From the NCBI RefSeq assembly GCF_020969955.1, contig NZ_JAHDSX010000012.1, forward strand, positions 23,411-55,410: a stretch of 32,000 nucleotides of DNA. Direction: 5' to 3'. Positions 1 to 32,000 of the stretch are shown here, piece by piece (within the stretch, counting starts at the first letter, position 1; the number at the start of each line of letters is the position of its first letter). Both the position numbers and the translations under genes were made by a program. Below the pieces are notes generated by a model. It ran no database searches, was not told where the DNA came from, and saw nothing but the letters and a program-made list of their open reading frames with translations. The stretch is from Allobaculum fili. GTDB lineage: Bacteria > Bacillota_I > Bacilli_A > Erysipelotrichales > Erysipelotrichaceae.

Positions 1-2
1 TT

Positions 3-2048
3 GAAGGCGCTTCAAGTCTGCGCATTCTCCTTACGGAAAGCACGCTCATTGACCGGTACTGGATCCGGCTTCTGGTTTCCAAAGGCGCGCACGTTGAAAA
101 AATGCGTCATCATAAGCGGTTTTACTACTGGTCGTGTTCGAATGCGCGCAAGGAAATGGAAGTGTGCGCGGATGCGATCGTCCGCAATAAACTGGATGCT
201 TCGACGTGCATGATCGCACTGGCCGATCCCGAACAGCGCTGGGTGCTGGCCAGAGCACTCGAATCGCGCGGCATTCCGTTTACCTTTATTCAAAATGACG
301 GTTCGCGAAAAATTGTCGATCAGTGGAAAAGCGCGCTGACCTGGGTCATGAAAAAGGATGACGAATCCCTCATGGCGCTTCTGGAGACGCTCTATCCGAT
401 GGCCGCCTGCGATCTGCGCCGCTATTTGCGCCTCTTTGGAAACGAGGGGACGACGCTGCAGAGTCTTACATGGCGTCCCAACGCGCTGATCAGCGAAGAA
501 ACGTTTCTTTCTCTGCAGGCGCTTGAAGTCAGCGCCTCCCAGTGGAAGCCAGTTCTCGAATCGCTGCAGGCGCTCGATCTGAACTCCATCGACACCATCG
601 GCCGTCTGATCATGGACCAGTCCCCGGATCCCAGTCCGGACGATCTCAACGCCTTTGAAGGCGTCATGAATCTGATTACCGCAGTACGCAGCGAACTGCA
701 TAAGCCCGAAGATCTCGCCCTTCTCATTCGCGAACTCGATAATCTGCAGCCTTCGCAGGCCATGAGCGAACTCAACGGGGTTCTGATCGGTTCGCGCGCG
801 CAGATTTGCGGACTGTACGAAAACGTATTTTATATCGGAGCCGACGCAGCGCATTTCCCAGGCTCGCAGGTGCGCGGCGGCATCTTTGATGAAGCGTACA
901 TGGACCAGCTGAATTTCCCTTCGCTCGAGACACGCACGCAGGAGCATTTTGAAATGCTTACGCAGGTTCTCGAAGAGCCGGAAAGCCTGTTTCTGATGAC
1001 GGCGCAGTCCGATTATATGGGAAAAAGCATCGATACGAGCCATGAGCTCAATACGTGGCTCGGTCTGCTGCCCAAGTTCATGGCGCCGGCGGAGCCGATT
1101 TCCGATCCCCGGCCGTCCTTTACGTTAAAGGGCATGCACGCGTCTTCGCTGTTTGCTTCCCAGGACGGCATTTTGCAGACTAGACCGCGCTCGCTGGCCG
1201 CCTTTGAAGACTGCGCTCTCAAAAACATGCTCCAGTACGGGCTCCGTCTGAAAAAACCGCCGACGGAGCGGGATCTGTTTAAGGTCAGCTCGGATCTGCT
1301 CGTACGCATGGTCGAAGAGGCCGGAAGCCGCTTTGGCGTTTCGTGCGATCAGCTGAGCCGCGAGCAGATTGAAACGCTGCTTACCGACGAATTTTCCTTT
1401 GCGCGCGAACTGTTTGCCGAGCGCCGCAAGAGTGAACTCGATGCGCTGTATGCGCAGAGTCTTCTTCGCATGGAGCGGATTTTCCATTCGCTCAAGCCGC
1501 TGAGCGCCATGAAACTGACGATGGTGCCCGGCAGTCCGGATGTGCAGATGAAGGAAGAGTATGACGGTCTGGCGATGAATATCGAAGGCCCGATTGCCTC
1601 TTCGTCCAGAAACCGGGCGGTGTTCAATCTGGTCGATACCGAGCCGTCGCCCTTTGTTTCCGATTCGCTGCCGCAGGCGACGATCAATCTGTCCATGCAG
1701 CCTTCGGCCATGCCGCAAAAAGCGTTCGCTCTGCGCTACGGCCGCGGCGCTTCGCCGGTTCTTGCCGAATCCATCGGAACGCAGGAAGCCCTGATAGACG
1801 GCCAGCGCGATCATCTGCGCCATGCGCTCGTCGCTCAGAATTTTGGCGAGGACGCTCAGGGCATGCGCGCCGAACTGGCAGGCCGCGTACCGACGTATGT
1901 GAGCACGCAGGAAAAACTGAGTTCGCAGGCCGAACAGCTGGCCGACAGCCTGCAGAAAAACGACATTCAGCCGTATCATCGTCCGGCAGCCTGTCAGCAC
2001 TGCCCGTACAAAACGATCTGCCGCAACGCGGCTCAGGAAAAGGAGTAA
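3..2048 (+). CDS. addB: ATP-dependent helicase/nuclease subunit B (AddB), 5'-truncated by the window edge
   Basis: Frame 3 is open from nt 3, with no stop before the ATG at 102 listed in the ORF track, so the gene starts upstream of the window. The C-terminus carries C-x2-C-x5-C (ACQHCPYKTIC), typical of the AddB Fe-S/nuclease domain. The stop lies 4 nt before the addA start, and the addA RBS sits in its last codons. Confidence 0.8.
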   Translation, partial: EGASSLRILLTESTLIDRYWIRLLVSKGAHVEKMRHHKRFYYWSCSNARKEMEVCADAIVRNKLDASTCMIALADPEQRWVLARALESRGIPFTFIQNDGSRKIVDQWKSALTWVMKKDDESLMALLETLYPMAACDLRRYLRLFGNEGTTLQSLTWRPNALISEETFLSLQALEVSASQWKPVLESLQALDLNSIDTIGRLIMDQSPDPSPDDLNAFEGVMNLITAVRSELHKPEDLALLIRELDNLQPSQAMSELNGVLIGSRAQICGLYENVFYIGADAAHFPGSQVRGGIFDEAYMDQLNFPSLETRTQEHFEMLTQVLEEPESLFLMTAQSDYMGKSIDTSHELNTWLGLLPKFMAPAEPISDPRPSFTLKGMHASSLFASQDGILQTRPRSLAAFEDCALKNMLQYGLRLKKPPTERDLFKVSSDLLVRMVEEAGSRFGVSCDQLSREQIETLLTDEFSFARELFAERRKSELDALYAQSLLRMERIFHSLKPLSAMKLTMVPGSPDVQMKEEYDGLAMNIEGPIASSSRNRAVFNLVDTEPSPFVSDSLPQATINLSMQPSAMPQKAFALRYGRGASPVLAESIGTQEALIDGQRDHLRHALVAQNFGEDAQGMRAELAGRVPTYVSTQEKLSSQAEQLADSLQKNDIQPYHRPAACQHCPYKTICRNAAQEKE

Positions 2049-2052
2049 CGCC

Positions 2053-5000
2053 ATGGAGGATTCCACAAAAAACGAAGCCGTCCAGCAGGCCCTGGAAAAC
2101 GATGCGCAGCTGGATCGGTCCCAGGACAGCCAGATGCAGGAACTCCCGAAAAAGCCGCTCGTCTTTTCGCCGGCCCAGCAGAAAGTCATCGACTCGCGCA
2201 ATAAGAATCTGCTGGTCAGTGCCAGCGCGGGCGCCGGTAAAACCGCCGTTCTGGTGGAACGGCTCTGCCGTCTGGTCGTGGACGATCATGTCCCCGTCTC
2301 GTCCATTCTGGCGGTGACCTTTACCGAAGACGCGGCTGCCGAAATGAAAGTCCGTCTGAAAAACCGTCTGATGGAAGCAGCGAAAACCGACCCGTCTCTG
2401 AATAAGGAAATCGGGGCGCTGGAAACTGCCATGATCTGTACGATCCATTCCTTCTGCCTGTCCATCGTGCAGCAGTATTACTTCGTCGCTGGCCTTCCGT
2501 ATTCGATGGTCAATCGCATCGATAACGATCTCGCGGACAGTCAGGCGCTTGAGGAAGCGGTGGAGCAGAGCATGCAGGCACTCGATCCCGCCAGAAGCGC
2601 CGAACTGCTTCTGTACATGGAAGCGTGCGGTCAGAAGGAAGAACATCTGCGCAGCCGCCTGCTGCGCTATTTGTCGCTGGCCGAAAGCAAGGCCGATCCG
2701 GACGGGTGGATGAACGCCTGCCGCCATGAGGCGGAAGACATGTCCGCCTGGTTTTTGAAATACTTTGACGTGCGCTGTGAGGCGCTGATCGATATTTTTG
2801 AGGAAATGATCGAAGAAGTGCAGGTCATGGACTTTGCCAAAGCCGCCAAGCAAAGCGAATACATCGAGCGCTTCTCCCGGAAAGTCGAAGCGCTCGAGCG
2901 CTGTCGCGAAGCGCTGGCCAAAGGGGATTATGAAGCCTTTGGCGCGCAGTTTATCGAATATGCGGAAACAACGGACAAATTCACGCCCACCATTAACAAG
3001 ATTTCCTTTAAGGACATTCAGACCGACTCCCGTAAGTTTGAAAAGGAAATCGCCGATGTCCTCTTTACCAGAAAGCAGTATGAGGAGTCCGCAAAACAGA
3101 TCGAGCGCGTGCGCAATACGTTTATCGATCTGGCCATCGATGTGCGCCGCCGCTTTCAGGAAATCAAAAAGAAAGCCGGCTTTATCGACTTTTCCGATAT
3201 GGAACTGTACGCATGGAAAATTTTGCAGGATCCCGAAACCGCCAAAGCGCTGCGCGATCGCTTTGAAGTCATTCTGATCGACGAATACCAGGATACGAAC
3301 GACTTGCAGGAGACGATCATTCAGGCCATCGCCCGCAAAAACAATGTGTTCCGCGTCGGCGATATCAAGCAGTCCATTTACGGCTTCCGTCAGGCCAGAC
3401 CCCAGCTGATGAAAAATCACCTGGAGCATCCAGGCGAATACGACGAGATTGTAGCGATGCAGGAAAACTACCGTTCCAGCGACAGTCTGATCCGCTTCAA
3501 CAACGACTTCTTCCGCCATCTGATGAACGTCGACGGTCTTCCTTCCCAGTTTTCGGCCATCGATACGGCGGTAACCGGCAGTGCGCGCCAGAAGGAACAG
3601 GCGCAGAAGCCGGTGCGCTTTCTGTATACCGAGTTTGGAAAGGATGCGCGCCTTGGCGAAAGCCTTAGTGCCGCGGGAGCCCAGAAGGAACACCGGGAAA
3701 ACCGGTTCGATCTGATCGCGCAGGATATCGAAAACCACGTGAAAAAAGAAGGCATCGCCCTGCGCGACATCGCAATTCTTACCCGCTCGTCCACGTCCCA
3801 CGACAAGATCAAGAAGGCGCTGGAAGCCTGGGGCATCCGTTCCGTGCATCATGTGCGCCATGGCTTTTATACGAACAAGGCGGTGCAGGTCGTTCTTTCC
3901 GCCATGCGCGTCATTGAAGACGAACGAAACGACATCGCGCTGATGTCCGTGCTCGCTTCGCCGCTGACCGGCTTTACGCAGCAGGATATTTTGCCGATGC
4001 TGAGCGGCAGCGAAGACGGTCAGTCGCTGTACACCCGGCTTCGTCAGAGCGAAAAAGGCTACGAACTGTTAAAAATCGTGCGCGACCTCAAAACGCTGAA
4101 GGATCTGAGTCTGCCCGAAATGATTGTCGGCATTTATCAGATCCGCGGCTTTTACGACTATTCCACTTCGGCGCAGGACAAGACGAACCTCGATCTGCTT
4201 CTGGAAAAGGCGGTTTCGGCTCAGGGCCTGCTCGATCTGGAAGGCTTTCTGTCTTCAGCCGCGCTCGAAGAAGATCTCGATAAGACCAGTGAAGCGATGC
4301 CTTTTGGCAAGGAAGAAGACGCGGTGCATATTTCCACCATTCACGCCTCCAAAGGCCTGCAGTACAAGCTCGTCTATATTCTTTGCGAACAGCGGCAGAG
4401 CGACATCGAAGGCATGAGTCCGATTCTGCTCGATGCGGATCTGGGCGTCGCCTTCAAGGCGCTCGATCCGAATACGATGCTCAGTCACAAAAGCGCCGCA
4501 ACGATCGCCTTCGATACGAAGCGCTTCTTTGAAGAGCAGCAGGAAAAGATGCGTCTGCTTTATGTGGCGTGCACCCGTGCGGAAGAAGAATTAGTCTTTG
4601 TCGATACGCTCAAAAACGAAAATCTGTACGACGGCACGCTGAACCTGTATCGAATTCTGGCCAACAACGGCTTTACAAGCTGGTTTTTCTCCCTGTATCA
4701 TCGAAACCCGATTGATCTGGTGGACTTTGAAGACGTGCCGGAGCTGCTTCAGCGTCCCGATCGCGGCGTCAGCCATCATAAGAAAATTTCCATTCGCCGC
4801 TATCAGGGACCCAGACAGATCGTCTATTCGCAGACCGCCTCCAAAACCAAGGCCCACGCCTCCTGGCCCAAAGGCGGCTATGGCAAAGGCGTCGAAAGCG
4901 GACTGGCCAAAGAGCGCGGCACCCTCTTTCATGAAATGGCCGCCACATTGCCCTGGCCGTATACGCGCGAGGACGTAGAAGAGCGCCTTCGCCAGTCCGG

Positions 5001-5340
5001 ACTCGGTCTGTCGTCTGGCGATGCGGACTTGCTGCTGCGGCTGAACGACAACGCGACGTACGCGAAGTGGATGGAACTGCCCCATGAATTTGAATGCCCC
5101 TACTGTGTCATGGAAAAGGGTACGATCATTCACGGCTACATGGACCTGGTCGTTTTTGACGGCGACACGATCGACATTCTCGACTTCAAGACGGACGCGG
5201 CCTTTGATGAACAGTCGCTTGCGGACCGCTACCGCGGCCAGCTCGAAACGTATCGAAAAGCCATGCAGAGCATTCATCCCGACCGGAAAGTGCGCGCCTG
5301 GATTTACTCCTTTGAACTGGCGTCTCTGTTCGAAATCTGA
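2053..5340 (+). CDS. addA: ATP-dependent helicase/nuclease subunit A (AddA; UvrD-like helicase plus C-terminal PD-(D/E)XK nuclease)
   Basis: 1095-aa ORF. Walker A motif ASAGAGKTAVLVERL; UvrD-family motifs (DEYQDTN, NYRS). C-terminal nuclease motif GYMDLVVFDGDTIDILDFKTD. AGGAG RBS 7 nt upstream of the ATG. Tightly coupled to addB. Confidence 0.92.
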   Translation: MEDSTKNEAVQQALENDAQLDRSQDSQMQELPKKPLVFSPAQQKVIDSRNKNLLVSASAGAGKTAVLVERLCRLVVDDHVPVSSILAVTFTEDAAAEMKVRLKNRLMEAAKTDPSLNKEIGALETAMICTIHSFCLSIVQQYYFVAGLPYSMVNRIDNDLADSQALEEAVEQSMQALDPARSAELLLYMEACGQKEEHLRSRLLRYLSLAESKADPDGWMNACRHEAEDMSAWFLKYFDVRCEALIDIFEEMIEEVQVMDFAKAAKQSEYIERFSRKVEALERCREALAKGDYEAFGAQFIEYAETTDKFTPTINKISFKDIQTDSRKFEKEIADVLFTRKQYEESAKQIERVRNTFIDLAIDVRRRFQEIKKKAGFIDFSDMELYAWKILQDPETAKALRDRFEVILIDEYQDTNDLQETIIQAIARKNNVFRVGDIKQSIYGFRQARPQLMKNHLEHPGEYDEIVAMQENYRSSDSLIRFNNDFFRHLMNVDGLPSQFSAIDTAVTGSARQKEQAQKPVRFLYTEFGKDARLGESLSAAGAQKEHRENRFDLIAQDIENHVKKEGIALRDIAILTRSSTSHDKIKKALEAWGIRSVHHVRHGFYTNKAVQVVLSAMRVIEDERNDIALMSVLASPLTGFTQQDILPMLSGSEDGQSLYTRLRQSEKGYELLKIVRDLKTLKDLSLPEMIVGIYQIRGFYDYSTSAQDKTNLDLLLEKAVSAQGLLDLEGFLSSAALEEDLDKTSEAMPFGKEEDAVHISTIHASKGLQYKLVYILCEQRQSDIEGMSPILLDADLGVAFKALDPNTMLSHKSAATIAFDTKRFFEEQQEKMRLLYVACTRAEEELVFVDTLKNENLYDGTLNLYRILANNGFTSWFFSLYHRNPIDLVDFEDVPELLQRPDRGVSHHKKISIRRYQGPRQIVYSQTASKTKAHASWPKGGYGKGVESGLAKERGTLFHEMAATLPWPYTREDVEERLRQSGLGLSSGDADLLLRLNDNATYAKWMELPHEFECPYCVMEKGTIIHGYMDLVVFDGDTIDILDFKTDAAFDEQSLADRYRGQLETYRKAMQSIHPDRKVRAWIYSFELASLFEI

Positions 5341-5806
5341 TCAAAACCGGCCAAAATCCGGATAAAATGTGGGAAAGAAATCCAGATCAGGAAACGATGA
5401 ATAAATCCTGTACAATGCCCTAATCTTTATTGGATTGCTTTACAGACCGCTTACAGGATGCGAAAAATCATACAGTTTTAAGCAGAACGTAAGACTTGTT
5501 TTGAAAGCCTTTCGTTCTGTTATTTTACTTTTCAGGATTGGAAACGAGGACAATGACCGGTAAAACTAGCGGTTTCTGTAGATATTATTTTCCAATCGTC
5601 CTTTACTTTTCACTCGAATCCGTCCTTTTTTCAAACGGTGAACCGCAAAAGAATCCCTTTTCCGTACACCCTTACATCCATCATTGACCCATCAAATGTC
5701 AGAAATTGAAAAAATATTCTGCTCCATTATACTGTGTGTGTCCGGAAGACAAAGACCGGGATCTTTGTACAAGCGGACAAATGATAAAGGAGGATTCTTC
5801 AACCTT

Positions 5807-7135
5807 ATGGAAAAGCTTTTCCATCTTAAAGAAAAAGGAACGAACGTAAAAACCGAGATCATTGCCGGTATTACCACGTTCCTGGCCATGGCGTACATTC
5901 TGGCTGTAAACCCGATGATTCTTGGGGATGCTGGCATGAAACCAGAAGCTGTATTCATGGCAACTGCACTTTCTTCCGCTGCTGCCTGTCTTCTGATGGG
6001 TCTGCTGGCTAACTATCCGGTTGCTCTTTCCGCCGGTATGGGTGTCAACGCCCTCTTCTCCTATACGGTCGTTCTGACCATGGGCTATTCCTGGCAGGCT
6101 GCACTTGCCGCTGTTTTTATTTCCGGTCTTGTATTTGTTCTGATTTCCGTTACCGGAATCCGTAAGAAGATCATCGATTCCATCCCTGTTCAGCTCAAGC
6201 TGGCCATCGGTGCCGGTATTGGTTTCTTCATCGCGTTTGTCGGCCTGAAAAACGCCGGCATCATCGTGGCGAACGAATCGACGTTCGTAGGTCTTGGCTC
6301 CTTCGTAGATCCGCAGGTTCTGCTGGCTCTGCTGGGCATCATCATCACAATCGTCTGCGTTGTCCGCAAAATTCCAGCCGGCGTATTTGTCGGCCTGATC
6401 ATCACCGCGGTGATCGGCGTTATCCTCGGCCTTTGCGGCGTAGACGGCATGCCGGCCATCAACGGTGTTCTCACCACAAACTTTGACATGAGCGCTGCCG
6501 GTGCGTTCGCAAGCGGATTTGGCGAACTCTTCTCCCATCCGATGAATGCGCTGGTAGTTATCTTCTCCTTCCTGTTCGTAGACTTCTTCGATACCGCCGG
6601 AACTCTGGTTGCGATCGGAAACGAAATCGGTCTCGTTAAGGAAAACGGCGAACTCGAAAATGCTGAGCAGGCTCTGCTGGCTGACTCCATCGGTACCTGC
6701 ATCGGTGCTGCTCTGGGTACTTCCACAGTAACCAGCTTTGTTGAATCGTCTTCTGGTGTAGGCGTAGGCGGACGTACTGGTCTGACTGCCGTAACTACAG
6801 GCGTTCTCTTCATTCTGTCCATCTTCATCAGCCCGCTGGTTCTCGGCATGATTACCAACGCGGTAACTGCTCCGGCTCTGGTTGTTGTCGGCGTCATGAT
6901 GGCGCAGCAGCTCAAGGGCATCCAGTGGGATGATCTGACGATCGCAATTCCGGCGTTCATCACCATCATTTCCATGATCCTGATGTACTCCATTTCCAAC
7001 GGTATTGCGTTTGGCTTCATCGCCTACGCAGTGTGCATGGTCGCTGCCGGCAAGATCCGTGAAATCCATCCGACCGTATGGATCCTGATGGTAATCTTCG
7101 TGATCTACTTCGCTTCGCCTTACCTGATGGCTTAG
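5807..7135 (+). CDS. NCS2/AzgA-family purine (adenine/guanine/hypoxanthine) permease
   Basis: Polytopic membrane protein. The N-terminus MEKLFHLKEKGTNVKTEIIAGITTFLAMAYILAVNP is typical of AzgA/PbuG-type permeases. I chose the ATG at 5807, preceded by AAGGAGG, rather than the upstream start of ORF 5684. Confidence 0.85.
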   Translation: MEKLFHLKEKGTNVKTEIIAGITTFLAMAYILAVNPMILGDAGMKPEAVFMATALSSAAACLLMGLLANYPVALSAGMGVNALFSYTVVLTMGYSWQAALAAVFISGLVFVLISVTGIRKKIIDSIPVQLKLAIGAGIGFFIAFVGLKNAGIIVANESTFVGLGSFVDPQVLLALLGIIITIVCVVRKIPAGVFVGLIITAVIGVILGLCGVDGMPAINGVLTTNFDMSAAGAFASGFGELFSHPMNALVVIFSFLFVDFFDTAGTLVAIGNEIGLVKENGELENAEQALLADSIGTCIGAALGTSTVTSFVESSSGVGVGGRTGLTAVTTGVLFILSIFISPLVLGMITNAVTAPALVVVGVMMAQQLKGIQWDDLTIAIPAFITIISMILMYSISNGIAFGFIAYAVCMVAAGKIREIHPTVWILMVIFVIYFASPYLMA

Positions 7136-7193
7136 TCCATACTAAAAAAACAATCGATCGAATATCCGCCTCAGACGGAATCCATACAAAAAA

Positions 7194-7219
7194 GAAGCAG
7201 GGAAATCCCTGCTTCTTTT
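7194..7219. terminator. Bidirectional intrinsic terminator between the convergent permease and lipoprotein genes
   Basis: GAAGCAGGG-AAAT-CCCTGCTTC, a 9-bp stem, flanked by an A-run upstream and TTTT downstream. Confidence 0.8.
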
Positions 7220-7302
7220 ATATCTGTATCGTAGTGATTTTTTTAATGGATCGCAGGTCGTATGCCGGCCTGCTTTCTGTTTTTCCCGTTCTGGAAAAGG
7301 GT

Positions 7303-8982
7303 TTAGACGGACTGGCTTTTCGACTGGCCATTCTGTGTTGCGCCGGACTGCGCGTCCCAGTCGCCGTACGTGTCTGTATCCGGTCGTCTGGACGGACGGT
7401 TTGGACGGCCGCCGTTCTGGCCATTGGAATTTCCGCTTTCTCCATCCGGACGTTCTGGGGGCATCATGCCTTCAAAATCGTCGGGCATGTCTTCCGGATC
7501 AAAGTCATCCGGCATGTTTTCGGGGTCAAAATCGTCCGGCAGATCTTCCGGATCAAACTCCTCCCGCATCTGGCCGCGGCCTGGACCGCCTTGCATGCCG
7601 CCCGGGCCCATAACGGAAATGTTTCCGACTGTGGTCAGGCCTTCTTCCACAGTAAAGAATTCGCTCTTTGTGCCGTCCAGCCAGAGTTCGGCGTCCTTTC
7701 CAGCTGTGAGGTCCTTGCAGGAAAGAGTCAGCGTGATCGAAGCGGCATTGCCTGTCTGGGTATTGTTCCAGGTGATCAGCGTTTTTCCGTTCTGCTTCAG
7801 TTCGAGTTTCTTGAAGGAAGAGGCTGCAATCATGACGGTGTTCTGGGCGGCATCAGTCGGTTTGGTCGCCGTCGTGGAAAGACCGACTACCGTTCCGCCG
7901 CTGATTTTAAAGGTGCCGCGATCCGTATCGAAGGCGCCTTCCGGATTCTGAAGAGCGGCCGCGTAAATTTCGCCGCCCGAGATGAGCAGATCGCCGTTCG
8001 AATCGACGCCGTCATTCGTTTTGGAAACGAGGGTGAGCTTGCCGCCCTGAATGATCAGGCTGTTGGCGGCATTGAGGCAGTCATCGGTACTGTTGATGGT
8101 ATACGTTCCTTTTTCGATGGTCAGCGTGTCCTTGGATTCGATGCCTTCGCTTTCGGACTGGATCGTGTATGTGCCGTCTTTCAAGGTAACGGCGCCTTCG
8201 GCGCGCAGACTGTCGCCCTGGCTGGTGATCGTAAAGGTGCCTTTTTCGATGGTCAGCGTATCGTTGACATCTACGCCTTCATCTTCGGACTGAATGGTCA
8301 GATCGCCGTTTTGAATGGTCAGCGCGTCGCTGGCGTGAATGCCGTCTTCTTCAGCACTCAGCGCATACGTTCCGTTTTGGACAACGAGATCTTCTTTGGC
8401 TTTGACGGCGGAGCCGGCGGCATCGGAAATCGTCAGTTTCGCGCTGCCCGAAAGGGTCAGCGGCGCACGGGAATAAATCGCCGCGTCAAGAACGGCAATT
8501 GTACTGTCTTTGGCATGCGAGTTCGAAGAAACGGTGCTGGCTGCACTCGTTTCGATCGCCACGTCTTTCGCGTTGCGAACAAAGATTGCCGGGCCGTCGG
8601 TTACCGAAAGGTTGGCGCCGTCCAGCTTTAAAGTCACGCTCTGGTCTTTGGCGTCCACGACAACCGGATACTTGCCGGTTCTGGTCAGCGTGTACGTGCC
8701 ACCGTTTACGATTTTCAGACCGGAAGACGCGGAAGACAGATCGATAGTACTGGAAGATACGCTTTGAAGGTCGGCGATTTCAATATCGTCGTCAACTTTT
8801 TCGGACGTGTCTTCCGTTTTCTCTTCGTTCTGTTTTTTATTGAACCGATCCTTTTCGTTCTGGATCGCGGAAGAATCGGTTTCCGGCGTGTTTTTTGAAG
8901 GTACACATCCCGCCAGCATGGATGCGGCCAGCGCCGCGCCAAGCAGGGCGCGAACGCCATATTTTCGATGGGTTTTAGGCAT
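7303..8982 (-). CDS. Surface lipoprotein with Cthe_2159-like (carbohydrate-binding, beta-helix type) repeats and an acidic C-terminal tandem repeat
   Basis: 559 aa. Signal peptide with lipobox (SMLAGC). About ten degenerate ~22-aa units of the type G-T-Y-T-[IL]-x-S-x-x-[DE]-G-[IV]-x-x-x-D-x-L-T-I-x. C-terminal tail FDPEDLPDDFDPENMPDDFDPEDMPDDF. Confidence 0.8.
   Translation of the reverse strand: MPKTHRKYGVRALLGAALAASMLAGCVPSKNTPETDSSAIQNEKDRFNKKQNEEKTEDTSEKVDDDIEIADLQSVSSSTIDLSSASSGLKIVNGGTYTLTRTGKYPVVVDAKDQSVTLKLDGANLSVTDGPAIFVRNAKDVAIETSAASTVSSNSHAKDSTIAVLDAAIYSRAPLTLSGSAKLTISDAAGSAVKAKEDLVVQNGTYALSAEEDGIHASDALTIQNGDLTIQSEDEGVDVNDTLTIEKGTFTITSQGDSLRAEGAVTLKDGTYTIQSESEGIESKDTLTIEKGTYTINSTDDCLNAANSLIIQGGKLTLVSKTNDGVDSNGDLLISGGEIYAAALQNPEGAFDTDRGTFKISGGTVVGLSTTATKPTDAAQNTVMIAASSFKKLELKQNGKTLITWNNTQTGNAASITLTLSCKDLTAGKDAELWLDGTKSEFFTVEEGLTTVGNISVMGPGGMQGGPGRGQMREEFDPEDLPDDFDPENMPDDFDPEDMPDDFEGMMPPERPDGESGNSNGQNGGRPNRPSRRPDTDTYGDWDAQSGATQNGQSKSQSV
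7474..7554 (-). repeat. 3 x 27-bp in-frame tandem repeat (plus a partial fourth copy) encoding (D-D-F-D-P-E-[DN]-[LM]-P)n
   Basis: Plus-strand units aaaatcgtcgggcatgtcttccggatc / aaagtcatccggcatgttttcggggtc / aaaatcgtccggcagatcttccggatc. Confidence 0.85.
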
Positions 8983-9017
8983 GGTCTAATGTATCCTGTG
9001 TTGGATAGATTTCGAAG

Positions 9018-9087
9018 AAAAATCCGGATCCGTCCGGATTTTTCTGATTTCAGGCAGAGGGAAATCCGCCTTACCCTTCGGATTTTT
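9018..9087 (-). promoter_or_regulatory. Two tandem hairpins with interchangeable arms (attenuator-like) in the leader of the lipoprotein gene
   Basis: Plus strand: AAAAATCCGG (9018-9027) / CCGGATTTTT (9034-9043), and AAATCCG (9062-9068) / CGGATTT (9079-9085). The arm at 9035-9041 can alternatively pair with 9062-9068. Confidence 0.45.
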
Positions 9088-9224
9088 GATCCAAAGTTCA
9101 AAAAGCAGATGAAAGGATAAAAATGGAATTGTGGGAAAACAACAAGCAAATAAGGTTTTAATATTGTCTTTTATGGACAATATGGATTGGCTTTGCCTGC
9201 AGGAAGATTTTCCTGCCTGACTTT

Positions 9225-9863
9225 TTAGAGCTGTTCGCCGCCGTCGTGCAGATCGAGCAGGGTGACGGAAAGGTTTCCGTTTTCCGCGCGGATTTCGTTG
9301 AGCAGGCGCGTACTCTCAAAATGGCTGTTGGGAAGGAACGTATAGGAAAGTTCGTACAGCGTGCCCATGCCGGCGGTTTTCATCTTTTCAAGGTGCACCT
9401 TTTTTCCAAAGCGCGAAAGAATGTCCGTATAGACTGCTTCGTTTGGCATGGATTCGGGCACAACGATCTGAATCTGCATGAGGCTGCGGCGCGAAAAAAT
9501 CCAGGCGGCCAGAAGCATGCAAAGGTCCATGCCAATGCAGAGATCAAGCGCCGCAAGGCTCGCCCCGCAGGCACAGAGCAGACCGGTGACCATCGAGTAA
9601 ATGATGCAGATCATGTCCGTTCCTTTGGCCGGCAGAGAGCGGAAGCGGACCAGGCCAAAGACGCCGAGGACCGCGATGGACGTGCCGACTGAGCCGTTGA
9701 CGGCAAGCAGGCACGAACAGACGAGCGGCGGCAAAAAGGCGCAGGTCAGAAGCATGGAGCGGGTCGGCCGAAACGCGGCCAGACAAAGCAGAGCGCCGAC
9801 AATGCCGATTCCAAACGCGGCAAGAGTCGGAAGAAACAGATTGGTAAAAACGAGTTCAGTCAT
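9225..9863 (-). CDS. DUF4956-like polytopic membrane protein
   Basis: 212 aa. Four to five hydrophobic helices in the first ~130 aa, then a soluble tail (…VVPESMPNEAVYTDILSRFGKKVHLEKMKTAGMGTLYELSYTF…). GAAAGGA RBS. Same strand as, and adjacent to, the VTC-domain gene, which is the usual partner of this family. Confidence 0.7.
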   Translation of the reverse strand: MTELVFTNLFLPTLAAFGIGIVGALLCLAAFRPTRSMLLTCAFLPPLVCSCLLAVNGSVGTSIAVLGVFGLVRFRSLPAKGTDMICIIYSMVTGLLCACGASLAALDLCIGMDLCMLLAAWIFSRRSLMQIQIVVPESMPNEAVYTDILSRFGKKVHLEKMKTAGMGTLYELSYTFLPNSHFESTRLLNEIRAENGNLSVTLLDLHDGGEQL

Positions 9864-9978
9864 CGTATGGGTTCCTTTCTAGTGAATTTTTTCTGAAAAA
9901 GTCTTTTGAAAGCGGACTGTCTGGGGGAGGACAGTCCGAGACGAATCGGCTGGATCGGGAAAATCGTTTTCTTTCGAT

Positions 9979-10680
9979 TCAAACCGCCGGAAGGCGGTCG
10001 GTTTTCTGAATCTGGCGGGCATACGCCGCCCCGGCTTTGGAAAAGGAGCCGGGCACAATGCCGGGACGCTCAAGCAGGCGGCAAAGTTCTAAGGGCAGCG
10101 GACGGGAACACTTGATCTCAAAAATGTTCCATCCTTTTTCGAGCAGCGGGACATCGTCGGGATCGCGATACAGACCCGGGCGAACATCGCGATAAAACAG
10201 CTGGTCATCAAACGTCAGCCGCAGCGTGGGATCTTCCTTCCACACGTAGCAGAAGCGATGGGCGTACAGCGTGAAGCGCGGCCGTACCGGCCAGGTGTTT
10301 AAAAACGAAGCGATTTCTCTAGTGACGGAATTTTCGCCGGCATGTTCTGGATGGTCATAAAAGTTCTGAAGCGAAGCTTTCGTAAACGGGTGCCTTCGCT
10401 TAAACGAGCAGCCGCGAATTTTCTTTTTCAGCTCGAAAAAGAAAGCATCCTCCTCGCTATATACGGGCTTGTAGGCGCGCAGTCTGGCTTTGCACTTGTA
10501 GTCGGGCTTGCCTTCGCAAAGGCGCATGAGATCAAAGTGTTCGGTATCGAGGTAAATCGTGTAAATATCGCATTCAAAGTAAGTGTCCGGAATGAGGTGC
10601 TCTCCGGCTTCTTTTAAAAACGCCGCCTTGGCGTCTTCCTCGATTCGGTATTTCAGTTCTTTTCGAATAAACGTTTCCAT
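9979..10680 (-). CDS. VTC-domain (triphosphate-tunnel, polyphosphate-polymerase-like) protein
   Basis: I chose the start at METFIRKELKYRIEED (R-x-E-x-K-Y first-strand signature of VTC/tunnel enzymes). About 233 aa, typical for bacterial VTC-domain proteins. The 49 upstream in-frame codons of ORF 9979..10827 look non-coding. Confidence 0.7.
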   Translation of the reverse strand: METFIRKELKYRIEEDAKAAFLKEAGEHLIPDTYFECDIYTIYLDTEHFDLMRLCEGKPDYKCKARLRAYKPVYSEEDAFFFELKKKIRGCSFKRRHPFTKASLQNFYDHPEHAGENSVTREIASFLNTWPVRPRFTLYAHRFCYVWKEDPTLRLTFDDQLFYRDVRPGLYRDPDDVPLLEKGWNIFEIKCSRPLPLELCRLLERPGIVPGSFSKAGAAYARQIQKTDRLPAV

Positions 10681-10838
10681 GGCCTCATCTTGCCGGGAGC
10701 GTTTCAAAGGATTGTTAAAATTCTTAAGAAAATCCAAAGAAGCGAAAAAAAGCCCGTCCTTTTCAAAAAAAGGCAGGCAGACAAATCGATATACTGCAAA
10801 AGAGGAACAAAACCGGCAAAACGGCATACAAATGCGAA

Positions 10839-10865
10839 TAAAAAAAGCGCCTGTCGTTCAGGCGC
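10839..10865 (-). terminator. Intrinsic terminator of the small-protein gene
   Basis: Minus strand GCGCCTG-AACGA-CAGGCGC followed by TTTTTTT. Confidence 0.85.
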
Positions 10866-10886
10866 ATTAAATCTGGTGAAGAGCGG

Positions 10887-11186
10887 CTAGTCGGCCTGGG
10901 CTTCTTCCCACGTCCGTCTTTCCGGAGAAAGATTATCGACGTAGTAGCGTACCGTCAGCTTGCCGGCAATTCTGGATTTGACTTTGGGTTCTACCACAAA
11001 GCAGTCGCCTTCCAGCATCTGCGCCAGCATGGCCTTGCAGGCGCAGGAAAGGTTTTTCGATCCCGGCTCGCATTCGTCCTGCATCTCTTTTGCATTCACT
11101 TCAATGTACAAATTCAATGCGTCATGAGCATTCTGTTTTCTGGTTTTCAGATACTGCTCATACTGCTCCTGAGTCCATTTTTCCAT
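10887..11186 (-). CDS. Hypothetical small protein (99 aa, four Cys), independently transcribed
   Basis: AAAGGAGA RBS 8 nt upstream of the ATG. Near-consensus promoter upstream and a strong terminator downstream. I recognise no family. Confidence 0.65.
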   Translation of the reverse strand: MEKWTQEQYEQYLKTRKQNAHDALNLYIEVNAKEMQDECEPGSKNLSCACKAMLAQMLEGDCFVVEPKVKSRIAGKLTVRYYVDNLSPERRTWEEAQAD

Positions 11187-11242
11187 CGTTTTGCATCTCC
11201 TTTCGCTTCGGCAGCTCTTCGCTAGGAAGAAATGCCTTAGCT

Positions 11243-11270
11243 ATCATAGATTGTTTGAAAGTGATGTCAA
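11243..11270 (-). promoter_or_regulatory. Sigma-70-type promoter of the small-protein gene
   Basis: Minus strand TTGACA (11270-11265), a 16-nt spacer, then TATGAT (11248-11243). Confidence 0.65.
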
Positions 11271-11378
11271 ATATTGCATGGAAAGGACACAAAATGAAAG
11301 CGGCTACGAAAATTCAGGATGGCTGGACATGCGTCCAAACGAGAATGAAAGACGAGGAAAAAGAGTGCTTTTTTGGCG

Positions 11379-11726
11379 TTAGGGCTTAATGACGGCGTCG
11401 GCTTCCATCATGCATTCCGTCATGTCCTTTAAGGATGTCGGCTCGCCGCATTCGAGATTTGCGGCCAGAGAATAGAAGACCAGACTTTCCTCGTTGACCA
11501 GAACTTTGCAGCCAAGATCCGCCAGCGCCTTGAGAGGCTTGAGAAGTTTCGAATCCTTGCAGGCGAGAACGACCGCCGAGTTATAGAGCAGGATGGCCTG
11601 CGGGACATTTACGCTTTTGGCGAGCGTATCGAGAAAGTCTTCCATCAGCGATTCGCCCAGACGCGGATTGCCCTGACCAAAACGGCTGGAGTTAAGAACG
11701 ACAATGCGTGCGTTTGATTCTGACAT
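11379..11726 (-). CDS. Stand-alone DsrE-like protein (resembles the C-terminal half of YedF-type selenium/sulfur metabolism proteins)
   Basis: Start at MSESNARIVV, preceded by AAGGAGG. The pattern IVVLNSSRFGQGNPRLGESLM…ILLYNSAVVLA…LADLGCKVLV…MMEADAVIKP matches the DsrE/YedF C-domain layout. The upstream part of ORF 11379..11918 has no RBS and a basic, low-complexity translation. Confidence 0.6.
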   Translation of the reverse strand: MSESNARIVVLNSSRFGQGNPRLGESLMEDFLDTLAKSVNVPQAILLYNSAVVLACKDSKLLKPLKALADLGCKVLVNEESLVFYSLAANLECGEPTSLKDMTECMMEADAVIKP

Positions 11727-12016
11727 GTAAATCCTCCTTGGATCCGAATCCCGGCGACAGGCCGTATTCGAATTTCTGTTTCCTTGAGTATTATACGTAA
11801 AACGAAAGAACCCATTCCAAAACTTCTGCTTTTTGGGCGGTCCGCCTTTTTTGCCCACACGGATCCGGAGAGATTTTTGAATGTCTGTTTTTACAGGCAT
11901 TCGTTTTTTTATGCACATTGATTTTTACAGGGGCTCTCCGTACAATTTTGAAAGATTTAAAGAAAAGAGTGTTTTCAGGCGCCACAACGCCTGAAAGGAA
12001 AAGGGAAAAAGCGGGT

Positions 12017-13033
12017 ATGAAGAGAGTGTGCGGAAAGATCGCTTTGTGTTTGATGGCGGCTGTTCTGGCTGTCGGGCTGTCCGGTACAGGATGCAGTGAA
12101 CGGCTGATGGCGCAGGAAAACAGGACGGAAATCGATGGAAATGCATCGGTTAAAGCTCTGACATCTTCGCAGGCTTTGCGGGAAATGATGAGCCGCATTC
12201 AGGATGGCGTCGATCTGCGGCTGGCCAACGCCATTTCGCCCGGCAGACCGTCCGCAAAAGGCAATGCGCAGGCGCTGCAGGAAGCGCTGAATGAGGAGAT
12301 GGACAAAATTATGGAAGAATACGCCATCGATGAAGATTCAACGGGCATCGCCATCCATTCGCTGGACGGTTCCATTTCCTGGACGCTCAATGAAGATGAG
12401 CTGTATACCGGAGCGAGTCTGTACAAGCTGCCGCTGGCGATGATCTGGTATGACCGCCTGGAGAAAGATCCGTCCCTGCTCAAAAAGCCCCTGCTGTACC
12501 GGGCCGACATGTACGAAGATGTCTCTGTTATTGCCTCACGCTATGCGGCCGGTTCGTATATCGATCTTGAAGAACTTCTCGAACAGGTTATTCTGACTTC
12601 GGACAATACCGCCGGCCACATTTTGTTTGAACATCTTGGCGGCTGGGAAAAGTTCAAATCGATCATGAAAGAACGCTGGCCGAACCATACAGAAGACAAA
12701 GACTTTGTTTCCATGGACAATCTGATGAGTCCGGGCGTTATGGTGGATGTTCTTCTGGAAATCGCAGCTTCGCCTGAGCGGTATGAAGAGCTGATTGAAG
12801 ATATGGAAAACGCACAGCCGGCCAACTATCTCAACCGTTTCCTCGATCGGCCGATTGCCCAGAAATACGGAGCCTATGGCTCACAGGTCAACGGGGCCGG
12901 GCTCGATCTCGAAGCATCCTGTCCGTATGTCCTCTGCGTAATGACCGACGATATTCAGGCGGAAAAATTTGTCGGCGATCTGGCGCTGCGCGTGCAGAGT
13001 CTTCTGGATACCGAAGAGAAGCAGGGGGAGTAG
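12017..13033 (+). CDS. Secreted class-A beta-lactamase-like serine hydrolase
   Basis: Start at MKRVCGKIALCLMAAVLAVGLSGTGC (signal peptide, possibly lipid-modified). S-x-x-K (ASLYK), SDN (LTSDNTAG) and a degenerate K-[TS]-G region (QKYGAYG). Confidence 0.7.
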   Translation: MKRVCGKIALCLMAAVLAVGLSGTGCSERLMAQENRTEIDGNASVKALTSSQALREMMSRIQDGVDLRLANAISPGRPSAKGNAQALQEALNEEMDKIMEEYAIDEDSTGIAIHSLDGSISWTLNEDELYTGASLYKLPLAMIWYDRLEKDPSLLKKPLLYRADMYEDVSVIASRYAAGSYIDLEELLEQVILTSDNTAGHILFEHLGGWEKFKSIMKERWPNHTEDKDFVSMDNLMSPGVMVDVLLEIAASPERYEELIEDMENAQPANYLNRFLDRPIAQKYGAYGSQVNGAGLDLEASCPYVLCVMTDDIQAEKFVGDLALRVQSLLDTEEKQGE

Positions 13034-13252
13034 TTGAGGAGCGTTTCGGTGTTCCTGTTTCCATTCCCGTTTAAAAAGAATACGATAGGACTAATGGCCT
13101 GCGGATGGATCATCGGCAGGCTTTCTTTGACGGTACTCGCACGCGTTCCGGCAGGAAAGCCGCTAAGACACCGAAAATACAAATACGTAAAAAGAAAAAA
13201 AACGGAAAAGCAGAACGCGCAAAACGAGGCACATTGGATCGGCGCGCAGTGG

Positions 13253-13300
13253 GAAAACCAAAGCAGATCCCGAAGCACATGCCAAAGCGAATGCCGAAGC
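13253..13300. repeat. 4 x 12-nt imperfect tandem repeat within an A/G-rich (plus strand) non-coding stretch
   Basis: gaaaaccaaagc / agatcccgaagc / acatgccaaagc / gaatgccgaagc. The CC and AAGC columns are invariant. Confidence 0.6.
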
Positions 13301-13311
13301 CCAGCGGAAAA

Positions 13312-13350
13312 TAAAAAAAGCTGAAGGCGTGCCGCATGGCTTCCTTCAGC
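13312..13350 (-). terminator. Intrinsic terminator downstream of tRNA-Ser
   Basis: Minus strand GCTGAAGG-(15 nt)-CCTTCAGC followed by TTTTTTT. Confidence 0.7.
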
Positions 13351-13362
13351 GTTAAGTTCTCG

Positions 13363-13451
13363 TGGCGGAGACGGTGGGATTCGAACCCACGAGCCCTTTC
13401 AGACTACCTGATTTCGAGTCAGGCCCGTTATGACCACTTCGATACGTCTCC
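13363..13451 (-). tRNA. tRNA-Ser (anticodon CGA), CCA encoded
   Basis: I folded the cloverleaf by hand. Acceptor GGAGACG/CGTCTCC. Anticodon stem CCTGA/TCAGG with loop CTCGAAA. Long variable arm. T-arm GTGGG-TTCGAAT-CCCAC. Discriminator G plus CCA. Confidence 0.93.
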
Positions 13452-13465
13452 GTGTTGCGTTCAAT

Positions 13466-13471
13466 ATTCTA
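13466..13471 (-). promoter_or_regulatory. Candidate extended -10 (TGgTAGAAT) for tRNA-Ser
   Basis: Minus strand ATATATGGTAGAATATTGAACGCAACAC immediately precedes the mature tRNA 5' end. There is no good -35 element. Confidence 0.4.
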
Positions 13472-13505
13472 CCATATATTTTCAGAAAAGAAAGAAGGCA
13501 AAATT

Positions 13506-14672
13506 ATGGTTACCTGGCTGGTCAACCGAATTCTCCGTAAGGAAAAAACAGACGATATGACGAAACTGCGTTATATCATCAGCCGGCTCTTAGGCTGGGT
13601 GGGCATTGCCCTCAACTTTACACTGTTCCTTTCGAAATACATTATCGGCGTTCTCGTCGGCAGCGTTTCGATCTGCGGCGACGCCATCAACAACTTAACG
13701 GACTCGCTGAGCAATGTGGTTTCGATCATTTCGTTCAAGATTGCTGAAAAGCCGGCGGATAAGGAACATCCGTACGGGCATGAGCGGACGGAAACGATCG
13801 CCGCGATGTTCATGGGCATGGTCATTGTCTATCTGGGCATCGACATGGTGACGCAGTCTTTCCAGAAAATTATTCATCCGACGCCGGTTCATTTTGAGTG
13901 GGCCGCCGTCATCATTCTGGTGCTTTCCATTTCGGTCAAGCTGTACATGTACGCTTATAACCATAAGTACGCGAAGCTGTATAAAAGCGAACTGCTGGAA
14001 GCCAACGCCATCGATTCGCGAAACGATGTGATCGGTACGGCGATGGTTCTTCTTTCCACGCTCATTTCCCGCTTTACCGGATTCGATCTGGACGGTTACA
14101 TGGGTGTCGTTGTATCGGGCATTATTTTCTATTCGGCCTGGGGTCTGCTGCGCGAAGACAGCAACATCCTTTTAGGTGAAGCGCCGACGCCGCAGGAAAT
14201 GAATCAGATGATCGATCTGATCATGATCAATCCGATGGTCATCGACGTCCACGATATCGCCATCCATAAATACGGTCCCCGCTACAAATACGCGACCGCC
14301 CACGTAGAAGTGGACGGCACCCTTAATCTGATGGACGTCCATCAGGAAGTGGACCGAATTGAACGCGAAGTCATGAAAGTCATGGGCATCGAGCTCGTCA
14401 CACACGTCGATCCGGTTCTTCTGCACGATGAACAGACGACCCGCGCGGAAGAAAAGCTTACGGAAGCCGTGCGCAAAACGAATCCGAACTGGATGATTCA
14501 GGACTTCCGCATTGAAGAGACGCCGGAAAATCAGATGGTTCTCTATTTCGATCTGATCGTCCCCTATGACGAAAAGCGTTCCAAAAAGGAAATCGAAGAC
14601 GTACTGAAATCCCGTCTGAACGACGACAAAATCGCCTGGATGGAAATGCGCATCGTCCATCCGTACTCCTGA
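13506..14672 (+). CDS. Cation diffusion facilitator (CDF) family divalent-metal efflux transporter
   Basis: Six hydrophobic helices plus a C-terminal cytoplasmic domain. CDF signature region (…CGDAINNLTDSLSN…, …HPYGHERTETIAA…). I chose the ATG at 13506 because the longer ORF would abut the tRNA. A later start (MTKLRY) is possible. Confidence 0.85.
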   Translation: MVTWLVNRILRKEKTDDMTKLRYIISRLLGWVGIALNFTLFLSKYIIGVLVGSVSICGDAINNLTDSLSNVVSIISFKIAEKPADKEHPYGHERTETIAAMFMGMVIVYLGIDMVTQSFQKIIHPTPVHFEWAAVIILVLSISVKLYMYAYNHKYAKLYKSELLEANAIDSRNDVIGTAMVLLSTLISRFTGFDLDGYMGVVVSGIIFYSAWGLLREDSNILLGEAPTPQEMNQMIDLIMINPMVIDVHDIAIHKYGPRYKYATAHVEVDGTLNLMDVHQEVDRIEREVMKVMGIELVTHVDPVLLHDEQTTRAEEKLTEAVRKTNPNWMIQDFRIEETPENQMVLYFDLIVPYDEKRSKKEIEDVLKSRLNDDKIAWMEMRIVHPYS

Positions 14673-14722
14673 TTGAATTCTCAGCCCCCATGGCTGGCTT
14701 ATCGTTTACATTTATTCACACG

Positions 14723-14760
14723 AAAAGCGCCGGCTCGTTCTTGCAGCGAGCCGGCGCTTT
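14723..14760. terminator. Bidirectional intrinsic terminator between the convergent CDF and DUF368 genes
   Basis: GCGCCGGCTCG-(9 nt)-CGAGCCGGCGC, an 11-bp stem, flanked by AAAA and TTT. Confidence 0.8.
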
Positions 14761-14828
14761 GATATGTCTGGGAAATGGAAATCCTGAAATCGCAAATGAA
14801 ATTCGGAACAGAGAAAGCGGATTTCTGT

Positions 14829-15689
14829 CTATTCCGAGAGCCATCCGGCCGCGAACCATCCGGCGGCAGCGGCGACAAGACCGATCAGAAGCTGTCCGAT
14901 GGAGAAGGACGCCCAGCTGGTCTTGAGCAGAATGGCGATCGGGCTGGCGCAGATCAGGCCGATGATGGCCCACATTGTCTGCAAATGCCATTTGTTCATA
15001 ATCCACTCGATCAGCTTGGCGATCGCAAAGATGCCAAGAACGACGCCGATCGCAAAGGGGACGCCAAGAATGACGCAGTGACCGATCATGCCCCAGTCGA
15101 GCTTGAGCAGAGCGGTGATGCCGTCGGACACCAGGTTGATGACGGGCTGATAGTATCCCATCAGCATGAGCATCATCGAACCGGAAACGCCTGGGATAAC
15201 CATAGTCGCCGCCGCGATGACGCCGACGATGAATAACATGAACAGGCCGAAAAAGTTCGTATGCAGAACGACATCATTTCCTGAGCTTTCGTTAACGACG
15301 GCCAGCACGACGATCAGCACGAAGAAAGCCGCAAAGCAAAGGCCGCAGGAAAGCTTGAATCCCTTATGCTTCACGTGCTTGAAAATCGAAGGCAGAGAGC
15401 CGAGGATCAGACCGCAGAAGCCCAGGTTGGTCGCGATCGGCCAGCGCGCCAGCAGAAACGAAAACAGCTTGGCTAAAAGTGCGAGCGCCAGAACGATACC
15501 GATCAGAATAGGAAGCAGGAAACGGAAGGACTTTTTGAAGTCCGAAAACAGATGCGTTACCGAATGAATCAGTTTGTCATAGATGCCCATGGAGACCATC
15601 ATGGTGCCGCCGGAAACGCCGGGGATGATATTGGCTACGCCAATGACCATGCCGCGCAGGACATCCATCCAGAAACTGGAAATTTTCAT
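14829..15689 (-). CDS. DUF368-family membrane protein (family linked to undecaprenyl-phosphate recycling)
   Basis: 286 aa, polytopic. Duplicated motif G-V-[AS]-x-x-I-P-G-V-S-G-[GS] (VIGVANIIPGVSGGTMM and MVIPGVSGSMMLM). AGAGAGG RBS. Confidence 0.8.
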   Translation of the reverse strand: MKISSFWMDVLRGMVIGVANIIPGVSGGTMMVSMGIYDKLIHSVTHLFSDFKKSFRFLLPILIGIVLALALLAKLFSFLLARWPIATNLGFCGLILGSLPSIFKHVKHKGFKLSCGLCFAAFFVLIVVLAVVNESSGNDVVLHTNFFGLFMLFIVGVIAAATMVIPGVSGSMMLMLMGYYQPVINLVSDGITALLKLDWGMIGHCVILGVPFAIGVVLGIFAIAKLIEWIMNKWHLQTMWAIIGLICASPIAILLKTSWASFSIGQLLIGLVAAAAGWFAAGWLSE

Positions 15690-16133
15690 AATTACCTCTC
15701 TTTAAAGCCGGTTCGCAAACCGGCGCTGAAACCCAAGTATTATATAACATCCGCTTAACACCCGCCGGGCCGACCTGCCACGGGTCTTCCTTACAGTTTT
15801 GTCTGACAGCGTCTGCAAAACGCATCCTCAAAAGAAAACTGTTGTCCAATAATCAGAAAAAAGCCGGCAAAAACAAAGCCGCAGGCGATGCCCATCGGCA
15901 TAAAAAGAACGCTTTCAGACCCTCATCGCAGAAGGCGGTTTTTCCTCGATTTACGAAAACGGGGTGCGAATGTAAAAAAATTCGATTATTTGACGTTAGA
16001 AATTGCAATGGAACGCATCGCGCATATAATGGGCTTTGCGTTTATATAAGTTATATTCTTTGTTTAGTATTGCTAAACAGCGACTGAGCCCGCAAGGGCT
16101 TGGCGGTATGGACGCCCCGGAAAGGAGAGGACA

Positions 16134-16676
16134 ATGGATTTGAAAATCGGAGCGCGGATTCGCAGCCTCAGGCAGGCGAATTCCCTGACGCTTGAAGAGC
16201 TCGCCAGCCGATGCGAGCTGACCAAGGGATTCCTCTCCCAGCTCGAGAGGGATCTGACTTCGCCTTCCATTTCTACGCTGGCCGATATTCTGGAAGCCCT
16301 GGGCACCAGCCTTCCGGAATTTTTCAGCGAAGAGCCGGAAAGCCAGATCGTGTTTCGACAGGATGATTTCTTTGTCGATGAAAGAGACGATCATACGATT
16401 ACCTGGATCGTTCCCAACGCGCAGAAAAACGAAATGGAACCGATCCTGGTCCGCATTGAACCGTTTAAATCCTCGATGACGACAGCCAATCATCAGGGGG
16501 AAGAATTCGGCTATATCCTTCGCGGAACCGTCTGTCTGACGTTTGAAGACGGACGGCGCATGACGGTACGCACCGGCGAAACGTTTTATACCGACGGCAG
16601 CGTCCGCCACTGGCTGGAGAACCCCTATAAAACGCCCGCACTCGTTCTGTGGGTTTCGACACCTCCGGTGTTCTAG
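16134..16676 (+). CDS. XRE-family HTH plus cupin transcriptional regulator (PuuR-like), first gene of the polyamine transporter operon
   Basis: N-terminal HTH ([36 protein letters not shown]). C-terminal cupin (…[14 protein letters not shown]…[13 protein letters not shown]). GGAAAGGAGAGG RBS. Ends 11 nt before potA. Confidence 0.85.
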
Positions 16677-16687
16677 AAAGGAAAGAG

Positions 16688-18274
16688 ATGGAAAAAGACA
16701 ATACCCTGATTCAGTTCAGGAACATCCAGAAGAGTTTTGATGACCAGATTATTCTCAAGGGCATCAATCTCGACATTAACAAAAACGAGTTTGTCACTCT
16801 GCTTGGCCCTTCGGGATGCGGCAAGACGACCCTTCTGCGAATTCTTGGAGGCTTCCTTTCTCAGGATGAAGGAGAAGTTTACATCGAGGGAAAAGAAATT
16901 TCTTCGCTGCCCCCGTACAAGCGGGAGCTGAATACGGTCTTCCAGAAATACGCGCTCTTTCCGAATATGAATGTTTACGAAAACATCGCGTTCGGTCTGC
17001 GCATCAAAAAAGTATCGGACGACATTATCGAACAGAAAGTCATGCGTATGCTTCGTCTGATCGGACTGGAAGGCTATGAAAAACGGGAAATTACCCAGCT
17101 TTCCGGCGGCCAGCAGCAGCGTGTGGCCATCGCCAGAGCGCTGGTCAATGAACCGAACGTGCTTCTGCTCGACGAACCGCTCGGCGCGCTGGACTTAAAG
17201 CTGCGCAAGGAAATGCAGTACGAGCTCAAGCGCATTCAGCAGGAAGTCGGCATTACCTTTATTTTTGTTACCCACGACCAGGAAGAAGCCCTGACGATGT
17301 CCGACAAGATCGTCATCATGAAGGAGGGCGAAATCCAGCAGGTCGGCTCGCCGGTTGAAATTTACAACGAACCGGTCAACGCCTATGTCGCCAACTTTAT
17401 CGGCGAAAGCAACATTTTGCCCGGCACGATGGTCCAGGACGAACTCGTCCGCTTTGACGAACAGGATTTTGAATGCGTCGACAAGGGCTTCAAGCCCGGC
17501 GAAGCGGTCGATGTCGTCATCCGTCCCGAAGACATTGATATCGTTCCCGTCGGTCAGGGAAAACTGACCGGTACCGTGGAATCGGTTCTGTTCAAGGGCA
17601 TGCTTTACGAAATGATGGTCGAAACCGTACCAGGCACCCACGTAACTGTGAACATGCACATCACGACCGAAGATGCCAACCAGAAAGACGACGGCCACAT
17701 CCACATTTCCGGAAACAGCTTCTATCTGGACGTGGAAGATATGGAAGGCATCGAAGAAAAGGATCTGATCGCCCGTGCCGACGCGCAGGCCTGGAATGAC
17801 GAAACCGATGAACAGCTGTCCATCGAACACGTCGAAACCGACCTGGAAAACAAGATCGGTACGTATTCGATTACCTTCACGACGCAGGGCGGCCTGTCGA
17901 TTACCAAGACCATTCAGGTCATCGACCAGCAGATCGTCCGCGATGAAAAACGAAACGAGGGCGTTTCCGCCTTTAACTTCTTTAAATCCAAGGATGAAAT
18001 CAAGGAATCCGTGGCGCTTGATACCGACCTGAAAACGTGGGCGAACGCGCAGGGCTGGCGTCTGAACAACGAAGACCAGTCCATTCCGCTCGATGTCACC
18101 TACGATTTCGATCCGGAAAAAATTGAACCGGGCGTTTACCCGGTAACGTTCTGGACCAAAGGCCGCGAGTTCAAGATTCATACGACGGACTTTTATAAGG
18201 AAGGTTCCCGTGTCGGTCTGACGTTTGGTCCGGAAGACATTCACGTCATGGAGAAGGAAGGCTATACCTCATGA
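16688..18274 (+). CDS. potA: Spermidine/putrescine ABC transporter ATPase with a ~170-aa insertion in the C-terminal regulatory domain
   Basis: Walker [10 protein letters not shown], signature [15 protein letters not shown], Walker B LLLDEPL, H-loop VTHDQ. The usual C-terminal end (…[13 protein letters not shown]) is present but split by extra sequence. The stop overlaps the potB start (ATGA). Confidence 0.9.
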
Positions 18275-19107
18275 AGACCTGGCGCAGACTCGCAATCCCG
18301 TATCTGATCTGGGGAACCGGGATGCTGCTGCTCCCGATGCTCCTGATCGTGTTTTATTCCATTGTCCAGCCGGGAAACGAAGTCACGACTTTCCGCTTTT
18401 CTCTGGACAGCTACATCCGTTTCTTTACGGATCCCAACTTTCTGATCATTCTCGGCCGCTCGCTGAGCGTTGCGATCAAGACGACCGTTCTCTGCCTGCT
18501 GATCGGCTATCCGGTGGCGTACTGGATCAGCCGCTGCAAGCAGAAGACGCAAAATCTGATCGTTCTGTTCATTACGCTGCCGATGTGGATCAACATGCTG
18601 GTAAGAACGTATGCCTGGATCGGCATCCTTTCCAAAGGCGGACCGGTTTCGATTGTCCTGAGCTGGTTTGGCATTAAGGACGCGGAAATTCTGTATACCG
18701 AAACCGCCGTTCTGATCGGCATGGTCTACAACTATCTGCCGTACATGGTGCTGCAGATTCACGCGTCGCTGACCAAAATGGATCCCTCGCTGGTCGAGGC
18801 GGCCAGCGATCTGGGCGCTTCGCCGTTCCAGACGTTCTGGCGGGTTATTTTCCCGCTGTCGATTCCGGGTGTCATTTCCGGAATTACCCTCGTCTTTCTG
18901 CCGGCGATTTCCGCCTTCTTCATTCCGAAACTGCTCGGCGGAGGCGGCTGGTTCCTGATTGGAAACGTCATTGAAAACCAGTTCATCACCGTCGGCGAAT
19001 GGAACTTCGGTTCGGCGATTTCCGTCATTATGGCGATGATGATGATGATTCTGATGTCCCTTGTCCGCAAGGCGGACCGTAAGGCGGCCAAGGAGGGCAA
19101 AGCATGA
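18271..19107 (+). CDS. potB: Spermidine/putrescine ABC transporter permease
   Basis: Six-helix permease with an EAA-type loop ([20 protein letters not shown]). ATGA overlaps at both ends. Confidence 0.9.
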
Positions 19108-21011
19108 AAAAAAGACGCCCCGTCGGCGCGCTGCTGACGACGCTGATGATGATCTTCTTTTATGTGCCGATCCTCTTCATGATCATCTTCTCGTTCAACA
19201 GCTCCAAATCGCTGACAAGCTTTACCGGCTTCTCGCTGCGGTGGTATGAGCAGATGTTTGCCTCGCATGACATGATGAATTCGCTTTATGTCACCATCGT
19301 CATTGCGGTTCTGGCCACCGTCATTTCGACGATCGTCGGAACGATCACCGCGATCGGCCTGCGCTATTCGAAAAAGCTGGTGCGCTCCTACGTCACGCAG
19401 ATCAACGATCTGCCGATGATGAACCCGGATATCGTGACCGCGATCGGTCTGATGCTGCTGTTCATCACCTTCCATATCGAACGCGGTTTTGTCACTTTGC
19501 TTCTGGCGCACATCGCGTTCTGTACGCCGTATGTCATTCTTTCGGTTACCCCGAAACTGCGGCAGCTTGACCCGAACCTGGCGGATGCGGCCATGGACCT
19601 TGGCGCCACGCCGTTTCAGACGCTGACTAAAGTCATCGTTCCGGAAATCATGCCGGGCATTGTCTCGGGCGCACTGATCGCCTTCACGATGAGTTTTGAC
19701 GACTTCATCATTTCCTACTTTGCGACGGGAAAAGGCGTCAAGAACCTGTCGATCATGGTGTACACGATGGCCAAGCGCGTCAATCCGTCCATCAACGCGA
19801 TTTCCACGCTGCTTGTCGCTCTGATCACGATCATCTTGCTGGCGGTCAACATCATCCCGGTCGTTCGCAAGCGCATGGAAGAAAAGCGCATGAAAGACCC
19901 CAATTACGTGCCTTCGGCACACAAGCACACCGCGCGCAATTCGCTGATCGGTGCGGTCATTGTCGCGCTGGCGTGCTGCCTGTTCTTCTTCCGCCCGGAT
20001 CGCGGTACGCAGGCGTTTGCGGGCCAGACGCTGCATCTGTATTTGCCTGGCGAATACATTTCGGATGAAATGCTTTCGAACTTTGAGCAGCAGACCGGCG
20101 CTCAGGTTGTCGTGGACAACTTTGACTCCAACGAACAGATGTACATCAAGGTGGCGAACGGCGAATCCTTCGATGTGCTGATTCCTTCAGACTATATGAT
20201 TCAGCGTCTGATCGACGAAGACCTGCTGATGAAGCTCGATCCGGAAAAAGTCGATGAAGCGATCGTTCAGCTCGACGATCAGGTATGCGATCTCGCCTAC
20301 GATCCCGGAAACCAGTATTCCGTTCCGTATTTCTGGGGTACGGTCGGCATTGTGTACGACAAGGAAAAAGTGTCCCAGGAAGATCTCGAAAAAGACGGCT
20401 GGAACATTTTCCGCAATCCGAAGTACAAAGGCGATGTATACCTGTACGATTCGGAGCGCGACCAGTTCATGTCCGCTCTGAAAAATCTGGGCTATTCGAT
20501 GAACACGTCGGATTCCCAGGAGCTCAAGGACGCCTTTGACTGGCTGAGCGATGTGGTCCGCACGATGGAACCGGAAATCGTAACGGATGAAATCATCGAC
20601 AACATGGCCAACGGCCGCAAGGCGCTGGGCATGGTGTATTCCGGCGATGCGACGTACATCCTTCAGGAAAACGACCAGATGGGCTACTATCTGCCCAAAG
20701 AAGGCACCAACCTCTGGGTCGATGCCATGTGTATCCCGAAGAGCGCGGCCAATCCGGAACTCGCCTACGCCTTCATCAACTACGCAGCGTCCTACGAAGC
20801 GCAGATGATCAACTCGTCCTACGTCGGCTATACCGCGACCAACAAGGAAGCGGAAGACGAACTGGCAGCCACGGAGTTTGACGGCACCAACGCCTACATT
20901 CCGCGTACCGGCTATGCGAAGGACGAAGTCTTTGAATACAATCCGGACAGCCGCAAGACGATTGCGCAGTACTGGAGTCAGGTCAAGATCATCGCATCCA
21001 ACAGCCGCTAG
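19104..21011 (+). CDS. potCD: Fusion of the second permease (PotC) with a PotD-type substrate-binding domain
   Basis: The first ~260 aa are a permease with an EAA loop (DAAMDLGATPFQTLTKVIVP). An extra hydrophobic helix follows (LIGAVIVALACCLFFF). The remaining ~330 aa are PotD-like (LHLYLPGEYISDEMLSNFEQQTGAQVVVDNFDSNEQMY…DVLIPSDYM…). Confidence 0.85.
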   Translation: MKKRRPVGALLTTLMMIFFYVPILFMIIFSFNSSKSLTSFTGFSLRWYEQMFASHDMMNSLYVTIVIAVLATVISTIVGTITAIGLRYSKKLVRSYVTQINDLPMMNPDIVTAIGLMLLFITFHIERGFVTLLLAHIAFCTPYVILSVTPKLRQLDPNLADAAMDLGATPFQTLTKVIVPEIMPGIVSGALIAFTMSFDDFIISYFATGKGVKNLSIMVYTMAKRVNPSINAISTLLVALITIILLAVNIIPVVRKRMEEKRMKDPNYVPSAHKHTARNSLIGAVIVALACCLFFFRPDRGTQAFAGQTLHLYLPGEYISDEMLSNFEQQTGAQVVVDNFDSNEQMYIKVANGESFDVLIPSDYMIQRLIDEDLLMKLDPEKVDEAIVQLDDQVCDLAYDPGNQYSVPYFWGTVGIVYDKEKVSQEDLEKDGWNIFRNPKYKGDVYLYDSERDQFMSALKNLGYSMNTSDSQELKDAFDWLSDVVRTMEPEIVTDEIIDNMANGRKALGMVYSGDATYILQENDQMGYYLPKEGTNLWVDAMCIPKSAANPELAYAFINYAASYEAQMINSSYVGYTATNKEAEDELAATEFDGTNAYIPRTGYAKDEVFEYNPDSRKTIAQYWSQVKIIASNSR

Positions 21012-21087
21012 CCAGCGTGTCCTGAAGCGAAAAAACCGATGGATCGAAAATCGATTTGATCCGGAACATCCATTTGCAAAACGAATA

Positions 21088-21136
21088 AAGTCCCGAATGC
21101 GAAGCGGCAGAAACCGGTTCGATTCGGGACTTTTTA
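21088..21136 (+). terminator. Intrinsic terminator of the pot operon
   Basis: AAGTCCCGAAT…ATTCGGGACTT long stem followed by TTTTT. Confidence 0.8.
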
Positions 21137-21191
21137 CATGTGCAGTGCAGAGTGCAGAAACCGGATGGATCTTTGAAAAAGAAAGCCGGAT

Positions 21192-22163
21192 TCAGATCGC
21201 GTAAATCGAAATGAGAATCAGTGAAGAGAAAAACGCGCAGGCAAAAGGAATCCAGAGAACAGCCGCAGGCGGCTGTTTCGGTTCGCTTTGCGACGTGTCG
21301 ATCAGAACGCGGATGCGCGATTCAAGAGCACGGGTCGACGTGCTGCGGGAAAAGGCGGAGAGCCGCACAAAGTTGGTATGCGGAAACGTGCGGGAAGACG
21401 GAGCCGCAAAGCGAAGCACCGTCCGGGAGTAATTGAGACGATTTAGCGGCGTGCGCTGTTCGGTGATCTGTCGATCGACGCGGATTTCGCTGAACAGTTC
21501 CAGCACGGGACGAATCCGCGTGAGGCCCGGCAGCCACCAGTAGACAATCGTCAGCGTCAGATACAGCTTTTTCAAGAGCGCGTCCTCGTTGCACAGATGA
21601 CACACCTCATGCAAAATGATGAACTCATATTCGTCTGGATGCATCGGCACGTCCGGCAGGATGATAGCCGGATGATGATCGAGGCGTACAAAGGAAAACG
21701 GAACGGACGGAGAAATATAAAGATCAAAGTCCGGACCGCAGTAGTCCGGGATGAAATCGGTAATCGCGTACTGTTTTGCGGTATCGAGAACCATATCCAT
21801 CAGAACCTGTTCTTTCTCATATCGTCGCCGGTATCGCACAAACGCAATAGCCGCGCCGGCCAGCCAGATCCAGCTCAGCCAGCCAAAGCCGTTCGTACCA
21901 AGAAACGACACGGTTTCCAGGTGGTGATCGATCAGAGGAAAGAGGCCATTCCAGGGCAGCTCGACCCCGAGCTGAAAGCTGCAGGGAAGAAACATGCGAA
22001 AGAAATAGGTGCACAATACCGCCATAAAAAGGCAGGGATGAATGCGGCTGGCCAGAGAAGAATTATGAAGAAGTACAGCCAGCACAGCCATCAGACATAT
22101 ACAAAACAGAAGCGCCATGAATACCGAATAGACAGACAGCAGCATAATGTACCTTCTTTCCAT
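21192..22163 (-). CDS. M56-family (BlaR1/MecR1-type) membrane zinc peptidase lacking any extracellular sensor domain
   Basis: HExxH in the family-typical context FIILHEVCHLCNEDALLKK (plus-strand nt 21597-21611). Several TM helices; the protein ends in a TM helix at 323 aa. An alternative start at 22145 (MLLSVY) has a better RBS (AGAAGG). Confidence 0.75.
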   Translation of the reverse strand: MERRYIMLLSVYSVFMALLFCICLMAVLAVLLHNSSLASRIHPCLFMAVLCTYFFRMFLPCSFQLGVELPWNGLFPLIDHHLETVSFLGTNGFGWLSWIWLAGAAIAFVRYRRRYEKEQVLMDMVLDTAKQYAITDFIPDYCGPDFDLYISPSVPFSFVRLDHHPAIILPDVPMHPDEYEFIILHEVCHLCNEDALLKKLYLTLTIVYWWLPGLTRIRPVLELFSEIRVDRQITEQRTPLNRLNYSRTVLRFAAPSSRTFPHTNFVRLSAFSRSTSTRALESRIRVLIDTSQSEPKQPPAAVLWIPFACAFFSSLILISIYAI

Positions 22164-22892
22164 ATTCGGAGTTGCAATTCAGAGGCTTAAAAAATGGAAG
22201 GGACGGATCGCATGCTGCATTGTGCGGGGAAAACCGCATGCAAATCCAAGTGGTTCTATTTTAGCAAAAAAAATGCTCATCAAACTCAAAAAGTATAAAA
22301 TACGCAATTTTTTAAAGGAATATATCTATTCGATGAAAATTTGAAATTATTCGCTAAAAAATACAATCATGACGGAAAATCCGTATATCCATTGGACCTG
22401 CGCTGTTTTTGCTATTAATACATCCGCTTACATTTGTCTAAGCCCGCGGGAAAATATACCAAAAAATTCATACTGACGCTAAAAAAAAATAACGATTTGG
22501 AAACGAAAATCAGCATTTGGAAAAGCGCTTCCAGAAAAGAGCGTTTTTTTGCGAGTTTGTTTAAGTAAACTTCTGAGAAGACCGATCGAAAAGAGCGTGC
22601 TACAATGGCTCTGCAAGCACTCAGGGGATGTGAGTGCTGATCTTTATGCACTCGCTGCAGTTTTCTGCACCGCTCAGAGAACAGGCATTATCCGGGATAT
22701 CGATGGAAGTTTCTTTTACGATGTTTTTGATTTTGAAGGCTGCAGTCTGAATCGACTCCGATTTGCGGCGCCTTGCTTCTGTCCGGTTTTCCATCGGATT
22801 TCCCATCCGAAAAAGGCGGAGCCGCAAGTCGATTTCGCCGGTGTACAGACTGTATGGAACATAAAGAATCACGGTATAGAAAGGATGGTCCT

Positions 22893-25800
22893 ATGGAAAA
22901 AGAGATGGAAAAACAAGTCTTTGACGTTTCCGGCATGACGTGTGCTTCCTGCCAGGCAGCCGTTACCCGGGCCGTTTCCAAACTGGACGGCGTCGAAAGC
23001 GCGGACGTGTCTCTGCTCGCACAGAACATGCGGGTGGAATACGATCCAAAGCTCGTCAATCCGGCCGAGATTGAAAAAGCGGTAGCCGATGCCGGCTATT
23101 CCGCCACGCTTCAGCAGGCGGAAACGGGTTCCTCCAAACCGGAAAGTGCCGCGCAGATCTGGGAAGATCGAAGCGAACGCATTCGCAAGGAAACGGAAGA
23201 CAAAAAGAAAAAGCTGATTTGTTCGCTTATTCTGCTGGCAATTCTGCTTTGCTTCTCCATGCTTCCAATGCTGGGCGTGTTCTCCTTTTTCATGGATATG
23301 GAATGGATGATGGCCGATGCCTGCATCCAGATGTTCCTGTCCACGGTAATCCTGTTCATTCAGCGGGATTTCTTCACGCACGGATTTAAAACTCTGCTTC
23401 ACGGCAGCCCGAATATGGATACGCTCGTTGCGGTCGGCTCTTCTGTATCCTTTATTTACGGCTTTTACGGCCTGCTCACCATGGCGTACGGCTATGGAAC
23501 GATGGATCATGAACTGATCCATTCCGGCATGAACGCGCTGTACTTTGAAAGTGCGGCGATGATCGTTACCCTGGTTTCTCTGGGCAAGTATCTCGAAGCG
23601 CGCTCCAAATCCAAAACCGGCGACGCGCTGGCCAAACTGGTCAGTCTGGCGCCGAAAACCGCATTTGTAAAACGCGGGGATGACTTTGTGGAAATCCCGG
23701 CGGAAGACGTCCGCGCCGGAGATCTGGTCCGCATTGTTCCGGGTGCCTCGATTCCAGTCGACGGTACCGTTGTGGAAGGTTCCGGTACGCTGGACCAGTC
23801 GGCCATTACCGGCGAATCGATGCCGGTCGAAAAAGCCATCGGCGACGAGGTCATGTCCGCTTCGACCAACCTGAACGGTTCGTTTGTCATGCGGGCGACG
23901 AAAGTCGGTTCCGATACGACGCTTTCTCAAATTATTTCGCTGGTCGATGAAGCCGGCAACTCCAAGGCACCAATCGCGCGTCTGGCCGACAAGGTTTCCG
24001 GCGTGTTCGTTCCGGTCGTTCTCGGCATTTCTCTTGTTACCCTGATCGGCTGGCTGATCGCCGGCCACAGCATTGGCTTTGCGCTGAACTGCGCGATTTC
24101 CGTACTCGTTATTTCCTGCCCGTGTGCGCTGGGTCTGGCCACGCCGCTGGCCATCATGGTCGCGACCGGCAAAGCCGCGCAGTACGGCATTCTCGTCAAA
24201 TCCGCCGGCGTGCTCGAAGAACTGGCGAAAGTCAATACCGTGGTTCTCGACAAGACCGGAACCATTACCCGCGGCAAACCGGCCGTCGTATCCCTCACCC
24301 TGTTTGGCGATCGATACGATGCCGATGCGTTTATGACGATTGCTGCTTCGGCGGAATCCGGTTCGGAACATCCGCTGGCTAAAGCGGTTCTGGAAGAAGC
24401 CAAAAAAGAAAACCGCAGTCTGTATGCGGCCTCGGATTTCAAGGCCTTTGGCGGACGCGGTCTGGAAGTTATGGTGAACGGCATTTTCGTTCAGGCCGGC
24501 AACCAGGCATTCATGAACGAAGAACATGTAGCGCTCGATGAAAAAGCGCTCGAAGCTGCTTCAGAAATTGCGCGCAAAGGCGGAACGCCGCTCTTCTTCG
24601 CCTTTGATCATGAACTTTGCGGCATCATCGGCGCGGCCGATGAAATTCGTCCGACCTCGCGCGATGCCATCGCGTTGCTGCGCAAGGAAGGCATCGATGT
24701 CATTATGCTGACGGGGGACAACGCGCAGACCGCCAAGGCGGTTTCGCAGGGCCTCGAACTCAGCAATGTCATCTCGGATGTTCTGCCGGGCGATAAAGAA
24801 TCAGTTATTCGCAAACTGGAAGACGAAGGCAAGATCGTGGCCATGGTCGGCGACGGCATTAACGATGCCCCGGCTCTGACTCGTGCTGACGTCGGCTTTG
24901 CGATTCAGTCCGGTACCGATATCGCGATGGAATCCGCAGATATCGTTTTGATGAAAAACAATCTGCTCGATGTCGTTACTGCCGTTGGGCTGTCCCGCGC
25001 CACCATTCGCAATATTAAGGAAAACCTGTTCTGGGCGTTCTTCTACAACATCCTGGGCATCCCGGTTGCCATGGGTCTCTTCTACCCGATTAACGGCTGG
25101 CTGCTCAACCCGATGATCGGCGCTGCAGCGATGTCCTTCTCGTCGGTTACCGTCTGCCTCAATGCCCTGCGTCTGCGCTTCTTCAAGCCGGCCAAGGCGA
25201 TTTCCCAGATGGAAAGCCCAGAAGCCGAAAAGCAGCAGGAAGCCATCCAGATTTCCAAACTGCCCGCTGTGCCGTCCGCTGAGATGACCGCCTCTGCACT
25301 GGCATCCGAAGTGAGTGCCGCTTCCACCGCACAGAAACGGGCAGAAACAGCCCAACCGTCCGAACCGGCGCATAAAGGCCTGAAGGGAACCCCGCTCGTA
25401 TGGGGCGATGCGAAATCCGCAAAAGCGGCTCAGGCAGCGCCTGCAGCGCGCAATGCCGAACCGGCGGCAGAACAGACCGTTCGCTTTGACGTAGACGGCA
25501 TGACGTGTGCGCATTGCCAGAAGCATGTAACGCAGGCTTTGCAGAAGATCGATGGCGTACGCGCTGCAGAAGTCACGCTGAAACCGGGCGAAGCCCTCGT
25601 TCTGGCCGATCGTCCGATTGAACTTTCGGCCTATGAAGAAGCGGTAAAGGACGCCGGCTATGAAACCCGCACAGCCATTCCGCAGATGAGTGCCTTCCTC
25701 AAGGATTTCCATCCGCAAAACGAAGGCGAAATTACAGCTTTATTTGATGATTTAAAGAAAGACTATCCAGAACTGACCTGGATGGTTTACAGTGCCCCGG

Positions 25801-26114
25801 CGCAGCAGATTACCCTTTGCGGAGATACGCTGCCCGAAGAAGGCGATATTTTTGAAGAGATCGCAAAACTGGAAAAATCCAGCAACGAAGCAGGCGAAGG
25901 AGGTGAGATGATGACTCTGACTATTGACGGCATGTCCTGCCAGCATTGCGTTGCCCGCGTTGAAAAAGCGCTGCAGGGCGTAGAAGGCGTTGAATCCGTA
26001 AAAGTGGATCTCGCCAGCGGCAAGGCAGTTGTAACGGGAAAAGATCTCAGCGCAGCTGCACTGGCAAAAGCCGTAACCGCAGCCGGCTATTCGGTATCCG
26101 CAATCGATGACTGA
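22893..26114 (+). CDS. copA: Copper-translocating P1B-type ATPase with one N-terminal and two C-terminal HMA domains
   Basis: GMTCASCQ, CPC (VISCPCALG), DKTGTIT, SEHPLA, GDGINDAP. Start at 22893 (AAAGGA RBS). The ORF track's upstream start at 22773 has no RBS. The C-terminal extension carries GMTCAHCQ and GMSCQHCV. Confidence 0.9.
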   Translation: MEKEMEKQVFDVSGMTCASCQAAVTRAVSKLDGVESADVSLLAQNMRVEYDPKLVNPAEIEKAVADAGYSATLQQAETGSSKPESAAQIWEDRSERIRKETEDKKKKLICSLILLAILLCFSMLPMLGVFSFFMDMEWMMADACIQMFLSTVILFIQRDFFTHGFKTLLHGSPNMDTLVAVGSSVSFIYGFYGLLTMAYGYGTMDHELIHSGMNALYFESAAMIVTLVSLGKYLEARSKSKTGDALAKLVSLAPKTAFVKRGDDFVEIPAEDVRAGDLVRIVPGASIPVDGTVVEGSGTLDQSAITGESMPVEKAIGDEVMSASTNLNGSFVMRATKVGSDTTLSQIISLVDEAGNSKAPIARLADKVSGVFVPVVLGISLVTLIGWLIAGHSIGFALNCAISVLVISCPCALGLATPLAIMVATGKAAQYGILVKSAGVLEELAKVNTVVLDKTGTITRGKPAVVSLTLFGDRYDADAFMTIAASAESGSEHPLAKAVLEEAKKENRSLYAASDFKAFGGRGLEVMVNGIFVQAGNQAFMNEEHVALDEKALEAASEIARKGGTPLFFAFDHELCGIIGAADEIRPTSRDAIALLRKEGIDVIMLTGDNAQTAKAVSQGLELSNVISDVLPGDKESVIRKLEDEGKIVAMVGDGINDAPALTRADVGFAIQSGTDIAMESADIVLMKNNLLDVVTAVGLSRATIRNIKENLFWAFFYNILGIPVAMGLFYPINGWLLNPMIGAAAMSFSSVTVCLNALRLRFFKPAKAISQMESPEAEKQQEAIQISKLPAVPSAEMTASALASEVSAASTAQKRAETAQPSEPAHKGLKGTPLVWGDAKSAKAAQAAPAARNAEPAAEQTVRFDVDGMTCAHCQKHVTQALQKIDGVRAAEVTLKPGEALVLADRPIELSAYEEAVKDAGYETRTAIPQMSAFLKDFHPQNEGEITALFDDLKKDYPELTWMVYSAPAQQITLCGDTLPEEGDIFEEIAKLEKSSNEAGEGGEMMTLTIDGMSCQHCVARVEKALQGVEGVESVKVDLASGKAVVTGKDLSAAALAKAVTAAGYSVSAIDD

Positions 26115-26182
26115 TTCAAGGATTGAAGCCGAAAACAAAGTTTTTTTCACTGTATTACACTGGTAAAGTTTCAGAAAAGTAC

Positions 26183-26213
26183 AAAAAAAGGGTGCCGAAA
26201 GGCACCTTTTTTT
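26183..26213. terminator. Bidirectional intrinsic terminator between convergent copA and nrdG
   Basis: AAAAAAAG-GGTGCC-GAAA-GGCACC-TTTTTTT. Confidence 0.85.
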
Positions 26214-26275
26214 ACGGCTGAAAGGCAGCGGTTTTTCAAATGGGATGATCGTACGCGTTTAGGCGAACGGCCTGG

Positions 26276-26821
26276 CTAGTTCTGTCCGTTTCCGAAGAAG
26301 GTCGGATCGTACAGGACGATATCCTGCGCCTTGAGCGACGCGGGAACATCGATCAGACGCTGGTTGGACGAGCCGCAGAACAGAAGTGAGAGATCTTTCT
26401 TGGCTTCCACAAACGGGCCGTCGACGAGGACGTTCAGGCTGTTCAGAATGGTGTCGGTCCATGGGGTGTGGCGACGGCCGCCATCGAGCAGGTCGCGGTC
26501 GAGAATGTAGCCGGTGTACATCCAGATCGTTTTTTCCGGGAGTTCTTCACGAACGCGCGCAACCAGATGGGATACGGCTTCCTGATTGGAAATTTCAAAC
26601 GGATCGCCGCCAAGAACGGTCAGGCCGTCGATGTACTTCGGAGCCAGCGCTTTTAAGATTTCGTCTTCGGTCTGGGATGTCCATGGCTTTCCATAGTCGA
26701 AATCCCAGGTTTCCTGCTGGAAGCAGCCAGGGCAATGATTGAGGCATCCGGAGACGAAAAGCGAAACGCGGACACCGGTACCATTGGCAATATCAAATTT
26801 TTTAATTTCACCGTAATTCAT
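26276..26821 (-). CDS. nrdG: Anaerobic ribonucleoside-triphosphate reductase activating protein (radical SAM)
   Basis: MNYGEIKKFDIANGTGVRVSLFVSGCLNHCPGCFQ, with the C-x3-C-x2-C cluster in the NrdG-typical N-terminal context. AAAGGAAAA RBS. Confidence 0.9.
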   Translation of the reverse strand: MNYGEIKKFDIANGTGVRVSLFVSGCLNHCPGCFQQETWDFDYGKPWTSQTEDEILKALAPKYIDGLTVLGGDPFEISNQEAVSHLVARVREELPEKTIWMYTGYILDRDLLDGGRRHTPWTDTILNSLNVLVDGPFVEAKKDLSLLFCGSSNQRLIDVPASLKAQDIVLYDPTFFGNGQN

Positions 26822-27148
26822 GATAGTTTTCCTTTACATTTTTATATATGAATATAAATCCAGTTATCTTTTTTTCGCATCTTCAGCGGCTGAGTCACCA
26901 GACAGGCGGCCTAGGGGTTGAGGGTGCATAGCCAATACTAACGGGCAGAGAATTTTCTGTCAAAAATACCGTACACCCGACAAGCGCAGATGGAGTCTGC
27001 AGAAATCTGCGCCCGCGCAAAGTCGCGGATCCCGCCGATTCCAGACCCTTTCATCGAAAAAGCCGGGAGCAGACGGTAAAATCAGAAGAGAGAACGAAAA
27101 AGAAGAAAAAGCGGCGATCCGTCTGTGAATCGCCATAAGGAGAAAGCC

Positions 27149-27982
27149 ATGTACGCCGTATACAATCTGACCACAAGCCCTAACGTGAGCGTTGAAGACC
27201 AGTCCGGCCCGTTTCGCGTGCTCAAGCACAAGCTGGATTATTCGATCCCGTATGAAAACGCCATGGAAGCCTGGTTTGCGGCGAAAATGGGCAAGCATAA
27301 ACGCCAGCTCGTCTGTTCGCTCGATGTCGATGACGTGCGCATTGCGGAAGGCATGATGCAGTGGATGGTCGGTTATTGCGAAATGGACAGCGGCGTGCGC
27401 AACGTGACTTCGCTGTTTGGGAAAATGATTACCGGCAAAATGACGGGGCAGAAAGCCGTCTCCCCCTGCTATCGCGGGGAAGGCACGATCGTCTGCGAGC
27501 CGGTAGACGATGAGATTTTGCTGATCGATCTGGCGGAGTGGCCTGACGGCATCGTCATTTCGCCCAACAGCTTTCTTGCCTGCTCCGGCGGCGTACGCCA
27601 GAGCGTCACCAGCCGGACGAGTCTGTCTTCGGCCGTATTTGCCAAGGAAGGCCTGTTTTCCATGCGTCTGGATGGAGAGGGCACAGCGGCCATTCTTTCG
27701 CCCTGCGTGGAAGAACAGCTCATTCTTGTGGAAATTACCGACGATGTGCTGCGCGTGGACGGCAGTTTCGCGATCGCCTGGTCGGGCAGCCTGACGCTGA
27801 CCGTGGAAACGCCGGGCTCTTCAGCCACAGCGTCCTTTCTCAGCAAGGAAGGACTTGTGAATACGTACCGAGGAACCGGCAAGGTCCTTCTCGCGCCATT
27901 TATCCGGGAAGAGCTGTCCGAAGACGCTTTAGCAGATTCTGCATCCAAAAACGAGAGCGCTTCTTCCAATACGGTCAGCTGA
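27149..27982 (+). CDS. AIM24-family (DUF124) protein
   Basis: AAGGAGAAAG RBS. Family-typical blocks (…SFLACSGGV…, …KEGLFSMRLDGEGTAAIL…, …LSKEGLVNTYRGTGKVLLAP). Confidence 0.7.
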   Translation: MYAVYNLTTSPNVSVEDQSGPFRVLKHKLDYSIPYENAMEAWFAAKMGKHKRQLVCSLDVDDVRIAEGMMQWMVGYCEMDSGVRNVTSLFGKMITGKMTGQKAVSPCYRGEGTIVCEPVDDEILLIDLAEWPDGIVISPNSFLACSGGVRQSVTSRTSLSSAVFAKEGLFSMRLDGEGTAAILSPCVEEQLILVEITDDVLRVDGSFAIAWSGSLTLTVETPGSSATASFLSKEGLVNTYRGTGKVLLAPFIREELSEDALADSASKNESASSNTVS

Positions 27983-28161
27983 ATGCCGAAATGAGGCCAG
28001 ATTTGGATTTTGTAGGAAATTCTTGATTATTTTTGTCTGTTCTTTTGTATAATCGTTGTTCAAAAAATTTCGTTTTACTAAAATGAAGATGGTGGAAAAG
28101 TGGTTAAACTCAATCGGCGATTTAACCGGATTGAATTTTTACGCAATAGGGAGATGAATTT

Positions 28162-28548
28162 ATGGAACAAAACGGACTGACCAAACGCGAATCCCAAATA
28201 ATGAATATTCTTTGGAACAGCGAACAGCCTATATCTGCACACGAAATTCTGCTGGCTTCCCCGGAACTCAGCCGGAATACGATCCAGATCGTACTCAAAA
28301 AATTACAGACGCTCGGATTTATTGAGGTAGCTGGATTCAGCTATCACAAAAATGCACTGACGCGTACGTTTAAGCCGATTATTTCGCAAAGTCAGTACAT
28401 TGCCCAGTCTCTGGCAGATAATGCCTCTTATGAGCTGGCGATGAACTTCATTCGTCAGACCGAGGATTCAGCGATTCTTGATGAACTGGAAAAGCTGATC
28501 CAGGAAAAGCAGAAACTGCTTCGGTGCGAGAAAGACCGCGGCGAATGA
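28162..28548 (+). CDS. BlaI/MecI/CopY-family winged-helix repressor (no CopY metal-binding Cys motif)
   Basis: LTKRESQIMNILWNSEQPISAHEILL…NTIQIVLKKLQTLGFIE…YHKNALTRTFKPIIS matches the Penicillinase_R layout. There is only one Cys near the C-terminus. GGGAG RBS. Followed by its own terminator. Confidence 0.8.
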   Translation: MEQNGLTKRESQIMNILWNSEQPISAHEILLASPELSRNTIQIVLKKLQTLGFIEVAGFSYHKNALTRTFKPIISQSQYIAQSLADNASYELAMNFIRQTEDSAILDELEKLIQEKQKLLRCEKDRGE

Positions 28549-28615
28549 TCTAAAGGAAAAAAATAAATACGTGGGCAAGCTGACCGCCTGTCCGCAGAAA
28601 CAAGCCTAAAGGCCC

Positions 28616-28649
28616 GCATTCTGGATTTTATAACCAGGATGCTTTTTTT
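28616..28649 (+). terminator. Intrinsic terminator of the BlaI-like gene
   Basis: GCATTCTGG-(9 nt)-CCAGGATGC, a 9-bp stem with one G-U pair, followed by TTTTTTT. Confidence 0.85.
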
Positions 28650-28788
28650 AATGCTCATAAAAAAATAGTTCTATACATTTTTGCCAAAAAAGGCTGGAAA
28701 ATGTCAAAAAATGTACTATGAGCGCTCAAAAATGCACGGCTGAACTCATCGGATATATCATCGTATTCATACCAAGAGGCCTAGTAAA

Positions 28789-29586
28789 ATGGGAAAGAAT
28801 AATACGAAAGATATGAAAATACGACGAGAACGGCTTTTGATGCTCGGACAGAGACCGTTTCCGATCACCATCGAATGGAAGGCGATTCCGGCCCCTGTTC
28901 TGTACGTCAGGGAGGATCTGTCCCTGCATATTTCTCTTTCGCTATATGAGAAAGAAGAAGAAATTCTGTCGAGTCTGCAGTCTCGAGAAGCGGATCTTCT
29001 CTGTCAGATTGCGACGCGGATTCGAAACCGGGACTTTTCCCGTCCAATCGATCTGGGTGAGGAAAACGGGTATCCGTTCTCTGTGCGCACAATTTTCGGT
29101 TTCCCCTGTCACGAAGAAATTTTACCGGGTAAAGATTTCTGCAAGCTTGAGGAAAGCGTATACCGCATCTATACGTCCAGCCTGGACGTTTTTGACCACA
29201 TCCGTACGCTCATTCGCGAAGATCTTAATGCGCGCCTGCAGATCGCCTATAAAGAAGCCTGGGCCGATTCGGCGGATCGTCTGGCAGCCGCCGGACTGGA
29301 TGGACCTTTTCCCGTACTGGAGATTCATGCCGATCAGCCATGGCCGATGCAGGTCGATCTGGATCGGAAGATCGTTCAGGTGCATCCCTACGTCGTGGAA
29401 TATCCCAGAGAATACATTCTCTATTCCGCGCTTTCCGCTCTGGCTCACCTGGCCTGCGAGGAAGATGAGCAGGCGTACGCGTTTTTGATGGATGAACTGC
29501 TCGAAGACTGGGAAGAAATCCGCGAGCATGGCCGCAGAGTGTCCGGCGACCGTAAGCGTTCGAAGCAGCAGTCCTCACTTTCCTGA
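28789..29586 (+). CDS. YgjP/DUF45-like (zincin fold) protein with a degenerate active site
   Basis: The C-terminal block YILYSALSALAHLACEEDEQAYAFLMDELLEDWEEIRE aligns position by position with the DUF45 signature vvHELaHLxExxHxxxFwxL. HExxH is replaced by SALAH (nt 29434-29448). The start is uncertain because the RBS is weak. Confidence 0.55.
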   Translation: MGKNNTKDMKIRRERLLMLGQRPFPITIEWKAIPAPVLYVREDLSLHISLSLYEKEEEILSSLQSREADLLCQIATRIRNRDFSRPIDLGEENGYPFSVRTIFGFPCHEEILPGKDFCKLEESVYRIYTSSLDVFDHIRTLIREDLNARLQIAYKEAWADSADRLAAAGLDGPFPVLEIHADQPWPMQVDLDRKIVQVHPYVVEYPREYILYSALSALAHLACEEDEQAYAFLMDELLEDWEEIREHGRRVSGDRKRSKQQSSLS

Positions 29587-29613
29587 TCCTCGGATCAAGC
29601 GTTGGAAACAGAA

Positions 29614-29668
29614 CAGCCCCGCTTTCTTTCCAGTTCGTTCTGGCAAAGAAAGCGGGGCTGTATATTTT
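29614..29668. terminator. Bidirectional intrinsic terminator between the convergent DUF45-like and surface-protein genes
   Basis: CAGCCCCGCTTTCTTT…AAAGAAAGCGGGGCTG, a 16-bp stem extended by CCAG/CTGG, then a T-rich tail. Confidence 0.85.
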
Positions 29669-29763
29669 GTATTCCGTCCGGCGGGTGTTCTTGAAGCAGC
29701 CTGTTCAAGGGAGTGTTCAAGGATGGCCCGCGTATTCAGAGCGTTTATTTGGCAGGGCGTCGA

Positions 29764-31524
29764 TTATTTCGCGCCTTTATTGTTTTTGCGGGTGATGATG
29801 AAGAATGCGCCAAGGGCAACGAGAGCGCCGATGAACAGACCGATCATCGGGTACAGGTTCGTCTGGGTAGCTGTGTCTGCACCGCTCGATTTGGGCTGTG
29901 CCGCTTTTTCTACGTTAAACGGATCGGTGTTCCAGTTGCGTTCGATCATGCCGTCGTTAAAGCCGAGAATGATCTGTTCGGTTCCGCTGCCGGAAGCAGG
30001 CGGGTTGAAGGAAAGGATCGCGCTGATCTTGGTGTCCGGTTTCATGTTCTTCACCTGATCGGCGTTGAAGGTAACGGTATAGACTTTCTGTTTCTTATCG
30101 TTGGTGGATTCGGCAATTTCCGGTTTTACTTCGGTTCCGTCCACTTTCACGGTTTTAACGCCTGTGAGATACGTACCCTGTTCCTGGGTGAAGGTCAGAA
30201 CCATTTTTTCCGGTTTGTTTTTGAGCGTCAGATTGATGGTCATCGTCTGATCGTTCTTGTTGTAGGATTCGTAGCCGGTCACTGGGTCGCAGACAAAACG
30301 GAACGCATGCTTGGATTCGTAAGGAATGGTATGAATGCCGTTGTCGACATCGGCCAGGATACGGCTGTCACCGGCAGGAGCGTTGCGGTTCAGCTTCAGG
30401 ACAAACTTGATGCTTGAGGTTGCTGTCATGGCATCTACGGCACTCTGCGGGAGCGTTACGAGAACGCCGTTTGTGCTGGCAGCGGTTTTGGTGCTGGATT
30501 GGGAGCTGGACGAATTCGAAGAATCCGAAGTGCTGGAATCGGCTTTGCTTTTCGTCTGAAGTTCGGTTTTTACGCCGTCAATTTCTTTTCCGTCTACGGT
30601 AACGGTGACTTCCGGCAGACGGGCGGATTCGCTGGAGCCGGAAGTCTGATCCTTGATCAGCAGAGCTTCCGGACTGGATTCAAAGCGAACGCTGAGCGAT
30701 TTTGGCTTCTGGCTGGCTTTGAGATCGAGCGTCCAGGTCGCATCCTGTGCGGAGTAATTGCTGGAAACGGAGGACCAGTCGCTGGTCAGTTCAAAATCGC
30801 AGCTCTGTTCCTGCATTTCGTCGTGGGAAGCGTCAGTCGCGTTTTTACCGGCATACACCTGGGAAGTGGTACGGATTTCTACATCCTTGCTTCCGGAATA
30901 GGCGTTGAAGGTGAAGACGACAACGTCGCCGTCGCGCAGATCCTTAAGCCGATCCGCGGAGAAGGAATACAGGTATTTTCCGTCGAGGTCCGAAGTCGTC
31001 TGATCGCGTCCGTCGATCTCGATCGCTTTGTTTGCGACCGTAATGGAAGCGGGTTCCGGATCAATTTCAGCATCGCCGCCGGCGGTCTGAACCCAGTTCA
31101 GCTGGAAGGCCAGCGATGTCGGAACTTTTTTCACGGTAAACGTGCAGGTCAGCGTGTTCTTTTCCTTGTCAAAAGCGGAGGATGTGTACTCTACAAACTC
31201 CGATTTTTCTTCCGAAGAAGAGTCGGAAGAATCCGAAGAGTCCGAGCTGGAATCGGAAGAATCCGCAGCCGGATTTTTCTCCGTCTGATTGTTCTGGATT
31301 TTTTCTACGGGAATCGGCTTGGACGGAGTACCGGACGGGCTGGTTCCCGGATCGTTTTCCCCTTTCAGCGCCTCTTCGTTTGCGGCATCTGCAGCGGAAG
31401 AATCCGTTACGGTCGAAGTTTCTTCTTCCGGTGCGGTATTCTCCTGAGCAAATAAAGGGAAGGTTCCCAGAGAAAGAGAGGCGGAGAGCAGCAGAGCTGC
31501 CAGAGAGCGGACATTAGATTTCAT
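29764..31524 (-). CDS. Repeat-containing cell-surface protein with Ser/Asp-rich linkers and a C-terminal hydrophobic anchor
   Basis: Start at MKSNVRSLAALLLSASLSLGTFPLFAQE (signal peptide, AAGGAAAAA RBS). Three related ~100-aa modules. Linkers SSDSSSDSSDSSDSSSEE and SSTSDSSNSSSSQSS. C-terminus …TQTNLYPMIGLFIGALVALGAFFIITRKNNKGAK. Confidence 0.8.
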   Translation of the reverse strand: MKSNVRSLAALLLSASLSLGTFPLFAQENTAPEEETSTVTDSSAADAANEEALKGENDPGTSPSGTPSKPIPVEKIQNNQTEKNPAADSSDSSSDSSDSSDSSSEEKSEFVEYTSSAFDKEKNTLTCTFTVKKVPTSLAFQLNWVQTAGGDAEIDPEPASITVANKAIEIDGRDQTTSDLDGKYLYSFSADRLKDLRDGDVVVFTFNAYSGSKDVEIRTTSQVYAGKNATDASHDEMQEQSCDFELTSDWSSVSSNYSAQDATWTLDLKASQKPKSLSVRFESSPEALLIKDQTSGSSESARLPEVTVTVDGKEIDGVKTELQTKSKADSSTSDSSNSSSSQSSTKTAASTNGVLVTLPQSAVDAMTATSSIKFVLKLNRNAPAGDSRILADVDNGIHTIPYESKHAFRFVCDPVTGYESYNKNDQTMTINLTLKNKPEKMVLTFTQEQGTYLTGVKTVKVDGTEVKPEIAESTNDKKQKVYTVTFNADQVKNMKPDTKISAILSFNPPASGSGTEQIILGFNDGMIERNWNTDPFNVEKAAQPKSSGADTATQTNLYPMIGLFIGALVALGAFFIITRKNNKGAK

Positions 31525-31910
31525 ATCAGCAATTTTTCCTTTCTTAAACACCCGGACCAGCACAGGGCAGCGTCTTGAACAGACAGCCGGCCGCTGCGGA
31601 AGCGGGCAAATGAAAAAGCAGAGTCAGAATTCAGCCCGGGCTCTTCTCAAAAAAAGCGCGGGGCGAAAGATCTCCTGCATAGCAGGATACGGGATGCCGC
31701 GAAAGCTGTCAGTTCAAAAACAATTGCACAGCCATTTTCGCGGATTGATTCGCCCTCTATTCTACTAGCCAATTCGGGCGAAAACAAACGCATATTGAAA
31801 ACGCAAACAAATGAAAGAAATGAAGCAAGCCGGGTTAAAAAGATACAGAACGCTTCAAAGAGCGTATCCGGAATGTAAGCGTCAAATAAAAGACGGGTAT
31901 TTTCTCGACC

Positions 31911-31949
31911 GCCTCCTTGGGATAATTCCTTTATTCAAGGAGGCTTTTT
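31911..31949 (+). promoter_or_regulatory. Terminator-shaped hairpin that sequesters the SD of the downstream gene
   Basis: GCCTCCTTG (31911-31919), a 16-nt loop, CAAGGAGGC (31936-31944), TTTTT, then C and the ATG at 31951. Confidence 0.55.
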
Positions 31950-31950
31950 C

Positions 31951-32000
31951 ATGGAATCAATCATCCCTGCAATCGATCTCGGTATCGATTTCTCCAAAGT
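31951..32000 (+). CDS. 5' end of an unidentified gene (MESIIPAIDLGIDFSK…), truncated by the window edge
   Basis: ATG 7 nt downstream of AAGGAGG. The frame is open to the window end. Too short to assign a family. Confidence 0.4.
   Translation, partial: MESIIPAIDLGIDFSK

Follow-up and report, generated by a model that had tools for sequence, protein, structure and literature searches.

Introduction

Yeast Vtc4 requires coupling to a membrane channel. Surface or secreted polyphosphate (polyP) occurs in Neisseria and mycobacteria, and we know of no exporter for it. Bacterial genes related to this system have been listed in print. Accessory genes designated cotH, 'poly-phosphate polymerase', DUF4956, and DUF4832 were reported to accompany pel operons of Gram-positive bacteria (Whitfield et al. 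2020, 10.1101/768473), and NELoc-2 of Clostridium perfringens contains a VTC - 'tubulin-like' - CotH series of genes (PMC2879425). In these reports the VTC, DUF4956, and CotH genes are listed, with no test of function (10.1101/768473, PMC2879425). The pairing of VTC with DUF4956 is not wholly new, since the two, together with CotH, were already noted (10.1101/768473). The founder of the Cthe_2159 family binds cellulose and pectate as well as polygalacturonate, an acidic polymer, and Ca2+ is required (10.1101/401869, PMC8746771).

Here we describe three neighboring genes within a 32,000-nt stretch of DNA (the window) that combine members of these families. We found no experimental function for bacterial VTC or DUF4956 proteins in the literature, in agreement with the original prediction made from the sequence of the window, and no experimental work on VTC, DUF4956, and Cthe_2159 proteins acting together. 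We explain the region best as a conserved module of three parts that extends across the cytoplasmic membrane. Our best reading, to which we assign a probability of roughly 40%, is a candidate module in which polyP would be made at the membrane and delivered to the cell surface.

A three-gene set recurs across gut Firmicutes

The three genes lie on the minus strand and encode a VTC-family tunnel enzyme (gene 1, 9979..10680, 233 aa), a DUF4956 membrane protein (gene 2, 9225..9863, 212 aa), and a Cthe_2159-family surface lipoprotein (gene 3, 7303..8982, 559 aa). The original prediction placed them between two terminators, and both the reading frames and the two hairpins were borne out. Upstream, the intrinsic terminator of the preceding gene (10887-11186) occupies 10839..10865 on the minus strand, where folding gave a stem at 10865-10847 followed by the U-run UUUUUUU (dG -13.3, z -4.6), and gene 1 is insulated by it from upstream transcription. 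Downstream, a bidirectional terminator at approximately 7189..7222 (both strands; dG -24.1, z -6.8) consists of a 12-bp stem with A- and U-runs on its two sides and is common to gene 3 on the minus strand and a xanthine/uracil permease gene on the plus strand.

The gap between genes 1 and 2 in the window is 115 nt, and genes 2 and 3 are separated by a structured 242-nt spacer (8983..9224, minus strand; hairpins, z -5.6). One spacer hairpin (9216-9199) lies directly past the gene 2 stop codon, and an 11-bp terminator-like hairpin (9043-9018, AAAAATCCGGA/TCCGGATTTTT) lies approximately 35 nt ahead of the gene 3 start. An Rfam search matched the spacer to no family, and conservation of its sequence was not found in the nearest relatives. 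Since the spacer is structured and contains a terminator-like hairpin, the three genes in the window may not form a single operon, and gene 3 may have a separate transcript.

Across 82 non-redundant related loci, VTC is directly followed by DUF4956 in every case (82/82), and the stop and start codons usually overlap (typically by 8-16 nt in the gene calls on record). This constant order with overlapping codons argues for a stoichiometric complex. Furthermore, a Cthe_2159-family gene adjoins the pair in 63/82 loci, separated from it by a median of 14 nt; it can lie on either side, the order is permuted at times, and all of the adjacent Cthe_2159-family proteins tested match PF14262 (60/60). The record titles with this adjacency include Erysipelotrichaceae, Oscillospiraceae, Lachnospiraceae, Peptococcaceae, Coriobacteriaceae, and Streptococcus. 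Look-ups seeded on other members of the set gave the same picture: VTC was present in 6/6 contexts seeded on DUF4956, and two distant Cthe_2159 members found from the founder sit in VTC-DUF4956 triads. The genes flanking the 82 loci differ and are unrelated, and since the lipoprotein gene nevertheless recurs in 63 of them, the recurrence is more than chance. Our data indicate that the gene set is conserved across many gut Firmicutes, which supports the co-conservation that the original prediction depended on.

The first gene encodes a Vtc4-like tunnel enzyme

Gene 1 matches the Pfam VTC family over nearly its whole profile (PF09359, E 8.3e-22, positions 2-232 of 235). Its open reading frame formally reaches 10827; homologues start at the METF methionine (METFIRKELKY), and the start at 10680, with which they agree, has GAGG 5 nt upstream. 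The product is a soluble, basic, cytoplasmic Vtc4-like tunnel enzyme that stands alone, with neither an SPX domain nor a membrane domain. Its AlphaFold2 (AF2) model (pLDDT 88) is most similar among solved structures to Vtc4 (3g3r, TM 0.77, E 2e-13), and its similarity to the bacterial tunnel hydrolase YgiF is lower (TM 0.55).

The R-x-E-x-K-Y first strand initially recognized in gene 1 (R6-x-E8-x-K10-Y11) aligned with R196..K200-Y201 of Vtc4. The equivalents of the Vtc4 tunnel residues are K10 (K200), R66 (R264), R68 (R266), K85 (K281), K94 (K294), R96 (R296), Y139 (Y359), R142 (R361), R154 (R373), E188 (E426), and S214/K215 (S457/K458). Among 82 VTC sequences all of these are invariant except Y139, the equivalent of Y359. 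Judged by this alignment, gene 1 carries the complete Vtc4 catalytic residue set, including the lysine equivalent to K200, a residue that the inactive Vtc2/3 domains do not have.

The partners are a membrane protein and an acidic surface lipoprotein

Gene 2 matches Pfam DUF4956 (PF16316, E 1.9e-9, 37.9 bits versus a cut-off of 30.6). Four to five helices with a soluble tail had been anticipated, and the AF2 model (pLDDT 83) contains five helices (residues 2-31, 35-54, 58-71, 81-98, and 102-123) and a C-terminal domain (residues 129-204) of beta-alpha-beta-beta-alpha-beta order. This domain is ACT/ferredoxin-like, with weak matches to ACT domains among solved structures. The sequence has basic loops at RPTRS, RFRS, and SRRS, which would fit an N-out/C-in topology. 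Within 61 DUF4956 homologues the basic LVRFRS loop (residues 71-76) is invariant, and the helices contain few conserved polar residues, so a pore in DUF4956 is conjecture. We found no similarity between DUF4956 and the yeast VTC channel domain in sequence-profile and model comparisons, nor between DUF4956 and any solved channel, and the idea that DUF4956 is a relative of the yeast channel was rejected.

Gene 3 matches Pfam Cthe_2159 (PF14262, E 2e-52) and is homologous to PDB 4PEU (E 1.5e-13); with this match, all three family assignments first made from the translations are upheld. The protein consists of a signal peptide and lipobox (8905..8982, minus strand), an acidic linker, a beta-helix, a small C-terminal domain, and a disordered acidic/Gly-rich tail. 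Of 60 homologues, at least 90% keep the cysteine of the lipobox (M-L-A-G-C26). Autocorrelation over residues 86-375 (7858..8727, minus strand) gave a 22-residue periodicity (z 7.6 at lag 22 and z 8.1 at lag 44), corresponding to a beta-helix of approximately 13 rungs with D/E/N positions conserved within them; K196, D197, D219, E279, E282, D301, N304, D324, D327, N329, and D352 are near-invariant. The tail contains an acidic tandem repeat (7472..7569, minus strand; Tandem Repeats Finder, score 119) of 27 nt in 3.6 copies that encodes DDFDPE(D/N)(L/M)P. The lipobox, the beta-helix units of approximately 22 residues, and the acidic repeat tail had all been predicted correctly. Overall, the protein has a pI of 4.26 and a net charge of -43, and lipoproteins of this kind are likewise very acidic (pI 4.2 as the median, with a net charge near -44). 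Since the lipoprotein is so strongly acidic, direct binding of polyP would be unfavorable, and binding of a polyanion would need bridging cations.

Discussion

We hypothesize that the three proteins couple polyP synthesis to its export. The LVRFRS loop and the ACT-like domain of DUF4956 would face the cytoplasm and could dock the VTC enzyme, which would polymerize the gamma-phosphate of NTP into polyphosphate, like Vtc4. Oligomeric DUF4956 would form a route across the membrane, and the chain would be passed through or along it to the outer membrane face. There the tethered acidic beta-helix lipoprotein might receive or use the chain via bridging Ca2+ or Mg2+, by analogy with the founder protein and polygalacturonate. 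In genomes other than this one, the role of the lipoprotein would fall to a secreted CotH kinase; the recurrent partners are extracytoplasmic (Cthe_2159 here, CotH in published clusters), and the enzyme is cytoplasmic. If true, these bacteria would have PPK-independent polyP, displayed on the surface or available extracellularly as a source of phosphoanhydride. The original prediction saw here a counterpart of the VTC logic, which holds for the families, their co-conservation, and the catalytic residues; export to a surface binder is qualified by the lack of similarity between DUF4956 and the yeast channel and by the acidity of the lipoprotein.

The alternative that survives best, though we consider it unlikely, is a membrane-anchored synthase whose polyP stays in the cytoplasm. 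DUF4956 would only tether and regulate VTC, for example by ACT-like ligand sensing, and the lipoprotein would be linked through regulation or physiology only (cation/envelope homeostasis). The intact VTC catalytic residues, the cytoplasmic ACT-like domain, and the few conserved polar residues of the DUF4956 helices are consistent with such a synthase, as are the two-component system that adjoins the set in 38/82 loci and the approximately 23% of loci, some from close relatives of this organism, in which the pair has no Cthe_2159 gene beside it. It leaves the extracytoplasmic partners, Cthe_2159 and CotH, unexplained, and PPK systems, to our knowledge, need no membrane partner to make cytosolic polyP.

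Strand 1 of gene 1 contains Glu8 where Vtc4 has Thr198. This glutamate is typical of tunnel hydrolases and cyclases and is part of the classical ExExK motif, and its retention would fit an enzyme that is not a polymerase. Such an enzyme would convert a triphosphate (tripolyphosphate, NTP, or a cyclase-type reaction) and either energize or signal to DUF4956 or make another phosphoanhydride-linked surface product. Hydrolases and cyclases make up most of the bacterial tunnel enzymes characterized so far, and such enzymes are seen among the lower-ranked fold matches of gene 1. In a few loci the immediate neighbors include a phosphodiester glycosidase (NAGPA) or a GT2/GtrA gene. We regard this explanation as somewhat less probable still, given that the sequence and fold of gene 1 are distinctly nearer to Vtc4 than to hydrolases and that every aligned polymerase residue, including the K200 equivalent, is kept.

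The three components would suit an importer no less than an exporter. The beta-helix would capture polyP, or a different anionic polymer, from outside the cell, DUF4956 would import it, and VTC would consume it at the inner face, either hydrolyzing it or passing its phosphate to ADP to give ATP. Record titles place the set in anaerobes of the gut and rumen, and the tethered lipoprotein may resemble the substrate-binding lipoproteins that serve uptake in Gram-positive bacteria. Scavenging of this kind is improbable: we know of no Vtc4-family enzyme that runs backwards physiologically, and neither an energized transporter (ABC or other) nor a periplasmic-binding-protein fold is conserved with the set in the 82 loci, where ABC ATPases occur in only 12 and at varying positions. 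Accidental adjacency, in which the lipoprotein is an ordinary plant-polysaccharide binder unrelated to VTC-DUF4956, would suit the binding of cellulose and pectate by the founder and a gene 3 with its own transcript, but it is close to refuted by the neighborhood statistics (63/82 loci over several families, short gaps, permuted order, unrelated flanks). Synthesis of polyP at the membrane with delivery to the surface is the reading that we compare with known systems below.

Comparison with known systems

The proposed product, polyP from NTP, is shared with PPK1/PPK2, which are unrelated in sequence and fold, soluble or peripheral, and have no dedicated membrane or surface partners. E. coli YgiF, CYTH/CHAD proteins, and class IV adenylate cyclases belong to the same tunnel fold superfamily as gene 1, but the bacterial tunnel hydrolases reach a TM of only about 0.45-0.58 and have no VTC-profile match and no DUF4956 partner. 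The MgtC/SapB/YhiD proteins have a layout similar to that of DUF4956 (approximately 215 aa, N-terminal membrane helices and a C-terminal ACT-like domain). Homology between them is unsupported: Pfam MgtC matches were weak and present in 18/61 DUF4956 proteins (best E 0.27), and profile comparison with E. coli YhiD gave a probability of 0.25%. One source names a DUF4956 member 'YhiD'.

Cthe_2159 of Clostridium thermocellum (PDB 4PEU/4PHB), which is polysaccharide-lyase-like, shares its Pfam family and beta-helix with gene 3. The founder has 286 aa and is encoded away from VTC and DUF4956, whereas gene 3 encodes a lipoprotein of 559 aa, in which approximately 13 rungs are followed by an additional C-terminal domain and the acidic repeat tail. 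The founder and one close orthologue each adjoin a CotH gene, which ties the CotH and Cthe_2159 variants together. Indeed, the cotH/pel-associated and NELoc-2 clusters have in common with our set the VTC and DUF4956 core and a secreted or surface partner. The partner here is the Cthe_2159 lipoprotein, and CotH, DUF4832, and pel genes were found neither in the window nor among the recurrent neighbors of the 82 loci.

The eukaryotic VTC complex (PDB 3G3Q/3G3R, 7YTJ, 8I6V) joins the catalytic tunnel domain of Vtc4, which is the best structural match of gene 1 and belongs to its Pfam family, with the Vtc1/2/3 membrane channel. The bacterial enzyme differs in its host and in the absence of an SPX domain and a fused membrane domain, its DUF4956 partner has no detectable relation to the Vtc1/2/3 channel, and a surface lipoprotein is added. 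Common to the eukaryotic complex and the bacterial set is the obligatory pairing of the enzyme with a membrane partner.

Organization of the VTC-DUF4956-Cthe_2159 locus

We found that all three minus-strand genes of the triad match the Pfam families foreseen in the original prediction, with gene 1 (10680-9979) matching VTC (PF09359, E 8.3e-22), gene 2 (9863-9225) matching DUF4956 (PF16316, E 1.9e-9, above the curated cut-off), and gene 3 (8982-7303) matching Cthe_2159 (PF14262, E 2e-52). NCBIfam holds no model for any of the three proteins. The predicted bracketing of the triad by terminators was also confirmed: the terminator of the preceding gene (10865-10839) insulates it upstream, while a strong bidirectional terminator (about 7189-7222) is common to gene 3 and a convergent xanthine/uracil permease gene. 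The other genes of the window are unrelated and include those for an AddAB-type helicase-nuclease, a class A beta-lactamase-like protein, a cation-diffusion facilitator, an ABC transporter, and a P-type ATPase, and none of the annotated ORFs within the window encodes CotH, Pel, PPK, or PPX (no ppk or ppx gene). Two small ORFs upstream of gene 1 (10887-11186 and 11379-11918, both on the minus strand) are without a Pfam match, and three other loci have a relative of the 179-aa upstream ORF close to the triad. The sole Rfam match in the window is a tRNA gene at 13366-13451 (minus strand, 56 bits).

Genes 1 and 2 are separated by 115 nt and genes 2 and 3 by 242 nt (8983-9224), unlike most related loci, where the triad genes abut or overlap. 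The 242-nt spacer is strongly structured (z -5.6), with one hairpin directly after the gene 2 stop codon (9216-9199) and, at its end, an 11-bp A/U-flanked hairpin (9043-9018) followed by a U-run, approximately 35 nt before the gene 3 start codon and just ahead of the ribosome-binding region. The spacer could serve as a terminator or attenuator, and since a terminator-like hairpin lies within it, gene 3 may be transcribed separately or conditionally here. A regulatory RNA in the spacer was rejected, since it matched no Rfam family and its sequence is not conserved in the nearest relatives, which also have long spacers at this position that cannot be aligned to that of the window. The closest genome among species representatives is that of Allobaculum mucilyticum (gene 1 identity 54%). 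There, in an otherwise syntenic region (L001:11541-15641), the triad is separated from the permease gene by four extra genes (DHHW/AlgX, MBOAT, DUF4358, and GDSL lipase) that are absent from the window and resemble a cassette for polysaccharide O-acylation.

Co-occurrence of the three genes in related genomes

When one genome per species was scanned by motif, 503 relatives of gene 1 were recovered, and the best 80 of these were analyzed with their flanks using our own ORF calling and profiles built from the window proteins. Since this sample comprises the closest 80 of 503 relatives, mostly from Clostridia and Erysipelotrichia, the frequencies reported here are valid for that subfamily only. 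Within it the co-conservation anticipated for the three genes was borne out: a DUF4956 gene directly follows the VTC gene on the same strand in all 82 non-redundant loci, and a Cthe_2159-family gene adjoins the pair in 63 of the 82 (58 times downstream and 5 times upstream, the median gap being 14 nt). All 60 adjoining proteins tested matched Pfam Cthe_2159. Because 2 of the 19 loci without a Cthe_2159 gene end less than 1 kb from DUF4956, 63 is a lower bound; in loci where Cthe_2159 is absent, the genes after DUF4956 are mostly unrelated housekeeping genes.

The flanks are otherwise unrelated, with 541 neighboring proteins falling into 360 clusters. Recurrent neighbors are limited to genes for OmpR/histidine kinase (38 loci) and ABC ATPases (12 loci) and to GT2/GtrA and NAGPA genes in small numbers, and no CotH or Pel family was found among the recurrent neighbors of the 82 loci. 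A NAGPA-type "phosphodiester glycosidase" gene lies directly after DUF4956 in L032 and near the pair in approximately four loci (L032:11381-12409; L065:11444-12415), and GT2/GtrA glycosyltransferase genes lie near the pair in approximately four other loci and in Streptococcus rifensis (L095:6140-7249). In 38 of 82 loci (L013-L085) the set is adjoined, in several orientations, by genes for an OmpR-type response regulator and its HisKA kinase (e.g., L019:7828-9809), which are absent from the window. NCBIfam gave this two-component system no specific identity: PhoB/PhoR, RppA/B, and heavy-metal models all fell under their cut-offs, and PhoB/PhoR-type models scored no better than others. It is a generic OmpR/HisKA pair that gives no clue to the signal.

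Gene 1 resembles the catalytic tunnel of Vtc4

Gene 1 scored 78.3 bits against PF09359 (cut-off 23) over profile positions 2-232 of 235. Homologues begin at the methionine of METFIRKELKY, which supports the start at 10680 over a longer ORF. The AlphaFold2 model of gene 1 (pLDDT 88) forms a closed beta-barrel tunnel, and its top Foldseek matches are Vtc4 crystal structures (E 2e-13, TM 0.77). A single-sequence search of the PDB with gene 1 found nothing, and profiles were required.

We aligned gene 1 to yeast Vtc4 using a profile of 82 family members. The alignment pairs K10 with K200, R66 with R264, R68 with R266, E83 with E279, K85 with K281, K94 with K294, R96 with R296, Y139 with Y359, R142 with R361, R154 with R373, D158 with D377, E188 with E426, and S214/K215 with S457/K458, where the C-terminal pairs (E426 and S457/K458) were recovered in a second HMMER segment of low score, collinear and exact in its motifs. 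Apart from Y139, every paired gene 1 position is listed as invariant in this 82-sequence set. Equivalents of the tunnel catalytic residues K200, R264, R266, K281, Y359, R361, E426, and K458 are thus all found, as the original prediction would demand, and the alignment shows gene 1 to possess a predicted active site that is Vtc4-like and intact. NCBI names the homologues "polyphosphate polymerase domain-containing protein." The sole phenotype-linked mention of a bacterial VTC gene that we found concerns Clo1313_1989, a VTC-domain gene with weak signs of convergent mutation in ethanol-adapted Clostridium thermocellum strains (PMC10503014).

Gene 2 encodes a predicted five-helix membrane protein with a soluble domain

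Gene 2 scored 37.9 bits against PF16316 (cut-off 30.6), and all 61 aligned homologues match this family, which comprises 6388 representative clusters of nearly always stand-alone proteins of approximately 220 aa. The four to five helices and soluble tail read from the sequence agree with the structural model (pLDDT 83), which has five helices followed by a beta-alpha-beta-beta-alpha-beta domain with weak resemblance to ACT/ferredoxin-like domains. In the 61 homologues, helices 3 and 4 are linked by an invariant L-V-R-F-R-S loop and helices 2 and 3 by a shared N-G-S-x-G turn, and the soluble domain has the conserved motifs MGTLYEL and RNGNL. We infer that the basic loops RPTRS, RFRS, and SRRS all lie on one side of the membrane, and this distribution suggests an N-out/C-in topology that would place the LVRFRS loop and the ACT-like domain in the cytoplasm. 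No solved channel, the yeast VTC complex included, was matched by DUF4956 profile and model searches.

Weak Pfam matches and one source name prompted us to consider DUF4956 as a relative of MgtC/SapB/YhiD (PF02308). This kinship is unsupported (best Pfam E-value 0.27; hhalign probability against Escherichia coli YhiD 0.25%), and MgtC/YhiD and DUF4956 are alike in domain layout only. Two apparent VTC/DUF4956 Rosetta-stone fusions, the protein representatives P0191 and P0221, were not counted as evidence, since neither domain is complete in either protein; a deletion or an assembly artefact spanning the gene junction seems a better account of them than a true fusion. In Allobaculum sp. Allo2, the most similar of the named genomes, the DUF4956 protein is recorded at only 134 aa (P0018; 95% identical over 56% of the window protein), which may reflect a truncation or frameshift of the gene there.

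Gene 3 encodes an acidic beta-helix lipoprotein

Gene 3 scored 178.5 bits against PF14262 (cut-off 25.8) and is homologous to the founder of the family, the crystallized C. thermocellum protein Cthe_2159 (4PEU, E 1.5e-13). The predicted MLAGC lipobox is present (...AASMLAGC26); its Cys column is kept in at least 90% of 60 homologues, 43 of which contain a simple lipobox pattern. The lipobox is followed by an acidic linker, beta-helix rungs, a small C-terminal domain, and a disordered tail. Approximately ten beta-helix units of about 22 aa had been proposed; the 22-residue periodicity is significant, and the rungs number approximately 13. The acidic tandem repeat noted in the tail was recovered as a nine-residue repeat in 3.6 copies. 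Cthe_2159-family proteins are strongly acidic (median pI 4.2, median net charge -44), with nearly invariant Asp, Glu, and Asn residues arranged as a ladder. For the founder, binding to cellulose and polygalacturonate and a requirement for Ca2+ are reported (10.1101/401869, PMC8746771), in keeping with the earlier statement that it binds polysaccharides, including anionic ones. The conserved D/E/N ladder and the low pI are compatible with Ca2+-dependent polymer binding, a property documented, for polysaccharide or acidic polymer, in the founder only.

VTC, DUF4956, Cthe_2159, and CotH form one association network

Look-ups seeded with DUF4956 returned a VTC gene upstream in 6 of 6 contexts, one of them missed by the gene caller, and a Cthe_2159 gene downstream in 3 of 6. 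The missed case is an intact VTC ORF upstream of DUF4956 on an Erysipelotrichaceae-like contig (L092:5202-6092) that is missing from the recorded gene calls; called-gene counts alone would understate the pairing. Searching from the founder, we found two distant members in VTC-DUF4956 triads, one in a Streptococcus and one in a 2.3-Mb metagenomic assembly. The founder itself (99% match; L093:4556-7861) and its Acetivibrio clariflavus orthologue (L094:4553-7870) are short proteins, each encoded immediately downstream of an approximately 800-aa LTD/Fn3_assoc/CHB_HEX_C_1/CotH protein. The A. clariflavus pair lies inside an exopolysaccharide locus containing genes for a pyruvyl transferase, a priming transferase, UDP-glucose dehydrogenase, glycosyltransferases, and Wzy.

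CotH also appears beside the other two families in print: cotH, a "poly-phosphate polymerase" gene, and a DUF4956 gene are contiguous accessory genes of Gram-positive pel loci (10.1101/768473), and VTC, a DUF4956-like membrane protein, and CotH are listed together in NELoc-2 of Clostridium perfringens (PMC2879425). One survey counts Cthe_2159 and CotH among the 40 Pfam domains that, in its comparison, only anaerobic gut fungi possess (10.1101/401869). Taken with the reciprocal searches, the published CotH clusters indicate that the four families form one association network, in which the cytoplasmic enzyme with its membrane partner is accompanied by either of two extracytoplasmic proteins.

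All three families of the triad were already known, and the VTC-DUF4956 pairing has been mentioned in passing (10.1101/768473). In the literature searched, with most subscription journals outside it, we found no report linking VTC-DUF4956 to Cthe_2159, none placing the founder next to CotH, and no work on the function of any bacterial member, which agrees with the prior view that bacterial VTC and DUF4956 proteins lack an experimentally assigned function.

A proposed model for membrane-coupled polyphosphate synthesis and export

Three features carry our interpretation: the intact Vtc4-like active site, the obligatory pairing with DUF4956, in which stop and start codons often overlap, and the recurrent linkage to a surface protein. 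We propose, with a probability of roughly 40%, that the triad couples polyphosphate (polyP) synthesis at the membrane to export and surface hand-over. The VTC enzyme would dock on the cytoplasmic face of a DUF4956 oligomer and polymerize phosphate from NTP, the chain would cross the membrane, and the acidic lipoprotein would hold or use it via bridging divalent cations. The main weaknesses of this reading are that a pore in DUF4956 is conjectural, that the lipoprotein is acidic, and that some loci contain no lipoprotein.

Loci without a lipoprotein would sit comfortably with intracellular polyP synthesis in which DUF4956 is an anchor or regulator; the recurrent surface-protein linkage fits this reading less well, and we regard it as unlikely. 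A tunnel activity other than polymerase is somewhat less plausible again, the catalytic residues being those of Vtc4. No published assay of NTP-dependent polyP synthesis by a bacterial VTC member was found in the literature searched. Scavenging, with the chain moving in the reverse direction, might employ the same surface protein and membrane partner and appears improbable. Accidental adjacency of the lipoprotein gene can be set aside almost entirely, given that it adjoins the pair in 63 of 82 loci among otherwise unrelated flanks.

Building on the export reading, we tentatively suggest a PPK-independent third polyP route in gut and rumen Firmicutes, in which a split Vtc4-like polymerase would be docked on an exporter from DUF4956, a membrane protein family not characterized before. 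The chain would form a cation-bridged surface layer held by acidic beta-helix lipoproteins or, alternatively, would serve as an extracellular phosphoanhydride donor for lipoproteins and secreted CotH kinases.

In bacteria, PPK1 and PPK2 are credited with polyP synthesis, and bacterial polyP acts on host epithelium, coagulation, and phagocytes. To our knowledge, no mechanism has been described that brings polyP to the bacterial surface or into the medium, and the triad is a concrete, widespread (503 relatives; 6388 DUF4956 clusters), and easily testable candidate for one. If true, the model would account for the placement of polyP outside the bacterial cell and for the way a kinase might act where ATP is absent, would give DUF4956 a role, and would recast the Cthe_2159 family, whose present annotation is plant-carbohydrate binding; both families are tied to the secreted CotH kinases, which are themselves a puzzle. 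Among the hosts are gut bacteria associated with mucus (Allobaculum) and, with the NELoc-2 variant of C. perfringens, pathogens.

Comparison with known systems

In eukaryotic VTC the catalytic domain is fused to an N-terminal SPX domain and a C-terminal three-helix membrane domain, whereas gene 1 lacks both and consists of the VTC domain only (233 aa), as do its homologues (229-354 aa, PF09359 only). Strand 1 of Vtc4 contains Thr where gene 1 has Glu (E8). The gene 1 model is closer to Vtc4 than to bacterial tunnel hydrolases and cyclases (TM about 0.45-0.58; YgiF 0.55). The eukaryotic membrane partner is a Vtc1-type channel subunit, and profile and model searches with DUF4956 found no VTC chain; the Vtc1-type Pfam family was not among the 25 families most often matched by 61 DUF4956 members at E up to 5. 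In the pel-locus cotH-VTC-DUF4956 cluster, CotH and pel genes are contiguous, whereas neither is among the annotated ORFs of the window. We rate the triad as a bacterial form of the VTC logic that is split, has a membrane partner of unrelated origin, and adds a surface component.
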